A DNA stretch of 63,589 nucleotides, filler included, from an uncultured bacterium (GTDB lineage: Bacteria > CAZDME01 > JAYEMH01): assembly GCA_964506785.1 (NCBI GenBank). It is 3 parts of 3 records of this genome, joined end to end, with 100 filler letters (N's around TTAATTAATTAA, not from the genome) between each part and the next. Parts side by side here need not be neighbours in the genome. Positions count along the whole stretch, not along the records: positions 1 to 21,773 come from CAZDME010000017.1; 2 more parts are not named here. The stretch is one strand, 5' to 3'. The translations under genes were made by a program, and so were the position numbers. The notes below the pieces were generated by a model. The model saw only the letters and a program-made list of their open reading frames with translations. It made no database searches and was not told the origin of the DNA. How positions within the stretch are numbered: position 1 is the first letter of the stretch; every line of letters starts with the position of its first letter. Positions 1 through 63,589 of this stretch are shown piece by piece.

Positions 1-1
1 T

Positions 2-622
2 TTCTCTGATTTAGGCAATTTATCCTTAAACGAGAAATTGATAGAAGACTTAAATTTAATTGAGAAGAAAACTTCCTCTTTCCTTAAGGAGAAAAAAAAG
101 TTCGTGGCTATCGGCGGAGAACATACCATTAGCCTGGGTATTATGAAAGGAATAGAGGAAATTCTGGGCCAGAATTTTCAGGTAGTTATTTTTGATGCTC
201 ATTCTGATTTTAGAGATAATTGGGAAGGAGAAAAGGTGAATCATGCGACTGTCGTCCGCCGCCTTCAAGAGATAAACGATAAATTGAGGGTTGTCGGAAC
301 GCGCTCTTTTTATGGTCAAGAGGATTATTCTCAAAAAATTTATGTCACTTTGCAAGAGGCCAAGAAATGGCTAAGACGGGAGCTGCCGGTTTACCTGAGT
401 TTAGATATGGATGTTTTGGATGCTTCTTTTGCCCCGGGGGTGGGAAATCCTGAACCGGATGGGTTAAGTTATGCTCAAGTGGCAGGTTTTATTCATTTTT
501 TAAAGGATTTTTCTATTTTAGGAATGGATCTGGTGGAGGTAAATCCGGCCTTTGACCCGTCCGGGATTACTTCAATTACTGCGGCCAAGATGATTATAGA
601 AGCTTTAATTGCTATGCGGTGA
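2..622 (+). CDS. speB: agmatinase/arginase-family ureohydrolase (5'-truncated)
   Basis: GGEHTIS, DAHSD and DMDVLD metal-binding motifs; frame open from position 2 (FSDLGNL...). Confidence 0.85.
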   Translation, partial: FSDLGNLSLNEKLIEDLNLIEKKTSSFLKEKKKFVAIGGEHTISLGIMKGIEEILGQNFQVVIFDAHSDFRDNWEGEKVNHATVVRRLQEINDKLRVVGTRSFYGQEDYSQKIYVTLQEAKKWLRRELPVYLSLDMDVLDASFAPGVGNPEPDGLSYAQVAGFIHFLKDFSILGMDLVEVNPAFDPSGITSITAAKMIIEALIAMR

Positions 623-646
623 AACAGTCTCTGCCGGATTAGTAAA

Positions 647-675
647 AAAACCTCTACTTAGACAGTAGAGGTTTT
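647..675. terminator. bidirectional intrinsic terminator
   Basis: AAAACCTCTACT-tagac-AGTAGAGGTTTT hairpin between convergent genes. Confidence 0.85.
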
Positions 676-700
676 AAAATTGGAATTTTTTAGCTATAAA

Positions 701-1054
701 TTATTTCTTTTGTTTTACCTCTTCAGCGTCAAAGTAATCTACTAAGACATTTCCTTCGAAAATCAGGTGCTTCGTCCGGGAAAGATACATATAGTCAATA
801 GGGACATTAGGATATCTTCCCCAGTATATCCACTCTTCTTTTTCAGTTCCCCATTTACCGGATGGAAGCTTATTGATAATATCTGCCTCGCCCCAACCGG
901 CTTTAACCTTTTCTTTATGCATGCCTACCTTAAGCAACGGCTTGGTATCCCAAGGGTTAGTTAAAGTTCGGCGGAGATTCGGTCCCTTAAAATCACTGCA
1001 GCCGAATAATATCAGAATAATTCCTATTGAGGTTAGATAATAAAGTTTTTTCAT
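701..1054 (-). CDS. SmpA/BamE-like small lipoprotein
   Basis: MKKLYY...LFGC lipobox; LKVGMxKxxV...WG...EEWIY pattern. Confidence 0.6.
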   Translation of the reverse strand: MKKLYYLTSIGIILILFGCSDFKGPNLRRTLTNPWDTKPLLKVGMHKEKVKAGWGEADIINKLPSGKWGTEKEEWIYWGRYPNVPIDYMYLSRTKHLIFEGNVLVDYFDAEEVKQKK

Positions 1055-1140
1055 TTTTTCTCTCCCCTGAAAAATGCAGATAACCAATCTGTATGTTAAA
1101 TTCGCCCTCTTGATTCTTATCTGCCAGCAGGCAGGCTTAT

Positions 1141-1596
1141 TTATAAAGAAAAGGAATAACGGAGGATAGCTAAATTATCTATAACCGCTGCTTCCTTTTC
1201 TTTGAACCCCTGTTTAGCGCAGAGGCGAAGAGCGGCAATCATTTTCTCGTTTCCCTGAAAAATAATCTGTTTATAGCCGTGTTTTTTGCAAAAATTAATG
1301 GCGCTATCAACCAGAGATTTTCCGTATCCTTTTTTACGGCATTGCGGGTCGACAAAAAGCCGGCGGAGAAAAGCGGTGTTTTCATCTTCCTCTTTGACGG
1401 CTACTGTCCCGGCAATTTTCCCGCCATTTTCTAAGATTAAAAAGGTTTCCCTCTTTCCCCCGTAGCATTTAGAGATGCTATCCAGGTCGTCGATGGAATA
1501 CATTTTGATTAATTCCGGGAATTCCTTGGTAATAATTGACGAAATAAGAGCTTTTACCCCGGGGGCATCTTTAGATTCAAATTTGCGTATTTTCAT
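1141..1596 (-). CDS. GNAT N-acetyltransferase
   Basis: RRLFVDPQCRKKGYGK acetyl-CoA motif A. Confidence 0.9.
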   Translation of the reverse strand: MKIRKFESKDAPGVKALISSIITKEFPELIKMYSIDDLDSISKCYGGKRETFLILENGGKIAGTVAVKEEDENTAFLRRLFVDPQCRKKGYGKSLVDSAINFCKKHGYKQIIFQGNEKMIAALRLCAKQGFKEKEAAVIDNLAILRYSFSL

Positions 1597-1742
1597 TTTT
1601 CTCTCAACCTCGGCAAAATCTTATCAGAAAAAAGGATGTTTGTAAAGGGATTTCTAAAAAAGCCTAGAATTTTTTAACTTCCTAAAATTATATGATTCTA
1701 GGTGATACTCTCCATTTTTTAAAAATAGCTCATTTAAGCATT

Positions 1743-3581
1743 TCAATTTAAAATTTCTCTTCTTACCCTTTTTAATTTTTTTTCGCCTTGTTCACCCCAG
1801 TATTTAAATTCTTGGTTTCCCGGGGAAAGACGGCCCAATTTTTTATAGATAGATATTACCTCTTGCCATTTCCCCTCTTTCCAGAAAATTGCCCCGAGGT
1901 TTTTCAAAGCCTCAATATTATCCGGATTTTTAAGAAGGGCAAGTTTAAACATTTCTTCGGCTTTCTCATCCAATCCTTTATTTTTTAAGGTCAGGCCCAG
2001 ATTGTTGTAATAATAACTGGTCTGTGTTGAATCCGGGTCAAGTTCTATGGCCTTTTCCAAGTATTTTTTAGAAAGTTCATATTTTTTTTCTTTGCCAAAG
2101 AGTATTCCTAAATGCCCATAGGAGGGGCCAAAAGCCGGGTTTAGGCGGGCAGCTTCTTCGAAATAATATTTGGCTTTTTCCATTTCGTTCTTGTGGTAAC
2201 AGGCTAATCCTAAATAGTCTAAAATTTTATATTTTTTCTTGCTTCTCGGCAGCATTTTTTTCAAAAGGGGGATGGCTTTATCAGGCCTGCCCGCATTTAA
2301 ATAAGCAAAAGCTAAATTTTCTATAATCCTTGATGAATGGGGAGCCCGGGTGCGGGTTTCTTCCCAGAGGGTAATTTCGTTTCGCCAGCAAGCATTTCTA
2401 TTGATGGTTAAAGGTATGAAATTTATAATGAGTAAGCTTACCAGAAGCCATAAAATTAGCTTTCTTGAGCTTAAAATTGCGGCGGATTTATTAATGAGCA
2501 GGGCAAGCGTTAGAAATATTCCTAAAGAGGGAAGATAGAGAAACCTTTCCGCCATAAACTGCATTGTCGGAATGATGTTGGCGACGGGAATTAAGGTTAC
2601 AAAGAAAAAAGAAAGGGCAAAGAAAATTAGCCGATTTTTTCTCCAGGAAAAAACTAAACTGCAAATAACCACTAGATAAAAGAAAAGAGAAAGAATTACT
2701 TCTGGCTCGGTAATTGAATGAGAAATTTTTATCCCCGAATAGTCGGCAATAAGGTTTAAAGGAAAGATGATAATTTTTAAATAAGCGGGAAAAACCCGGA
2801 GCATAGTAAGGAAGGTATAATAAGCCGAGCCTCCCAGATAAGCGCTTTGGCTGGTTCGTCCGATAACCAAATGCCGGGTGAGTAAAAAAGCCGAAGTTAT
2901 AAGGAATAGGTTGAAAAATAAGAATTTATCCCGGCCTACAATTCCCCTGCCGGATTTTTCCCCGTCGCCATCCTTTTTTTTGCCCAGGCCTATTTTGTAA
3001 AGGATAAGGATGAAGGGGAAAGTAATGGCCATGATTTTGGAAAGGAGAGCCAGAAAATAAGAAAGGTATATAAGGATTGATTCCCAGATGGAATCTTCTT
3101 TTTCTTCCCTTTTTAAAAACGCCAAAAACCCTAAAAGAAAAAATAGAACAAAAAGAAGGTCAGCCCGTCCTTTGACCCAGGAAACAGATTCGGTTTGGGC
3201 CGGGTGGAGGCTGAAAATCAAGGCGGTAATAAAACCCAGATTTTTCTTGCCGCTAAGTTTAGAAATTAAAAAGTAAACCAGGAGGACATTTAAAATGTGC
3301 AGGATGATATTGGTCAGGTGGAAACCAAAAGGATTTAATCCCCAGAGTTTATATTCTAAGGCAAAGATAACTGTGCGCAGGGGCCTAAAGATAAAATAAT
3401 CCGGTCTGGCCGCGTAGGTTTTAGCCGAGTAGAAATATTGGGGCAGGAAATTCAAATTTTTTATATAGTTATTGTGGACGATAAAAAAAATATCATCCCA
3501 GACAAAATCATTTTTAAGGCTGTTGGCAAAGGTGAAAAAGGTGAGGGAAATTAGAATGAGGATAATGAAACGGCGGTTCAT
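1743..3581 (-). CDS. TMTC-like GT-C membrane glycosyltransferase with C-terminal TPRs
   Basis: FVWDD, FRPL, HPAQTESVSW and AERFLYLP motifs followed by TPR repeats. Confidence 0.85.
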   Translation of the reverse strand: MNRRFIILILISLTFFTFANSLKNDFVWDDIFFIVHNNYIKNLNFLPQYFYSAKTYAARPDYFIFRPLRTVIFALEYKLWGLNPFGFHLTNIILHILNVLLVYFLISKLSGKKNLGFITALIFSLHPAQTESVSWVKGRADLLFVLFFLLGFLAFLKREEKEDSIWESILIYLSYFLALLSKIMAITFPFILILYKIGLGKKKDGDGEKSGRGIVGRDKFLFFNLFLITSAFLLTRHLVIGRTSQSAYLGGSAYYTFLTMLRVFPAYLKIIIFPLNLIADYSGIKISHSITEPEVILSLFFYLVVICSLVFSWRKNRLIFFALSFFFVTLIPVANIIPTMQFMAERFLYLPSLGIFLTLALLINKSAAILSSRKLILWLLVSLLIINFIPLTINRNACWRNEITLWEETRTRAPHSSRIIENLAFAYLNAGRPDKAIPLLKKMLPRSKKKYKILDYLGLACYHKNEMEKAKYYFEEAARLNPAFGPSYGHLGILFGKEKKYELSKKYLEKAIELDPDSTQTSYYYNNLGLTLKNKGLDEKAEEMFKLALLKNPDNIEALKNLGAIFWKEGKWQEVISIYKKLGRLSPGNQEFKYWGEQGEKKLKRVRREILN

Positions 3582-3703
3582 TTTGGCCTGGTCCGCTTTT
3601 CTTCCCGGAGATTAAGAGTAAAAGTTTTCCAGAAGCAAAAAACGATCAAGCTGAAGAGTATTACCCAGGAAATAATTAAAAAAATCCAGCCGCTTAGAAG
3701 CAT
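3578..3703 (-). CDS. 41-aa MetS-like small subunit of NSS transporter (not in ORF track)
   Basis: MLLSGWIFLIISWVILFSLIVFCFWKTFTLNLREEKRTRPK, one TM helix; directly downstream of the NSS gene; ATGA overlap with the TMTC start. Confidence 0.7.
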   Translation of the reverse strand: MLLSGWIFLIISWVILFSLIVFCFWKTFTLNLREEKRTRPK

Positions 3704-3764
3704 TTTTTTTTACCCCGATAGAAATAACCCAGCTTTTCCCATAAACGGGCTGGGGGGTCTGTAT

Positions 3765-5354
3765 TTAAAGCGAATTTCTAAGGGGGGCCTCCGTAAGTTT
3801 CCGCCGTCGCCAGGCGATTTTCAATAAAACGGCCAATCCGATAAATAGGACAAGAAGCATTAGTCTGGTCCCTAAAATATATGGCCGGTTAGCCGGGCTG
3901 ATATTTTGCATTAAAATTACCGGAAGGCCGTCTTTGACCAGCCAGAACCCCAAAATGGAAAACAGAAAGAGAGGAGTGATATATTTAATTATAAACTTAT
4001 ACACCCGGGGGATACGGATATCAGCCCCGGCATGAATTTCTTCCCAGGCCTTATCGATGCCGAATACCCAGGTAAAAAGAATGGTTTCAATAGTGGCAAA
4101 TAAAACCAGGCAAAAAGTTCCCCCCCAGAAATCCAGTTCATCAACTACTCCTTGTCCGAGAAAAAATATGGCCGGCTGGCAAAGGATAAAGGCAGCCAGT
4201 CCTAAAATCCGGACAGCCTTTTTTCTGTCAATATTGAACTCATCTTCAAGAAAGGCAACGGCTGGCTGGGCTAAGGAAACTGAAGAGGTAAGGCCGGCTA
4301 AAAAAAGCAAAATAAACCATAATGCCGACCAGAGAAAACTCAAGGGTATCTGTTTGAAAATTAAAGGCATGGTGACAAATCCTAAATTAAAGGCGCCGCT
4401 TTTAGCCACTGTTTCGATACCGACTGGCCCAAAAAAGATGAAAGCAGCCGGGATAACGATACTGGCGCCGATAATCACTTCGGCAAATTCGTTAATGCTT
4501 ACCGCTGTCAATCCGGAAAGGGCGACGTCATCTCCCCGGGAAAGATAGCTGGCATAGGTTAAAATGACCCCGATTCCGACACTCAGGGTAAAAAAGATTT
4601 GACCGGCGGCGGCCAGCCAAACCTTGGGGTTGGTTAAAACAGAGAAATCGGGGTTCCAGAGAAACCCCAGGCCATTTTTGACATTCCAGCTTGGCCTGGA
4701 CAGGTCAGGCGCGCCTAAGGTTAAAACCCGGATAGCAATGACGACAGCAAAAATTAACAAAATGGGCATGGCAATCTTGGAAAGACGTTCGATGCCTCCG
4801 GATATTCCCCGATAGATAACGGCCATATTAAGAAAAAAGGTAATCGAGAAGAACAAATAGGCCCAGCCGAGGCCGTGGAAGAATTGGTTATTTTCTAATC
4901 CTTGGTATCCCGCCAGAAAGGAACTAATTGCCGTTTGATCCTGGGCCTGGGCAAATTTCCCGGTCAGGGAAAAAACACTATAACCAAGAATCCATGATTC
5001 AATATAGGTATAATAGATTAAAATAACCAGCGGTCCAAATATGCCGATGAGGCCGAAATACTTTATGAAGCGATTGTTCCAGATGGAATGGAAAATTCCC
5101 GGGGCGGTGCCGTGCCCATACATTCCGCCAAACCGGCCTACCGTCCATTCAATCCACATCAAAGGGATGCCCAAGAAAATCAAGGCAGTGAAATATGGAA
5201 TCATAAAGGCGCCTCCGCCGTTTTGGGCGGCTTGGACCGGAAAGCGCAAAAAATTTCCCAGGCCGATGGCACTTCCGGCGACGGCTAATATAATGCCTAC
5301 TTTTGACCCCCACTTTTCCCGTGGTTTTTTAGAATGACGGATTTTTTTAAACAT
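3765..5354 (-). CDS. sodium-dependent transporter, NSS/SNF family
   Basis: REKW, GSAIGLGNFLRFP, AAGQIFFTLS; GGAGG SD before ATG 5354. Confidence 0.95.
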   Translation of the reverse strand: MFKKIRHSKKPREKWGSKVGIILAVAGSAIGLGNFLRFPVQAAQNGGGAFMIPYFTALIFLGIPLMWIEWTVGRFGGMYGHGTAPGIFHSIWNNRFIKYFGLIGIFGPLVILIYYTYIESWILGYSVFSLTGKFAQAQDQTAISSFLAGYQGLENNQFFHGLGWAYLFFSITFFLNMAVIYRGISGGIERLSKIAMPILLIFAVVIAIRVLTLGAPDLSRPSWNVKNGLGFLWNPDFSVLTNPKVWLAAAGQIFFTLSVGIGVILTYASYLSRGDDVALSGLTAVSINEFAEVIIGASIVIPAAFIFFGPVGIETVAKSGAFNLGFVTMPLIFKQIPLSFLWSALWFILLFLAGLTSSVSLAQPAVAFLEDEFNIDRKKAVRILGLAAFILCQPAIFFLGQGVVDELDFWGGTFCLVLFATIETILFTWVFGIDKAWEEIHAGADIRIPRVYKFIIKYITPLFLFSILGFWLVKDGLPVILMQNISPANRPYILGTRLMLLVLFIGLAVLLKIAWRRRKLTEAPLRNSL

Positions 5355-5532
5355 AACCTCCATAAGTATAAAATAAATAGAGGGTTTTGTCTATCGAAAA
5401 TCTGAAAAGGCAAGTTTCGAGCAGTCCTCGCTTTACAAATGAATTAGGCGACCTCATTTATGAACCAACGGCCTTTTTGAAATTTATTTTGGCTAACATT
5501 TAAATCGAAGTGGTTTGCAGCCGAATTAATAA

Positions 5533-5561
5533 TTGACAATGTTTTCCTTTCTATATATGAT
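5533..5561 (+). promoter_or_regulatory. sigma70-type promoter of pfkA-ligA
   Basis: TTGACA-17 nt-TATGAT. Confidence 0.75.
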
Positions 5562-5590
5562 GAAAAGAAATTAATCTGGAGGTTAAAACG

Positions 5591-6682
5591 ATGGCAAAAA
5601 TAAAGACTATCGGGATTCTTACCGGTGGCGGGGACTGCCCGGGAATGAATGCGGTTATTCGAGCGGCTGCCAAAACAGCGATTAATGATTACAGCTTAAA
5701 GGTGATTGGCTTTAAGGATGGTTATGAGGGTTTGGTGGAAAAGTATTACCGAGAATTGAAGTTGGCCGATGCTTCGGGTATTCTTACTTTAGGAGGGACT
5801 ATTCTTGGTACTTCTAATCAGGCAAATCCTTTTGCCTATGCAGTAAAAGAGGGGAAAAAGATAGTTTATCGGGACCTTTCTCAAAAGGCCCTGGATAATT
5901 TAAGGGATTTAGGCATTGAGGCTTTAATCTGTATTGGCGGGGATGGCACCTTAACCAGTGCCCGGGATTTATTCCGCCGGGGAGTAAAAGTTGTTGGTGT
6001 GCCTAAAACGATTGATAATGACCTTTCGGGCACGGATTTGACTTTTGGTTTTGATTCTGCCCTTTCTACGGCGACCGAAGCCATTGATAAAATCCATACC
6101 ACGGCTATTTCTCATCATCGGGTGATGGTTATTGAGGTAATGGGCCGTTATGCCGGCTGGCTGGCTTTGGAGGCCGGGTTGGCCGGAGGAGGAGACATAA
6201 TTCTTATCCCTGAAATTCCTTATGATATCGGGAAGGTTTGCCAAAGGGTTTTTAAACGGGAAAAACAGGGGAAACGATTTAGCATTGTTGTTGTTGCCGA
6301 AGGCGCTCATCCTAAAGGCGGGAAGGTAGTAGTGAAACGCCGGATTGAAACCAGCCCGGATTCTGTTAGATTAGGCGGAATCGGGAATCAAGTGGCCGGT
6401 GAAATTGAAAAGCGTACTGGCATTGCTACCCGGGTAACCGTTTTAGGACATTTAGTGAGAGGGGGTACCCCGACGGCTTTTGACCGGATTTTAGCCACCC
6501 GCTATGGGTCAGAAGCAGTGCATATGCTGATGAGGGCTAAATTTGGCTGCATGGTAAGTTTAAGAGGGCAGGATTTAGTTTCTGTCTCTTTGGAGGAAGC
6601 CGTAGGGAAACTTCACACCGTTCCAAGTAACTCGCCCTTGATTAAATTGGGTAGGTCCCTGGGTATCTGTATGGGAAATTAA
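5591..6682 (+). CDS. pfkA: 6-phosphofructokinase (PfkA family)
   Basis: TGGGDCPGMN, GGDGT, PKTIDND, EVMGR. Confidence 0.95.
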   Translation: MAKIKTIGILTGGGDCPGMNAVIRAAAKTAINDYSLKVIGFKDGYEGLVEKYYRELKLADASGILTLGGTILGTSNQANPFAYAVKEGKKIVYRDLSQKALDNLRDLGIEALICIGGDGTLTSARDLFRRGVKVVGVPKTIDNDLSGTDLTFGFDSALSTATEAIDKIHTTAISHHRVMVIEVMGRYAGWLALEAGLAGGGDIILIPEIPYDIGKVCQRVFKREKQGKRFSIVVVAEGAHPKGGKVVVKRRIETSPDSVRLGGIGNQVAGEIEKRTGIATRVTVLGHLVRGGTPTAFDRILATRYGSEAVHMLMRAKFGCMVSLRGQDLVSVSLEEAVGKLHTVPSNSPLIKLGRSLGICMGN

Positions 6683-9410
<2,728 letters not shown>

Positions 9411-9419
9411 AGTTTCTCT

Positions 9420-9448
9420 ATCGTATCTTTTAAAAAGAAAAGTGTCAA
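9420..9448 (-). promoter_or_regulatory. sigma70-type promoter of the DUF72 gene (near-leaderless)
   Basis: TTGACA-17-TACGAT on minus strand, 9 nt upstream of the ATG. Confidence 0.65.
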
Positions 9449-9454
9449 GAAATT

Positions 9455-9483
9455 TTGACAAAATATTTTTCTTGTGGTATAAT
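9455..9483 (+). promoter_or_regulatory. consensus sigma70 promoter driving riboswitch 1
   Basis: TTGACA-17-TATAAT with extended -10 TG. Confidence 0.9.
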
Positions 9484-9489
9484 TTGTTT

Positions 9490-9651
9490 GGAGTCGATAA
9501 AGGCAAACCTGTCGAAAGATAGAGGCGCAAAGTTACAGGCCTAAGTTACTGACTGATGGCTACAGCTAACTTGCCCCCGAAGGAAGAGATTGGGGTAAAA
9601 CCAGAAGGTGGCTTAGAACAGGACCAGTAATAGGGCAGCTGGACTGCCGAT
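9490..9651 (+). ncRNA. c-di-GMP-I (GEMM-I) riboswitch with about 70-80 nt insertion in P3
   Basis: CG-N5-GGCAAAC-CTGTC-GAAA-GATAG..GCGCAAAG..GGCCTAAG[TTACTG...CAGTAA]TAGG...TGCCGA; G20 and C92 equivalents present. Confidence 0.85.
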
Positions 9652-9702
9652 GGAAGAAGGAAGGTGATTGCAAGCCGCCTACTTTGTCGACTCCTTTTTT
9701 TA

Positions 9703-9731
9703 TTGACATTTCCCCGCCTTTTTCCTACAAT
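9703..9731 (+). promoter_or_regulatory. second sigma70-type promoter directly before the WecA-like gene
   Basis: TTGACA-17-TACAAT. Confidence 0.7.
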
Positions 9732-9742
9732 ACATGTATACT

Positions 9743-10774
9743 ATGAGTTCAATTCCCAGGGTTTTCCTTATAAGTGCTTTTGGCGCTTTATTGATTACTC
9801 CTTTTTTGGAGCAACTGGCGATAAAATGGAAGGTTTTAGATTTTCCCGACGAAAGGAAAATTCACAAAAAAGCTATTCCGCGTTTAGGCGGGGTAGCTGT
9901 TTTTATTTCCTTTCTATTTGCTTTAGGCAAGTTTTCTCTTGAAGTTTCCTCTCTCAAGGGGATAATGCTCGGCGGAGGATTGATTTTTTTAATCGGCCTC
10001 ATTGATGATGTCAGAGCTTTAGGGGCTAAGGTAAAGTTGGGCGGGCAGGTTATAGCGGCGCTTATTTTAATCCATCAAGGTATAATTTTATCCTTTTTCC
10101 CGGCCACTTTTTTAGGGAAGATGACTGCGGTAATTCTGACCATTGTTTGGCTGGTAGGGATTACCAATAGCTTGAATTTTCTTGATGGAATGGATGGCTT
10201 AGCCGCCGGGATGGCGGCTGTTGCCAGCTTGACTTTTTTAATTATTACTGTAAAAACTGACCAAATTTTTCTGGCTGTGGCCGCGTCGGCTCTTTTGGGC
10301 AGCTGTTTAGGTTTTTTACCATATAATTTTCATCCAGCCAGAATTTTCTTGGGTGATGCGGGAAGCACCTTTTTAGGTTTTATCTTAGCTAGTTTTGCCG
10401 TTATGGGCGGCTGGGCCGAGAAAAATTTCTTTGTTGCCCTGGGGACGCCGCTGGTTATCTTGGGCATTTTGGTCTTCGACTTAATTTATATCACTGTCAG
10501 CCGGATAAGTTTAGGTAAAGTAAAAAATTTCTGGCAGTGGATTGAATACGTCGGCCGGGATCATATCCATCATCGTTTATTGAATTTAGGCTTTAGTCAG
10601 CGCCAGACGGTTTTGACCATTTATTCAATCGGGATTTATTTAGGAATTAGCGGAGTAATTTTAAATGGAGCCGGCCCATTATGGGTGTTCCCGGTTTTTA
10701 TTCAGGTATTTCTCATGTTTATGGTAATTACTGTTTTAATGACAGCGGGACGCCGGAAGGTAAAAAACAATTAG
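9743..10774 (+). CDS. WecA/TagO-like undecaprenyl-phosphate GlcNAc-1-phosphate transferase (MraY family)
   Basis: RKIH..IPRLGG, GLIDD, NSLNFLDGMDGLA, IFLGDAGS, HIHHRL. Confidence 0.92.
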   Translation: MSSIPRVFLISAFGALLITPFLEQLAIKWKVLDFPDERKIHKKAIPRLGGVAVFISFLFALGKFSLEVSSLKGIMLGGGLIFLIGLIDDVRALGAKVKLGGQVIAALILIHQGIILSFFPATFLGKMTAVILTIVWLVGITNSLNFLDGMDGLAAGMAAVASLTFLIITVKTDQIFLAVAASALLGSCLGFLPYNFHPARIFLGDAGSTFLGFILASFAVMGGWAEKNFFVALGTPLVILGILVFDLIYITVSRISLGKVKNFWQWIEYVGRDHIHHRLLNLGFSQRQTVLTIYSIGIYLGISGVILNGAGPLWVFPVFIQVFLMFMVITVLMTAGRRKVKNN

Positions 10775-10800
10775 TTTTTTAGAAAAGGAGGTGATAGGTA

Positions 10801-10986
10801 ATGAAGGGAATGATTAGCCTGTTAATCGGTGCGGCTGTAGCTAGTATAATTGTCGGGTTGGTTTCTCGGATAACCTTGATAATTTTCCCATTTGGTTTAA
10901 ATGCTAATTCTTTTCTCCAATTTGCTAATAGTTGTCTCCTTTTTGCTATCGCCGGAATTCTTTTGATGATTAGGGATAAAAGTTAA
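10801..10986 (+). CDS. 61-aa two-TM hypothetical membrane protein
   Basis: strong AGGAGGTGA SD; two hydrophobic segments. Confidence 0.75.
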   Translation: MKGMISLLIGAAVASIIVGLVSRITLIIFPFGLNANSFLQFANSCLLFAIAGILLMIRDKS

Positions 10987-11140
10987 TAGAAGACAGAAAG
11001 CAGAAGACAGAATAGAGAAAACAGAGAACAGAGGACAGAAGACGGAAGACAGAAGACAGAAAGATATCAGATAATCGGGATATTGGGAGGCAGGAAATAA
11101 AGGATATTAAAAAACTGCCTGAAAATCTGATATTCTGACC
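10987..11140. repeat. 7-nt periodic CAGAAGA tandem array followed by 8-nt periodic arms
   Basis: CAGA-like unit at 10994, 11001, 11008, 11015, 11022, 11029, 11036, 11043, 11050, 11057. Confidence 0.85.
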
Positions 11141-11190
11141 GCTGTTTTATGATTGGCCCATCAGTTATAATATGTTAAGGGGATTTCAGT

Positions 11191-12003
11191 ATGTATGAAT
11201 CTTACTGGCACCTGAAAGAGAAACCATTTGAAAATACGCCTGACCCGCGATTTATCTACTATTCGATGGAACATGAAGAAGCTTTAATGCGGCTGCTTTA
11301 TGCCATTCGGGAGCGCAAAGGAGGTGCTATTTTGACCGGAGAATACGGCAGCGGGAAGACAATCATCAGCCGGGTGCTTCTCCAGAAGTTAGAGGAGTAC
11401 CGAAACTATAAGGTGGCTCTGATTGCTTATCCCCGTCTTGACCCGGTTGAATTTTTAGAGGAAATTTTATATCATTTAGGCGAAAGAAATTTACCTCAGG
11501 GAAAATCCGGCTTGCTTCACCGTCTGGAAGAACTACTTCATCAGAACATGAAAGAGGGTAAGGATACCGTTATTATTATTGATGAAGCTCATCTGGTAGA
11601 GAATTTGGAAACCTTTGAGGAGCTCAGGCTTCTTTTAAATTTCCAGCTTAACAACCGCTTTCTTTTAACCTTGGTTTTAATCGGGCAGCCGGAACTGAAG
11701 AATAAGATTAATCAACTTCCTCAATTTAAACAGCGGCTGGCAGTCCGCTACCATCTCATTCATCTGGATAAACGCGAGACCCGCAGATATATTGCCCACC
11801 GCCTGCATATAGCCGGAAATGACAGTTTCCTATTTACCTATGGGGCGACCAAGCTTATTTTTGAGAATTCCGGAGGTGCCCCCCGGGCGATAAATAATTT
11901 TTGCGATATGAGTTTACTGGTTGGTTTCACTAAGCAAACTCCAAAGGTGGGTAAGCGTATTGTCCGGGAAGTTATCAGCGACCTTGAGGGAGATTTTGCT
12001 TAA
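11191..12003 (+). CDS. ExeA/GspA-like AAA+ ATPase
   Basis: PFENTPDPRF, Walker A GEYGSGKT, IIIDEAH, LIGQPEL, GGAPRAIN. Confidence 0.92.
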   Translation: MYESYWHLKEKPFENTPDPRFIYYSMEHEEALMRLLYAIRERKGGAILTGEYGSGKTIISRVLLQKLEEYRNYKVALIAYPRLDPVEFLEEILYHLGERNLPQGKSGLLHRLEELLHQNMKEGKDTVIIIDEAHLVENLETFEELRLLLNFQLNNRFLLTLVLIGQPELKNKINQLPQFKQRLAVRYHLIHLDKRETRRYIAHRLHIAGNDSFLFTYGATKLIFENSGGAPRAINNFCDMSLLVGFTKQTPKVGKRIVREVISDLEGDFA

Positions 12004-13310
12004 TGGTTAAGCTTTCCGATATTATTAAAAAACAGGTTAAGGCCCAAAAAGAAAAACTAGCGGCGCAAAAAGAGAAAACAACCGAGGAAACCCCGCCTTC
12101 AGCAAAAATTTCCGCACCTTCCCGTTCTTCGCTAAGAATTTCTGAAACGGTAAAAAATAAAGAAATTTCCAGGAAAACCCTGCCGTATAGAGAGGCCGGC
12201 CTTAATCAGGTAAGAATATCTGAAAAAATAAAAGAAAAAATCAGTCAGAATCCCAAAGAGAAAAAAGAACCTTTCAGGGTTCATCTCTCCGGGCCGATAA
12301 AAGAAGGTGATAAGGAAAGACAAAAGGCCTATAAAGAGGTAGAAGCAAAAATCAGCGCTTTCCGTCTGGCTCAAATCGTTCGCGAACGAGAACAAGCAGA
12401 TGAATCCCCGGGGAAATTTTATGAAGAGTCCTTGAAAAAAATTTTAGTTTTCTGGGAGAGGCTGGAGAGAAAAGAAAATCTGGATTTTAGCCCGCTTAAA
12501 GAAATAGCTGCTTTGTTTCATAAAGCTTTAAAAAATAGTCCGGCCATTTTAGCCAATTTGGCAAAGGACTATCCAGCCGATAATTACCTTCCCTATCATT
12601 CGCTCAATGTAGGTCTTGTTGCCGTTGCTTTGGGATTGGGGCTACAATGGGGTGGCGAGCGTTTAGAGGATTTGGCTCTGGCGGCTCTTCTACATGATAT
12701 CGGGATGAATGAGATTCCTAAAGAGATTTATTTAAAGAGAGAGTTTCTTAAAGGCAATGAGCGAATCAGAATCAATGAGCACCCAAAAAATAGTGTGCAA
12801 ATGATTGAAAAAGCCGGTTCTTTCGATGAAAACGTTACCAGGATTGTCTTTCAGCATCACGAACGTTCCAACGGTCAGGGCTATCCGCAAAGGCTGCAAG
12901 AAAAAGATATTCATCCCGGGGCCAGAATTGTCGGCCTGGCGGATACCTTTGAAGCCATCACTCATCCCCGTCTATATCATAAAGTCCGGCTTCCCTATGA
13001 TGCTTTAAGCGAACTCATTGACCAAAAAAAAGGCGAATTTGATAAAATTGTTTTAAAAGCTCTTATCCAGGAGATAACTTTTTATCCCCTGGGAAGTTTT
13101 GTTGAACTTAATACCGGAGAAGTTGCCCTGGTAGAACGGACTCTGGTAGAGTATCCCACCCGGCCTAAAGTTAAAGTGCTGATAAGCGAAGGCGGGGAGA
13201 AGCTTGACCCTCCCCGGGAAGTTAACCTTCATCAAGAAAGACTCCTTTATATTCAAAGACCTATTTCTGCCCCGGTTGGAACGGAGAAAAGTCCAGCTTT
13301 CCCCATTTAG
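12003..13310 (+). CDS. HD-GYP domain c-di-GMP phosphodiesterase with long charged N-terminus
   Basis: HSLNV, LLHDIG, HHERSNGQGYP, ADTFEAIT..R. Confidence 0.9.
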   Translation: MVKLSDIIKKQVKAQKEKLAAQKEKTTEETPPSAKISAPSRSSLRISETVKNKEISRKTLPYREAGLNQVRISEKIKEKISQNPKEKKEPFRVHLSGPIKEGDKERQKAYKEVEAKISAFRLAQIVREREQADESPGKFYEESLKKILVFWERLERKENLDFSPLKEIAALFHKALKNSPAILANLAKDYPADNYLPYHSLNVGLVAVALGLGLQWGGERLEDLALAALLHDIGMNEIPKEIYLKREFLKGNERIRINEHPKNSVQMIEKAGSFDENVTRIVFQHHERSNGQGYPQRLQEKDIHPGARIVGLADTFEAITHPRLYHKVRLPYDALSELIDQKKGEFDKIVLKALIQEITFYPLGSFVELNTGEVALVERTLVEYPTRPKVKVLISEGGEKLDPPREVNLHQERLLYIQRPISAPVGTEKSPAFPI

Positions 13311-13398
13311 CATGCTATATTTGTGCCTATGCGGCGCAAAAGGGATGTTCCTCAATACAATTCTTTTCCCTCTTACTCTCTAAATAGTATTTATCGTT

Positions 13399-14604
13399 AT
13401 GAGTGAAAATTCAGAACTTACCGGGATTGTCCTGGCAGTTAAAATCAAAGTGCTGCATATTGTCACCAGATTAGGCCCTGGGGGAGTTACCGAAACCCTT
13501 AGGGCTTTATCTAAATATGTAAATAAAGGAGCATTTGAATTCTTTTTTGTTTCCGGCCTGGAAAATGATTTGAAATTAGACAAATCTAAAAAGGCCATAG
13601 CCGGAGGGATGAATTTAAAAATTATTCCCGGATTGAAGAGAAATATTAATCCCTGGAGCGACCTTTTAAGTTTAATCAGTTTATATCTTTTTATAAAAAA
13701 AGGTAATTTTGATATTGTCCATACCCATACTTCAAAGGCAGGCTTCCTGGGAAGGATTGCCGCCCGTCTGGCAAAGGTTCCGGTAACAATCCATCAGCCG
13801 CACGGTCATGTCTTTAAAGGAATGTTTGATTTTTTTACTACCAGGCTCTTTATCTTTCTTGAGAAAACAGCCGCTTTAATTACCGATAAAATTATTACCG
13901 TAACCCGGCTTGGCAAAGAAGAACATATCCGCTATGGCATTGCCTCTCCGGATAAATTTATAGTTATTCCCAGCGGGATAGATTTAGAAAGATTCTTAAA
14001 AGTAGAAGTTGATATAAAAAAGGGAAGAAGAGATTTAGGGATTGAAAATGAATATCCAATCGTCGGGACAGTAGCTCATCTGGTAAAGCGAAAAGGCTAT
14101 TTATATTTACTTAAAGCCATTTCCCAGGTTAAGAAAATTCATTCTAAAATAAAGGTTCTTATTGTCGGCGAAGGTGCTCTCCGTCCGCATTTAGAAAAAC
14201 AGGTCAAAAAAATGGGGCTGGAGAGAAATTTTCTTTTCCTGGGAGAAAGAGAAGATGTAGAGGTCATTTATCCGCTTTTAGATTTATTCGTTCTTTCCTC
14301 AGTCAACGAAGGGATGGGCCGGGTTTTGATTGAAGCCATGGCTTCCGGGAGGCCGGTGGCAGCGGCCAGGATTATGGGAATACCGGAGCTGGTAATAGAC
14401 GGCCTGACGGGGAGATTGGCTTCCCCTAAAGATTCGGATGCCCTGGCAGAAGCAATAATTGATTTGCTGGGCGATAAAGAGAAATTAAGTAAGATGGGGC
14501 TAGCCGCAAAGAAAAAAGTAGAGGCATCTTCGCAATTTGACGATAAAGTAATGGTAAAAAGAATTGAAAGCCTGTATCAAGAGCTTACCAAGAGTATTTT
14601 TTAA
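13399..14604 (+). CDS. GT4 family glycosyltransferase (start uncertain)
   Basis: HTHTSKAG and EGMGRVLIEAMA. Confidence 0.92.
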   Translation: MSENSELTGIVLAVKIKVLHIVTRLGPGGVTETLRALSKYVNKGAFEFFFVSGLENDLKLDKSKKAIAGGMNLKIIPGLKRNINPWSDLLSLISLYLFIKKGNFDIVHTHTSKAGFLGRIAARLAKVPVTIHQPHGHVFKGMFDFFTTRLFIFLEKTAALITDKIITVTRLGKEEHIRYGIASPDKFIVIPSGIDLERFLKVEVDIKKGRRDLGIENEYPIVGTVAHLVKRKGYLYLLKAISQVKKIHSKIKVLIVGEGALRPHLEKQVKKMGLERNFLFLGEREDVEVIYPLLDLFVLSSVNEGMGRVLIEAMASGRPVAAARIMGIPELVIDGLTGRLASPKDSDALAEAIIDLLGDKEKLSKMGLAAKKKVEASSQFDDKVMVKRIESLYQELTKSIF

Positions 14605-14712
14605 TTTTTTTAAGTTGATTTTTATTCAGGGATATATTAGTATTATAAAGAGAGCTAGTCTGATTTGGGAAATAATTTTTAAAAATATAAGAAGAAATCA
14701 ACCAAGAAGGGG

Positions 14713-15357
14713 GTGAAAATGGCTAAAGGAGAAAGAACTAACCGTTTGAAAATTCGCCTGATTGGCATCGCCGTAATCTGTATTATAATAGTGACGGCAG
14801 CCATTATCGTTAAAGCGGCTGATGTCGAGGTTAAACTTAACAGTAGCGACGGTTCTACCTATTTTGAAATACAGGATTCTGGCGGCTCAGGTGTTTTTAC
14901 CGTGGATTCTGACGGGAACGTTGCTATCGGGACGACAGATCCGGGCAGCTACGCCCTCTATGTTAGTGGTGATACTTACATTAACGGTGATTTCACCGTA
15001 GATGCCGGGCATACTAAATCTTCTGCGGTCAATACATCCAAGGGCAAGGTCCGTTTTTATTCGATAGAAGCGCCTGAAGTAAGGGTGGAAGATTTTGGGA
15101 CGGCTCAACTGGTAAATGGAGAAGCAAAGGTTAAGATAGATTCTCTTTTTAGAGAAGGGATATCTGATAAGGAGGAATATCAGGTGTTTGTTGCTTTACT
15201 TGATGATTGCAACGGCGTTTATATCGCCAAGAAATCTCCCAATCATTTTACCGTAAAAGAGATTAAGGATGGCAAAAGTTCCTCTCGTTTTGAATGGAGA
15301 ATTATCGGCAAGGTAAAGGGTCTTGAAGATAGAAGAATGGAGAAGGTAAAAAAATAA
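14713..15357 (+). CDS. secreted protein with GNVxIGTTxP repeat and phage-tail-fibre-like C-terminal domain
   Basis: signal peptide ending IIVKA; GNVAIGTTDP; YSIEAPEVRVEDFGTAQLVNGEAKVKID...YQVF...FEWRIIG. Confidence 0.55.
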   Translation: MKMAKGERTNRLKIRLIGIAVICIIIVTAAIIVKAADVEVKLNSSDGSTYFEIQDSGGSGVFTVDSDGNVAIGTTDPGSYALYVSGDTYINGDFTVDAGHTKSSAVNTSKGKVRFYSIEAPEVRVEDFGTAQLVNGEAKVKIDSLFREGISDKEEYQVFVALLDDCNGVYIAKKSPNHFTVKEIKDGKSSSRFEWRIIGKVKGLEDRRMEKVKK

Positions 15358-15373
15358 GCCGGCAGGTTTTTAG

Positions 15374-16834
15374 TTAATCTGCCCGCTTGACTATAAATAA
15401 ATCTATGGCTGTAATTCCTATGAGGAAGGCAAATATTTTTTTTATCAGGCGGCCGCTTAAAAGCGGAAGAGGTAGCTTAATTTTTTTTGCCCGGGTTTGA
15501 TTTTCTAAGATGTAGATGTTAAATCTTTGGTCTCCTTTTTTTAAAAATTTATAGTTTTTAACCGGATTTTGACTTACTGCCAGGAGAGCACCCTGGTTAG
15601 GATTATTGGTTGTAGAACGGTAGCTGAGGGCGGAAAGAAAACATCTCGATTTGAAATCGGTATTTATGTAGACAAAATCGCCTTCAGAGGTGTTCTTTTT
15701 GATAATCCGGGCAATCTGAATTATCGATTTTTCCGGTAGGAGCAGAGAATATTTTTTCAACATAGAACTTTTTGCAAATAGAAGGTAAGTTAAAGAAGCC
15801 GTGGATACAAGAAGGAAACAAAGGATAAAGGCAGATTTAACTATTGTTTTTTTGGATTTTTTTTCAATAAATAGATAGATTTTTTCGAGGAAACAGGCGC
15901 TTAACATGGAAAGGGGCAGAAGGCAGGCTGCTTTCCAGTATCTTGTCAGCCAGGCCAAAGGGATGAATGCCAAAAAGCAAGAAGGAAGCATCAAATAACT
16001 GCCTTTCTTTTTATAACTCAGGAATATTCCCGGCAGGGCTAATATTTCTAAATAGAGCCATTTAGAATATTTCAAGGGGTTTAAATTGGAAAGTGAGAGG
16101 TTAAAAGAAACCCCGAGATTGTTTATATAAAGATGGAAAATTTTAATTCGCTTCAGGATTATTATTGAAAGAGGCAGGCTTAAAAGGGCTATTGCCCCTA
16201 ATATAAGAAACAGTGGTTTGCGGTCTTTTTTAGAATGAAGGGCATAAATAAAAAGAAAAAGAAGGCTTAGGCTTCCTATTAGATGGGTGGAAAGACAGAG
16301 CAAACTGAGCAGGCCGGCGGTCAAATAGTTCTTCTTTGCCAGGGATAAGAATATCAGAGGAAAAATTAGAAATACCAGGCCGGCGGGGGAATTAGCCAGG
16401 CTAAAGTTCATCCATATCGGAATGCTTAAAAGGATTACTAAAGAAAAAAAAGCGATTCTTGGGTTAAAAACTGTTTTTAAAGAAAACCAGAAGGCCAAAA
16501 TGGAAAGGATGAAGATAATCCAGGGGAAAAATTTTCCTAAAGTAAGGGCATCTAATCCTGAAGAAAGAAGCAAATATCCGATTGTATGAAAAAAAGGCAG
16601 ATAACGCTGAGCCTGCCAGCCGGGAGCGGCAAGCCAGAAATCGGTAATCGTCAACCCGCCGGCGCGTTCGAAGCCGACCATGGTGGATAAATGAAAGGCT
16701 GGTTCATACATGTTGAAGTATAGGGGATAACGCCATTGCCAGTAAAAAAAGGTTAAGATGGCGGCCAAACAGATAACCGTTAGAGACAGAATATTGAATA
16801 TTTTTTTAGCCCCTGTGGCATTTGCGGCTTCCAT
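15374..16834 (-). CDS. polytopic membrane protein, probable GT-C-like glycosyltransferase
   Basis: many TM helices; EPAFH and YLPFFH loop motifs; promoter spacing favours ATG 16834. Confidence 0.55.
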   Translation of the reverse strand: MEAANATGAKKIFNILSLTVICLAAILTFFYWQWRYPLYFNMYEPAFHLSTMVGFERAGGLTITDFWLAAPGWQAQRYLPFFHTIGYLLLSSGLDALTLGKFFPWIIFILSILAFWFSLKTVFNPRIAFFSLVILLSIPIWMNFSLANSPAGLVFLIFPLIFLSLAKKNYLTAGLLSLLCLSTHLIGSLSLLFLFIYALHSKKDRKPLFLILGAIALLSLPLSIIILKRIKIFHLYINNLGVSFNLSLSNLNPLKYSKWLYLEILALPGIFLSYKKKGSYLMLPSCFLAFIPLAWLTRYWKAACLLPLSMLSACFLEKIYLFIEKKSKKTIVKSAFILCFLLVSTASLTYLLFAKSSMLKKYSLLLPEKSIIQIARIIKKNTSEGDFVYINTDFKSRCFLSALSYRSTTNNPNQGALLAVSQNPVKNYKFLKKGDQRFNIYILENQTRAKKIKLPLPLLSGRLIKKIFAFLIGITAIDLFIVKRAD

Positions 16835-16841
16835 GTCATAT

Positions 16842-16870
16842 ATGATAGTAAAATTGAGTCTGGAGGTCAA
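16842..16870 (-). promoter_or_regulatory. promoter giving a leaderless transcript
   Basis: TTGACC-17-TATCAT, then 7 nt to ATG 16834. Confidence 0.65.
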
Positions 16871-16974
16871 CAACAATCATTTATAGCTGAGTTTAGACCG
16901 TGGCCTTTTTCGCTGGGATGTATTCGTATTTACCCTTAAAATATGGTATAATTATTATGGTTGAAAAAGAAAGA

Positions 16975-17131
16975 GCGAAAAAGGCAAACCTCGTTAGAGA
17001 CGATTCTAATGGGGGGCGCCACGGAAGAGACAAAGGTCTCTAACGGGGCAAACTGTTCGAAAGGATAGGACGCAAAGCTTCAGAGCCTAAGCCCTGAGTG
17101 GAAACAAAGGGTAAGGCTGTCAGCTGCCGAA
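16975..17131 (+). ncRNA. c-di-GMP-I riboswitch interrupted in P2 by a palindromic insert
   Basis: CG-AAAAA-GGCAAAC[insert]GGCAAACTGTTC-GAAA-GGATAGGACGCAAAGC..GCCTAAG-CCCT..AGGG-TAAGGC..CTGCCGA; extended -10 TGGTATAAT at 16944-16952. Confidence 0.85.
16989..17048. repeat. palindromic CCTCGTTAGAGAC...GTCTCTAACGGGG element with flanking GGCAAAC duplication
   Basis: 13-bp inverted arms; GGCAAAC at 16983-16989 and 17047-17053. Confidence 0.8.
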
Positions 17132-17166
17132 AACCAGAGAAAACTGAATATTGTAGTCGAGCTGAC

Positions 17167-17200
17167 AGAAGCCTATTCTTTCAAGAATAGGCTTTCTTTC
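17167..17200 (+). terminator. intrinsic terminator (expression platform of riboswitch 2)
   Basis: AAGCCTATTCTT-tc-AAGAATAGGCTT followed by TCTTTC. Confidence 0.85.
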
Positions 17201-17303
17201 TAAAAAGCAGAAGACGGAAGGCAGAGAAAGAAAAAACTTGCACCTACGAGGTGCAAGGATTTGGGGAAATAGAAGACAGAAAGCAGAAAACAAAGGGGAT
17301 AAA

Positions 17304-20300
17304 ATGAGTAAGCGGTTTATTGGGGCAATAATATGTATTGGATTTATAATCCTAATGGCTTCTCCGGCCGAGGGAGCTTGGCTTTCTGGATGGGATAACC
17401 GGATTAAGTTAAGGATTGACAGCAGTAAGGTCGATAGTACTTTAACTAATTTTCCAGTTCTGCTCTACCTTAGCGCCGCCTCAGGCATTGGCGATGAAGA
17501 TGTCTCCTGCGTTTTTGATGAGCTCGCTTTAGATGCTAACCGGCGGAAAATAGCCGTAACCACCTCTGACGGCACTACGGAATGTTATGTAGAAATCGAG
17601 AAGTGGGATGATGCCAATGAGAAGGCCTGGCTCTGGGTCAAGGTTCCCAGTATAAGTAGTAGCTCTGACACCGACCTTTACCTTTACTACGATGTCAACC
17701 ATTTAGACAACGGTATCTATGTGGGGGATACAAATTCCACCCCGGCTGAAAGTGTCTGGGATGATAATTATGTAATGGTTCAGCATTTAGCCGATGGGGC
17801 CAGTACCTCTGCCACTTATGATAGTACTTCTAATAATAACGACGGAACAAAAAAAGGAGCCAATGAGCCGATTGAAACAAACTCTGGAAAAATTGATGAT
17901 GCTCAGGATTTTGATGGCGGGGATGATTATTTAACTACGGCGCTTGGTGGTTTACCAACTACAATGGTGGATATAACAGTTGCATTCTGGGCAAGCCCAA
18001 GCGGAACACTTGAACATGGATCTATTCTTCGGGCTGTTACTGATGATACCGCTAATAGATTAAATATACATTTCCCTTGGGATGATAGCACAATTTACTG
18101 GGATTTTGGGGATATTTCGGGGAATGGGCGTCTTACTGCAAGTTGGAATTCTGATTGGAATAATGTATGGGCATATTGGGTATTTATTTCTGAAGCGGGG
18201 GTAGGACAAAAGATATATCGAAATAACACTCTGGTAGCAAGTGATGCTAATGTAGAGTATTTTTCAAAAGGCACAAAAACTCTTGAGATAGCTAAGTATA
18301 ATGATGTTTATTGGGATGGAATTATTGATGAGTTTCGCATTTCCTCTTATCCCCGCTCTGCCGCCTGGATTAAAGCCTCCTACAATTCCGGCAATGACAG
18401 CTTTGTCACTTTTGGCGCTGCGGAAGGCCGCTCGGACTGGCTTTCCGGCTGGGACCAGCGGATTAAATTAACCGTTGATAGCACCAAGGTGGATGAAAAC
18501 TTAACTGATTTTCCGGCTCTCGTTTACCTCAGCGCCGCCTCAGGTATTGGCGATGTCGATGTCTCCTGTGTGTTTGATGAGTTGACTTCAGATGATAACC
18601 GCAAGAAAATAGCCGTAACCACCTCTGACGGCCAAACCCAGTGTTATGTAGAAATCGAGAAATGGGACGATGCCAGTGAGGAGGCCTGGCTCTGGGTTAA
18701 AATTCCTAGTGTGAGCAGTATTGGCGATAGCTATCTTTATTTATACTACGATGCTGACCATGCCGATAACACTACCTATATAGGAGATACCAACTCCACC
18801 CCGGCTGAAAATGTCTGGAATAGTCATTTTAAAGGGGTATGGCATTTGGATGAGACTACCGGCTCCTATTATGATTCTACAGACAGTAATTATGACGGCA
18901 CTCTTACTGACGCTGATACGGATAGTACTAGGGGCGCTACGGGTAAAATAAATGGGGCGATTGATTTAAACGGAGATGCTGATTATATTGACTGCGGTGA
19001 TGTAGCTGAAGTAGATAGTGTTTATGCCCTTACCTATGAGGTGTGGATGAAGGACGGCGCAACTAACGCTCTGATTTCTAAATATACAGACGATAACAGC
19101 AAAGCAAGTATCTACAATGCATCCGGCGATGCGCTTTATTGGAGTCTTACTGATGGTTCCCCTGGTTCCCCTAGCTACGGTACGAGTGCTGTATTAACCG
19201 GTGAGCATTATCTGGCAATGGCTTATGATGGGTTGCAAACCGGAAACTCAAATATACTAAAGGGATATGTGGATGGTGAGGAGGTAACTTTGTCTTTTAC
19301 CGGTACAATTCCGGCACTGACCGCAAACCATAGTGAAAATCTCTATTTAGGAAAGCAGGCAGCAGCTTATACCGATGGCATCATTGACGAAGTCCGCATT
19401 TCCTCTTCTCCCCGCTCGGCCGCCTGGATTAAAGCCTCATATAACTCCGGCAATGACAGCTTTATCACCTTTACCGGCACGGCAGAATCCCCGCCGAGTG
19501 CATTTTCCGGCTGGGATAACCGGATTAAATTAACTATTGACAGCAGTAAAATTGATTCTGATTTAACTAATTTCCCGGTTTTGATTCATATTAGTTCCGC
19601 CTCAGGCATAACTGATTCTGATGCCAGCCGGGTTTTTGACGAATTGACTTCAGATGACAACCGTAAGAAAATAGCCGTAACCACCTCTGACGGCCAAACC
19701 CAGTGCTTCGTAGAAATTGAGAAGTGGGATGATGCCAGTGAAGAGGCCTGGCTCTGGGTTAAGGTCCCGGCGATAAGCAGCACCAACGATACTGACCTTT
19801 ACCTCTATTATGATGCTGACCACCCTAATAACACCTACTATGTAGGCGACAGCGGCTCGATGACAGATATCTGGGGAACTGAATACGTTATGGTTCAGCA
19901 TTTAGAAGAAACCAGCGGCACCCATTATGATTCCACTTTTCGTGATAACGATTCAAGCGTCGTTTCGGTAACTACCCAGGGCTCGGCAACCGGAAAAATC
20001 GATGGTTCAGATGAATTTGCCGCTGGTAAATATATCGATTGCGGAACTGACACCAGTCTTGATTTTGCTGGGGCCTTTACGGTAAGTGCCTGGGTAAAAC
20101 CGGATACCCTGATAAATTATGGCGGTATTGTCAGTAAGGTTATTTCTGGCCGGACCGGAACCTATTCATATATGTTAGTCTGCCATAATGATGGGACTAT
20201 AGGCGCGTGGGGTAGTAGTACCTGGAACTTTTCGACTGATGCCGGTATTACCGCCGGCAACTGGTATCACCTTACATGGAAACTTACCGGAGGCAACATC

Positions 20301-21773
20301 TATTATTTTGTCAATGGTACGGCCTACGGCAGTGACTCCTTTTCTTGTACCGATGTTCCTACCCACATTCTATATATAGGCAGTTGGTATAGTGTAAACA
20401 CCAATTATGATTTTGACGGCATTATTGATGAAGTGCGGGTTTCATACACTGCCCGCTCTGATGCCTGGATTAAAGCCTCCTATTATTCCGAGGCTGACCT
20501 TTTGCTTACCTTTGAAGGTGCCTCGGACTGGGGGGTAAGTGATTATGCCTATCGCAAACAGATAACCGTTGCCGGTTCAACGGTTGGTGAATTGGCCAAT
20601 TACCAGATGAAACTGACTGTCCATAAAGGCAGCGGCAGTGATTCCGGAAGCGATGTTTATCTTAGCAGCCACTGCCAGGATGATTTTGATGATATCCGCT
20701 TTACCGCTGATGACGGCACTACCCAATTGGATTACTGGCGGGAAAGCTATACCTCCGGGGATAATGCTGTTTTCTGGATAGAGTTTCCGGCAATTCCGGC
20801 CTCCTCTGATTCGGCTAATTTCTATATTTATTACGATAATAGCTCTGCCAGCTCCGCCACAAATGGCGATGAGACCTTTGTTTTCTTTGACGATTTTACC
20901 GGTACTACCATTGATACCGATAAATGGAATGAAACTGATACTGGCGGCAACCTCTCCCAAAATGATAAAATTATACTCTATGACGGCACTGGTGCGTGGA
21001 CTACCACCGGCTTATTTACTGATTCCAACTTCGCCCGGACATCCGGTAATGCTTATCGGGAATTCAGATGCAAATATCAACCTATGTGTCAGCGAGGGGC
21101 GAGTTATCAGGATACGACGATGTTGGGATGGAAAAATACCGCGGCTGGCGTTAACTATGCCGAAATGCCTCATGCAACGTATTACATCACTGACGGGTAC
21201 GATATACATGTGTATGAAGATTCAATAGCACGGGGGGATGTGGGAGATTTTGTTGCCGAGACCCAATATTGGCTTAAAACAACCCTTACCTCAAACGGCG
21301 CCAAATATTATAACAGTACTGACGGAGATAGCTGGACACTTCTTTATACCGGCACTGCCTCCAGCGCAAGTCCCTTGAAAGTCGGTTTTACCCACTATCA
21401 AGGAGGAGATTCTTATGTTGATGATGTTTTCGTCCGCAACTGTGCGACGACCGAGCCGACCTTTGGCACCTGGGGAAGCGAGGAATCCGGCCCGGCGGCT
21501 GTGGTTACCAATTCTGTCGGGCCAACCAATGTTACCGCTACTACCGCCCGTTTAAACGGGGAGATAACTGATATTGGTTTTGAAAATCCTACTGTCCATA
21601 TTTACTGGGGAGATGAAGATGGCGGCACCACTCCCGGAAGCTGGGACACTGATGAGAATCTGGGCACCAAAAGCGCCGGAACGTTTTATCAAGATGTCAG
21701 CTCTTTAACTACGGCTAAAACCTATTACTACCGCTGTTATGCCACTCATTCAGGAAATGATGATGCCTGGGCC
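17304..21773 (+). CDS. giant secreted DUF2341/LamG repeat protein, probable adhesin (3'-truncated at contig end)
   Basis: signal peptide from MSKRFIG; three WxSGWDxRIKL...AWLWVKVP...GIIDEVRIS modules; fourth DUF2341-type block. Confidence 0.88.
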
Positions 21774-21873
21774 NNNNNNNNNNNNNNNNNNNNNNNNNNN
21801 NNNNNNNNNNNNNNNNNTTAATTAATTAANNNNNNNNNNNNNNNNNNNNNNNNNNNNNNNNNNNNNNNNNNNN
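21774..21873. other. artificial contig linker
   Basis: N44-TTAATTAATTAA-N44, stops in all six frames. Confidence 0.98.
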
Positions 21874-21935
21874 TACGGAGAAATAGTTAGCTGGATTGGT
21901 TAATCTTATAGGCGGCGGTTGGACAAATTAGAAAA

Positions 21936-22580
21936 ATGGACGAAGATCAACTTGCCCGTTTAAACATGGTTCAGGAGCAGATTATCCGCCGGGGGGTAAC
22001 GGATTCTAAAGTTATAAATGCCATGAAGAAGGTTCCCCGTCATAAATTTGTCCCCGGGGAATTTTTAACGGCGGGTTATGCGGATTATCCCTCACCCATT
22101 GGTGAGGGGCAGACCATTTCCCAGCCCTATATGGTTGCCTTAATGAGTCAATGTCTGGCTTTGAAAGGAGGGGAAAAGGTTCTCGAAATAGGCTTGGGCT
22201 CAGGTTATCAGGCGGCCGTTCTGGCTGAAATTGCCCGGGAGGTTTATAGTCTCGAGAGATTTCCTGGGTTAGTCCAGAAAGCGAAGGAAATTTTTGACGA
22301 ACTTGGCTATGTTAACGTCAACATTAAAGTTGGCGATGGAACCTTAGGCTGGAGTGAAGTCTCTCCTTTCGACGGGATTATTGTTACCGCCGGGGCTCCT
22401 GATATTCCTCCTCCGTTAATCAGACAGTTATCTGAAGGGGGAAGATTGGTAATTCCTCTTGGCGGAAGATTTATGCAAACCCTGGCGGTTTTTAGAAAAA
22501 AAGGGAAGAGGCTCGAGCGAAAAGATATTTGTGGTTGCGTATTTGTTCCCTTAATTGGCAAAGAAGGCTGGAAGGATTAA
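21936..22580 (+). CDS. pcm: protein-L-isoaspartate O-methyltransferase
   Basis: VPRHKFV, GQTISQPYMVA, VLEIGxGSGYQAA, FVPLIG. Confidence 0.97.
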   Translation: MDEDQLARLNMVQEQIIRRGVTDSKVINAMKKVPRHKFVPGEFLTAGYADYPSPIGEGQTISQPYMVALMSQCLALKGGEKVLEIGLGSGYQAAVLAEIAREVYSLERFPGLVQKAKEIFDELGYVNVNIKVGDGTLGWSEVSPFDGIIVTAGAPDIPPPLIRQLSEGGRLVIPLGGRFMQTLAVFRKKGKRLERKDICGCVFVPLIGKEGWKD

Positions 22581-22581
22581 A

Positions 22582-23079
22582 ATGACCGAGGGTTTTATGG
22601 ACGTTTTTAGAGGATGTTCAAAGGAATTATTGACTGTTTTTATTGCCAGTCTTCCGATATCTGAGCTGAGAGGGGCAATTCCTTTTGCTCTGGGAATGAA
22701 GATTCCTATTTTAAAAGCTTATTTTCTGGCTGTTTTCGGCAATTTCATTCCGGTTATTCCTTTGCTTCTTTTTTTCGGTAAAGCCGTTGGAATTTTAGAA
22801 AGGGCTGCCTGGGGGAAGAAATTTTTAAAATGGCTTTTTAACAGGACTCGCAGCCGGAGCCGGATTGTTCAAAGATTTGAAATTATCGGTCTGACTTTAT
22901 TTGTGGCCATTCCTTTGCCGATTACCGGGGCATGGACGGGAACAGTGGCCGCTTTTCTTTTCGGGATAAAATTCCGTTACGCCTTACTGGCGATTACTTT
23001 AGGGATTTTAATTGCCGGAGGGATTGTTACTTTGGTTAGTCTAGGCGGGATTGAATTTTTAAGATTTGTGCTTAAGTAG
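22582..23079 (+). CDS. small multi-drug export family membrane protein (COG2426)
   Basis: LPISELRGAIP and FVAIPLPITGAWTG. Confidence 0.9.
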   Translation: MTEGFMDVFRGCSKELLTVFIASLPISELRGAIPFALGMKIPILKAYFLAVFGNFIPVIPLLLFFGKAVGILERAAWGKKFLKWLFNRTRSRSRIVQRFEIIGLTLFVAIPLPITGAWTGTVAAFLFGIKFRYALLAITLGILIAGGIVTLVSLGGIEFLRFVLK

Positions 23080-23125
23080 TAAATCTTTGTTTTCTGTTTT
23101 TTATTTTCTGATATCTGAAAAAAAT

Positions 23126-23203
23126 CGGGGTGTAGCGCAGCCCGGCTAGCGCGCACGGTTCGGGTCCGTGAGGTCAGGAGTTCAAATCTCCTCACCCCGA
23201 CCA
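23126..23203 (+). tRNA. tRNA-Pro(CGG)
   Basis: CGGGGTG acceptor stem, CACGG-TTCGGGT-CCGTG anticodon arm, TTCAAAT T-loop, encoded CCA. Confidence 0.97.
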
Positions 23204-23231
23204 GTTTTGTATTTTTAATTTTCATCTTTCG

Positions 23232-23528
23232 ATGAGGGGCCTTCAAGTGATCGAGATTTGTCGCCTGCATCTTTTTTTTGAAGGGACGGTGCAGGGAGTG
23301 GGTTTTAGATTTTACACCGAAAGGGCTGCCCGCCGTCTTGATATCGCTGGTTTTGTCAGGAATCTGCCAAACGGCGCCGTTGAGGTAGTTGCCGAGGGCA
23401 AGCGGAAAATTCTTGATGAATTTTTAAGTGCGATACAAACCGGTAATTTAAGCGGATATATTACCGGAACAGAAAAAATATGGGAGCCTCCAACCGGCGA
23501 ATTCAATGATTTTGGAGTTAGATTTTGA
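23232..23528 (+). CDS. acyP: acylphosphatase
   Basis: GTVQGVGFR and GFVRNLPNGAVE. Confidence 0.95.
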   Translation: MRGLQVIEICRLHLFFEGTVQGVGFRFYTERAARRLDIAGFVRNLPNGAVEVVAEGKRKILDEFLSAIQTGNLSGYITGTEKIWEPPTGEFNDFGVRF

Positions 23529-23529
23529 A

Positions 23530-23627
23530 AGAAGACAGAAAACAGATAACCGAAAACAGATTTTGCTTTTTGTCTTGGATATTTGATATTGCTGTCTGAT
23601 TTTTGTCTTCTGATTTCTGTCATCGGA
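23530..23627. repeat. inverted pair of 7-nt periodic arrays (CAGAARA / TCTGATT)
   Basis: AGAAGACAGAAAACAGATAACCGAAAACAGA ... TCTGATTTTTGTCTTCTGATTTCTGTCATCGG. Confidence 0.7.
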
Positions 23628-23636
23628 TTTTTAAAA

Positions 23637-24362
23637 ATGCGCTATGGTTTATTCGGTGACATCCACGGCAATTTAGAGGCCTTTGAAGCCGTGCTTGAAG
23701 ATTTAAGGCGGCAGGGTATTGATCGACTCTTCTCACTCGGCGATATTGTTGGCTATGGCCCAGACCCCAACAGTTGTGTCGAAGTAATCCGAAAATTATC
23801 TATTCCTTCCGTCAGCGGCAATCATGATTGGGCCTCGGTTGGGAGAAGTGATTTAGATTATTTTAATCCCCGGGCTAAAGAAGCCATCCTCTGGACGAAA
23901 AAGGTCTTAACTGAAGAGAATAAGGCGTATTTAAAGCGACTTCCTCTTATAATCGAAGGAAATAATTTTCAGCTAGTCCACGGAAGCCTAAAAAAACCCG
24001 CCGATTGGTTTTATATCTTGAATTTTCAAGAGGCAGAAAATATTTTTGCTTTAATGGAGAAACCGCTCCTTTTTGCAGGGCATTCCCATGTACCAATTGT
24101 TTTTTGTAAAACCGAAGGGAAAATTAGCTGCATTTCAGATTCCCGCCTTAATCTTAAAGAGGAAGCGAAATATATTATTAATGCGGGAAGTGTCGGGCAG
24201 CCCCGGGACGGTGATTCTCGTTCAAGTTATGTAATATTCGATGAGGGAAAAAGAGAAATTATCTATAAGAGGGTAAAATACCCGATTGCCAAGGTTCAAA
24301 GAAAAATTAGAAAAGCGGGTCTGCCCGAAATAGAAGCGGCCCGGTTATCGGCTGGCCGGTAA
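23637..24362 (+). CDS. calcineurin-like metallophosphoesterase
   Basis: DIHGN, GDIVGYG, GNHD, VHGS, GHSH, NAGSVGQPRD. Confidence 0.93.
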   Translation: MRYGLFGDIHGNLEAFEAVLEDLRRQGIDRLFSLGDIVGYGPDPNSCVEVIRKLSIPSVSGNHDWASVGRSDLDYFNPRAKEAILWTKKVLTEENKAYLKRLPLIIEGNNFQLVHGSLKKPADWFYILNFQEAENIFALMEKPLLFAGHSHVPIVFCKTEGKISCISDSRLNLKEEAKYIINAGSVGQPRDGDSRSSYVIFDEGKREIIYKRVKYPIAKVQRKIRKAGLPEIEAARLSAGR

Positions 24363-24389
24363 TTTCTTTATGCAGGGTTGGATTTTTTT

Positions 24390-25283
24390 ATGCAGTCTCA
24401 AATAGCTGATTTTCTTCAATTCTTAAAAGTCGAAAGGAATTTAGCCGATAATACCATCGATGCTTATGGACGGGATTTAAAAAAATTCAGGAATTATTTA
24501 GGATCCCTTAAAAAAAATGAGATTTCCTTGGTTAACTGTCAAGATATTCAAAATTACAGCCGGATTTTATCGTCAAGGCACATTGCCTCTCCGTCTATTG
24601 CCCGAAATTTAGTTTCCATCAAAATGTTTTTCCGCTTCTTATTGAGAGAAGGAACTATTAAAAATGATCCCAGCCAGGATTTAGAATCTCCGTTAATCTT
24701 ATCGAAGTTGCCGGGAGTTCTAACCATTCTGGAGGTAGAGAACCTTCTCAACCAGCCCGTCCTTAAAAACAAATCGGGCTATCGGGACCGGGCGGTAATA
24801 GAACTGCTTTATGCCACCGGGATGCGCGTTTCCGAAATTGTGCGTCTGAAAATTTCCGATTTGAATCTAAAGGTTGGCTATGTTCGCTGTTTTGGGAAGG
24901 GGGAGAAGGAAAGAATCGTTCCCTTGGGTAAAATTGCCGGGGAGGTGTTGGGCAAGTATTTAGACAAGATAAGGCCGGCTTTTCTCAAAAAAGGCCGGAA
25001 AGATTGTTTCTGGCTTTTCATTAATAGCCGGGGCCGGCCTTTTTCTCGGCAGGCAATTTGGAAGATGATAAAGAAGTATGGCAAAGCCGCCCGGTTCAAA
25101 AAAAATATTACCCCGCATACCCTGAGACATTCCTTTGCCACGCATCTCCTTCAAGGAGGAGCAGACCTGCGTTCCGTCCAGGAAATGTTGGGTCATGCCA
25201 ACATCTCCACTACCCAGATTTATACCCATGTAAACAGGGAGAGGCTAAAAGAAGTCCATAAAAAATATCACCCTCGAGGATAG
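24390..25283 (+). CDS. xerD: tyrosine recombinase XerD
   Basis: ELLYATGMRVSE, GKGEKER, HTLRHSFATHLL, LGHANISTTQIY, HPRG. Confidence 0.93.
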   Translation: MQSQIADFLQFLKVERNLADNTIDAYGRDLKKFRNYLGSLKKNEISLVNCQDIQNYSRILSSRHIASPSIARNLVSIKMFFRFLLREGTIKNDPSQDLESPLILSKLPGVLTILEVENLLNQPVLKNKSGYRDRAVIELLYATGMRVSEIVRLKISDLNLKVGYVRCFGKGEKERIVPLGKIAGEVLGKYLDKIRPAFLKKGRKDCFWLFINSRGRPFSRQAIWKMIKKYGKAARFKKNITPHTLRHSFATHLLQGGADLRSVQEMLGHANISTTQIYTHVNRERLKEVHKKYHPRG

Positions 25284-25284
25284 A

Positions 25285-27558
25285 ATGGAAATAATCACCA
25301 CCCATATTAATGCCGATTTTGACGCCTTGGCCTCTGCCGTTGCCGCAAAAAAGCTCTACCCCGGAGCAGAGATAGTTATACCCGGTTCTGCCGAAAAGGC
25401 TGTCCGGGAATTTATAAAAAAATTCGAAAAAAAACTTGGCCTGCTTTCGGAAAAAAAGGTAGATTTCGAAAAAGTCAAACGCTTAATTATCGTTGATACG
25501 CGCCAGGCCGGCCGCCTTGGAAGGCTGGGAGAATTCACTCGAAAAAGGGACGTTGAGCTGCATGTTTACGACCACCATTCTCCCCATCCCGGGGACCTTA
25601 AAGGCAAAATTGATGTCAGGCGCATTACCGGGGCTACGGTAACCATGCTTTTAGAGAAAATTAGAAAAATGAAAATAGTCTTATCTCCGTTTGAAGCGAC
25701 CTTAATGCTTCTGGGCCTTTATCAGGATACCGGCGGATTGATTTATCCGTCGACGACGGCCCAGGATAAAGCGGAGGCTCGATATCTTAAATCTTCCGGG
25801 GCCGATTTAAAAATTATTACCGGTTTTCTTACAAGAAAGTTGACCCGGGAACAAACTGTTCTTTACCGAAGCCTCAAAAAAAATAAGGAAATTTTTTTCT
25901 TTGCTGGGGCAAAAGTGGTTATCGTTGCCGCAACAGCCGGCCGTTACATTCCCGATCTGGCCCGCCTTACCCAGCGCTTGATGGATGAAGAAAAAGCCGA
26001 TGTCGTTTTAAGTTTAGTCGGGATGCAAAAACACCTCCATTTAGTTGCCCGGAGCAAAACTAAAAAACTTAATGTTGAAAGGATAGTCAGCTTCTTTGGC
26101 GGCGGGGGACATCCGACGGCTGCCTATGCCCGTATTCAGGGGATTGACCTGCCAGAGGTCAAGAAAACCCTTTTAAAAATTTTGAGGCAAAGGATAAAAG
26201 AATCTAAGCCGGAAAAGCGGTCGCAGCCGATTTCGGCGCCTAACCTTTCTTCAACTTCCATATCCCATAAAAAGAGAAGAAATTTGAGTAAATTAATGAA
26301 AGATAAATTGCCCGGGCCGATTATGAATCGTCTTGAGGAAATTGGCATAATGGGAACAGAGGGGGGGGTGAGTATTTATGTAGTCGGAGGTTTTGTTCGC
26401 GACCTTCTTCTGGGTTTCCCCAATTATGATTTAGATATTGTCGTTGAAGGTAATGCCATTGCCTTTGCCAGCCGGCTGGCAGAGAAGTGGAAGGCTGGGG
26501 TAAGGAAGCACAAAAAGTTCGGTACGGCCGTTGTTTATTTGCCTGGAGGTTCTAAAATCGATGTGGCCACTGCCCGGACGGAGTATTATCATTATCCGGC
26601 GGCTATGCCTCAGGTCGAAGGCAGCTCCTTAAAGGCTGATTTATACCGCCGGGATTTTACCATTAATGCCATGGCTATTTGTTTGAACAAGGATGAATTC
26701 GGTCTTTTGATAGATATTTTTGGAGGAGAGGCTGATTTAAAAAAGAAACTTGTCAGGTGTCTTCATGATTTAAGTTTTGTTGAAGACCCGACTAGAATTT
26801 TTCGGGCGGTTAGGTTTGAACAGCGTTACGCTTTTAAAATTGACCGTCATACCCAGCACTTAATTCGAACCGCGGTAAACCTTGATATGTTTGACTGGCT
26901 GGCCAATCAGCGGGTCTTGGCCGAGTTAATTTTGATTTTAAGCGAAAAAGAACCTCTTTCGGCCATTAAACGGATGGCTGAGTTTAATGAATTGAGGTTT
27001 ATTCATCCGCGGATAAAATTAACAAAAAATCTAGTTTCTTTATTCAAGAAAGTCAAGGGGGTAATTGTCTGGATGAGGGATATATTCCCTGAGGAAGAAT
27101 TTGCCGCTTGGCTTATTTATCTTTTAGCCCTCCTTGATACTTTGGCCAAGGAAGAAGTTAGAGAAGTCGCGCAGAAATTCGTCATTTCTAAAAATAACGA
27201 AAGACAAGTTATTTTATCTAAAGAATCCGGCCCGCGGATATTAAGTACTTTGCGAAAAAGGAGATTAAAAAATAGCGAGATTTTTTGCCAGCTTATGGGT
27301 TTACCCTTAGAGTTTCTTTTACTCTTATCGGCCAAGGCCGGCTCAAATCGGGTAGGGAAGAGGATAAGGTTTTTTATCGCCAATCTGCGCCGGATAAGGC
27401 CCCTGATTAGAGGAACGGATTTAGCCAAGCTTGGGCTGAAGGAAGGGCCGGTCTATAAAGAAGTTTTTCGGGCTGTTTTATGGGCTAAGCTTGATGGCAG
27501 GCTGAAGACCAAAAAAGAAGAGTTAAGTTTTGTCAAAAAGCAGAAAAGGCTGATTTAG
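25285..27558 (+). CDS. DHH/DHHA1 - class II tRNA nucleotidyltransferase fusion lacking CBS domains
   Basis: THINADFDA, DHH, GGGGH; GGFVRD..DLDI, RRDFTINA, EDPTR. Confidence 0.9.
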   Translation: MEIITTHINADFDALASAVAAKKLYPGAEIVIPGSAEKAVREFIKKFEKKLGLLSEKKVDFEKVKRLIIVDTRQAGRLGRLGEFTRKRDVELHVYDHHSPHPGDLKGKIDVRRITGATVTMLLEKIRKMKIVLSPFEATLMLLGLYQDTGGLIYPSTTAQDKAEARYLKSSGADLKIITGFLTRKLTREQTVLYRSLKKNKEIFFFAGAKVVIVAATAGRYIPDLARLTQRLMDEEKADVVLSLVGMQKHLHLVARSKTKKLNVERIVSFFGGGGHPTAAYARIQGIDLPEVKKTLLKILRQRIKESKPEKRSQPISAPNLSSTSISHKKRRNLSKLMKDKLPGPIMNRLEEIGIMGTEGGVSIYVVGGFVRDLLLGFPNYDLDIVVEGNAIAFASRLAEKWKAGVRKHKKFGTAVVYLPGGSKIDVATARTEYYHYPAAMPQVEGSSLKADLYRRDFTINAMAICLNKDEFGLLIDIFGGEADLKKKLVRCLHDLSFVEDPTRIFRAVRFEQRYAFKIDRHTQHLIRTAVNLDMFDWLANQRVLAELILILSEKEPLSAIKRMAEFNELRFIHPRIKLTKNLVSLFKKVKGVIVWMRDIFPEEEFAAWLIYLLALLDTLAKEEVREVAQKFVISKNNERQVILSKESGPRILSTLRKRRLKNSEIFCQLMGLPLEFLLLLSAKAGSNRVGKRIRFFIANLRRIRPLIRGTDLAKLGLKEGPVYKEVFRAVLWAKLDGRLKTKKEELSFVKKQKRLI

Positions 27559-27696
27559 TTTTTTTGATTCGCTACGCTGGCCGGCCGGAGGCGACTATCG
27601 AGGTTGCCTACCTGAGCAGTTTACGCTATCTTGGCGGCTGTTTTTTATTGACAGTATCGAATTTATATGTTAAATTTAGGCGGGGAAAGCGAAATT

Positions 27697-28008
27697 ATGA
27701 CAGAGAAATCAGGGCAAAAAGAGGCTTGGTCAACGGAAGAAAAAAATGTAGCCGCTTTAGGTTATATACCTGTAGTATGCCTTATAATACTGCTACTGAA
27801 AAAGGACCACCCTTTTATATCCTTTCATGCCAAACAGGGATTAATCATGTGTCTTTGTTTTTTCCTTTTCTGGTATTTACCCGTAGTTGGGGCAGTTTTG
27901 AATTTTTTCCTCGTTGCCCTCATGTTTGTCGGCCTTATTAAGGCCAAAGAAGGGGAGTATTGGAAAGCTCCTTTTCTGGGAAATTTAGCCGCTAAAATCA
28001 AAGTTTGA
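27697..28008 (+). CDS. DUF4870-like membrane protein
   Basis: AALGY...FHAKQG...KAxxGE.W..P.LG; TTGACA-17-TAAATT upstream. Confidence 0.75.
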   Translation: MTEKSGQKEAWSTEEKNVAALGYIPVVCLIILLLKKDHPFISFHAKQGLIMCLCFFLFWYLPVVGAVLNFFLVALMFVGLIKAKEGEYWKAPFLGNLAAKIKV

Positions 28009-29321
28009 TATATCGGGTGGATTTAAAACATTTCCTTTTAGCATTAATCATTATCCCCATTATTCTAACTGGTTGTGAAAACTATTCTTCTAACGGGCTG
28101 ATGCGTACAGAACTTGACAATGGGATGGTAATTCTTACCCGGAGATTTGATAATCTTCCGATAGTGGCCGTAAGTGTCTGGGCAAAGGTAGGCTCGTCTT
28201 ATGAAAAAGAGGGAGAGTATGGTATCTCGCATTTTCTTGAGCACATGCTTTTTCGCCGTGTGCCTGCTTCTGAAAAACAAGGTTCATTACAGACAGAAAT
28301 TGAAGGTTCGGGCGGCTATTTAAACGGTGCCACCGGTAAAGAGATAACCTATTATTTTGCCGTTGTTCCCAAGGATTTTTCTGACGAAGCCCTCAACTTA
28401 CTCCTGGATTTATTTTTAAAGCCTGATTTGAACGAAAAAGATTTTAAAGAAGAAAAAAAGGTGGTTATCGAAGAAATCTCTCGCAAAAACGATAACCCTG
28501 CTGATTTGCTCGACGATGAGCTATATGAAGTTCTTTATTCCGGCCATCCTTACGGGCATCCGGTTTTAGGAGATGTTGAAACGATTAAAACTATGGAACT
28601 TGATTCATTGCGCCGTTACCATGAGGTTTATTATCGCCCGGATAATATGGTGGTGAGCATCGTGGGCGATTTTGCTCCCCGGGCGGTTTTGAAAAAGCTG
28701 AAAGCGGAATTTGATAGATTGCCTAAAAGGGAGAAGATTTTTCCGGCGACTGCCAAGATTAAAAAAGGCGCTAGAAAAAAAACCATTGAGAAGAATGTCA
28801 ATCAGTTGTATTTTTCGTTAGGTTTTGCCGGCCCGGCGGTAAAAAATGAGGATCATTTGGCTTTAGACCTCTTGACTTTCATTTTAGGCCAGGGAGCCAG
28901 TTCAAGATTGGTTGAACGATTGAAAGAGAAAGAAAGATTGGTCAATAGTGTAAGCTCTCAGTTTTTTACCCAGAGGCAATCCGGGCTTTTCAGTATTTAC
29001 GCCCAGTTTTTACCCGAAAATTTAGAAAGGGTAGAGGCAGTTATCTGGGATGAGCTGGAACGGTTAAAGCAGGAGCCGGTTGGTTCTTCTGAGTTGGAGA
29101 AAGCGAAACGGATGATTGAAGCCAATTTTTATTTTCAGCATGAAATCTTTAAAGACCAGGCTTTAGCTCATGCCTATTGGGAGTGTCTGGGAGCGGGAAA
29201 TTATGAAAAGGACCATCTTGATAAGATTAAAAAAATAGATGCTAAAACTCTCAAGAAGGCGGCTTCCGAATATTTAAATTTAGAAAATTCGGCTAACGTA
29301 ATTATTAAACCGCCTTCTTAA
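28005..29321 (+). CDS. M16 zinc peptidase, catalytic subunit (possible lipoprotein)
   Basis: HFLEH (HXXEH) motif; ILTGC lipobox. Confidence 0.92.
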   Translation: MIYRVDLKHFLLALIIIPIILTGCENYSSNGLMRTELDNGMVILTRRFDNLPIVAVSVWAKVGSSYEKEGEYGISHFLEHMLFRRVPASEKQGSLQTEIEGSGGYLNGATGKEITYYFAVVPKDFSDEALNLLLDLFLKPDLNEKDFKEEKKVVIEEISRKNDNPADLLDDELYEVLYSGHPYGHPVLGDVETIKTMELDSLRRYHEVYYRPDNMVVSIVGDFAPRAVLKKLKAEFDRLPKREKIFPATAKIKKGARKKTIEKNVNQLYFSLGFAGPAVKNEDHLALDLLTFILGQGASSRLVERLKEKERLVNSVSSQFFTQRQSGLFSIYAQFLPENLERVEAVIWDELERLKQEPVGSSELEKAKRMIEANFYFQHEIFKDQALAHAYWECLGAGNYEKDHLDKIKKIDAKTLKKAASEYLNLENSANVIIKPPS

Positions 29322-29335
29322 TTCCCGATTTTTTT

Positions 29336-30664
29336 ATGAGAAAAAGAGTTTTTTTCTTTTTTCTTTTCATAATTGTTTTACTTTATGGGCTGATGGTTAT
29401 TTTACCGACTAAAAAATCTACTCCGGCGGTTGAGAAAAAAACCTTAAATAATGGTCTTAAGGTTTTAGTAAAGAGGAATCCTTCTAATGAGATTGTGGCT
29501 ATAGAATTTTTCTTCAAGGGCGGCTCGGCCGTAGAGACTCGGCAGGATTCGGGGCTTACCTATTTAACAGCCAGTCTCTTATTTAAAGGGACAGAGAATA
29601 AGGATTTCACCCGGATTGCTGAAGGATTTGATTCCATAGGAGGGCTTTGGGGGTTATCCGTTGAAAGGGATTTTTCCGAGGTTCACCTGGTTATCCCTAA
29701 GAGAAACTGGGAGGAAGGGTTGAAGCTTTTAGCCGAAGTTCTGATTACTCCCGTATTTGTTGAGGAGGAAATAGACAAGGAGAAAGAATTAATACTTCAG
29801 CAGATTAAAAGCATTGAAGATAACCCCTTTGAGTTCACTTATCGCGAGTTTAATGAGGATATTTATGGTTCCCATCCCTACGCTAAACCGACTTTTGGCT
29901 TTGCTGATACGGTAACGCGGTTTAGCCGCAGCGATATTATTCGGCAGTATAAGCGGTCTTTTTGCGCCCGAAACGCGATTGTTGTCGTTACTGGTAATGT
30001 AGGGCCAAAAGAGGCGATAAAATCAGTTGAAGAAAATTTTAGACGTTTACCGGCCGGCCGGCGGTTAAATATCGATAAACAGCCCGTTCATAGCCGCGGG
30101 AAGAAACAAGTCATAAAGAAACCGGATTTAAAACAAACAATGATGTTTTTAGGATTTAAAGCGCCCTCCGTGAATGATAAGGATTACCCGGCGCTGAAAC
30201 TTCTCAGTGCCTTGATGGGTGAGGGAATGAGTTCCAGGCTTTTTGAAAATATCCGGGATAAAAAGGGGATTGGCTATGCCCTGGGAAGTTTCTATCCCAC
30301 CCGTCTGGATACCAGTCCCTTTGTATTTTTTCTTGGTGTCCAGCCGGAAAGGCTGGGTGAAGCCGAAGCCGCCTTTTGGGAAGAGATTGGAAAAGTAAAG
30401 TTTGACGACATTAGTGAAGAAGAATTCAAAAAGGCAAAAAATTATCTCATTGGGAATTTTTACCTGACTCAACAGAGGAATAAAGACCAAGCCTATTATC
30501 TGGGCTGGTATGAAACCCTGGGTTTAGGGACGGATTTTGATTCGGTCTATTTAGAGAATATTAGAAATTTGGGAATTTCGCGGGTTAAGGCCGCGGCCAG
30601 GAAATATCTGAAAGAAGAAAAGGCAACTCTGGTAATTTTGAGTCCGGGAAAAGTAACTCCCTGA
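29336..30664 (+). CDS. M16 peptidase, non-catalytic partner subunit
   Basis: M16 motifs such as SSRLFENIRDKKGIGY, but HXXEH replaced by YLTAS; N-terminal TM/signal. Confidence 0.9.
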   Translation: MRKRVFFFFLFIIVLLYGLMVILPTKKSTPAVEKKTLNNGLKVLVKRNPSNEIVAIEFFFKGGSAVETRQDSGLTYLTASLLFKGTENKDFTRIAEGFDSIGGLWGLSVERDFSEVHLVIPKRNWEEGLKLLAEVLITPVFVEEEIDKEKELILQQIKSIEDNPFEFTYREFNEDIYGSHPYAKPTFGFADTVTRFSRSDIIRQYKRSFCARNAIVVVTGNVGPKEAIKSVEENFRRLPAGRRLNIDKQPVHSRGKKQVIKKPDLKQTMMFLGFKAPSVNDKDYPALKLLSALMGEGMSSRLFENIRDKKGIGYALGSFYPTRLDTSPFVFFLGVQPERLGEAEAAFWEEIGKVKFDDISEEEFKKAKNYLIGNFYLTQQRNKDQAYYLGWYETLGLGTDFDSVYLENIRNLGISRVKAAARKYLKEEKATLVILSPGKVTP

Positions 30665-30687
30665 GCTGCAGAAGGAAAGCTGAAAGT

Positions 30688-31491
30688 ATGGAACGGGGAC
30701 CAATTGTTGCCGGGCAGTTTTATCCGCGCCGGGCTGATGTTTTAAAAGAAGAAATTGCCAAATGTCTGATTGCGACGAAAGTAAAGAAAGAAGTTAAGGG
30801 AATACTTTTACCGCATGCCGGATATATCTATTCCGGAAAAGTAGCCGGGGCCGTTCTTTCTCAAATAAAAATTCCTGAGACCTTTATTATCCTTGGCCCC
30901 AACCATGCTGGCGTGGGTCATTCCTTTGCTTTATGGCCGGAGGGGAGCTGGCAGACTCCTTTGGGGTCGATAGAAGTCGATAAGGAATTAGCGGAGGCTA
31001 TACTTAAAAGGTCTTCTTTGGTAGAAATAGATTATCAAGCCCATCTTCAGGAGCATTCGTTAGAAGTGCAGTTGCCTTTTATTCAATATTTGGCGCCTTC
31101 AGCGAAAATTGTGCCTCTGGTGGTTAAATATGGGTCGTTTCATCAGTTAAAAAAAATAAGCCAGACTTTGGTAAAGGTCGTTGAATCCGGTAATAAACGG
31201 GTCGTCTTAGTCGCCAGCTCTGATATGACCCATTATCAACCCCGGGAAACAGCCGAAAAACAGGATAAATTGGTTTTAGAACCGTTATTAAAGCTGGAAA
31301 CCAGAAGATTCCTTGATACGGTGATAGAGAACAACATTTCTATGTGTGGGTATATTCCGGCGGCAATAATGATTTTAACCTCTAAAGCCCTGGGGGCAAA
31401 AACGGGAAAGTTGGTTATGTATACCACTTCGGGAGAGGCCAGCGGGGATTATTCTCACGTAGTCGGCTATGCTGGGGTAACGGTTGAATGA
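30688..31491 (+). CDS. amrB: AmmeMemoRadiSam system protein B (MEMO1 family)
   Basis: VAGQFYP, PHAGYIYSG, EHSLEVQLPF, ASSDMTHY, SMCG, VVGY. Confidence 0.92.
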   Translation: MERGPIVAGQFYPRRADVLKEEIAKCLIATKVKKEVKGILLPHAGYIYSGKVAGAVLSQIKIPETFIILGPNHAGVGHSFALWPEGSWQTPLGSIEVDKELAEAILKRSSLVEIDYQAHLQEHSLEVQLPFIQYLAPSAKIVPLVVKYGSFHQLKKISQTLVKVVESGNKRVVLVASSDMTHYQPRETAEKQDKLVLEPLLKLETRRFLDTVIENNISMCGYIPAAIMILTSKALGAKTGKLVMYTTSGEASGDYSHVVGYAGVTVE

Positions 31492-31581
31492 GTCCGTTAT
31501 CCATACTAAAGGTACGACCGCCGATTTTTGCGGGCAAGGAGCTGGGTTGTTTCTAACGGAATTAGAGGGCGCAGGTTTCTA

Positions 31582-32372
31582 ATGAGGCTTACTTTTCGAA
31601 AAAAAGATAAAGTTGTTTTGGTCCTTGGCGGCGGTTCCGCCCGGGGACTGGCTCATATCGGGGTGTTAAAGGTTTTAAAACGCGAGGCAATTCCGATAGA
31701 TATGGTTGTGGGGACAAGCATCGGGGCGTTAATGGGAGCGGCTTTTTGTGCCGGTATAGATTTTTCCCTGTTGGAGAAGAAAACGCAAGGTATTTCCTGG
31801 AAAAACTTATTTGATTTCACCATCCCTCAACTCGGTTTAATTGAAGGCCGAAAGATGGAAAAATTAATAAAAGAGATAATTGGCGAACGCCATTTTAAAG
31901 ATTTAAAAATCCCTTTGGCCATTTTGCTACCGATATTAACAATGGAATAGAGGTGGTTTATCGCAGAGGGCTGCTCTGGCCGGTAATTAAAGCTAGCTGC
32001 TCTATTCCTGGAATTTTCAATCCGGTTAAACTGGATAAAAAGCTTTTAGTCGATGGAGCGGTGCTGCATAATGTAGCGACTAAAGTTGCCCGTGATTTAG
32101 GGGCAAACAAAATAATTGCCGTTAATGTCGGTTTCTATGTCCGAAAACAAGAAGTAAAAAACCTGCTGAATATTTTTCTTCAGGCTTGGCAGCTGCGAGG
32201 GCAGGAACTAAGCCGCTACCAGAATTTAGACGCAGAAGTAGTCATTAAAGTAAATCTGCCTGGCATAAGCCCGGTAGATTTTCATAGAGCGGCGGAGTGT
32301 ATTCAGCAGGGCGAAAAGGCCGCCGAGACGAAAATACCCCAGATTAAGAAACTTTTAAGAATCCGCCGATGA
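31582..32372 (+). pseudogene. patatin-like phospholipase split by a 1-nt frameshift near 31922-31926
   Basis: GGGSARG and GTSIG in the first frame; ATDINNG...ASCSIPG...DGA continues in the -1 frame. Confidence 0.85.
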
Positions 32373-33367
32373 AAATTTCAAAAAAATTATTTCTTAGCTT
32401 TAAAATCATTTTAACCGGAACCTTAATTATATTTTTGCTTAAAAGGCTGAATTTAGGCAATGTTTTCTCCATAATAATCCAGGTTAACTGGCATTATCTG
32501 GTTTTGGCCGCAATTCTTTTTTTTCTGATTTTGCTCATTCAGTCCTACCGCTGGCAGTGTCTATTAGGTGTTCATGGAATCAAGATTGGTCTGGTCAGAT
32601 TGATTCGCCTCACTTTTATCGGATTTTTCTTTAATAATTTTTTGCCGAGCACGGTAGGAGGGGATGTAGTGAAAGGATACCTGGTCTCTAAAGCGACCAA
32701 AAAGACAGCCGAATCATATGTTTCGGTTTTGATGGATAGAATTATCGGAATTGTCGGCTTGTTTTTTTTAGGCTTCATGGTGCTCTTTTTCATTCCGGAG
32801 TTAAAAAGCAATCAGACCCTAATGTATCTTCTCTGGGGAGGTTTCACTGTCTCCTTTCTGCTTATTGCTTTTTTTGTCCTGGGCAGGAAATTTTGGATGA
32901 AGAGGCTGGGTTTCTTAAAGCGAATTTTAAAAAAACTGAAAATAGAAGGTCTCATAGAAAAGATTGCCGGCGCTTTCTCGACCTACAGACGGCATAGGGG
33001 CGTCCTCATAAAAACCGTTTTAATGTCAACTCTGGTCCATCTTTTTTTTATCGCCGTCAATTTTACGATTGTAAAGGGTTTTTCCCTGCCGCAGAAAATT
33101 CCGTTTATTGACTTCTTTATCTACACCCCGACTATTGCTTTGATAAGCTGTGTGCCTATCAGCGTTAACGGGCTGGGGTTAAGAGAGAATTTATATGTCG
33201 AGTTTTTCAGCCGTTCTTTGGGGAAAAACTTTGCCGGTTCGCTTTCCATTATTTTCCTTATTTTTCTATGGGCGGCTGGATTTATCGGCGGTATTTTTTA
33301 TCTTTTTTCTCATTTGAAGTCTAATGTCATCGGGACCATAAAAGAAAAGGGGAAAGTGAGCTTATGA
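32369..33367 (+). CDS. YbhN/lysylphosphatidylglycerol synthase TM-domain flippase-like protein
   Basis: FFNNFLPSTVGGD and PISVNGLGLRE. Confidence 0.9.
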   Translation: MKISKKLFLSFKIILTGTLIIFLLKRLNLGNVFSIIIQVNWHYLVLAAILFFLILLIQSYRWQCLLGVHGIKIGLVRLIRLTFIGFFFNNFLPSTVGGDVVKGYLVSKATKKTAESYVSVLMDRIIGIVGLFFLGFMVLFFIPELKSNQTLMYLLWGGFTVSFLLIAFFVLGRKFWMKRLGFLKRILKKLKIEGLIEKIAGAFSTYRRHRGVLIKTVLMSTLVHLFFIAVNFTIVKGFSLPQKIPFIDFFIYTPTIALISCVPISVNGLGLRENLYVEFFSRSLGKNFAGSLSIIFLIFLWAAGFIGGIFYLFSHLKSNVIGTIKEKGKVSL

Positions 33368-33519
33368 TTGACAAGGACCTTTTGGATATTTTAGCCTGCC
33401 CGGCTTGTAAAGGCGGGGTAAAGGAAGAAGGGGATAAAATTATCTGCTTGAAGTGTGGGCGGAAATATCCGGTCAAAGACGGCATTCCGGTAATGCTAAT
33501 AGATGAATCGGAACGATAA
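33364..33519 (+). CDS. Trm112 family protein (51 aa, not in ORF track)
   Basis: MIDKDLLDILACPACK...CLKCGRKYPVKDGIPVML. Confidence 0.93.
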   Translation: MIDKDLLDILACPACKGGVKEEGDKIICLKCGRKYPVKDGIPVMLIDESER

Positions 33520-33570
33520 AGACTTAAGTCTTGGCCGAATAACGATTCAGGGAAAAAAAGGGGGGTAAAA

Positions 33571-34011
33571 ATGGCTGGTATTTTAGTCATCCATGGGCCT
33601 AATCTCGACCTTTTGGGTTCAAGAGAGCCGGGTATCTATGGTCATATCGAATTAGCCGAGATAAACGGAAAACTTACCGAAAAAGCTCAAAAAGCAAAGG
33701 TGAAAATTAAAATTTTTCAATCCAATCATGAAGGAGAAATTGTTGCGCTTATTGGCCGGCATAAAAAATCGGTCGATGTTTTAATTATCAACCCGGCCGC
33801 CTATACTCATACCAGCGTCGCTATTCGAGATGCCATTTTGGCCACCGAAATTCCGACTATAGAGGTTCACTTGAGCAACATTTACGCCCGGGAAGAATTC
33901 CGCCGGCAATCCCTGATTGCGCCGGTAGCCAGGGGCACTATCAGTGGATTTGGCGAACAAAGTTATTATTTGGCCCTGGATGCGGCTTTTGAAATGATAA
34001 AGAAAAAATGA
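33571..34011 (+). CDS. aroQ: type II 3-dehydroquinate dehydratase
   Basis: HGPNLDLLGSREP, FQSNHEG, EVHLSN. Confidence 0.97.
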   Translation: MAGILVIHGPNLDLLGSREPGIYGHIELAEINGKLTEKAQKAKVKIKIFQSNHEGEIVALIGRHKKSVDVLIINPAAYTHTSVAIRDAILATEIPTIEVHLSNIYAREEFRRQSLIAPVARGTISGFGEQSYYLALDAAFEMIKKK

Positions 34012-35081
34012 AGTATAACCGCTCATATATAGACCGATTTCAAAAAAAAATAGAGGAGACGGAGTTAGACGCTTTTTTAGTTTCTAACCCCATAAACATA
34101 AAGTATTTAACCGGGTTTTCTACCTCGGACGGTTTTCTTATAATTACAAAAGGCGAAGTTTTCTTTTTTACCAGTTTTTGTGAATTGGGAGAGGCGGAGG
34201 CGCAAATCTCCGCGGCCGAAATAAAGGAAAGAAAAAGAGGCGATTGGGACTTTTTGAAAAGTTTTTTAAAAAGAAAAAAAATAAAAAAAATCGGTTTTGA
34301 GGAAAGGTATTTCTCTCTTGCCAATTTCAAACTGATAAAAGGCTTTTTTTTGGATTGCCAGTTTCGAAAAACCTCCGATTTAATTGAAAGATTTCGGGCG
34401 GTTAAAAGTTCGGAAGAATTAAAAAGGATTGAAGGAGCTATTATCGTTACCGAGAAGATTTTTGCCGGGGTTAAAAAAAATCTCAAGCCTGGTTTAACTG
34501 AGCTTGATATCCTTAAATATTTAAGCATCTATATTGCCAGGGAAGGAATAAGGCCTGCTTTTACGCCGATAGTTGCCTTTGGCTCTCATAGCGCCTTCCC
34601 TCATGCCCTCGCCGGTAAACGCCGCCTTAAAAAAGGGGATATTGTTCTAATTGATATGGGTGTAGACATAAACGGTTATAAATCCGATTTAACCCGCACC
34701 TTTATTTTCGGCCGGTTGAAACCAAAGCAGGAAAAGGTTTACAATTTAGTCAGGGAAGCGCAGGATTATCTTTTTCGGTTGATTAAGCCTGGGATATCGG
34801 TTAAGGATGTGGAAAACTGTGCCCATCGATTTTTTGCTAAAAAAGGCTGGGGGAAGTTTTTCCCTCATTCGATCGGACATGGTATAGGGCTTGAGGTGCA
34901 TGAAAGCCCCTTTTTTTCAAGAAAAAGCAAAGAAAAATTACTTCCCGGCATGATTTTTACCCTGGAGCCGGCGCTTTATCTTCCTGGCTGGGGTGGGGTA
35001 CGCATTGAAGATATGTTTCTTGTCACACAAAAAAAATGTAAAAACTTAAGCGACTTTTCTAAAGACCCTTCAATAAATTAG
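34008..35081 (+). CDS. Xaa-Pro aminopeptidase (M24B)
   Basis: SDLTRT, HSIGHGIGLEVHE, GGVRIED. Confidence 0.95.
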   Translation: MKYNRSYIDRFQKKIEETELDAFLVSNPINIKYLTGFSTSDGFLIITKGEVFFFTSFCELGEAEAQISAAEIKERKRGDWDFLKSFLKRKKIKKIGFEERYFSLANFKLIKGFFLDCQFRKTSDLIERFRAVKSSEELKRIEGAIIVTEKIFAGVKKNLKPGLTELDILKYLSIYIAREGIRPAFTPIVAFGSHSAFPHALAGKRRLKKGDIVLIDMGVDINGYKSDLTRTFIFGRLKPKQEKVYNLVREAQDYLFRLIKPGISVKDVENCAHRFFAKKGWGKFFPHSIGHGIGLEVHESPFFSRKSKEKLLPGMIFTLEPALYLPGWGGVRIEDMFLVTQKKCKNLSDFSKDPSIN

Positions 35082-35090
35082 GTAGAGCCG

Positions 35091-35648
35091 ATGATTACTC
35101 CAAATAGTTTTAAACGCGGCATGGTCATTGAAATAGATAAAGGTTTCTTTGAAATTCTCGAGGTTTTCTGGGTCAAACCGGGAAAGGGAGGGGCTTTTGC
35201 CCGGACAAAGGTTAAAAATTTGCAAACCGGTTCGATTACCGAAAAGATGTTTCGAAGCGAACAAAAAGTTTCTCAGATTTCGATTAACACCGTTTCCATT
35301 GAATATCTTTACCGATTGGATAACCTCTATCACTTTATGGATTTTCAGACAAGCGAGGAATATGTGTTAACGGAAGACCATCTGGGTGATAAAACCCATT
35401 TTTTAGTGGAGAACCAAAAAGTTGCCGCTAAAATTCATCAGGGGTCAATACTTGATATCGAACTGCCGGCTTCAGTAACTTTAGCCGTAACCCAAACTGA
35501 ACCGGGTTTAAAAGGCGACCGGGTTTCGGGAGCGACCAAAGGGGCGGTGCTGGAAACTGGTTTTGAAATTCAGGTTCCTTTATTTGTGAAAACCGGCGAC
35601 AAAATTAAAGTTGATACTCGCAGCGGAAAATATCTCAGTCGCGCGTAA
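35091..35648 (+). CDS. efp: elongation factor P
   Basis: VKPGKGGAF loop; VPLFV..GD.IKVDTR. Confidence 0.97.
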   Translation: MITPNSFKRGMVIEIDKGFFEILEVFWVKPGKGGAFARTKVKNLQTGSITEKMFRSEQKVSQISINTVSIEYLYRLDNLYHFMDFQTSEEYVLTEDHLGDKTHFLVENQKVAAKIHQGSILDIELPASVTLAVTQTEPGLKGDRVSGATKGAVLETGFEIQVPLFVKTGDKIKVDTRSGKYLSRA

Positions 35649-35702
35649 TTGGAATTTAAAGATTAGTTATGCCCTTGATATCAAAACGGGAGGAATAGAC
35701 CT

Positions 35703-36143
35703 ATGGACCCTAAAGACAAAAGAGAGATTGAAGAAATTATTGCCCTTTTTGAAGCTTCCAGCCTGAGTGAGCTTGAAGTAGAAAAGGAAGGAATAAGGGT
35801 GCGTCTCAAAAAAGAGATTTCGGCGTCTTCTTCGGTTCCCGCCGCGCCGGTAACGAAACTGCCTTCGGAAAAAGAAGAAAAAAAGGAGGAGATGGATGCC
35901 GGGTTAATTCCGATTAAGACGCCGATGGTAGGTACTTTTTACCGGTCTTCTTCCCCTGAGTCTCCTCCTTTCGTTGAGGAGGGTGAGGTCATTGAAACCG
36001 AACAGGTAGTTTGTATTATTGAAGCGATGAAATTGATGAACGAGATTAAATCGGAAGTAAAGGGGAAGATTGTAAAAATTTTAGTTGAAGACGGCCATCC
36101 TGTAGAGTACGGCCAGACTTTATTTTTAATCAAGAAGGAATAA
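35703..36143 (+). CDS. accB: biotin carboxyl carrier protein
   Basis: PMVGTFY and EAMKLMNEI. Confidence 0.97.
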   Translation: MDPKDKREIEEIIALFEASSLSELEVEKEGIRVRLKKEISASSSVPAAPVTKLPSEKEEKKEEMDAGLIPIKTPMVGTFYRSSSPESPPFVEEGEVIETEQVVCIIEAMKLMNEIKSEVKGKIVKILVEDGHPVEYGQTLFLIKKE

Positions 36144-37508
36144 ATGTTCAGTAAAGTCCTTATCGCTAACCGAGGCGAGATAGCTCTTAGGATAATCCGG
36201 GCCTGCCGGGAGTTAGGCATTGCCACGGTAGCTGTTTATTCTGAAGCCGACGCCAATTCTCTTCATGTCCGTTATGCCGAAGAAAGTGTTTGTATTGGGC
36301 CTTCTCCCTCAAGCAGCAGCTATTTATCTATTCCCAACATAATCAGCGCGGCTGAAGTAATGGATGTTGAAGCCATTCATCCGGGATACGGTTTTTTAGC
36401 CGAGAACGCTCATTTTGCCGAAATTTGCGAATCGTGCGGCATTAAATTTATCGGTCCGGCGCCGGAGAATGTCCGTCTCATGGGTGACAAGATTGAAGCA
36501 AGAAAATTGATGAAGAAAACGGGCGTTCCGGTTATTCCCGGAAGTGAAGGGATAGTGAAAAATAAAGAAGAGGCCTTAGCCATAGCCAAGAGAATTGGTT
36601 ATCCGGTAATGATTAAAGCCTCATCCGGCGGAGGAGGCAAGGGGATGCGCATTGCCCATAATGATGTAAGTTTGGCGAATGCTTTTTTAACCGCCCGGGC
36701 CGAAGCTGAGGCAGCCTTTGACAATTCTGACGTTTACCTGGAAAAGTGCATCCAGGAGCCGCGTCACATAGAATTCCAGATTTTAGCCGATAAGCATGGG
36801 CATTTTATTCATCTGGGTGAACGGGAATGCACTATTCAGCGCCGCTATCAAAAGTTAATAGAAGAAGCTCCTTCCTCGGTTATAGACAAAAAATTGAGAA
36901 AGAGAATGGGCGAGGCGGCTTTGCGGGCGGCGAAAGCGATAAAATACGAAAGCGCCGGGACAGTCGAGTTTTTATTGGATAGAGAAGGCCGGTTTTATTT
37001 TATGGAAATGAATACCCGCATCCAGGTTGAACATCCCGTAACGGAAATAATTACTGGAGTGGACTTGGTTAAAGAACAGATTCGTATTGCCCAGGACGAA
37101 AAACTAAGATATCATCAAGACCAGATCAGGTTAACCGGCTGGGCGATTGAATGCCGGATTAATGCGGAAGACCCCGAAAATGATTTTCTTCCCAGTCCGG
37201 GGAAGATAAAAACCTGCCAGCTTCCGGGCGGCCCGGGAATTCGTGTCGATACGCATATTTATCCGTCTTACACGGTTCTTCCTTTTTACGATTCTCTCTT
37301 GGCAAAAATTATTGCGTATGGGTCGAATAGAGAAGAGGCGATTGCCCGTATGCAAAGAGCCTTGTCGGAATGTGACATTAGCGGAGTTAAAACAACCGTT
37401 CCTTTTCATATTTCCGTTTTGAATAATCCGCTTTTTATTCGCGGGAAGATTTCTACCGGTTTCGTTGACCGGGTTTGGACGGCCAGGGTTAAATCAGAGG
37501 AGGCATAA
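36144..37508 (+). CDS. accC: biotin carboxylase
   Basis: [32 protein letters not shown]. Confidence 0.98.
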
Positions 37509-37883
37509 ATGATGGAAGAGGCATCCAGCTTTGGAAAAGTAAAAATTCATAATGAAGTAGTCGGGATTATTGCCGGGGTGGCGGCAATGGAAATTGCGGG
37601 GGTAGCCGGAATGAGCCGGGGGCTGGTTAGCGGCTTAAGCGAGTTATTAGGGCGCAAGGATTTAGACAAGGGAATCAAAGTTCAAATAAAAGGTAAAGAG
37701 GCGATTCTTACCTTGAATGTTATCATAAGATACGGCGCGAAAATCCCGGAGGTTTCTTATCAAATCCAGGAAAATGTTAAAAAGACGGTGGAAAAAATGA
37801 CGGGTTTGACTGTAACTGATGTTACCGTCAATATTCAGGGAATAGATATGCCCAAAAAAATTAACAATTCAGAAAGGAGTTAA
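37509..37883 (+). CDS. Asp23/Gls24 family protein
   Basis: GKVKI...IIAGVAA...MTGLTV..V.VNI. Confidence 0.92.
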   Translation: MMEEASSFGKVKIHNEVVGIIAGVAAMEIAGVAGMSRGLVSGLSELLGRKDLDKGIKVQIKGKEAILTLNVIIRYGAKIPEVSYQIQENVKKTVEKMTGLTVTDVTVNIQGIDMPKKINNSERS

Positions 37884-37886
37884 ACG

Positions 37887-38459
37887 ATGAAAAAGCTATG
37901 GCAGGAAATTAAAACTTTATTTCAGTTTCTGATTTTCATGAGTTTGGGATTTTATTTTATTGCCGCGTTTTATCTGCAGTTGAATAATTTTCTTTGGCCG
38001 CTGGAGCAGCTATATGGTTCGCCCCGCGGACGTTTAATTTCACTGCTGATTGGCGGCATGTTTATAATATTCAGCTTGCTCTTGCTTTTTGTCCGGTCGA
38101 AGGCAAGCGCTGAAGAAAAAGCCATTAGTTTCGATAATCCTGTCGGCAAGGTAAAAATCTCTCTTTCGGCAATCGAAGATTTTATCCAAAAGATTGCCCT
38201 GCAGGTTTCCGGCATCCACGAGATAAAACCGCGGGCAATCGCCAAGAAAAACAAACTCCAGATAGAAAATAAAGTTGTCATCTGGGGCAGCGAAAATTTG
38301 TTAAATATCAGCAATAAAGCCCAGGAAGCCATTCAGTCGTATCTTCAGGAGATATTGGGAGGGGAAGAGAAGGTCGAAATTAATATGCATATTGTCAAGG
38401 TGCTTCAGGATGCCACTAAATTAAAAACAGAGTCTTCAGTAGAAGCTTTGCCGGAGTAA
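37887..38459 (+). CDS. amaP: AmaP-like Asp23 membrane anchor
   Basis: two TMs then GKVKISLSAIED; follows asp23. Confidence 0.7.
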   Translation: MKKLWQEIKTLFQFLIFMSLGFYFIAAFYLQLNNFLWPLEQLYGSPRGRLISLLIGGMFIIFSLLLLFVRSKASAEEKAISFDNPVGKVKISLSAIEDFIQKIALQVSGIHEIKPRAIAKKNKLQIENKVVIWGSENLLNISNKAQEAIQSYLQEILGGEEKVEINMHIVKVLQDATKLKTESSVEALPE

Positions 38460-38462
38460 ACT

Positions 38463-39044
38463 ATGGAACCCAAAAACTATATTGAGTTTTGTTTGGACGA
38501 ACGAATTAAAAAATTTACTGAATTGCGCCGGGATAAAAACCTTTCCTCCAGGATTATTCGGAGTGTTGAACTAATCTGCCAGGCTTATCGAAAGCAGAAA
38601 AAGGTTTTATTCTTTGGTAACGGCGGAAGCGCTTCGCAGGCGGAACATTTTGCCGCTGAACTAATCGGCCGTTTTCGGAAGGAAAGGGAGCCTCTTAAGG
38701 CCATAGCCTTAACGGCTAATACGGCTGTTTTAACGGCCGTTGGCAATGACTATAATTTTGAGCAAATTTTTTCTAGGCAATTAGAAGCCCTGGCCGATGA
38801 AGGCGATATTGCCATTGGAATTTCGACCAGCGGAAATTCGCCGAATGTGATTGTTGGGATTAAAGCGGCTAAAAGGCGCCGGGCGAAGACGATTGGGCTT
38901 ACCGGCGGGAAAAAGAATGAATTGGAAAATCTGGCAGACATAAATATTGCCGTGCCTTCGGATTCGACGCCGGAAATACAGGAAGGCCATCTATTTATCG
39001 GGCATTTAATCTGTGATTTAGTTGAGCAAACTATCTTCGGCTGA
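38463..39044 (+). CDS. gmhA: D-sedoheptulose 7-phosphate isomerase
   Basis: GNGGSA, STSGNS, IQEGH. Confidence 0.95.
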   Translation: MEPKNYIEFCLDERIKKFTELRRDKNLSSRIIRSVELICQAYRKQKKVLFFGNGGSASQAEHFAAELIGRFRKEREPLKAIALTANTAVLTAVGNDYNFEQIFSRQLEALADEGDIAIGISTSGNSPNVIVGIKAAKRRRAKTIGLTGGKKNELENLADINIAVPSDSTPEIQEGHLFIGHLICDLVEQTIFG

Positions 39045-39049
39045 AACGA

Positions 39050-39523
39050 ATGAAGAAAATATTCCCGTTAAAAGACTTAAAATTTAAAATCAGCAGGCTT
39101 AAAAGGCAAAAGAAGAAGATAGTTTTTACCAACGGCTGTTTTGATATAATTCATAACGGCCATGTCCGCGTTCTAAAAAAAGCTAAATCTTTTGGAGATA
39201 TTTTGGTCGTAGCGATAAACGACGACCGGTCGGTTCGAAGACTAAAAGGGGAAAATCGTCCCATTTTTCCTTTAAGGGAACGGGCCGGGGTTTTAGCCTC
39301 CTTTGAATATGTAGATTATATCGTCTCTTTCAGCCAGCCGACGCCAATAAAGGTCATTAAAGCCCTTAGGCCCGATATTTTGGTTAAGGGAGGCGATTAT
39401 CGGGATAAGGACATTGTTGGCAGCCTCTTTATTAAAGAATCTGGCGGGAGTGTAAAAAGGGTACCGATTTATAAAAATTATTCATCCAGCCGGATTCTCA
39501 AGGAAATTACCCGGCTTTTTTAA
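39050..39523 (+). CDS. rfaE2: D-glycero-beta-D-manno-heptose 1-phosphate adenylyltransferase
   Basis: VFTNGCFDIIHxGH and LVKGGDY. Confidence 0.93.
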   Translation: MKKIFPLKDLKFKISRLKRQKKKIVFTNGCFDIIHNGHVRVLKKAKSFGDILVVAINDDRSVRRLKGENRPIFPLRERAGVLASFEYVDYIVSFSQPTPIKVIKALRPDILVKGGDYRDKDIVGSLFIKESGGSVKRVPIYKNYSSSRILKEITRLF

Positions 39524-39529
39524 GAGTTT

Positions 39530-40165
39530 ATGGATTTTCGTTTATATGTAGTTTTAGACCGGCAATATCTCGATAAAAATCCGGAGTTGCTTATTCAGGA
39601 AATAATTGAAGGCGGCTGTTCTCTTCTTCAATATCGCGATAAAACCGGTTCGAAAGAGGATTTTTCCGATTTAGCCGGGAGATTATATCGAATTGCCAGA
39701 AGGAGAAATATCCCTTTTATCATTAATGACCGGGTAGATATTGCTAAAGGCTTGGGTGTGGAGGGGGTGCATTTAGGAAAAGGTGATTGCCCGGTAAAAG
39801 AGGCCCGATTGCTTCTTGGAGGGGAAAAAATTATAGGGAGATCGGTCCATAATTTGGAAGAAGCTAAGGAAGCCGAAAAAGAGGGGGCAGATTACCTTGG
39901 AATTGGGCCGGTTTTTTCCAGTTCGACCAAGAGTGACAATCGTCCTTCAATTTCGAGGGAATTATTAAAAGAGATAGCCGAAAAAACCAAGATTCCGGTG
40001 GTTGCTATCGGCGGGATAAAGGCGGATAATATCGAAGAGCTCCTGAATTTTGGCATTAAAAACTTTGCCATATCGGCCGACATCCTTTTAGCCCCCGACC
40101 CAAAAAAACAGGTAGAAATTATAAAGGAAAAATTAAAAACGAGAGAACGGGATAACGAAAAATGA
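39530..40165 (+). CDS. thiE: thiamine phosphate synthase
   Basis: QYRDK, INDRVD, GVHLG, VVAIGGI. Confidence 0.93.
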   Translation: MDFRLYVVLDRQYLDKNPELLIQEIIEGGCSLLQYRDKTGSKEDFSDLAGRLYRIARRRNIPFIINDRVDIAKGLGVEGVHLGKGDCPVKEARLLLGGEKIIGRSVHNLEEAKEAEKEGADYLGIGPVFSSSTKSDNRPSISRELLKEIAEKTKIPVVAIGGIKADNIEELLNFGIKNFAISADILLAPDPKKQVEIIKEKLKTRERDNEK

Positions 40166-41442
40166 CACAATTAGAAAAAGCCAAAAAAGGCGTAGCGACT
40201 CGCGAGATGAAAGAGGTGGCTAAATACGAAGGGCTGCCGGTGGCGTATATCCTCAAAAACATCAAAGAGGGAAAGATTGTTATTCCCAGCAATCTTTCTC
40301 GTCGGCCCGAAAGAGTATTTGGCATTGGCAAAGGCCTCAAGACTAAGATTAACACTAATCTTGGCACTTCGCCGGAATCGAACATTCTTGCTTTAGAATT
40401 GTCAAAAACGAAATTAGCCATTGCCAAAGGGACTCATACGATTATGGATTTAAGCATCGGTGGAGACCTGGATAAAATCCGCCGGAAGATTTTAGAAAAA
40501 TGTTGTATCCCTTTGGGCACCGTGCCTATCTATCAAACAGTTGTAGAGACAATGAGAAGCAAAAGAGATTTAAGTAAAATGAGCGTGAAAGATATTTTTT
40601 CGACTATTGAAAAGCAGGCCAAGGACGGGGTAGATTTTATGACAATTCATGCCGGGGTAACTAAAACATCGCTTGAGCGCTTAAAGAGTGGAAAGCGTTT
40701 AACCTCTGTTGTTAGCCGGGGCGGTTCTTTTTTAAGCCAGTGGATACTTAAGAACAAAAAGGAAAACCCCCTTTATGAATATTTTGATGATTTGCTTCAA
40801 ATTGCCAGGAAGTATGATATTACCCTGAGTTTAGGTGATGGTTTGCGGCCCGGCTCTTTAGCTGATGCTACCGACCGCCCCCAGATTCAGGAACTGATAA
40901 TTCTGGGTGAATTGGCTGTTCGCGCGCGGGAGAAAAATGTTCAGGTGATGATTGAAGGTCCCGGCCATCTTCCTTTGAACCAGGTGGAAGCCAACGTGCT
41001 TTTAGAAAAATCTCTTTGCCAGGAGGCTCCTTTTTACGTTTTAGGCCCGATAGTTACGGATGTGGCTCCTGGATATGACCATTTGACTGCCGCTATCGGA
41101 GGAGCGGTCGCCGGAGCCGCCGGAGCCGATTTTCTCTGTTATGTCACACCCTCGGAGCATCTTCGCCTGCCGACACTTGATGATGTTGTTGAAGGGGTTA
41201 TTGCTTCCCGCATTGCCGCCCATGTTGCTGATATTTCGAAAGGGGTTAAAGGAGCGCTTGAATGGGATAATCGAATGGGCAAGATGAGAGGAGAGAGAAA
41301 GTGGAAAGAACAGATAGAACTGGCCGTTAATCCGGATAGAGCCAGAAAATTAAGGATGAAAAGCAATCCGAAAGTATCGGATGTTTGCACCATGTGCGGA
41401 AAGTATTGTTCTTTAAAGGGGGTGGAAAGATGGCTATCTTAG
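40162..41442 (+). CDS. thiC: phosphomethylpyrimidine synthase
   Basis: GTVPIYQ, VSRGGS, SLGDGLRPG, EGPGH, CTMCGKYC. Confidence 0.96.
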   Translation: MTQLEKAKKGVATREMKEVAKYEGLPVAYILKNIKEGKIVIPSNLSRRPERVFGIGKGLKTKINTNLGTSPESNILALELSKTKLAIAKGTHTIMDLSIGGDLDKIRRKILEKCCIPLGTVPIYQTVVETMRSKRDLSKMSVKDIFSTIEKQAKDGVDFMTIHAGVTKTSLERLKSGKRLTSVVSRGGSFLSQWILKNKKENPLYEYFDDLLQIARKYDITLSLGDGLRPGSLADATDRPQIQELIILGELAVRAREKNVQVMIEGPGHLPLNQVEANVLLEKSLCQEAPFYVLGPIVTDVAPGYDHLTAAIGGAVAGAAGADFLCYVTPSEHLRLPTLDDVVEGVIASRIAAHVADISKGVKGALEWDNRMGKMRGERKWKEQIELAVNPDRARKLRMKSNPKVSDVCTMCGKYCSLKGVERWLS

Positions 41443-42350
41443 TAGTTGGCTCTATTGCTCTCGATTCCGTAAAAACCCCTTTTGGCCGGGTGAAGGAGGT
41501 TTTAGGGGGGTCGGCGACATATTCTTCCTATGCCGCCAGTTTCTTTAATCCTTCGTATTTAGTCGGAGTAGTCGGCAATGATTTTCCCGAGGAGCACCTG
41601 AATTTACTGCGGGAGAAATCGATTAATCTTAAAGGGATACAGATTAAAGAAGGCAAAACCTTTCGTTGGAAAGGTTCTTACGATTTCGATTTAAATGCGG
41701 CAAATACGATTTCGACGGATTTAAATGTTTTCGAAAACTTTCATCCGCAGATACCCGCGGAATATTGCCATCTTAAATATGTTTTTTTGGCAAACATCGA
41801 CCCTGAACTTCAATTGGAAGTGCTAAAGCAGGTAAAAAATCCTAAATTGGTTATTGGCGACACGATGAATTTTTGGATTGAACATAAAAAAGAAATTCTG
41901 CTGGAGGTGTTAAAGAAGATAAATGTCTTGGTTTTGAATGATTCGGAAGCCAGAGAATTGACCAAGGAGCCGAATTTAATAAAAGCGGGAAGGAAACTTC
42001 TTTGTTTAGGCCCGGAATATATAATTATTAAAAAAGGGGAGCATGGAGCCATATTGCTTTCCCAATCGACCTATTTTGCTACCCCGGCTTATCCTTTAGA
42101 AAGTCTTTACGACCCAACCGGAGCGGGGGACACCTTTGCCGGCGGATTTCTTGGTTATTTAGCCGGCGTTAAAAAAATTGACGAGAGCCAGCTAAAAAAA
42201 GCCGTTGTTTACGGCAGTGTCATGGCTTCTTTTACCGTGGAGGATTTTAGTCTTAATCGTTTAAGAAAATTAAGTAAGGACGAGATTACCAGGCGATATA
42301 TCGAATTTATCGGTATTTCTCATTTCGAAGATTTTAAGCTAAATGTGTGA
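41430..42350 (+). CDS. PfkB-family carbohydrate/nucleoside kinase
   Basis: VGSIALD, GGSATY, DPTGAGDTFAGG. Confidence 0.92.
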   Translation: MAILVVGSIALDSVKTPFGRVKEVLGGSATYSSYAASFFNPSYLVGVVGNDFPEEHLNLLREKSINLKGIQIKEGKTFRWKGSYDFDLNAANTISTDLNVFENFHPQIPAEYCHLKYVFLANIDPELQLEVLKQVKNPKLVIGDTMNFWIEHKKEILLEVLKKINVLVLNDSEARELTKEPNLIKAGRKLLCLGPEYIIIKKGEHGAILLSQSTYFATPAYPLESLYDPTGAGDTFAGGFLGYLAGVKKIDESQLKKAVVYGSVMASFTVEDFSLNRLRKLSKDEITRRYIEFIGISHFEDFKLNV

Positions 42351-42391
42351 AGCAAAACCTATAGGATTTTGAAGAAAAATTATCCAGGGAA

Positions 42392-42466
42392 GCGGGATTA
42401 ACTCAGTGGTAGAGTGCAACCTTCCCAAGGTTGAAGTCACGGGTTCGAATCCCGTATCCCGCTCCA
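42392..42466 (+). tRNA. tRNA-Gly(CCC)
   Basis: CAACC-TTCCCAA-GGTTG anticodon arm; GGTTCGAATCC; encoded CCA. Confidence 0.97.
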
Positions 42467-42552
42467 GAATAGCTCATGGCTGCTGGCCATTGGTTCAAAA
42501 AGTTAAGGTATATTGACTATGAGCCACGAGCTATGAGCGAACAGCGAAATTT

Positions 42553-42642
42553 GGAGAGGTGCCGGAGCGGCCTATCGGAGCTGCCTGCTAAGCAGTTGAG
42601 CCTTTTTTGGCTCCCAGGGTTCGAATCCCTGCCTCTCCGCCA
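42553..42642 (+). tRNA. tRNA-Ser(GCT)
   Basis: GGAGAGG acceptor, GCT anticodon, long variable arm, encoded CCA. Confidence 0.97.
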
Positions 42643-42754
42643 TTCTGCTTTGCTCAAAGTTTTTCAGCTTTGAGCTTCGGAGAAATTGGCGAAGCAGAAT
42701 GCTCCTGCGAAGCCCTACTGGAGTTTTTGTGTTGAAGGGCGAAGCAGAGCAGGA
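42641..42754. repeat. REP-like palindromes between tRNA-Ser and the GIY-YIG gene
   Basis: CATTCTGCTTTGC/GCGAAGCAGAATG and TCCTGC/GCAGGA stems; GGCGAAGCAGA present twice. Confidence 0.7.
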
Positions 42755-42759
42755 CAATT

Positions 42760-43008
42760 ATGGATATGCATATAGTTTACATACTTATCAGCAAAACATA
42801 TCCAGACAGAATTTATATTGGCTTGACTGAAGATATTTCTCGTCGAGTGGATGAACATAATGCTGATAAGTCATATTATAGCCGTAAATATGGGCCTTGG
42901 GAATTAGTCACATACATAACTTTCAGCCAGAAGAAAAAAGCTGTTGAATTTGAGCGATACTTAAAATCAGGATCAGGATTTGCGTTTTTAAAAAAGCGGT
43001 TTATCTAA
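42760..43008 (+). CDS. stand-alone GIY-YIG nuclease
   Basis: VYIL...YIG.T....RR..EHN...E.YLKSGSG. Confidence 0.92.
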   Translation: MDMHIVYILISKTYPDRIYIGLTEDISRRVDEHNADKSYYSRKYGPWELVTYITFSQKKKAVEFERYLKSGSGFAFLKKRFI

Positions 43009-43051
43009 AGTGCCAGTCTTTAGAATGAACCCTCCGACGAGGAGGGAAGGA

Positions 43052-43218
43052 AAAATTGCCAATGCATTAAATGTTGGCGTTGATGATTTAATGAAATAGT
43101 TATGGCAAATAAAAATCTTACCAAAGTCGAAAGTGGTGTTGTTAAAAAGCCAAGCGTGCAAACTATGGCAAAGATTGCCAAAGCCCTCGGCGTTTCGCTT
43201 GATGATTTAATAAAATAG
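43052..43218 (+). pseudogene. two tandem C-terminal remnants of XRE-family HTH (controller-like) genes
   Basis: KIANALNVGVDDLMK* (43052-43099) and MANKNLTKVESGVVKKPSVQTMAKIAKALGVSLDDLIK* (43102-43218). Confidence 0.75.
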
Positions 43219-43222
43219 ATTT

Positions 43223-43645
43223 ATGGCGAATAATAAAAATTACAAAGGTTCATTGCGGCTGGATTGGATAAATAAAGACCTTTCCCTTTATTACGAAATT
43301 GATGAAAAACAAGGAAAAGGCGTTCGTCCTGTTTGGGTACCGAAAAATGACATTCGCGTTGCCGAGCCGCGCATTTTAAAATTCGCTAAAAACTATGGCG
43401 ACCCTACAAGTGAAAACATGCTTATCAAAGGCGACAATCTTTTAGTATTGCGAAGTTTAGTTGAGATGTTTAAGGGCAAACCCGATAAAGAAAAAATTAA
43501 ATGTATCTACATTGATCCGCCGTTTAATACTGGAAATGCTTTTGAAAGATATGATGACAATCTTAAACATTCTGAATGGTTGACTATGATGAGAGACCGC
43601 TTATTCTTGTTGCGAAAGCTGATGAGAAAAGATGGAGTATTTTTT
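43223..43645 (+). CDS. N6-adenine DNA methyltransferase, type III Mod-like (3'-truncated)
   Basis: NMLIKGDNL, IYIDPPFNTG, HSEWLTMMRDRL. Confidence 0.9.
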
Positions 43646-43745
43646 NNNNNNNNNNNNNNNNNNNNNNNNNNNNNNNNNNNNNNNNNNNNTTAATTAATTA
43701 ANNNNNNNNNNNNNNNNNNNNNNNNNNNNNNNNNNNNNNNNNNNN
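43646..43745. other. artificial contig linker
   Basis: N44-TTAATTAATTAA-N44. Confidence 0.98.
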
Positions 43746-44768
43746 TAATCCCTTCTCTTTTAAACCGTGGATTGACTTCATTTCATTTAAATCGGAAAAT
43801 TTATAGACTTCGGCACAGATAAATCCTTTTTCCATATCCGAATGGATTTTTCCGGCCGCTTCTTTAGCTTGAATTCCCGAAGGCACCGGCCAGGCCTGGA
43901 TCAATTCTGCCTCCGTGGTAAAAAAGGTGATAAGATTTAACAATTTATAGGCCGCTTTAACCAGCATTTCCAAGGAGGATTCTTTCATACCCAAATCCTT
44001 TTTAAATTCTTCTCGCTCTTTCTCTTTAAGTTCACCCAATTCTTTTTCCAAGGAGGCACATAAAGAAACTACCTGGGTTTCCTCCAATTCTGCTTTCTTG
44101 CGTATGGATTGAATAAAAGGGTGCCCGTATTGGAGAACGGCCTTTTCACCAACATTAGCCGCATAGAGAACCGGCTTGAGGGTAAGCAAACTATATCCTT
44201 TAATTCTAAAAATTTCTTCTTGAGAAAAAGACATCCCTCTAATCCTTTCGCCGCGGGATAAAGCCTCTTTTAATTTTTCCAGTAATTCCTTTTCCTTCTT
44301 GATTTTTTTCTCGCCGCTGCGAATCTGTTTCACAACCTTCTCCAGTTTCTTTTCAACGAGATTTAAATCGGCCAAAATTAATTCCGTGTCAATTATTTCG
44401 ATATCTCGAATCGGATCCAGACTCCGGGCAATATGGGCAATTTCTTTGTTTTCAAAACAACGGACCAGATGAATCAGAGCATCAGCCGATCGGACATAGG
44501 AAAGGAATTCATTGCCTAAACCTTCTCCTTGGCTGGCTCCTTTAACCAGCCCGGCTAAATCGACAATTTTTATTCTTGCGGGAATTTTTCTTTTTCCGCC
44601 AAGCAGCTCAAAAATTATATCTAAGCGTCCGTCATTCACAAATACGGCGCCGACATTCGGCTTGATGGTGCAAAAAGGATAATTTGAAACACCAACTTCG
44701 GCCCGGGTCAAAGCACTAAACAGGGTGGACTTGCCAACATTCGGCAAACCTATTATTCCCACCTGCAC
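43746..44768 (-). CDS. ychF: redox-regulated ATPase YchF (3'-truncated)
   Basis: GLPNVGKST, NYPFCTI.PN, DLAGLVKGAS.GEGLGN. Confidence 0.96.
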
Positions 44769-44849
44769 TAAGTTTTCTCCTGAAAGGTTATACCCCTAAA
44801 AGATTTTTAGTCCGAACTTAAAAGGATATTTCTCAATGCAACAAAATTA

Positions 44850-46970
44850 CTATTTAAACAGAGAATTTTTTAAAACAAAACTGGCAAAAACAATCGAAAC
44901 CATGGACATCAGTTTAATTAAAATATTCAGAGACGGACCGGCGGTATCTTTTAAGGGATCGCCGACCGTATCGCCAACCACCGCTGCTTTATGGGCAAAA
45001 GAACCTTTAGCTTTTTCGTCAGACTCGATGCATTTTTTCGCATTATCCCAGATACCACCGGCGTTCGCCATAGTAATGGCTAAAATGAACCCAGAGACTA
45101 AGGCGCCGGTTAAAAGCCCGGCCGCGGCTTCGACACCAAAAACTAAACCAATAATTAACGGTGAGGCTAACGCTATCAAGGCGGGAAAAATCATCTCTCT
45201 CTGGGCTGCTTTGGTACAAAGGTCAACACAACGGACATAATCGGCCTTGGCCTTTCCCTCCATTAAACCACATATTTCTTTAAACTGCCGGCGGACTTCT
45301 TCGACAATACTAAAGGCAGTCCGGCCAACCGCCCGGATAGTCAAAGAAGAAAAAAGAAATGGGAGGACACCGCCAATAAACAAACCGCAGATAACCGCCG
45401 GGTTCAATAACGACAAATTTATAACTTTAGAAAGATTGGCTTTGTCTATAATCAAATTTAATTCATTGCGATAGGCAGCAATTAAAGCCAGCGCCGTTAA
45501 AGCGGCCGAACCAATAGCAAAACCCTTACCAGTAGCTGCCGTGGTGTTGCCTAAGGCATCTAAGGCGTCGGTTCGCCGCCGAACCTCAGGAGGCAACCCA
45601 GCCATCTGGGCATTTCCGCCGGCATTATCGGCCACCGGGCCATAGGCATCAGTCGCTAAAGTCATCCCCAAGGTCGAAAGCATACCCACCGCGGAAATAG
45701 CCACTCCATATAAACCTAAATTAGGATTTTCTCCTCCGCCAGAAGCAAAATAGCTGATTAAAATCGCCAGGCTCACGGTTATTACCGGAATAACCGAAGC
45801 AAGCATTCCCCAGGCCAAGCCGTTAATTATCGTTATCGCTGAACCGCTTTTAGCCGATTCGGCGACACAACGCGTTGGAGAATAACGACTCGAAGTAAAA
45901 AATTCGGTGGAAAGGCCGATAATTACCCCGGCTAAAAGTCCAGATAAAACTGCCCAATAGATGTTAAAAAGTTGACTGCCTAAAATAAACTTGATTACAA
46001 AGAAAGCACCCCCGGCCACCAAAATTGCGGTGCCAAAAATACCCCGGCGCAAAGCCCTGAGCAAAGTAGCTACTTCTGCCTTATCTCCGGCCTTAATAAA
46101 AAAAGTGCCGATAATGGAAGCGATTACGCCGATTGAGGCCATAACCATAGGAACGGTTAATCCGGAAGTGCCTAATCCGGCGGCAACTCCTAAGGAGGCT
46201 GTGGCGACAATAGTGCCGACATAGGATTCATAAAGATCCGCCCCCATCCCGGCAACATCGCCAACATTGTCTCCAACATTATCAGCAATAACGGCGGCAT
46301 TCCGGGGATCATCCTCCGGAATATCCGATTCAACCTTGCCAACTAAATCCGCTCCCACATCCGCCGCTTTAGTATAGATGCCTCCACCGACGCGGGCAAA
46401 AAGAGCCTGAGAACTGGCTCCCATGCCAAAACAAAGCATGGTACTGGTAATATATTGGATTTTTTGCGGCTCAAGAATTTCTCCGGCAACCACTTTCGCC
46501 TGATAATACCAATTGAGAAAGTAATACCAGATACTTAAATCTAGAAGTCCCAAGCCCACAACTGCCATTCCCATGACGGCGCCGCTGGAAAAAGCAACCT
46601 TTAATCCCTGATTTAGACTAAATCTGGCCGCCTGAGCGGTTCTCCCTCCGGCCTGGGTAGAAAGAGTTAAACCAATAAAACCAGCCAATCCGGAAAAGAA
46701 ACCTCCGGTCAAAAAAGCAAAGGGAACAAAAATTACCAGATAGCCGCGCCAAACCAAAAGCAACAAAACAAAAAACATAAAGGCAAAAAAGAGGCCAACG
46801 CCGGTGTACTGCCGTTTTATGTAAGCTAAAGCGCCAACCCTTACGGCAGAGGCAATCTTCATCATCTCCGGACTTCCTTCATCTTTTTTCAAAACGTAAA
46901 TGATAAGCAGCGCCGCAAATACTAAGGCAGCGATTGAACCAACTGGTGCCAGCCAAATTAAATTAGCCAT
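44850..46970 (-). CDS. hppA: membrane-integral K+-dependent pyrophosphatase (probably Na+-translocating)
   Basis: [30 protein letters not shown] (Ala/Gly K+-dependence signature), [10 protein letters not shown]. Confidence 0.95.
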
Positions 46971-46994
46971 ATCTTAATTTCCTCCTCCGTTAAA

Positions 46995-47144
46995 TTAAAC
47001 TTTATCCGGCGAAATACGAACGGTCTTGCCGTTTTTCCAAATAGCAAGAGGACGGCCTGTTTTCTTATGTTGGGCCACCACCTCTTTTACTGCTTCTTTT
47101 AAAGCAATCATTGCTTTATCCTGTAAAGATTTTTTTCGTTTCAT
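46995..47144 (-). CDS. 49-aa small partner protein of the zeta-like ATPase (not in ORF track)
   Basis: MKRKKSLQDKAMIALKEAVKEVVAQHKKTGRPLAIWKNGKTVRISPDKV; GAGGT SD. Confidence 0.75.
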   Translation of the reverse strand: MKRKKSLQDKAMIALKEAVKEVVAQHKKTGRPLAIWKNGKTVRISPDKV

Positions 47145-47147
47145 AAG

Positions 47148-47726
47148 TTACCTCACTAATGCCTTTATTTTTTTGAATAACTCCTGATTGGTTATCACAA
47201 CATTCCCATTTTTCATTTTGGCTATTAATCTTGGTAGAGAGCCGGCATTATCAAACAACATCCATGAATTAAGTAAAGGCTGATATAATTTGAAAAAATT
47301 GCAGATGGATCTTTTAAAACGCCTCCTTACATCTTGAGCTGGAACATTATGTCCACCTTCTAAGACCCTGTCTTTAATACGGGCTATGGCCAGTTCCGAG
47401 TTCGGTATCCATAAAAAGAAAAGGTGGAGTTCATAACCTTTTAATTTTAAATTTGTAAAAAGATTGACATATAACCTGCCCGATAATGTAGTTTCAAAAG
47501 CAAAATCAACTCCTGAATCCTTAAATTCATGGATTTGAGATAAAACAAGTTTCCCCGCTTTAATGGCAACTTGTTTTGGAGAAAAAGGTGATAATCCCTG
47601 CGCAATAAGATCCGCATTTACAAAATTTGAACATCTGGCGTAATCTGGCAGAAACTTGTTGGCAAATGTTGTTTTTCCTGAACCGTTAGGCCCGGCGATT
47701 ATATAAACGTTTTTATGGTTTTTCAT
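47148..47726 (-). CDS. zeta-toxin-like P-loop ATPase (COG4185-like)
   Basis: IAGPNGSGKTT, FVNADLIA, FETTLS, RV.EGGH. Confidence 0.88.
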   Translation of the reverse strand: MKNHKNVYIIAGPNGSGKTTFANKFLPDYARCSNFVNADLIAQGLSPFSPKQVAIKAGKLVLSQIHEFKDSGVDFAFETTLSGRLYVNLFTNLKLKGYELHLFFLWIPNSELAIARIKDRVLEGGHNVPAQDVRRRFKRSICNFFKLYQPLLNSWMLFDNAGSLPRLIAKMKNGNVVITNQELFKKIKALVR

Positions 47727-47814
47727 CCGTTTTTAAAGTATCTCCTTTACCTCTAAAACCGCAGTAATCTTATATTCTAGATTGCTCTGCCAATTTCGAG
47801 TCTAAACTCGAAAT

Positions 47815-47888
47815 TGGCTGCCGAGCTTGGATTCGAACCAAGAAACCAGGCTCCAAAGGCCCGTGTGTTGCCATTACACCACTCGGCA
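47815..47888 (-). tRNA. tRNA-Gln(TTG)
   Basis: TGCCGAG acceptor, CGGGC-CTTTGGA-GCCTG anticodon arm, GGTTCGAATCC, encoded CCA. Confidence 0.96.
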
Positions 47889-47889
47889 A

Positions 47890-47951
47890 ATTCGTTATCT
47901 CGTTATTTCGTTATCTAGTTATTTCGTTATTCGTTACCCGTTATCCCGTTA
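47890..47951. repeat. about 8-nt periodic TCGTTAT tandem array
   Basis: TTCGTTATCTCGTTATTTCGTTATCTAGTTATTTCGTTATTCGTTACCCGTTATCCCGTTA. Confidence 0.85.
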
Positions 47952-48507
47952 GGCGGTTAAATCGATTCATGGCCGTATCAATCCCATCCTGAATAAAAAC
48001 CTCCACCGCCTTTACGGCCAGGTCAATTAAAGAAGCGAGTTCTTTTTTTTGCCTGCGGTTAAATTGAGCCAGAACATACCCCGCCAACTCCTTTTTTCCG
48101 CCGCCAGAGATTCCCACTCTCAAACGAGGGAAAACATCAGTCCCTAAAGAACCGATAATTGAAGCTAAACCGTTATGACCTCCGGCTGAACCCCGTTTTC
48201 GCAACCGCATACTTCCCCAGGAAAGATTAACATCATCCAAAACAATTAATAAATCACATATATCCAGCCGAAACTTCTTGATTAAACGGCCGACTGCCCG
48301 GCCGCTTAAATTAACATAGGTCTGGGGCTTGGCTAAAACTACCGATTTCCTTTTCAGAAGCCCCTTTCCCCACCGGGAAGAATAACTTTCCTCATCTAAT
48401 TTAAGCCTATATTTTTCTGCCAGAGCTTCAACCACTAAGAAGCCAAAATTGTGGCGGGTACTCCGGTAGAGGCGGCCTGGATTACCTAAGCCAACAATCA
48501 GCTTCAC
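47941..48507 (-). CDS. pth: peptidyl-tRNA hydrolase
   Basis: GLGNPG, TRHNxGF, GSAGGHNG. Confidence 0.97.
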   Translation of the reverse strand: MKLIVGLGNPGRLYRSTRHNFGFLVVEALAEKYRLKLDEESYSSRWGKGLLKRKSVVLAKPQTYVNLSGRAVGRLIKKFRLDICDLLIVLDDVNLSWGSMRLRKRGSAGGHNGLASIIGSLGTDVFPRLRVGISGGGKKELAGYVLAQFNRRQKKELASLIDLAVKAVEVFIQDGIDTAMNRFNRLTG

Positions 48508-48545
48508 AAAATTTCTCCTTCATTTCACCTGCTCTACACTGTTTT

Positions 48546-49280
48546 TTACATTTCTTTCTTTTCTTTTTTCTCTTCTTTTTTCGCTTCTTTCTTTTCTTCT
48601 CCCTTTCCTTCCGTTACATCCTCTACCTCTTCTTCCGGTTTCTTTCCTTTTTTAATCACTTCGGGTTCGGTAATTTCTTCCTCCGGCAACTTTTCCTCTT
48701 CAACTTCTATCTTTTTCGGCGCTCCGACCGAAATTACCACCTGTTCCAAATCAATCAGACTTTTAACTTTGGGAGGAATAGATAAATCTTTTACGTGGAT
48801 AGTATCTCCAATCATCATCTTGGAGACATCCAATTCAATCTTTTCCGGAATATCGCTTGGCAAGCATTCCACTTCTAATTCCCAAAGAACATGGTCTAAA
48901 ATTCCTTCCTGTTGAACCACCCCTGGCGCTTCACCTTTAATCACAATAGGAATTTTAGCCGTAATTTCTTTGTCAACAGCAAATTGATAAAAATCGACGT
49001 GCAGAATCCCATCCGAAGTGGGATTATGCTGTACTTCTTTTATAAAAACCTTCTTGGATACTTCCTTTTTCCCATCTTTTTTAATCTGGAGATCGATAAT
49101 GGCATTCTCCCCATAATCGGAATGTAAAACCTTTTTAAATTCCTTTTCGTTAATACCGATAAGAATATTTTCTTTTTTTCCATAGACAACTGCCGGAATA
49201 GAACCTTTGGTTCGCAGCCGCCGCGAAGCACCAGTTCCTCTTTCTTGGCGAAAATGAGCTGACAAAGATAACTCTTTCAT
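48546..49280 (-). CDS. rplY: 50S ribosomal protein L25/Ctc
   Basis: RRLR..G.IPAVVYG, HVDF, acidic/basic tail. Confidence 0.96.
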   Translation of the reverse strand: MKELSLSAHFRQERGTGASRRLRTKGSIPAVVYGKKENILIGINEKEFKKVLHSDYGENAIIDLQIKKDGKKEVSKKVFIKEVQHNPTSDGILHVDFYQFAVDKEITAKIPIVIKGEAPGVVQQEGILDHVLWELEVECLPSDIPEKIELDVSKMMIGDTIHVKDLSIPPKVKSLIDLEQVVISVGAPKKIEVEEEKLPEEEITEPEVIKKGKKPEEEVEDVTEGKGEEKKEAKKEEKKEKKEM

Positions 49281-49354
49281 TTTAAATAATCCTCCCGTTT
49301 ATTGGTAAAATACATTATACGCAAAATGCAAGGAAAAATTTAAGAAAATACAGC

Positions 49355-50299
49355 CTATACGAAGAGAGAGCTTACCGAGCTTCCTTCATGTATTCTGTTA
49401 ATCGCCTCTCCCAAGAGGTTGGCTATCGACAAAACCTCCAATTTAGGGCAATTTTTTGCTTCTTCCTTTAAAGGGATCGTATTCGTCACCACTAATTTTT
49501 TTAGATTGGATTTATTAATTTTTTTAAGCGCCAAACCGGAAAGAACCGGATGAGAACACCCAGCATAAATCTCCTTTGCCCCTCTTTTTTCAACGGCTTC
49601 AGCCGCCTTGACTAAAGAATCAGCGGTATCAGCCATATCATCCAGAATAAGGGCAGTTTTTCCTTCAATTTCACCAATAACATTCATTACTTCGCTAACA
49701 TTCGCTTTAGGACGGCGTTTATCAATCAGGGCTAAGCTAAAATTCATTCTGGCAGCAAAGGCCCTCGCCCGCTTGGCACTACCCATATCAGGAGAAACGA
49801 CAACGGCGTCATCTAATTTCAGTTTTTTAAAATAATCGATGAAAAGGGGGGCCGCAAAAAGATGGTCAACCGGAATATCAAAAAAACCCTGAATCTGTCC
49901 GGAATGTAAATCGATCGTGAGAATGCGGTCAGCCCCGGCCCGGGTAATCAAGTTGGCCGCCAGTTTAGCCGTAATAGGAACCCGGGGTTGATCCTTGCGG
50001 TCTTGACGGGCATAACCAAAATAAGGAATAACGGCGGTAATCCTATCAGCGGAAGCGCGTCTAAAAGCGTCAAGCATAATCAAAAGTTCCATAAAATTAT
50101 GGTTAACCGGCTGAGAAGTCGACTGGACGACAAATATATCCATACCGCGGACATTTTCATCAATCTTAATGGAAGTTTCTCCGTCGCTAAACTGTCCAAC
50201 AGTAAGACTACCTAAGCTGAGCCCCAGATACCTGGCAATTTCATCAGCTAACTTTCGGTTAGAATTACCGGTAAAAATTTTTAATGCCCCGTTATGCAT
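49355..50299 (-). CDS. prs: ribose-phosphate pyrophosphokinase
   Basis: FSDGE, YFGYARQDRK, DLHSGQIQGFF. Confidence 0.97.
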   Translation of the reverse strand: MHNGALKIFTGNSNRKLADEIARYLGLSLGSLTVGQFSDGETSIKIDENVRGMDIFVVQSTSQPVNHNFMELLIMLDAFRRASADRITAVIPYFGYARQDRKDQPRVPITAKLAANLITRAGADRILTIDLHSGQIQGFFDIPVDHLFAAPLFIDYFKKLKLDDAVVVSPDMGSAKRARAFAARMNFSLALIDKRRPKANVSEVMNVIGEIEGKTALILDDMADTADSLVKAAEAVEKRGAKEIYAGCSHPVLSGLALKKINKSNLKKLVVTNTIPLKEEAKNCPKLEVLSIANLLGEAINRIHEGSSVSSLFV

Positions 50300-50384
50300 T
50301 GTTCTCTCCTTTCACTCCGTTTAAAGTAATCCAGCCTCTTCCGCGAAAAAGCTGAGCGTGCTTGCCTGAAGCGGAGATTTTCTA

Positions 50385-51689
50385 TTAAGAAGTTTTAGTG
50401 ATTTTCGAACCAGCTTCGATATATTTATCTTTCTTTATTTTTACCGGCCCGATTATATTCGTATGACTGCCAATAACGACATTTTCGGCAATTAGAGTTT
50501 TTCCGCTCCTGGTTCCATTCAGATTAGAAATGATAGTTCCGGCTCCAACTTCAACATTTTTCTTTAAAAAACAATCTCCGATATAGGAAAGGTGACAAAT
50601 CCGTGAAGACTGCCCGATACGGCTTTTATTAATTTCTGCTAAATTTTCAACAACAGAGGCCTCTTCAATAATACTTCCTCCTCGAATATGGGAAAACGGA
50701 CCAATGGAAACTTTATCCTTGATTTTTGCCCCATCAACAATTGACATTAATACCTTAACATGATTTTTTATCTCGGCATTTTTGATGTGCGATTGCGGGC
50801 CAATTTGGCAGCCCTGTCCAATTGAGGTCTTCCCTCGAATAAAGGTAAAGGGATAAATGGTTGTATCCATACCAATTTTGACTCCGCTGTCAATAAAGGT
50901 GTTATCAGGGTCAATAATGGTTACTCCTCTTTGCATTAATTCATCCAGAATTCGATGGCGTAAAATACGCTGGGCCTGGGTAAGTTGTTTTCGAGTATTA
51001 ACGCCCAAAACTTCAGTCGCATCTAAAATGGCTAATCTTTCCACCGGAAGCTTTAGTGAAACAAAAATTTCAATGACGTCAGTTAAATAATACTCTTCCT
51101 GTTTATTATGAGACCTCACTTTTTCCAAAGATTTAAAAAGAAGCTGGCTGTCAAAACAATAGGTGCCGGCATTAATCTCCCGGATTTTTGCCTCTTTTGG
51201 CGATAGGTCGCGGTCTTCAGTGATTTTTTTAATTCTTTCTTTTTCATCTAAAATTATCCGTCCATACCCGGTAGGGTTGGAAATCTCGGTAGTCAAAACG
51301 GTAGCGGCTGCCCCGGTCGATTTATGTTTCTGGATGAGCTTGCGCAAGGTATGCGGCGTTAAAAGAGGGGTATCTCCGCAAACGACTAAAATCGTCCCGG
51401 AAAAGCTTCTAAGCCGGGATTTTGTCTGCAGTACGGCATGGCCCGTCCCCAAGCGCTTTTTCTGCACGATAAACTCAACCGATTTATCCCCTTGAAGTAT
51501 TTTTTTAGTAAACGATTTCCCCTGTTCGCTGACTATGACTAAATTCCTCGTTAAGGGAATTTTTCCCAGGGTCTCGGTTATATATTTAATCATCGGTTTC
51601 CCGACTACCTCATGAATTATTTTCTGAAAATTAGACTTAATCCGGGTGCTCTGACCGGCCGCTAAGACCACACCAATCACATCCTTCAT
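50385..51689 (-). CDS. glmU: GlmU (uridylyltransferase plus divergent left-handed beta-helix domain)
   Basis: LAAG..TR.KS, LGTGHA, GDTPL, GYGRI, EYYLTD, HLSYIGD; located between spoVG and prs. Confidence 0.88.
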   Translation of the reverse strand: MKDVIGVVLAAGQSTRIKSNFQKIIHEVVGKPMIKYITETLGKIPLTRNLVIVSEQGKSFTKKILQGDKSVEFIVQKKRLGTGHAVLQTKSRLRSFSGTILVVCGDTPLLTPHTLRKLIQKHKSTGAAATVLTTEISNPTGYGRIILDEKERIKKITEDRDLSPKEAKIREINAGTYCFDSQLLFKSLEKVRSHNKQEEYYLTDVIEIFVSLKLPVERLAILDATEVLGVNTRKQLTQAQRILRHRILDELMQRGVTIIDPDNTFIDSGVKIGMDTTIYPFTFIRGKTSIGQGCQIGPQSHIKNAEIKNHVKVLMSIVDGAKIKDKVSIGPFSHIRGGSIIEEASVVENLAEINKSRIGQSSRICHLSYIGDCFLKKNVEVGAGTIISNLNGTRSGKTLIAENVVIGSHTNIIGPVKIKKDKYIEAGSKITKTS

Positions 51690-51713
51690 CTCTTCACCTG
51701 TTGAAATTTAAAA

Positions 51714-52142
51714 TCAAACCTGGGATTCCCCTATATTTAGTCCCGGGGTTGATTTTGCCTTTTCCTTCTCATAAGCTTCCAGAACGGTTTTTTGAACGTA
51801 GTTCCGGGTTTCGACAGAAATAGGATGAGCAATGTCTTTGTGTACTTCTTGATGAGCTTCACCTTCACGAGTCGGCATCGAGGCATTTATCTTTGGCAAT
51901 ACAGATTCTACCGGAGCCCCGCAGGCATTACAAAATTTGCTTCCAATAACATTGGGATGCCCGCATTTAAGGCAAGGCTGGCGGAGTTTCCGACTGGGCA
52001 TAGCAATAAACAATCCTTTTTTTCCATCGATAACTTTTAAATCCCGAATGATAAAGCAGTTGTCTAAAGTAATGCTGGCATAGGCTCTCAGTTTTCCCTC
52101 TTGAGAATTTCGCATAAAAACCCTGACTTCTGTAATCTCCAC
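51714..52142 (-). CDS. spoVG: SpoVG with inserted zinc ribbon
   Basis: EITEVRV, IRDLKVIDG, GLFIAMPSRK, DIAHPI; CLKC...CNAC insert. Confidence 0.92.
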   Translation of the reverse strand: MEITEVRVFMRNSQEGKLRAYASITLDNCFIIRDLKVIDGKKGLFIAMPSRKLRQPCLKCGHPNVIGSKFCNACGAPVESVLPKINASMPTREGEAHQEVHKDIAHPISVETRNYVQKTVLEAYEKEKAKSTPGLNIGESQV

Positions 52143-52200
52143 TGTCCTCACTCCCTTCTTTGGCATTCAATCATCCCCGAACGTTTCTTCAAGCTTCCTC

Positions 52201-53130
52201 TTAACACTCCAGTCTCAATGCATCTAAACTTTTAACGATATACACCCCCTTTCTAACTTTAAGTTTTTTTAAAAAAAACCGCGCTTCTCGAATATTTTTC
52301 ACCGGCGCAAATAAAGTCGACCCGCTACCGCAAACCTTTACTACCGGCAAACCGGCCTGAAACAATTTTTCCCGATAAGTCAAAAGCTTCGGCCTTAGTT
52401 TAAAAACGGTTTCCTCTAAACCGTTATATAAATGATTCTGTAATAATCCCGGGGTCCCATTTTTCAAAGCCAAAGATAACTTTTTAATCTCTTTTAGATG
52501 ATGGGAATAATTTTTTTTGTCCAGGCGCCGAAATTTATTATTTCCTTCTCGATGGTTGTTTAAAGACATATTGTTTCGAGAAAAAGTTTTATAAACCTCT
52601 TTAGTCGATAGTGAAAACCCGGGAAAAAACAAGAGATAATAAAATGATTCAGCCGCTAAGCTTTGAACTTTTTCTCCCCGACCGCGCACCCTGGCTGTTT
52701 TCCCCTCTATAAAAAAAGGAACATCACTGCCTAACTTTTTTGCCCAGTCAACTAATTTTTTCTTAGTTAATCCGAGATCCCATAATCTATTCAAGCCGAG
52801 GAGAACAGCCGCGGCATCACTGCTGCCGCCTCCTAAACCCGCCCCTACCGGGATACGCTTCGTCAAATGTATTATTACCCCCTTTTTTAGCCGGAGCTTT
52901 TCCAGAACAAGCCGGGCCGCCTGATAAACTATATTCTCTTTTCCCCGGGGAATCCCCGGACAGGGGGAGACAATTTTGATTCCGCTGGTTTTCTCCTCAA
53001 GTTTAATCTCATCAAATAACTCTACCGCCTGCATTACTGAATCCAGGCTGTGAAAACCGTCTTTTCTCCTTCCTAAAACAGTCAAGTACAAATTAATCTT
53101 GGCCGGAGCTTTAAGTTTTATCTCCTTCAT
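52201..53130 (-). CDS. ispE: 4-diphosphocytidyl-2-C-methyl-D-erythritol kinase
   Basis: APAKINL, KRIPVGAGLGGGSSDAA, LGSDVPFF. Confidence 0.96.
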   Translation of the reverse strand: MKEIKLKAPAKINLYLTVLGRRKDGFHSLDSVMQAVELFDEIKLEEKTSGIKIVSPCPGIPRGKENIVYQAARLVLEKLRLKKGVIIHLTKRIPVGAGLGGGSSDAAAVLLGLNRLWDLGLTKKKLVDWAKKLGSDVPFFIEGKTARVRGRGEKVQSLAAESFYYLLFFPGFSLSTKEVYKTFSRNNMSLNNHREGNNKFRRLDKKNYSHHLKEIKKLSLALKNGTPGLLQNHLYNGLEETVFKLRPKLLTYREKLFQAGLPVVKVCGSGSTLFAPVKNIREARFFLKKLKVRKGVYIVKSLDALRLEC

Positions 53131-55021
53131 GAACAGAAATAGTCTCGAGTTCCTTCATTTTGTCTAAAAGAATCTTGTTTTCTGGATTTAAGCGCAACGA
53201 TTCTCCCCAGGCTTCTTTTGCTTTCTTCCATTCTCTTTTTTTATAATAAACATCACCGAGATGTTCATAGATAACCGGATCCTCCTGGAGAGTAACGGCA
53301 ATTTTTAGCTCTTTTAAGGCTAAATTAAACATCCCTTTTTTGTAATGAACCCAAGCCAAGGTATCAAGGTAAGCTCCATTTTTTGGCGCAAGGGATACAG
53401 CCTGATTGGCTAATTTCACCGCTTCTTCTAAATAGATGCCTTTTTCGGCATACATATAGGCCAGATAATTATAGGCTTCAGCAAATTGAGAATTAAGCCT
53501 TATCGCCTCTTTAAATTCATAAATAGATAAAGGGAAATCTCCCATTTTTTCATAAACAACGGCCAGATAAAAATGACTGACATCGTCTTCGGGGGAAAGG
53601 CTAATTGCCTTTCGAAAAAAACCTGCGGCATCGCTTAATTTTTCCAGCCTAAAAGAAGCAAAACCGCGCAAAAAATAGATATCCCGGTTCTCTCGTTTTT
53701 TATCTTTCAGTAAATCAATCGCTTTTTGAAATTGATTTTCTTTTAAATAAAGATAAGCAAGGGTTAGATAGGTTCTTGAATCATCAGGCCTTAGAGAAAT
53801 AACTTCTTCATAGCTTTTGATGGCTTGCGGGATTAAATCCATTTCTTCATAAAGAGAACCAATAAGAATTTTGACGGCTACGTTTTTGGGATCGATTTCA
53901 AGTATTTTTTGAAAATATTTGAGAGATTCTTCCTTATTGCCGACCTGATGTAAAAGTAAACCAATGGTACTCAAAATTCTAATATCACCGGGAGTTAAAT
54001 CGACAATAGTTTGGTAACACTGAATCGCTTTGTCATATTCCTTAAGTTGGGAATATACCTGTGACAAACGGAAGTTTAAACTGACACTATCAGGCTGAGA
54101 CTTGAGCAATTGCTCATAAACCTTAGCGGCCCGAGACCATTTTTCCTGAAACTCATAAATAGTCCCTAAAGTGAAATTTACTTCCTCATCGTCAGGAAAA
54201 AGGGACCGGGCTTTTTTCATTACCCTTAAGGCTTCTTTATCTTTTTCATCCAGACTTAAAACCCGGCCCAGCTGAATATAAGCATCCCTGCCTTCCGGTT
54301 CAAGTTTGATTAAATCTCTTAGGATCCGGATGGCTTTAGGGTATTGTCTTTCTTGGACATAAAGAGCCGCCAAGGCAAAATAGGCATCTGATAATTCCGG
54401 ATTGATTTCGATAACTTTTAGATAGTGATCCTCTGCCTCGGCCGGTTTACCTAAGGCTAAATAAAGGAAGGCTAAATATTGATGCGGGATAGGATTTTCT
54501 GGATCACGTTTTAGAAGTATCTGAAACTGCTCTTCAGCCTGGGTAAATTTTCCTGCTTTAAAATAAACCGTTCCTAAAGCTTGCCGAATAGTAAATGCAT
54601 CAGGCTCTAAATCTTTTGCCCGGTTAAATTCTTCGATAGCTTCCTCTATTTTTCCCTGGCGCTCAAGCAGGAGACCGGTAGTATAGTGCGCAACAGCTTC
54701 TGAATTCCACCTTCCTGTTTCAAGAGTATTTCCCCCTAAAGATGGAACCTTACCTTCGCTCTGCGAAAGGACAGGACGATTTTCAACCGGAGCTTCACCC
54801 AAAAGTCCCGACCCGGCTGAATTTTTGATTTTCGCCGAATCAGCGACTTCCTCTCCAGAAGCACCGGCCCAACCAAAAGAAACCAGACTAAAAAAGGTTG
54901 CGAGATAACAAGCGGTAAACCTTACCCATTTACCACTAAATCCAGTTGATGGACTTATATCGCTCCCAGCAGTTGTTTTAGTATACAGCACCAGGCTCTT
55001 TTTTCCAAAGGATGTAAGCAT
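53111..55021 (-). CDS. TPR repeat periplasmic protein (start uncertain)
   Basis: many TPRs; NYLAY..AE...YLDTLAWV. Confidence 0.85.
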   Translation of the reverse strand: MLTSFGKKSLVLYTKTTAGSDISPSTGFSGKWVRFTACYLATFFSLVSFGWAGASGEEVADSAKIKNSAGSGLLGEAPVENRPVLSQSEGKVPSLGGNTLETGRWNSEAVAHYTTGLLLERQGKIEEAIEEFNRAKDLEPDAFTIRQALGTVYFKAGKFTQAEEQFQILLKRDPENPIPHQYLAFLYLALGKPAEAEDHYLKVIEINPELSDAYFALAALYVQERQYPKAIRILRDLIKLEPEGRDAYIQLGRVLSLDEKDKEALRVMKKARSLFPDDEEVNFTLGTIYEFQEKWSRAAKVYEQLLKSQPDSVSLNFRLSQVYSQLKEYDKAIQCYQTIVDLTPGDIRILSTIGLLLHQVGNKEESLKYFQKILEIDPKNVAVKILIGSLYEEMDLIPQAIKSYEEVISLRPDDSRTYLTLAYLYLKENQFQKAIDLLKDKKRENRDIYFLRGFASFRLEKLSDAAGFFRKAISLSPEDDVSHFYLAVVYEKMGDFPLSIYEFKEAIRLNSQFAEAYNYLAYMYAEKGIYLEEAVKLANQAVSLAPKNGAYLDTLAWVHYKKGMFNLALKELKIAVTLQEDPVIYEHLGDVYYKKREWKKAKEAWGESLRLNPENKILLDKMKELETISVHEGDKT

Positions 55022-55045
55022 TAGCAGGTAAAACCTTTTTTTCCC

Positions 55046-55141
55046 TTATCTCTTCTTTTTCTTATGTCGATCTCTTCGCAGTCTCTTTTTCCTTTTGTGT
55101 TTAGCAATTTTTTTTCTTTTTTTCTTTTTCCCGCAAGGCAT
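55046..55141 (-). CDS. 31-aa bS22/mS38 (AURKAIP1/COX24-domain) small ribosomal protein-like peptide (not in ORF track)
   Basis: MPCGKKKKRKKIAKHKRKKRLRRDRHKKKKR; GAGGGGGTGA SD. Confidence 0.85.
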   Translation of the reverse strand: MPCGKKKKRKKIAKHKRKKRLRRDRHKKKKR

Positions 55142-55243
55142 TTTTCTCACCCCCTCTTCAACAAAACCAAATATTTGAAATAAAAGCTGCAAAGTAAAAA
55201 TAAAATTTCCGGAGATTTCGGTCTTTGGATTGTGCCTTTATCG

Positions 55244-56110
55244 CTATATCACCTTATTCAGCGAATATTCAATAATGCCCTCGGCGCCAATTTTCTTTAG
55301 CTCGGGAATCAAACGCCGCACTTCAAGTTCATCAATGACGACCTCGATAGCATACCAGCCTTTTTCACTCAAGCTGGAAAGAGTCGGCTTGCGAAGAGCA
55401 GAAAGAATTGAAAAAACTTTATCTAAATTCGCAGCCGGGACATTCATTTTTAACCCGACTTTCCCTTCCGCTAAAAGCGCCCCTTTAAGAAGCAAAGAAA
55501 AATTACCGATTTTTTCTTTTTTCCAGTTATTTTCCCAGGCCTGTCGATTAGCAATCAATTTCGTAGTTGATTCAGCCACCACTTCAACAATCTTTAGATT
55601 GTTTTCGGCTAAACTTCTACCGGTTTCGGTCAGCTCAACAATGGCATCAACCAACTCAGGCGTTTTCATTTCAGTCGCCCCCCAGGAAAACTCCACTTCA
55701 GCTTTAACCCCTTTTTTTTTCAAAAATCCCTTGGTTACATTGACCAGTTCAGTAGCGATCCTTTTCCCTTGTAGGTCCTGAACCTTTTTTACGGGCGAAT
55801 CTTTGGGCACGGCTAAAACCCATTTTACGGGGATAAGCCCCTGTTTGGCGTAAATTAATTCAGCTACCTCGACTACTTTAGCAAAACTGTCCATAATCCA
55901 GTCTTGACCGGTTATTCCGGCATCAATCACCCCTTCCTCGACATACCGAGGAATCTCCTGAGCGCGGATAAGAATCGGTTCAATTTCTTCATCGTTTATA
56001 GACGGGAAATAAGACCGCGGATTTACCGAAATATTGAATCCGGCCTTTTTTAACAATCGGAAAGTAGCTTCTTGCAGGCTACCTTTAGGCAATCCCAGTT
56101 TTATTTTCAT
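55244..56110 (-). CDS. hisG: ATP phosphoribosyltransferase, long form
   Basis: GLPKGSL, GITGxD, GATE, ETG.SL..N.L, C-terminal regulatory domain. Confidence 0.95.
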
Positions 56111-56253
56111 TTTTCTTTCTCCCAGGCTTCCCATTCTTCAAGCCAATTCTTTGCCTTTCGCGAATAAATTCTGCCGCTCGGCTTTATCCGGCTCAGGGGA
56201 TTTATCCGCCATCTTTTTCTTACTTTCGGCACCTTATTTTTAGATTTTTTCAC
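56107..56253 (-). CDS. 48-aa basic hypothetical protein coupled to hisG (not in ORF track)
   Basis: [52 protein letters not shown] overlap with hisG. Confidence 0.6.
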
Positions 56254-56319
56254 CTGATTTCAATAAATCGATTTTATTCACATTTCTTCTATCTATGAGC
56301 CGCTGGCCAAGAGCAAAAA

Positions 56320-56898
56320 TTATTGCTGTTGCATACTGCGGATAAAAATTTTTCTCCCGAATTCTTTAAATTTAAGATCCAGGCAACGCAAAATTTCGTC
56401 TCCTTCTTCCGTTTTGAGGGAAAATTTTTTCTCTATAGCTTCTTTAAAATAGCGTTTCAGCATGGAGGCAGCAATATAAGGATTCTGGTTTTGGAAATCC
56501 TTGAACTCTACGATTAAAAGACTGCCTATCTTATATTTTTTTTCCTGATTATCAATCTGAAGCTCAAGGCCTTCAGAAAATTTCAAGGCTTTCTGGAAGG
56601 CAGCTCCGGAGCCAGATGCTTTTGCCTTTTTACCTTTCGATTTTTTAAAGGCTGAAGATTGAATCTTCCTTTTAAGAACTTCCGGCTTTTGCTTATCCCG
56701 GTTTATCCTTCTTTGGCTGTAAGGGTGTGACTCAATAAGCTTACTGATATCATCCCTTTGGAAACGAAGATTTCCCCCTACTTTATAGGCAGACAGCCGG
56801 CCGCTCTGAAGAAGATTATAAATCTGACTGCGGCTAATCTTTAATATCCTTTCGACATCTCTACGGGTATATAGCTCTTTTATCTCTTTATTGGACAT
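56320..56898 (-). CDS. excisionase-like HTH (HTH_17) domain protein with unknown C-terminal domain
   Basis: LYT..DV...LKISRSQIYNLL.SGRL.AYKVGG.LRF...DI. Confidence 0.8.
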   Translation of the reverse strand: MSNKEIKELYTRRDVERILKISRSQIYNLLQSGRLSAYKVGGNLRFQRDDISKLIESHPYSQRRINRDKQKPEVLKRKIQSSAFKKSKGKKAKASGSGAAFQKALKFSEGLELQIDNQEKKYKIGSLLIVEFKDFQNQNPYIAASMLKRYFKEAIEKKFSLKTEEGDEILRCLDLKFKEFGRKIFIRSMQQQ

Positions 56899-56915
56899 AT
56901 ATATTGCAGGCTGGA

Positions 56916-59900
56916 TTAGGGAATGTTAACAATTTTCTTCTTCTTTGTCAAGATTTTTCCTAAAAACTTTATCTCCCGAGACTTGATTTTAAGCCGAAAA
57001 TCATCAAAAATCAAATAAAAACTAGGAAGGAAAAATAGGGTCAAAATAGTCGAAACCGAAAGTCCACCAATTACCGTAATCGCCAAAGGCGACCAAAGCC
57101 CGGCCGCCTCGCTACGATCCATAGCCATAGGAAGCAAGCCAATCACCGTAGTTAAACTGGTAATTAAAATCGGCCGAAGACGATCTTGACCGGCATTGAT
57201 AACTGCCTTGAGGCGTTCCATCCCGGTCTGTCGTAAATCATTAATGTGAGCCAGAAAAATTATGGCGTTGTTAACGCTAATGCCGGCTAACATAATCATC
57301 CCGATTAAAACCGAAACGCTTTTCAGGGTGCCGGTCAAAATGAGAAAAAGAACTACCCCAATTAAAGCCAGCGGCAAGGTGGTCATAATAAGCAAAGGCT
57401 GCCAGAAGCTTTCAAAAAAAGCGGCCAAAACCATATAAATCAAAAGAATAGTGATAATAACTACGGAAAAAAGCTGCTTTTGATTCTCCTTCATTTCTTC
57501 ATAACTGCCGGCAATTTTATAATGATACTTCTCGGGCAGCCTCACCGGTTTAAGGGCAGTTTGCACCTTTTCTACGGCAGAACCCATGGGAAGACCGGTA
57601 ACTGTGCCCGTAACCTGAATCATCCGGCGTTTATTTTTACGCCAGATTTCGCTGGGGCCGTAAAGAGAGGTAAAGCCGGCCATTTGCTTCAAGAAAATCA
57701 GGCGGCCCTCGGGATTGGTCAGGGTTAAACGGGTTAAATCTTCGTAGGTATCACGGTCATCTTTTTCCAGGCGGACAATAGTTTCGACTTCCTTTCCCTT
57801 AGTATGATAGCGGGTCGGCACCAACCCTCTTAATTGCGCATGAAGAATTTCAGCCACATCCTTAACCGAGAAACCCCAGATTAATGCCTTCTCCCGGTCA
57901 ACAATAACCCCAATCTCCGGACGGGGAGCACGCATCCGCAAGCGAACATCAGTTAGCCCTTTGATGCCCTCCATTTTTTGGGCCATCACTGAGGCTATTT
58001 TTTTCAATTCTTCATATTTATGGCCATAGATATCAATGGTCAATTCTTTCAAAACCATCCGTTCCGGTTCTTTAAAATAAATAAAGGCTTCTTCTATGCT
58101 TTCTACCTGTTTGCGTAAAATATCAATAATTTCCTGGGCGGAACGGCGGCGCTTGCGACGCGGCTGCAACTCAACATTAATCCGCGGCGACCAGGGTTTT
58201 ACCCGGGAAGTAACTGTTTTTACTTCAGGGAATTCTAAAAGCATTTCTTCGATATCTTTGACTACTTCATCCGATTTTGAAAGTTTTGTTCCCGTAGGCA
58301 TTTCTATATAAACGGTAAATTCTTTTTCTTCGGTGCCTCCCCAGAGCTCCGTTCCCCGCTTCATAAAAACGAAACTAGAGGTTAAAAATAACATTAAAGC
58401 CAGGATGAGAAATAAAAAGCGGAATCTCAGGGTAAAACTTAAAAACCGCCGATACCAAAGTTTCATATTTACCTCATCACCCCCGTTAGAAATAACTTCC
58501 TTAACGTGGCCAAACTTAATCCGCCCGCAAAGCATCGGAACCAGGGTAAGGGCAATAAAAAGAGACGCAAGAAGGGCAAAAACAATGGTAAACCCTAAAC
58601 TGCTGTAAAGAAGCCGGGTCTTTTTGTTGGCAATGAGCAAAAAAGGTATAATTACCACCACCGTGGTAAGTGTGGAGGCAATAATCGCCCGGCTCATTTC
58701 TTCTGCTCCGAGAATAGCCGCTTTTCCCTTGGGCAGCCCTTTTTCTCTTTTCTGAAAAACATTTTCCAAAACCACTACGGAACTATCAACAATCATACCG
58801 ACACCTAAGGCCAAACCGCTCAACGTCATAATATTCAAACTTAACTTACCGAGATACATAAAGACAAAGGTAATCATTACACAACAGGGAATAGATAAAC
58901 CGACAATAGCCGTCGCCCGCAGGTTTTTTAAAAAAACTAAAAGGACGAAGACAGCCAAAAGACCTCCAAAAATCAAGGATATTCTCACTGTCTTAACCGA
59001 AGAACGGATAAAATCCCCCTGATTGAAAACCGTAACCAAGCTCAAATCCTGGCCAAGATGAGATACCGCTTCCTTTAACTCTCTGGCAATACCGTCAGTA
59101 ACCAGGATAGTATTAGCCGTGCTTTCCTTTTGAACGTATATGGTTACCGCCGAGGTGAAATTTGTCCGGGAAAAACCAGTCGGGTCAAGAAAGAAATCCC
59201 TGACCGTGGCAATATTTTTAAGACGGACCAAAGAACCGCCTTTAGGCGAGATATTTATTCCAAGATTTTCTATATCTTCTATACTTTCAAACTGGCCGCT
59301 TACCCGGATTAAAAATTTGTCTTTTAGGCGTTTAACATCCCCAACCAGCAGGTTCAAATTGTTTGAATTGATAATTTCGACTATTCTTTTAATGGGAATT
59401 CCCTGAGCCTGTAATTCACTCTGGTCCACTTCAATCAAAATTTTTCGTTCTCTGCCGCCGACCAGTTCAACATTAGCCACGCCGCTGATTCTCTTTATTT
59501 TCGGCTTTATACTCTCTTCAACGATCCGCCGGATGAGCTCGGGGCTGAAGCGGGAAACTACAGAAACTATCATCACCGGCATATCGGCATAATTATACCG
59601 GGCAATTACCGGTTTTTCGACGTCTTTTGGCAATTTGTTCTTTATCCGATTGAATTTTTCTCTTACCTCAAGAGCGGCAAAATCCATATTTGTTCCCGGT
59701 TCAAAACTGATTTCCACAGTCGCTGAACCTTCTTCAGATAAGGATTCAATCCGCCTGAGGTGGCTAAGGTCGCCCATGGCTTCTTCAATCGGCCTGGTAA
59801 CTAAATTTTCTACCTCTACCGGCGGCATTCCCCCGCGGATAGAAAGATAAATGGTCACCGTCGAAAAACCAACATTAGGCATTAACTCCATGGGAAGCCT

Positions 59901-59990
59901 CGTCAAGGCGATTGTTCCCATAAGAATCATGCCGAAGGTAATCATAGAAATAGTCACCGGACGGCGATTGGCAAAACGGGATAAACTCAT
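56916..59990 (-). CDS. RND efflux permease (AcrB/MdtC family)
   Basis: RPVT, NIMTLSGLALGVGMIVD, RLRPILIT. Confidence 0.95.
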   Translation of the reverse strand: MSLSRFANRRPVTISMITFGMILMGTIALTRLPMELMPNVGFSTVTIYLSIRGGMPPVEVENLVTRPIEEAMGDLSHLRRIESLSEEGSATVEISFEPGTNMDFAALEVREKFNRIKNKLPKDVEKPVIARYNYADMPVMIVSVVSRFSPELIRRIVEESIKPKIKRISGVANVELVGGRERKILIEVDQSELQAQGIPIKRIVEIINSNNLNLLVGDVKRLKDKFLIRVSGQFESIEDIENLGINISPKGGSLVRLKNIATVRDFFLDPTGFSRTNFTSAVTIYVQKESTANTILVTDGIARELKEAVSHLGQDLSLVTVFNQGDFIRSSVKTVRISLIFGGLLAVFVLLVFLKNLRATAIVGLSIPCCVMITFVFMYLGKLSLNIMTLSGLALGVGMIVDSSVVVLENVFQKREKGLPKGKAAILGAEEMSRAIIASTLTTVVVIIPFLLIANKKTRLLYSSLGFTIVFALLASLFIALTLVPMLCGRIKFGHVKEVISNGGDEVNMKLWYRRFLSFTLRFRFLFLILALMLFLTSSFVFMKRGTELWGGTEEKEFTVYIEMPTGTKLSKSDEVVKDIEEMLLEFPEVKTVTSRVKPWSPRINVELQPRRKRRRSAQEIIDILRKQVESIEEAFIYFKEPERMVLKELTIDIYGHKYEELKKIASVMAQKMEGIKGLTDVRLRMRAPRPEIGVIVDREKALIWGFSVKDVAEILHAQLRGLVPTRYHTKGKEVETIVRLEKDDRDTYEDLTRLTLTNPEGRLIFLKQMAGFTSLYGPSEIWRKNKRRMIQVTGTVTGLPMGSAVEKVQTALKPVRLPEKYHYKIAGSYEEMKENQKQLFSVVIITILLIYMVLAAFFESFWQPLLIMTTLPLALIGVVLFLILTGTLKSVSVLIGMIMLAGISVNNAIIFLAHINDLRQTGMERLKAVINAGQDRLRPILITSLTTVIGLLPMAMDRSEAAGLWSPLAITVIGGLSVSTILTLFFLPSFYLIFDDFRLKIKSREIKFLGKILTKKKKIVNIP

Positions 59991-62900
59991 TTCCGAAATT
60001 TCTCCCTGAAATTTTCAACGATGATATATAAGGAGGGAATAACTACCAAAGTCAGGATGGTTGCCGCTGTCAGCCCGCCAATAACGGTAATGGCTAAAGG
60101 AGCCCGAAGTTCTTTACCTTCGGCCATGCCTAAAGCTAGGGGAAGAAGGCCGAAAATGGTGGTAAAAGAAGTCATAAGAATCGGCCGAAGGCGAATCTTG
60201 GCCGCTTCGACGGCCGCTTCCCGAACGCCTAAACCTTGCTGACGGAGACGATTGACAAAATCAATGAGAATGATACCATTATTGACGACAATTCCTCCGA
60301 GCATAATTACACCCAAGAGGGCAACAATGCTTAAAGGAGTGTGGGTAATGAATAAAGCGGCCACCACCCCGATAATTGCCAGAGGAAAAGTAAACATAAT
60401 AATAAACGGCTGAATTAACGATTCGAAAAGTGAAGCCATAATCATATAGACAAGAATAATCGCCAGAATTAACGCAAAACGAATATTGGCAAAGGCATAC
60501 TGCATCTCCGCGCTTTCACCGGCCAGTTTTACCGTATAATCAGCGGGAATCGGCAAAAGTTTGATAATTTGTCTTACTTGGGAAAATATATCCGTCAGAC
60601 GACGTTTATAAACATTAGCCGTTACTTGAACAATTCTTTCCTGTTCCTGCCGTTTTACCTCGCTGGGGCCTCTTTCCATCTTTAACGAAGCCACCTGGTC
60701 AAGATAGACAGGCTCACCGCCGGGTGTATAGATAAATATGTTTTTTAAGGCGGAGAGACTGGCACGGTCCTGAGGGCGAAGTCTTACCCGAACATCGAAT
60801 TCTTCCCCTAATTCCTTAAATTTAGTCGCCACCTCGCCTTCAATAGCCACTTGAGCCAAATGGGAGATGTCATTAACCGAAAGGTGATAAAGCGTAGCCC
60901 GGTCTTTATCGATTTTAATCCGGCTCTCCAGTGTCCGCTCGGCAACGGTATCTTTTATCCCGTAAAGCCCTCTTATCCTCTTAAGCTTTTCCTTTATTTC
61001 TCCGGCTAAATCTTTTAAGATTTCCAATTCATAGCCTTTTATGTTAACGGCGACCGGAGCGGCGGTTATAAAACTGGAACCGAAAACGCTTTCCTGAAGA
61101 AGATATTCAAGCTTAGCCTGGGACAATTTAGCTTCTCCAATCCTTTCTTTTAACTCTTGAAGAATTTCAGCGGTCGAGCGAATCTTCCGATTTTCGGCCC
61201 GGGCTCTTGGCCGCTCGTCTTTTAAACTAAAGAGACTTACCATAAAGTCCGCCTGATGAGAACCCAAGATTTCAATGGTCTCTTCCGGCATAGCTTCTTT
61301 GTTCGAGCCAATATTCAGAGTAACCTTTTCCACCTCAGGAATTTTTAAAAGAAGATTTTCTATTTCTTTTGAGGCCCGATCAGTAATTTCAATTTTGGTA
61401 CCCATGGGCATAGCAAGCTTAATAATAAATTGGCGTTGATCCATCTTGGGCATAAATTCTTTATCCAGCTTGAATAATAATCCCAGGCTAGCGAGAAAAA
61501 GGAAAAAAGCGCCCAACAGAATAAAAGAAATAGTCTTTTTGTTGATTATATTAAAAAGTCTAGTAATTTTTGACAAGTCAAAAGTGAACTTTCTTTTTAC
61601 ACCCTCTTTAGGACGAAAAGTAACCTGCCGGAAAAATAAAGGGATTAAGGTTACGGCAACAAAAAGCGAAGCTAAAAGCGAAAAGATTACCGTAAAAGCC
61701 AGTTGTTTAAAAAGCTGTCCGGCTACTCCGGTAATAAAAATGAAGGGGAAAAAAACCGAGATGGTAGTCAAGGTAGAAGCGACAACAGCATTATATACCT
61801 CGTTAGCTCCCTGGACGGCGCTTTTTTCGGGGGACTCACCCAGCTGCTGGTGGCGAAAAATATTTTCGATAACGACGACACTATTGTCAACCAACATACC
61901 GACACCTAAAGCCAAACCGCCTAAAGACATCATATTCAGGCCCATTTTGAAAAACATATTGGTAAAGAACATTAGAATTAAGGTCGCCATAATGGAAATC
62001 GGCACGGAAAAAGTAATAATCAGCGAAGAACGGAAATTCCTTAAGAAAAAAAACAAAATAAAAAATGCCAAGGCAATACCTATAAGGGCAGCATTACTCA
62101 CTTCTCTCAAGGATCTTTTAACAAAGGTGGATTGGTCATAAACAACGTTCATCCGGATGCCTTCAGGCAAATCCGGCTTGAGGTCTTTAAGGGCTTGATC
62201 TACCAGGGCAACTACCTGCAAGGTGTTGGCATCAGCCTGTTTACGGATAGACAGAGAGATGTTCGAAAGCCCGTTATATCTCGAAATACTGGTCTTTTCC
62301 TTAAAGGTATCCTTCACTTTGGCAATATCACGCAGATAGATGAGACGCCGCTGTTCTTTCTCATCTTCTTCGGAATAAAACTCGCGTTTTTCTTCTTTAT
62401 CTTCTACCGCCAAGACAGCCACATCTTCAATTTCTTCGACAGTTTTGAACTCCCCCATGGTCCGGACTAAATATTCATAAAACTCAGCTTCAATCGTCCC
62501 CGCCGGAAAATTCAAATTGCTTTCCTCCAAAGATTTAATCACGGAGAGAAGAGAAATGCCGGAAGCCTGAAGGCGGCCCTGATCAATCTCTACGAGAATT
62601 TCCCTTTCGGCGCCGCCGGTTATAATGACCGAAGCCACCCCTTCTACCTTTTCTAATTTTTCTTTGATATCCCGGCGGCAAATTTCTTTTAATTCAAAAG
62701 GGGAAAAATCCTCTCCGGTCAAACTTAAAACCATAGTAGGAAGTTCCAAAGGATTGTATTTCACCACGACAGAATCTTCCGCTTCCCGGGGTAACCTTTC
62801 TTTAATTAAATCGATTTTTTCACGGACACTCAAAGAGGCAAAATCCATATTTGTTCCCCAGTTAAAATCGGCGACGACTAAACTTAACCCTTCTTTCGAG

Positions 62901-63148
62901 GTCGAAGAAAGGCGCCGTAAATTAGGGACCGTACCGACAACCTCTTCAATGGGCTTGGTAATAATGGTTTCTACCTCTTCCGGAGCGGCATTTTCATAGC
63001 GGGTAACTATACTGAGCTGGGGAAAAACAATCGGGGGGAAAAGTTCTCGGGGAAGGCGTATCCAGGAAATAACTCCAATAAGAATTATCCCCAGGAAAAT
63101 CATACTGATGGTTACGGGTTTTTTTACCGAAAATTCCGAGAGAGTCAT
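59987..63148 (-). CDS. RND efflux permease (AcrB/MdtB family)
   Basis: KPVT, NMMSLGGLALGVGMLVDN, RLRPILMT. Confidence 0.95.
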   Translation of the reverse strand: MTLSEFSVKKPVTISMIFLGIILIGVISWIRLPRELFPPIVFPQLSIVTRYENAAPEEVETIITKPIEEVVGTVPNLRRLSSTSKEGLSLVVADFNWGTNMDFASLSVREKIDLIKERLPREAEDSVVVKYNPLELPTMVLSLTGEDFSPFELKEICRRDIKEKLEKVEGVASVIITGGAEREILVEIDQGRLQASGISLLSVIKSLEESNLNFPAGTIEAEFYEYLVRTMGEFKTVEEIEDVAVLAVEDKEEKREFYSEEDEKEQRRLIYLRDIAKVKDTFKEKTSISRYNGLSNISLSIRKQADANTLQVVALVDQALKDLKPDLPEGIRMNVVYDQSTFVKRSLREVSNAALIGIALAFFILFFFLRNFRSSLIITFSVPISIMATLILMFFTNMFFKMGLNMMSLGGLALGVGMLVDNSVVVIENIFRHQQLGESPEKSAVQGANEVYNAVVASTLTTISVFFPFIFITGVAGQLFKQLAFTVIFSLLASLFVAVTLIPLFFRQVTFRPKEGVKRKFTFDLSKITRLFNIINKKTISFILLGAFFLFLASLGLLFKLDKEFMPKMDQRQFIIKLAMPMGTKIEITDRASKEIENLLLKIPEVEKVTLNIGSNKEAMPEETIEILGSHQADFMVSLFSLKDERPRARAENRKIRSTAEILQELKERIGEAKLSQAKLEYLLQESVFGSSFITAAPVAVNIKGYELEILKDLAGEIKEKLKRIRGLYGIKDTVAERTLESRIKIDKDRATLYHLSVNDISHLAQVAIEGEVATKFKELGEEFDVRVRLRPQDRASLSALKNIFIYTPGGEPVYLDQVASLKMERGPSEVKRQEQERIVQVTANVYKRRLTDIFSQVRQIIKLLPIPADYTVKLAGESAEMQYAFANIRFALILAIILVYMIMASLFESLIQPFIIMFTFPLAIIGVVAALFITHTPLSIVALLGVIMLGGIVVNNGIILIDFVNRLRQQGLGVREAAVEAAKIRLRPILMTSFTTIFGLLPLALGMAEGKELRAPLAITVIGGLTAATILTLVVIPSLYIIVENFREKFRK

Positions 63149-63149
63149 A

Positions 63150-63292
63150 GCAATCAGTTAAAAGGGTACAGTTTACAGTTAGGGGTATAGGTTAACAGTT
63201 TACCCCAAAGGACAAGCCTTCGGGGCAGGCAATGTACAGCCAAAAGTTAACAGTGTACAGTTCACAGTTTACAGTTAGTGGATAGTTAATAG
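63150..63292. repeat. 7-nt periodic ACAGTTT array with an embedded palindromic element (63199-63231)
   Basis: ACAGTTTACAGTT and ACAGTGTACAGTTCACAGTTTACAGTT; TACCCCAAAGG...CCTTCGGGGCAGGC. Confidence 0.75.
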
Positions 63293-63386
63293 TAAAAAGC
63301 GAACGCTTCTAAACCGCCAAATTTATCAGCAAAGTGTAAATATATCTTGTGAACAATACATACAGTGCGGCAAACTGATTTTAAGC

Positions 63387-63572
63387 TTACAGTGCCAAGG
63401 CTTCTTCTTCTACCACTTGAACGGCCATATCATGGGAAACTTCATCGGCATTAAGAATAACCAGGTCATCCACAGAAAGCCCCCCGGTAACCTCGGCGTA
63501 CTCATCAGTACGGTACCCTATGGTAACTTCCCTGGCTTTCGCTTTATTTTCTCTGGGTTCAACAAGATATAT
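63387..63572 (-). CDS. C-terminal fragment of RND periplasmic adaptor (MFP)
   Basis: YLVE..ENKAKAREVTIG...AEVTGGLSVDDLVI, a typical MFP C-terminus, upstream of two RND permeases. Confidence 0.8.
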   Translation of the reverse strand: MYLVEPRENKAKAREVTIGYRTDEYAEVTGGLSVDDLVILNADEVSHDMAVQVVEEEALAL

Positions 63573-63589
63573 TTACACTTTGCTGATAA

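Follow-up and report, generated by a model that had tools for sequence, protein, structure and literature searches.

The window, by which we mean the whole 63.6-kb stretch of DNA that was analysed (63,589 nucleotides, filler included; G+C content 42%), contains two matches to the c-di-GMP-I riboswitch family RF01051 of Rfam. The first (riboswitch 1; Table 1) lies upstream of a WecA-like gene, and the second (riboswitch 2) lies at 17037-17131 with a score of 70.7 bits; the cut-off is 35. The protein product of the WecA-like gene also matched the wecA-like model TIGR02380, below that model's cut-off. Its start codon is ATG 9743 or ATG 9734, 33-42 nt past a run of seven T's, and it is likely the regulated gene. 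The gene cluster that follows on the same strand may be co-regulated with it; loci from several other phyla have their genes in the same order, WecA-like, AAA, HD-like. The upstream flank holds a divergent DUF72 gene and ligA. No Shine-Dalgarno-like sequence was seen before the WecA-like gene. Such sequences precede 14 of the 36 long ORFs by a crude count, and initiation without one therefore seems common here. For the HD_5/HD-GYP-like protein (12003-13310), the best NCBIfam match was a response-regulator c-di-GMP phosphodiesterase, below cut-off; if its gene is co-transcribed, it could provide negative feedback on c-di-GMP.

Table 1. Features of the riboswitch 1 locus, in window coordinates
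Feature	Position	Strand	Remarks
Promoter P1 (predicted)	9455-9483	+	TTGACA-17-TATAAT, 12/12, TG extension; predicted +1 ~G9490
Helix 5' arm	9490-9502	+	GGAGTCGATAAAG; transcript 5' end (predicted), P1 5' strand GUCG 9493-9496, linker AUAAA, pocket G9502
c-di-GMP-I (GEMM-I) aptamer	9492-9651	+	RF01051, 64.5 bits, full model 1-87
P3-tip insert, 76 nt	9551-9626	+	Rfam alignment; constrained fold
Purine-rich spacer, 30 nt, aptamer to 3' arm	9652-9681	+	
Helix 3' arm	9682-9694	+	CTTTGTCGACTCC; CUUUGU would emerge first and pair with linker; CGACUCC last, pairing with 5' end
U7 tract, putative termination point	9695-9701	+	Directly 3' of helix
Promoter P2 (predicted)	9703-9731	+	TTGACA-17-TACAAT, 11/12; expected start ~9738
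WecA/MraY-family (Glycos_transf_4) polyprenyl-phosphate sugar-phosphate transferase gene	9734-10774	+	PF00953, 1.3e-38
Downstream cluster	11191-14604	+	AAA ATPase (closest model XrtA/PEP-CTERM ATPase), HD_5 HD-GYP-like protein, GT4 glycosyltransferase

The original prediction had placed a consensus promoter upstream of riboswitch 1, with transcription starting near 9490, and a second promoter immediately after the T-run. Both promoter-like sites were found. P1, with a perfect match, puts the predicted start on the first base of the long-range helix described below, and P2 ranks with the best promoter-like sites of the window. Sites matching at least 11 of the 12 positions numbered four on both strands of the whole window, compared to 1.7 on average in 100 block shuffles. 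Initiation at P2 would leave hardly any leader ahead of ATG 9743 (or ATG 9734). On the minus strand, the DUF72 gene has a 10/12 promoter-like site at 9408-9448 whose -10 element ends ~10 nt before the ATG (9410); this spacing points to a near-leaderless mRNA, much like the one expected from P2 for the WecA-like gene.

The match of riboswitch 1 to the Rfam covariance model (E = 2.4e-10) covers all 87 model positions and was obtained again when 9400-9800 was searched separately; a weak-match Rfam scan of 9400-9800 gave nothing apart from the aptamer. The first aptamer hairpin (9508-9523) carries a GAAA loop at 9514-9517, and one of its pairs, C9508-A9523, was flagged as non-standard. The pairs of helix P3 (9531-9549/9627-9645) are all standard, and the receptor-like sequence CCUAAG ... 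UAGGG is present, giving the two-hairpin type 1 architecture, in which a GNRA tetraloop of the first hairpin is matched by a receptor in the second. The conserved pocket positions are all there: G9502 at model position 11, the CGCAAAG block, and C9647, at the position of the ligand-pairing C, in GCCGA. We take G9502 to correspond to G20 of Vc2. On the same assumption, the ligand-contact positions G20, A47 and C92 of Vc2 are occupied as expected, with G rather than A at position 20 presumably marking a c-di-GMP binder. A study of Vc2 (bioRxiv 10.1101/617340) describes G20 and C92 as contacting the ligand.

Model positions 1-11, an unpaired 5' strand ending in the G beside the first helix, fall on 9492-9502. 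For helix P1 there is a sole possible pairing, GUCG (9493-9496) with CGAU (9648-9651), made of three Watson-Crick pairs and one G-U pair (-1.6 kcal/mol). The insert at the tip of P3 was predicted by constrained folding to lengthen P3 into a long irregular hairpin (7+3+6+2+7 pairs). Compared to Vc2-type GEMM-I riboswitches (RF01051), the RNA is alike in its fit to the full covariance model, its GAAA tetraloop, its receptor-like CCUAAG and its pocket G, A and C positions; it differs in the 76-nt extension of P3, in a P1 of only four pairs, and in the pairing of its 5' pocket strand with a distal 3' strand. Judged by its sequence, 9492-9651 is a genuine c-di-GMP-I riboswitch, for which ligand binding is predicted. 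Two pairings that involve the spacer, 9672-9680/9606-9614 (9 bp, in the minimum-free-energy fold) and 9653-9661/9692-9700, were no better than chance, and the former was discarded as evidence.

The feature that sets this riboswitch apart is a helix that joins its two ends. A complementarity of 13 bp, with one G-U and followed by T7, had been reported between the 5' end and a strand 3' of the aptamer, and an inverted-repeat search returned the same two arms, of 13 nt each and 92% complementary, with 12 Watson-Crick pairs, one G-U (T/G in the DNA) and 179 nt between them. The pairing ends exactly at G9502-C9682, one base before the first aptamer helix, and is rich in G+C at the end adjoining the U-tract (GGAG/CUCC). 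Bases 9493-9502 thus have two places, one within the aptamer as P1 strand, linker and pocket G and the other within the 13-bp stem as part of its 5' arm. This agrees with the earlier claim that the helix masks the P1 5' strand and the linker up to G20: the segment aligned by Rfam to model positions 1-11, G9502 included, lies within the 5' arm. A helix of this span and a ligand-bound aptamer are mutually exclusive on paper.

The terminator scan listed no local hairpin before T7. In a duplex test, the last 14 nt paired with the 5' strand at -21.0 kcal/mol and with their next-best partner at -10.7 kcal/mol. A stem that is G+C-rich at its base (-19.4 kcal/mol), with U7 directly after it, is what an intrinsic (Rho-independent) terminator consists of. 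Unlike the canonical form, the structure has a 179-nt folded aptamer in place of a loop of 3-8 nt, and it was itself unlisted by the terminator scan. Ordinary hairpin-plus-U terminators occur elsewhere in the organism, for example 3' of riboswitch 2. This second riboswitch (region 16944-17205) precedes the gene for a 1527-aa DUF2341/LamG protein, and its local terminator, AGCCUAUUCUU...AAGAAUAGGCU followed by UUUCUUUCU, lies at ~17170-17203. Its likely promoter has the extended -10 sequence TGGTATAAT in common with P1. About 50 nt upstream of it, 16981-17010, with AAAGGCAAACC and a hairpin, resembles an aptamer's first half and was left unscored by Rfam.

A helix of at least 13 pairs ending at the T-run arose in 1 of 5000 dinucleotide shuffles of 9490-9694. 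The window holds 285 runs of at least six T's on its two strands, and a 13-pair helix within 300 nt was found at three of them; the other two contain four and five G-T pairs and lie inside coding sequence. The minimum-free-energy fold of the RNA (-71.0 kcal/mol by RNAfold, z = -3.25) includes the helix with pair probabilities of 0.87-1.0, and none of 200 shuffles folded as well. The only other all-Watson-Crick long-range helix beside a T-run in the window is a perfect 11-bp inverted repeat on the minus strand (32162-32310), CCTGCTGAATA/TATTCAGCAGG, with arm starts 149 nt apart, 127 nt between the arms and T6 directly after the 3' arm.

The energetics of the two forms are strongly unequal. The 13-bp duplex was computed at -19.4 kcal/mol, with -10.7 kcal/mol for its outer seven pairs (GGAGUCG/CGACUCC) and -1.7 kcal/mol for its inner six, compared to -1.6 kcal/mol for the four pairs of P1. 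Folded whole, the RNA reached -66.5 kcal/mol with the helix and both aptamer hairpins, and -52.2 kcal/mol with the consensus aptamer and P1 enforced. The helix form is predicted by RNAfold to be 14-19 kcal/mol more stable than the aptamer form. Both aptamer hairpins are compatible with the helix, and only P1 and the junction must yield to it. For RNAs with 3' ends at 9651-9670, that is, before the 3' arm exists, the aptamer fold lies 4-6 kcal/mol above the predicted minimum. Since the helix form is so much more stable than the aptamer form, any switch here would be purely kinetic, and it could be leaky or always off. In longer transcripts, the predicted probability of the helix fell to 0.02 for 9490-9800 and was 0.99 again for a transcript ending at 9900. 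A terminator-like hairpin with a GUUUUUAUUU tail (9871-9908; 11 pairs, six of them G-C) lies within the WecA-like ORF ~140 nt past its start; it overlaps codons for an IPRLGG-type motif and may be a by-product of coding.

We searched for orthologous loci with the WecA-like protein as anchor. From genome contigs, 80 of 439 relatives were kept (best 54% identity), and from metagenome contigs 80 of 410, comprising one identical contig (L081) followed by proteins of at most 55% identity. A pattern scan of these 160 loci found the riboswitch locus in the identical contig and in none of the 159 others; 11 further pattern matches were not aptamer-like on reading. No c-di-GMP-I match was found by Rfam in loci L001-L020. 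Four sequencing runs were compared with the locus. A near-identical strain contig, from another study's run, showed three differences in 2.1 kb, none of them in 9490-9701, and is uninformative for that region; the same four runs contained many unrelated riboswitch cores that matched 9495-9545 only. No orthologous locus that could reveal covariation of the 13-bp helix was found in the collections searched. The LigA protein is at most 61% identical to the group of genome G049, and the phylum of that group was searched across 31 genomes; the Atlas cluster of LigA is mostly Omnitrophota. RF01051 matches occurred in 27 of the 31 genomes, none longer than 92 nt. The phyla of genomes G079, G001, G056 and G059 were searched as well and comprised 1, 9, 2 and 5 genomes, respectively.

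We then turned to c-di-GMP-I riboswitches at large. RF01051 searches yielded 180 extracted places (115 of 116 plus 65 of 65). Of these, 176 were examined, making 178 with the window's two. Seven places were omitted (three below cut-off, three at contig ends and one unfetched), one lay in no locus, and four were too short. In a test for ungapped helices of this type, the longest reached 10 bp in 112 comparators and riboswitch 2, and 11 bp, rich in A/U and G-U pairs, in 64 more; the best comparators in this test were weak (-1.9 to -9.1 kcal/mol). Under a strict duplex test applied to the 178 riboswitches and 324 U-tracts, 9490-9701 alone passed clearly, and G110:C2 passed weakly (-10.2). The energy of the duplex between 5' and 3' strands was dropped as a measure because many conventional OFF switches score well, the 3' strand of their terminators being complementary to the P1 5' strand by design. 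The commonest designs were a terminator whose 5' half is the 3' side of the aptamer (ON; e.g. G052 and G046) and a local terminator with an antiterminator (OFF; riboswitch 2 included).

On a looser reading, three comparators have the same enclosing layout with unrelated helix sequences. The helix of G335:C81:11084-11160 has 16 bp, extends over the linker and the pocket G as well as the P1 strand, and stands ten bases ahead of a U7. That of G312:C22:5941-6037 comes in two parts, with 7 inner bp on the P1 strand and 10 outer bp before the U's, and the tandem neighbour of this riboswitch, G312:C22:6159-6253, is laid out in the same way. A ribosome-binding site and an ATG lie within ~31 nt of the U-tract of G312:C22:5941-6037, leaving no room for a promoter, and its terminator must therefore be conditional or passable. 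This tandem as a whole (L300; G312:C22:5941-6253, minus strand) has a long-range helix and a U-tract for each riboswitch, and an ORF resembling a signal-peptide protein begins ~31 nt past the second U-tract. One further case, G026:C1:115402, was ambiguous as to this layout, and none of the four riboswitches of G135, read individually, was similar. Two other comparators have a U-run directly after P1 and then a second, ordinary terminator: L173 (G099:C9:30062-30145), with a P1 of eight pairs, and L184 (G008:C101:15020-15104), with one of about seven. This arrangement may be a direct OFF design.

The original prediction offered two options for 9490-9701, a long-range terminator blocked by the ligand or a discrete RNA. 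We favour the first, at a probability of about one half: a kinetic transcriptional ON riboswitch for c-di-GMP whose terminator stem is built from the 5' strand of the aptamer itself. From the anatomy we infer the following course of events. Transcription would start at about G9490 and the aptamer would fold; some 30 nt of further synthesis, together with the RNA still inside the polymerase, would then provide a time window for ligand binding. Without ligand, the linker with the pocket G, AUAAAG (9497-9502), would remain single-stranded and act as a toehold for CUUUGU (9682-9687), the first part of the 3' arm to emerge, followed by CGAC and then UCC. The helix would zip outward, displace the weak P1 and complete GGAG/CUCC as the U-tract is made. 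RNA polymerase would terminate at about 9701, releasing a 212-nt RNA whose pocket is closed and whose two ends are locked together in the helix. Bound c-di-GMP would hold the pocket G and the linker in the junction, stabilise P1 and hide the toehold. Only GGA/UCC would then be left to pair, and these bases leave the polymerase last, presumably too late for termination. With its toehold hidden by the ligand, the stem would not be completed in time, and the polymerase would read through into the WecA-like gene and perhaps the whole exopolysaccharide cluster with its HD-GYP-like gene. P2 would add transcription that is independent of the ligand.

The ON-switch option fits the anatomy: a continuous helix over P1 and the pocket G that is G+C-rich beside the U-tract and has no local alternative, together with a counterpart of the layout in G312. 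c-di-GMP is a known inducer of exopolysaccharide production, and the ON direction for this reason fits the gene content. Several points weigh against an ON switch. A stem that closes a 179-nt insert is a non-canonical intrinsic terminator. The near-consensus P2, directly 3' of the U-tract, would make the riboswitch dispensable for transcribing the gene, and a gene without a Shine-Dalgarno sequence suits a short-leader mRNA from P2. No orthologous locus was found in the collections searched, and 9490-9701 alone passed the strict duplex test clearly among the 178 riboswitches.

A close known parallel is the pilM 3',3'-cGAMP ON riboswitch of Geobacter metallireducens. According to PMC9262584, the pilM ligand has been demonstrated to block a terminator in which a residue of the pocket is sequestered, and related cyclic-dinucleotide switches are described there as kinetic. 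The two systems share the aptamer superfamily and, in the reading proposed here, would share the mutual exclusion of terminator and bound aptamer, the sequestration of a ligand-contact residue and a kinetic decision. The pilM terminator pairs the aptamer's 3' side, with the P1 3' strand and the pocket C, to a nearby strand across a short loop, and the platforms of G052 and G046 look alike. Unlike that of pilM, the putative terminator here uses the 5' strand and holds the whole aptamer (179 nt) inside its stem; in P-A-T-H terms this is [P-H] versus [A-H] (PMC9262584).

Because P2 frees the gene from the riboswitch, the 212-nt RNA stays alive as a real product in its own right; we hold this to be the main rival, less likely than the ON switch. 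Here P1 would drive a self-contained RNA gene whose transcript always terminates at U7, and the WecA-like gene would be transcribed from P2 only. The RNA, sealed at its ends and hence stable, could act in trans or as a ligand-dependent conformer. This would account for the two promoter-like sites that bracket the unit, both among the four best of the window, for a helix far stronger than P1, and for a gene that has no Shine-Dalgarno sequence and starts ~5-10 nt past the predicted P2 start. Precedents exist in the Vc2-containing small RNAs of Vibrio cholerae (bioRxiv 10.1101/617340) and in the merRNA of Bdellovibrio (PMC3627812). Against it, the complementarity is placed exactly against the pocket strand, which would be purposeless if the ligand never mattered, and only three pairs of the helix (GGA/UCC) lie outside the aptamer. 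In addition, expression of the gene behind the G312 unit, which shares the layout, requires read-through, and there is no known target for a trans-acting RNA.

The two precedents are partial ones. In V. cholerae, according to bioRxiv 10.1101/617340, promoters downstream of Vc2 account for most of the tfoY mRNA, and the transcripts from upstream are Vc2-containing small RNAs. The locus described here is similar in having a strong predicted upstream promoter, possible short riboswitch RNAs and a further promoter 3' of the aptamer. The Vc2 RNAs are, by the same account, not termination products and are stabilised by bound ligand, whereas here termination is proposed in the ligand-free closed form. 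The merRNA of Bdellovibrio bacteriovorus is likewise a discrete non-coding RNA with a c-di-GMP-I riboswitch, as the self-contained RNA would be; PMC3627812 describes it as massively expressed and without a conserved downstream ORF, and a sponge role is proposed there. Unlike merRNA, the RNA here has a gene within 33-42 nt, starting at 9734/9743, and its closed form is predicted not to bind ligand. The c-di-GMP sponge that had been suggested as one role of the discrete RNA is thus unlikely: the terminated RNA is by definition the form with its pocket closed, the pocket G being paired, and this form was the more stable by 14 kcal/mol in RNAfold. As the closed form is predicted to be unable to bind ligand, a sponge role would fail.

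A more improbable reading takes the helix as no terminator at all. It would act post-transcriptionally, protecting the ends of the RNA from nucleases or tuning ligand sensitivity as an anti-aptamer, and T7 would merely be A+T-rich DNA upstream of the P2 -35 box. T7 does abut this box (9703), where A+T-rich upstream elements are common, and runs of at least six T's are frequent in the window. The near-absence of the helix from the predicted fold of the 9490-9800 transcript, set against its return at 9900, fits as well, and bioRxiv 10.1101/617340 reports ligand-dependent RNA stability as demonstrated for Vc2. Three observations speak for termination instead: the 3' arm runs right up to the T-run and the stem is G+C-rich at that point, the hallmark of an intrinsic terminator; the other units with the enclosing layout likewise end in U-tracts; and no link between the helix and the start codon is visible.

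We give even less credence to a direct OFF switch, in which the outer seven pairs (GGAGUCG/CGACUCC) would replace P1 and be stabilised by the ligand, with termination at high c-di-GMP. L173 and L184, with their U-runs directly 3' of P1, could be taken as models for it, and the junction of two hairpins is able on its own to bind ligand weakly without P1, according to PMC9262584. The distance of 40 nt from the pocket C (9647) to the outer 3' strand would, however, disconnect P1 from the pocket, the inner six pairs up to the pocket G would be left without a reason, and the direction misfits the c-di-GMP induction expected for polysaccharide genes. That the complementarity is a functionless chance match seems to us barely credible: it is a single occurrence with no orthologue, in an RNA whose other 9-bp pairings are at chance level, but it was matched by only one shuffle in 5000, its arms coincide with the predicted +1 and T7, and analogous helices exist in other genomes.

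The expression platform of 9490-9701 is unusual, recurrent and apparently undescribed. No description of an aptamer-enclosing terminator was found in the literature searched. Riboswitch aptamers are well catalogued and expression platforms are not; according to a review (PMC10907184), the platforms are mostly left out of Rfam alignments. More broadly, and tentatively, we suggest that the locus represents a recurrent c-di-GMP-I platform, so far undescribed, in Omnitrophota/Ratteibacteria-like bacteria. In this platform the 5' pocket strand and a distal 3' strand would form a terminator that encloses the sensor, and the ligand would hide the toehold. The closed, ligand-free RNA may persist as a second output that reports low c-di-GMP. 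The conventional ON designs compared here build their terminators with the aptamer's 3' side, and this one would draw on the 5' side. If the ON-switch reading is true, intrinsic termination can use stem strands that are brought together by a pre-folded domain, and a ligand can control termination by masking a toehold within the pocket that it occupies. Such a switch would be useful for studies of co-transcriptional folding and for the design of synthetic switches, and it would connect c-di-GMP with the exopolysaccharide genes of an uncultured lineage rich in these riboswitches. Among the genomes surveyed, four of 1.5-2.6 Mb (G158, G333, G182 and G335) carry c-di-GMP-I matches at unusual density, with 13-19 in each, and several of these matches contain inserts of 30-80 nt.

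Follow-up and report, generated by a model that had tools for sequence, protein, structure and literature searches.

The closest described counterpart of the RNA considered here is the Vc2-type c-di-GMP-I riboswitch (Rfam RF01051), exemplified by Vc2 of Vibrio cholerae. In the available text of PMC11705072, the Vc2 pairs are given as C13-G94, G14-C93, G21-C46 and C22-G45, the ligand pairs with C92, and a shorter P1a results in weaker binding. On the basis of these pairs, the heptamer GGCAAAC corresponds to G20-C26, in agreement with the numbering used in the original prediction for this locus, and P1 needs a dinucleotide, positioned 4-5 nt 5' of G20, that pairs with the two bases following C92.

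At this locus such an aptamer is combined with a mobile element, and a search of the main texts of the literature for mobile-element insertions in riboswitches yielded nothing relevant. Barrick and Breaker are said to have described, in 2007, "variable insertions" in riboswitch aptamers. Co-transcribed palindromic MITEs include the Rickettsia palindromic elements, the Correia elements of Neisseria and the enterobacterial ERIC sequences, and REP/RAYT repeats are not known to carry a target duplication.

The window, by which we denote the whole stretch of DNA analysed (63,589 nucleotides, filler included), belongs to the genome of an uncultured bacterium, labelled G000 below, and G001 and G002 denote the only two genomes of the same GTDB family. 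Riboswitch 2 of this window represents a natural case of a mobile element lodged not in a tolerant loop of a riboswitch but in its ligand-binding core, and fixed in every population sampled. Our explanation as a whole, in which a mini palindromic element has inserted in the riboswitch strand, is probable, and for the insertion together with the family assignment we would use a stronger term, highly probable. Whether the switch would still respond to c-di-GMP, mostly via the upstream of two possible registers, is in our judgement an even question.

Aptamer match and the two GGCAAAC strands

The heptamer GGCAAAC is present at 16983-16989 and 17047-17053 (+ strand, as for all features below unless stated), as a repeat search confirmed, on either side of an imperfect 13-nt inverted repeat with arms CCTCGTTAGAGAC (16989-17001) and GTCTCTAACGGGG (17036-17048). 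These arms are 92% complementary and their single mismatch is, at the RNA level, a G.U pair. GGCAAAC shows no enrichment across the window, with 10 matches against 9.3 expected, and the weight of the repeat derives from its context and not from its frequency.

The Rfam c-di-GMP-I model aligns in full (model positions 1-87 of 87) to positions 17037-17131 with 70.7 bits, relative to a gathering score of 35, and this is the top score among the 15 c-di-GMP-I matches of the genome, which is 91% complete at 1.38 Mb. The covariance-model alignment, supplemented by reading of the sequence, takes the downstream GGCAAAC copy as its strand, and this copy adjoins the GAAA stem (17053-68, loop 17059-62); further downstream are the closing bases G17072-C17073, the receptor stem (CCUAAG 17086-91 and UAAGG 17112-16), the C92 equivalent C17127 and the P1 3' strand at 17128-29. 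Core features of the class are present, namely the GNRA-capped stem, the receptor stem and the equivalents of C92 and of G20 (G17047 and also G16983), and all the conserved aptamer positions downstream of the element are intact. As far as the available source text on Vc2 goes, the likeness to Vc2-type riboswitches extends to the full-length match, the GAAA stem, the CCUAAG/UAAGG receptor stem, the G20 and C92 equivalents and the tail CG for P1, whereas here 64 nt separate the P1 5' strand and J1/2 from the rest, G20-C26 is present in two copies, and the strand adjoining the GAAA stem reads C, G and G at model positions 8-10, as against A, A and a in the RF01051 consensus. Judged from its sequence, riboswitch 2 belongs to the c-di-GMP-I class in both score and core features but lacks the contiguity, usual for this class, of the P1/J1-2/G20 strand with the GNRA stem.

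Fifteen c-di-GMP-I matches in 1.38 Mb constitute a very high density, and they include two tandem pairs. In G001, many aptamers (loci L042, L045 and L049-L052), which score only 31-43 bits, have a GC-rich hairpin that either sits in J2/3 or replaces the GNRA stem. In riboswitch 1 (window 9492-9651) the receptor-stem loop is enlarged by a 76-nt insertion, and a downstream stretch complementary to the P1/J1-2 strand of this same riboswitch is followed by a U run.

The P1 rule was scripted on 28 other riboswitches, 14 in G000 and 14 in G001 and G002, and 27 of these obey it. A 5' CG, AG or GG at N4-5 pairs with a tail CG or CT and the two sides covary (CG with CG; AG or GG with CT), while the single exception, L043, is a match that begins within the aptamer. 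Of the two copies in riboswitch 2, the upstream one satisfies the rule. Its P1 5' strand at 16976-16977, equivalent to C13-G14 of Vc2 in the pairs available from the source, is the sole CG at N5 before GGC that pairs with the tail C17128-G17129, and the intervening J1/2 (AAAAA, 16978-16982) is A-rich in agreement with the paralogue consensus. Neither spacing works for the downstream copy, whose CT at N5 and TA at N4 do not pair with the tail CG; it alone, however, is contiguous with the GAAA stem, from which the upstream copy is 64 nt distant. The prediction of an aptamer with two registers, in which only the upstream copy has the CG-N5 spacing for P1, as in riboswitch 1, and the GAAA stem directly follows the downstream copy alone, was therefore borne out. 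The same prediction had named conservation of the inserted helix among orthologous riboswitches as a finding that would speak against it, and the helix is absent from 28/28 other riboswitches of G000, G001 and G002.

A perfect 12-nt inverted repeat, GCCTTTTTCGCT at 16903-16914 and AGCGAAAAAGGC at 16974-16985, surrounds a promoter-like site upstream of the aptamer, and the P1/J1-2/G20-C22 strand forms its right arm. Read on the minus strand, 16875-16914 is similar to 16974-17005, with 5/300 shuffles scoring equally.

The palindromic element, its family and its target sites

The 60-nt palindrome at 16989-17048 is a member, in inverted orientation, of a multi-copy family with arms CCCCGTTAGARA and TYTCTAACGGGG. 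The left arm in the riboswitch (16989-17001) agrees with the family at 12/13 positions, with one mismatch, and the right arm (17036-17048) at 13/13. BLAST of the 86-nt region against its own genome gave no second copy, and the family was detected only when the arms were used as short motifs; paired copies then numbered 14 in G000, 13 in G001 and 4 in G002, with none for the reversed-pattern control in any of the three genomes. Family copies start with CCCC and finish with GGGG, conforming to the pattern CCC-CGTTAGARA ... TYTCTAACG-GGG, and their interiors are very unlike in both length and sequence.

A scan of one genome per species yielded at least 122 family stretches across many phyla. The matches listed include Omnitrophota, Planctomycetota, many Patescibacteria, Desulfobacteria, Nitrospirota, Elusimicrobia, Cloacimonadota, a Clostridia MAG and a Methanosarcinales MAG, and among them the 12-nt arms are conserved in lineages as distant as Patescibacteria, Planctomycetota and one archaeal MAG. 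Five further genomes carry 19, 23, 18, 3 and 35 copies, with a control of 0. For 80 loci fetched from these stretches (L077-L156), the length plus 4 is a multiple of 3 in 57 cases, and a 65-nt subclass among them has two inner hairpins with covarying stems. A two-hairpin build like that of the riboswitch copy recurs elsewhere, in L081 and the 55-nt class of genome G045, where, on either side, a degenerate inner arm is the pairing partner of the outer arm and the sequence aligns with the riboswitch copy.

Target-site duplications were assessed by comparing the 4 nt immediately outside the 12-nt arms, with the same rule applied to all 29 copies and L070 left out as a duplicate of L069. Perfect 4-nt duplications flank 18/29 copies overall (8/14 in G000 and 10/15 in its relatives G001 and G002). 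When either flank was shifted by 1-6 nt, 0-1 of the 29 remained, and flanks paired across different copies agree at 10.6%. Perfect duplications were also found for 43/80 of the fetched loci from other phyla. The duplicated tetranucleotides in L077-L156 are mostly TTTA, TAAA, TCAA or TTGA and yield a stop codon on one strand.

Under this rule the riboswitch copy gives CAAA/CAAA (16985-16988 and 17049-17052), which sets the bounds of the element at 16989-17048. The original proposal of an insertion with target-site duplication is thereby supported, but the duplication is 4 nt, CAAA, and not 7 nt. The repeated heptamer is composed of GG, CAAA and C, where the final C belongs to the element, as its first base, in the left copy and is the native C26 in the right copy. 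Thus the upstream copy consists of native G20-A25 (16983-88) and the element's first base (16989), and the downstream copy of the element's terminal GG, CAAA and native C26. Excision of the element with one CAAA produces AGCG-AAAAA-GGCAAAC followed by the GAAA stem, a canonical strand that parallels riboswitch 1 and 13 other paralogues. The element has therefore inserted into CAAA with rebuilding of GGCAAAC on both sides, because the family ends, CCCC and GGGG, fell on the native site GG-CAAA-C.

The insert is, on its sequence features, a MITE-like element of a family for whose arm strings we found no description among the listed matches from the main texts of the literature. Searches for transposases DDE_Tnp_1 and IS1380 gave 0/3 genomes each (genomes 88-91% complete), and in G000 no autonomous copy was detected in the form of paired arms with matching flanks at a distance of 300-4000 nt. 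None of the six inspected Y1_Tnp loci is adjoined by element arms, the nearest being about 1.2-1.4 kb off. Two other affiliations were considered. Element ends starting with CC and 4-5-bp duplications are reminiscent of IS1380 or piggyBac-like elements, but no IS1380 transposase was detected in the three genomes. Integron attC sites share GTTAGA/TCTAAC cores with a variable centre, and they were rejected on the grounds that the copies are dispersed with 4-nt duplications and that the core order of attC is, presumably, the opposite of that found here.

The insert is not a misassembly, a possibility raised in the original prediction, because it is carried by contigs of three studies and by two metagenome loci. 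The independent contigs X1, X3 and X5 are colinear with it through 16600-17395 or beyond, and in these contigs, where rare alleles would be hidden, no joint skips it; contigs X6 contained merely the conserved core of other riboswitches. The insert-free alleles suggested as a check were sought in the contigs of four runs and in a metagenome scan with the upstream gene, which gave two loci (L053 and L054), both with the insert, and none was found. L054 is identical to the window, whereas X5 and L053 represent a slightly different strain with an identical insert and five differences from the window in 16655-17293, none of them within 16683-17220. The suggested comparison of orthologues was likewise without result: the upstream gene has 0/2 matches in G001 and G002, which lack an orthologous locus, and a DNA search of 41 genomes, including G000, gave nothing but short repeats outside G000. 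Since X1, X3, X5, L053 and L054 are all occupied and there is no orthologous empty site among them, the insertion is deduced from the paralogues, which supply the expected empty-site sequence, and from the family features rather than from a before-and-after pair.

Leader folding and the regulated gene

A promoter-like site at 16929-16958 consists of TTTACC, an 18-nt spacer and TATTAT, with the paralogues showing, by eye, a similar spacing to their -10 boxes, and an alternative TATAAT is located at 16947-52. Transcription would then start near 16960-16966. The upstream copy would be absent from the RNA if the start lay inside or after the element.

The element alone is predicted to fold into two local hairpins, H-A (~16989-17014) and H-B (~17018-17048), at -26.3 kcal/mol (z -4.67; 0/200 shuffles as good), while folding as one long palindrome reaches only -19.5 kcal/mol. 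The palindromic character predicted for the insert thus holds for its 13-nt inverted repeat but not for its best RNA fold. In the minimum-energy fold of the leader, at -64.9 kcal/mol, H-B pairs with the downstream GGC (17047-49). Constrained folds give -57.0 kcal/mol for the downstream register and, for the upstream register with the element closed off as a branch of the A23-A25 internal loop, -54.0 kcal/mol without and -52.5 kcal/mol with the 2-bp P1. Aptamer-competent folds are accordingly placed 7.9 kcal/mol (downstream register) and 10.9-12.4 kcal/mol (upstream register) above the minimum, compared with 2.4-3.9 kcal/mol after in-silico excision, and from these gaps the insertion is predicted to make pocket formation costlier by about 5-9 kcal/mol. 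The nearest-neighbour energies, which are rough and ignore tertiary and ligand contributions, favour the downstream over the upstream register by 3-4.5 kcal/mol.

In the explanation that we favour, a miniature palindromic element entered CAAA (C22-A25) of the conserved G20-C26 strand in an otherwise canonical c-di-GMP-I riboswitch, with duplication of this tetranucleotide. It left a split aptamer, with the P1 5' strand, J1/2 and one copy of G20-A25 on the upstream side and, on the downstream side, another copy together with the GAAA stem, the receptor stem, C92 and the P1 3' strand. The RNA of the element is predicted to fold by itself into its two hairpins, the second of which pairs with the downstream GG(C). 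The ligand-competent fold would most likely use the upstream strand, the only one joined to J1/2 and P1, with the element forming an extra branch from the A23-A25 internal loop. This register is preferred because of P1/J1-2 conservation and the order of folding in transcription and not because of energy: as the RNA is made, H-B may already hold the downstream GGC before its partner, G17072-C17073, has been synthesised. The energy difference of 3-4.5 kcal/mol and the Rfam alignment of the downstream copy are points against it. As a competent fold is predicted to be costlier than before the insertion, the switch would be either desensitised or dead.

Downstream of the aptamer, the 3' strand of the aptamer (17117-25) can pair over 9 bp with 17160-68, as seen from the inverted repeat and fold prediction, and this alternative pairing probably forms part of the expression platform. 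It is followed at 17169-17201 by a terminator-like element, consisting of a perfect 12-bp hairpin (17169-94) and UCUUUCU, that is present in all predicted folds. The original prediction was that an inactive aptamer would leave the gene, there called an adhesin, constitutive; given a terminator-like hairpin in every predicted fold, constitutive expression is not a safe expectation for a dead aptamer, and this consequence does not follow. The 27-nt terminator-like hairpin (17169-17195) recurs with 96% identity in a different genus, at G001:C8:256-282. A further hairpin, TTGCACCTnnnAGGTGCAA at window 17237-17257, is a repeat with at least eight copies, two of which flank a Y1_Tnp gene (C23:7359-7598, within G000:C23:7110-7844) in a REP/RAYT-like arrangement.

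The regulated gene begins at 17304 and is cut by the contig end at 21773. It encodes a repeat protein of at least 1490 aa, at most a candidate adhesin, with four DUF2341 and three Laminin_G_3 matches, and its translation shows, by eye, a hydrophobic N-terminal segment. L053 is identical to the window over 12377-16654 and diverges sharply from 17396 on, inside this DUF2341/LamG gene, which from that position appears to be hypervariable or recombining.

Alternative readings and related systems

The rival that we take most seriously, at rather less than an even chance, is that the switch is dead: with P1/J1-2 cut off there would be no binding of c-di-GMP, the gene would be governed only by the default fold of the leader, and the aptamer would look intact as a consequence of the recency of the insertion. 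The element does lie in the most conserved strand and not in a peripheral loop, competent folds are 8-12 kcal/mol above the minimum as against 2.4-3.9 after excision, and, in the available text on Vc2 (PMC11705072), a shortened P1a weakens binding; moreover, a duplication that is still perfect and two strains that are alike over 16683-17220 fit a young insertion. Against this stand the intact conserved positions downstream with a score of 70.7 bits, the best of 15, the rebuilding of the heptamer on both sides, and the fixation of the insert in 5/5 sequences, although each of these would also be compatible with a recent death. An elaboration of the responding switch, which we consider doubtful, is that H-B serves as a built-in anti-aptamer on the downstream GGC while the upstream strand closes the pocket, and that the family persists by rebuilding the motif it interrupts. 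If so, a c-di-GMP sensor of very high affinity would have been converted into one with a high threshold, and the family may persist in functional sequences across phyla since its G-rich ends and 4-nt duplication rebuild the interrupted motif, here G20-C26.

Two further readings do without an insertion. Positions 16974-17046 could be what is left of the first member of an aptamer tandem, or could stem from partial duplication of an aptamer's 5' half, and there are tandem c-di-GMP-I aptamers in the genome (C55:7532/7647 and C7:27612/27801). RF03167 aligns 16974-17027 as P1/J1-2/GGCAAAC/hairpin/GGCGC with P3 deleted, and one constrained fold pairs GGC 16983-85 with GCC 17018-20 around H-A. The RF03167 match, however, though the best in 16940-17046, is not significant, at 10.9 bits against a gathering score of 59 (E 2.4), and the similarity between upstream and downstream parts is matched by 34/300 shuffles; on these two results we rejected this reading, which is very improbable. 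In addition, in genuine tandems the second aptamer retains a CG-N4/5 of its own, the hairpins here are fully explained by the family arms, degenerate inner arms and the CAAA duplication, and family copies with the same two-hairpin build exist outside riboswitches. Scarcely credible is the remaining reading, in which chance or faulty assembly produced the 7-nt repeat and the palindrome is just one of the usual hairpins of a leader: the frequency of GGCAAAC (10 against 9.3 expected) is what chance would give, but three contig sets and two metagenome loci agree, the reversed-pattern controls for the family arms are 0, and flanking duplications are far above their controls.

The locus as explained by insertion constitutes a ready-made experiment on how far a three-way-junction aptamer can be interrupted and on which strand of an identical pair its fold selects. 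It also exposes a failure mode of annotation, the best Rfam score of 15 having been obtained on an aligned strand without P1 and J1/2.

In comparison with the co-transcribed palindromic MITEs, namely Rickettsia palindromic elements, Correia elements and ERIC, the element is similarly short, non-coding, hairpin-forming and present in many copies, with terminal inverted repeats, target duplication and a length that is often in frame (57/80 here). It differs in that only the 12-13-nt arms are conserved, and this across phyla, with interiors that are mostly unrelated, a 4-nt duplication and no transposase found in three genomes. A REP/RAYT system occurs in the same genome, where the Y1_Tnp gene at C23:7359-7598 lies between TTGCACC...GGTGCAA hairpins, whereas the riboswitch element has other arms, has target duplications and flanks no Y1_Tnp gene. 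The "variable insertions" of riboswitch aptamers are alike in being extra hairpins within an otherwise standard aptamer, and some of them may be explained by this element family. Here, in contrast, the insert lies between A25 and C26 of the ligand-binding 5' strand and not in a terminal loop, and its origin from a mobile element is demonstrable.
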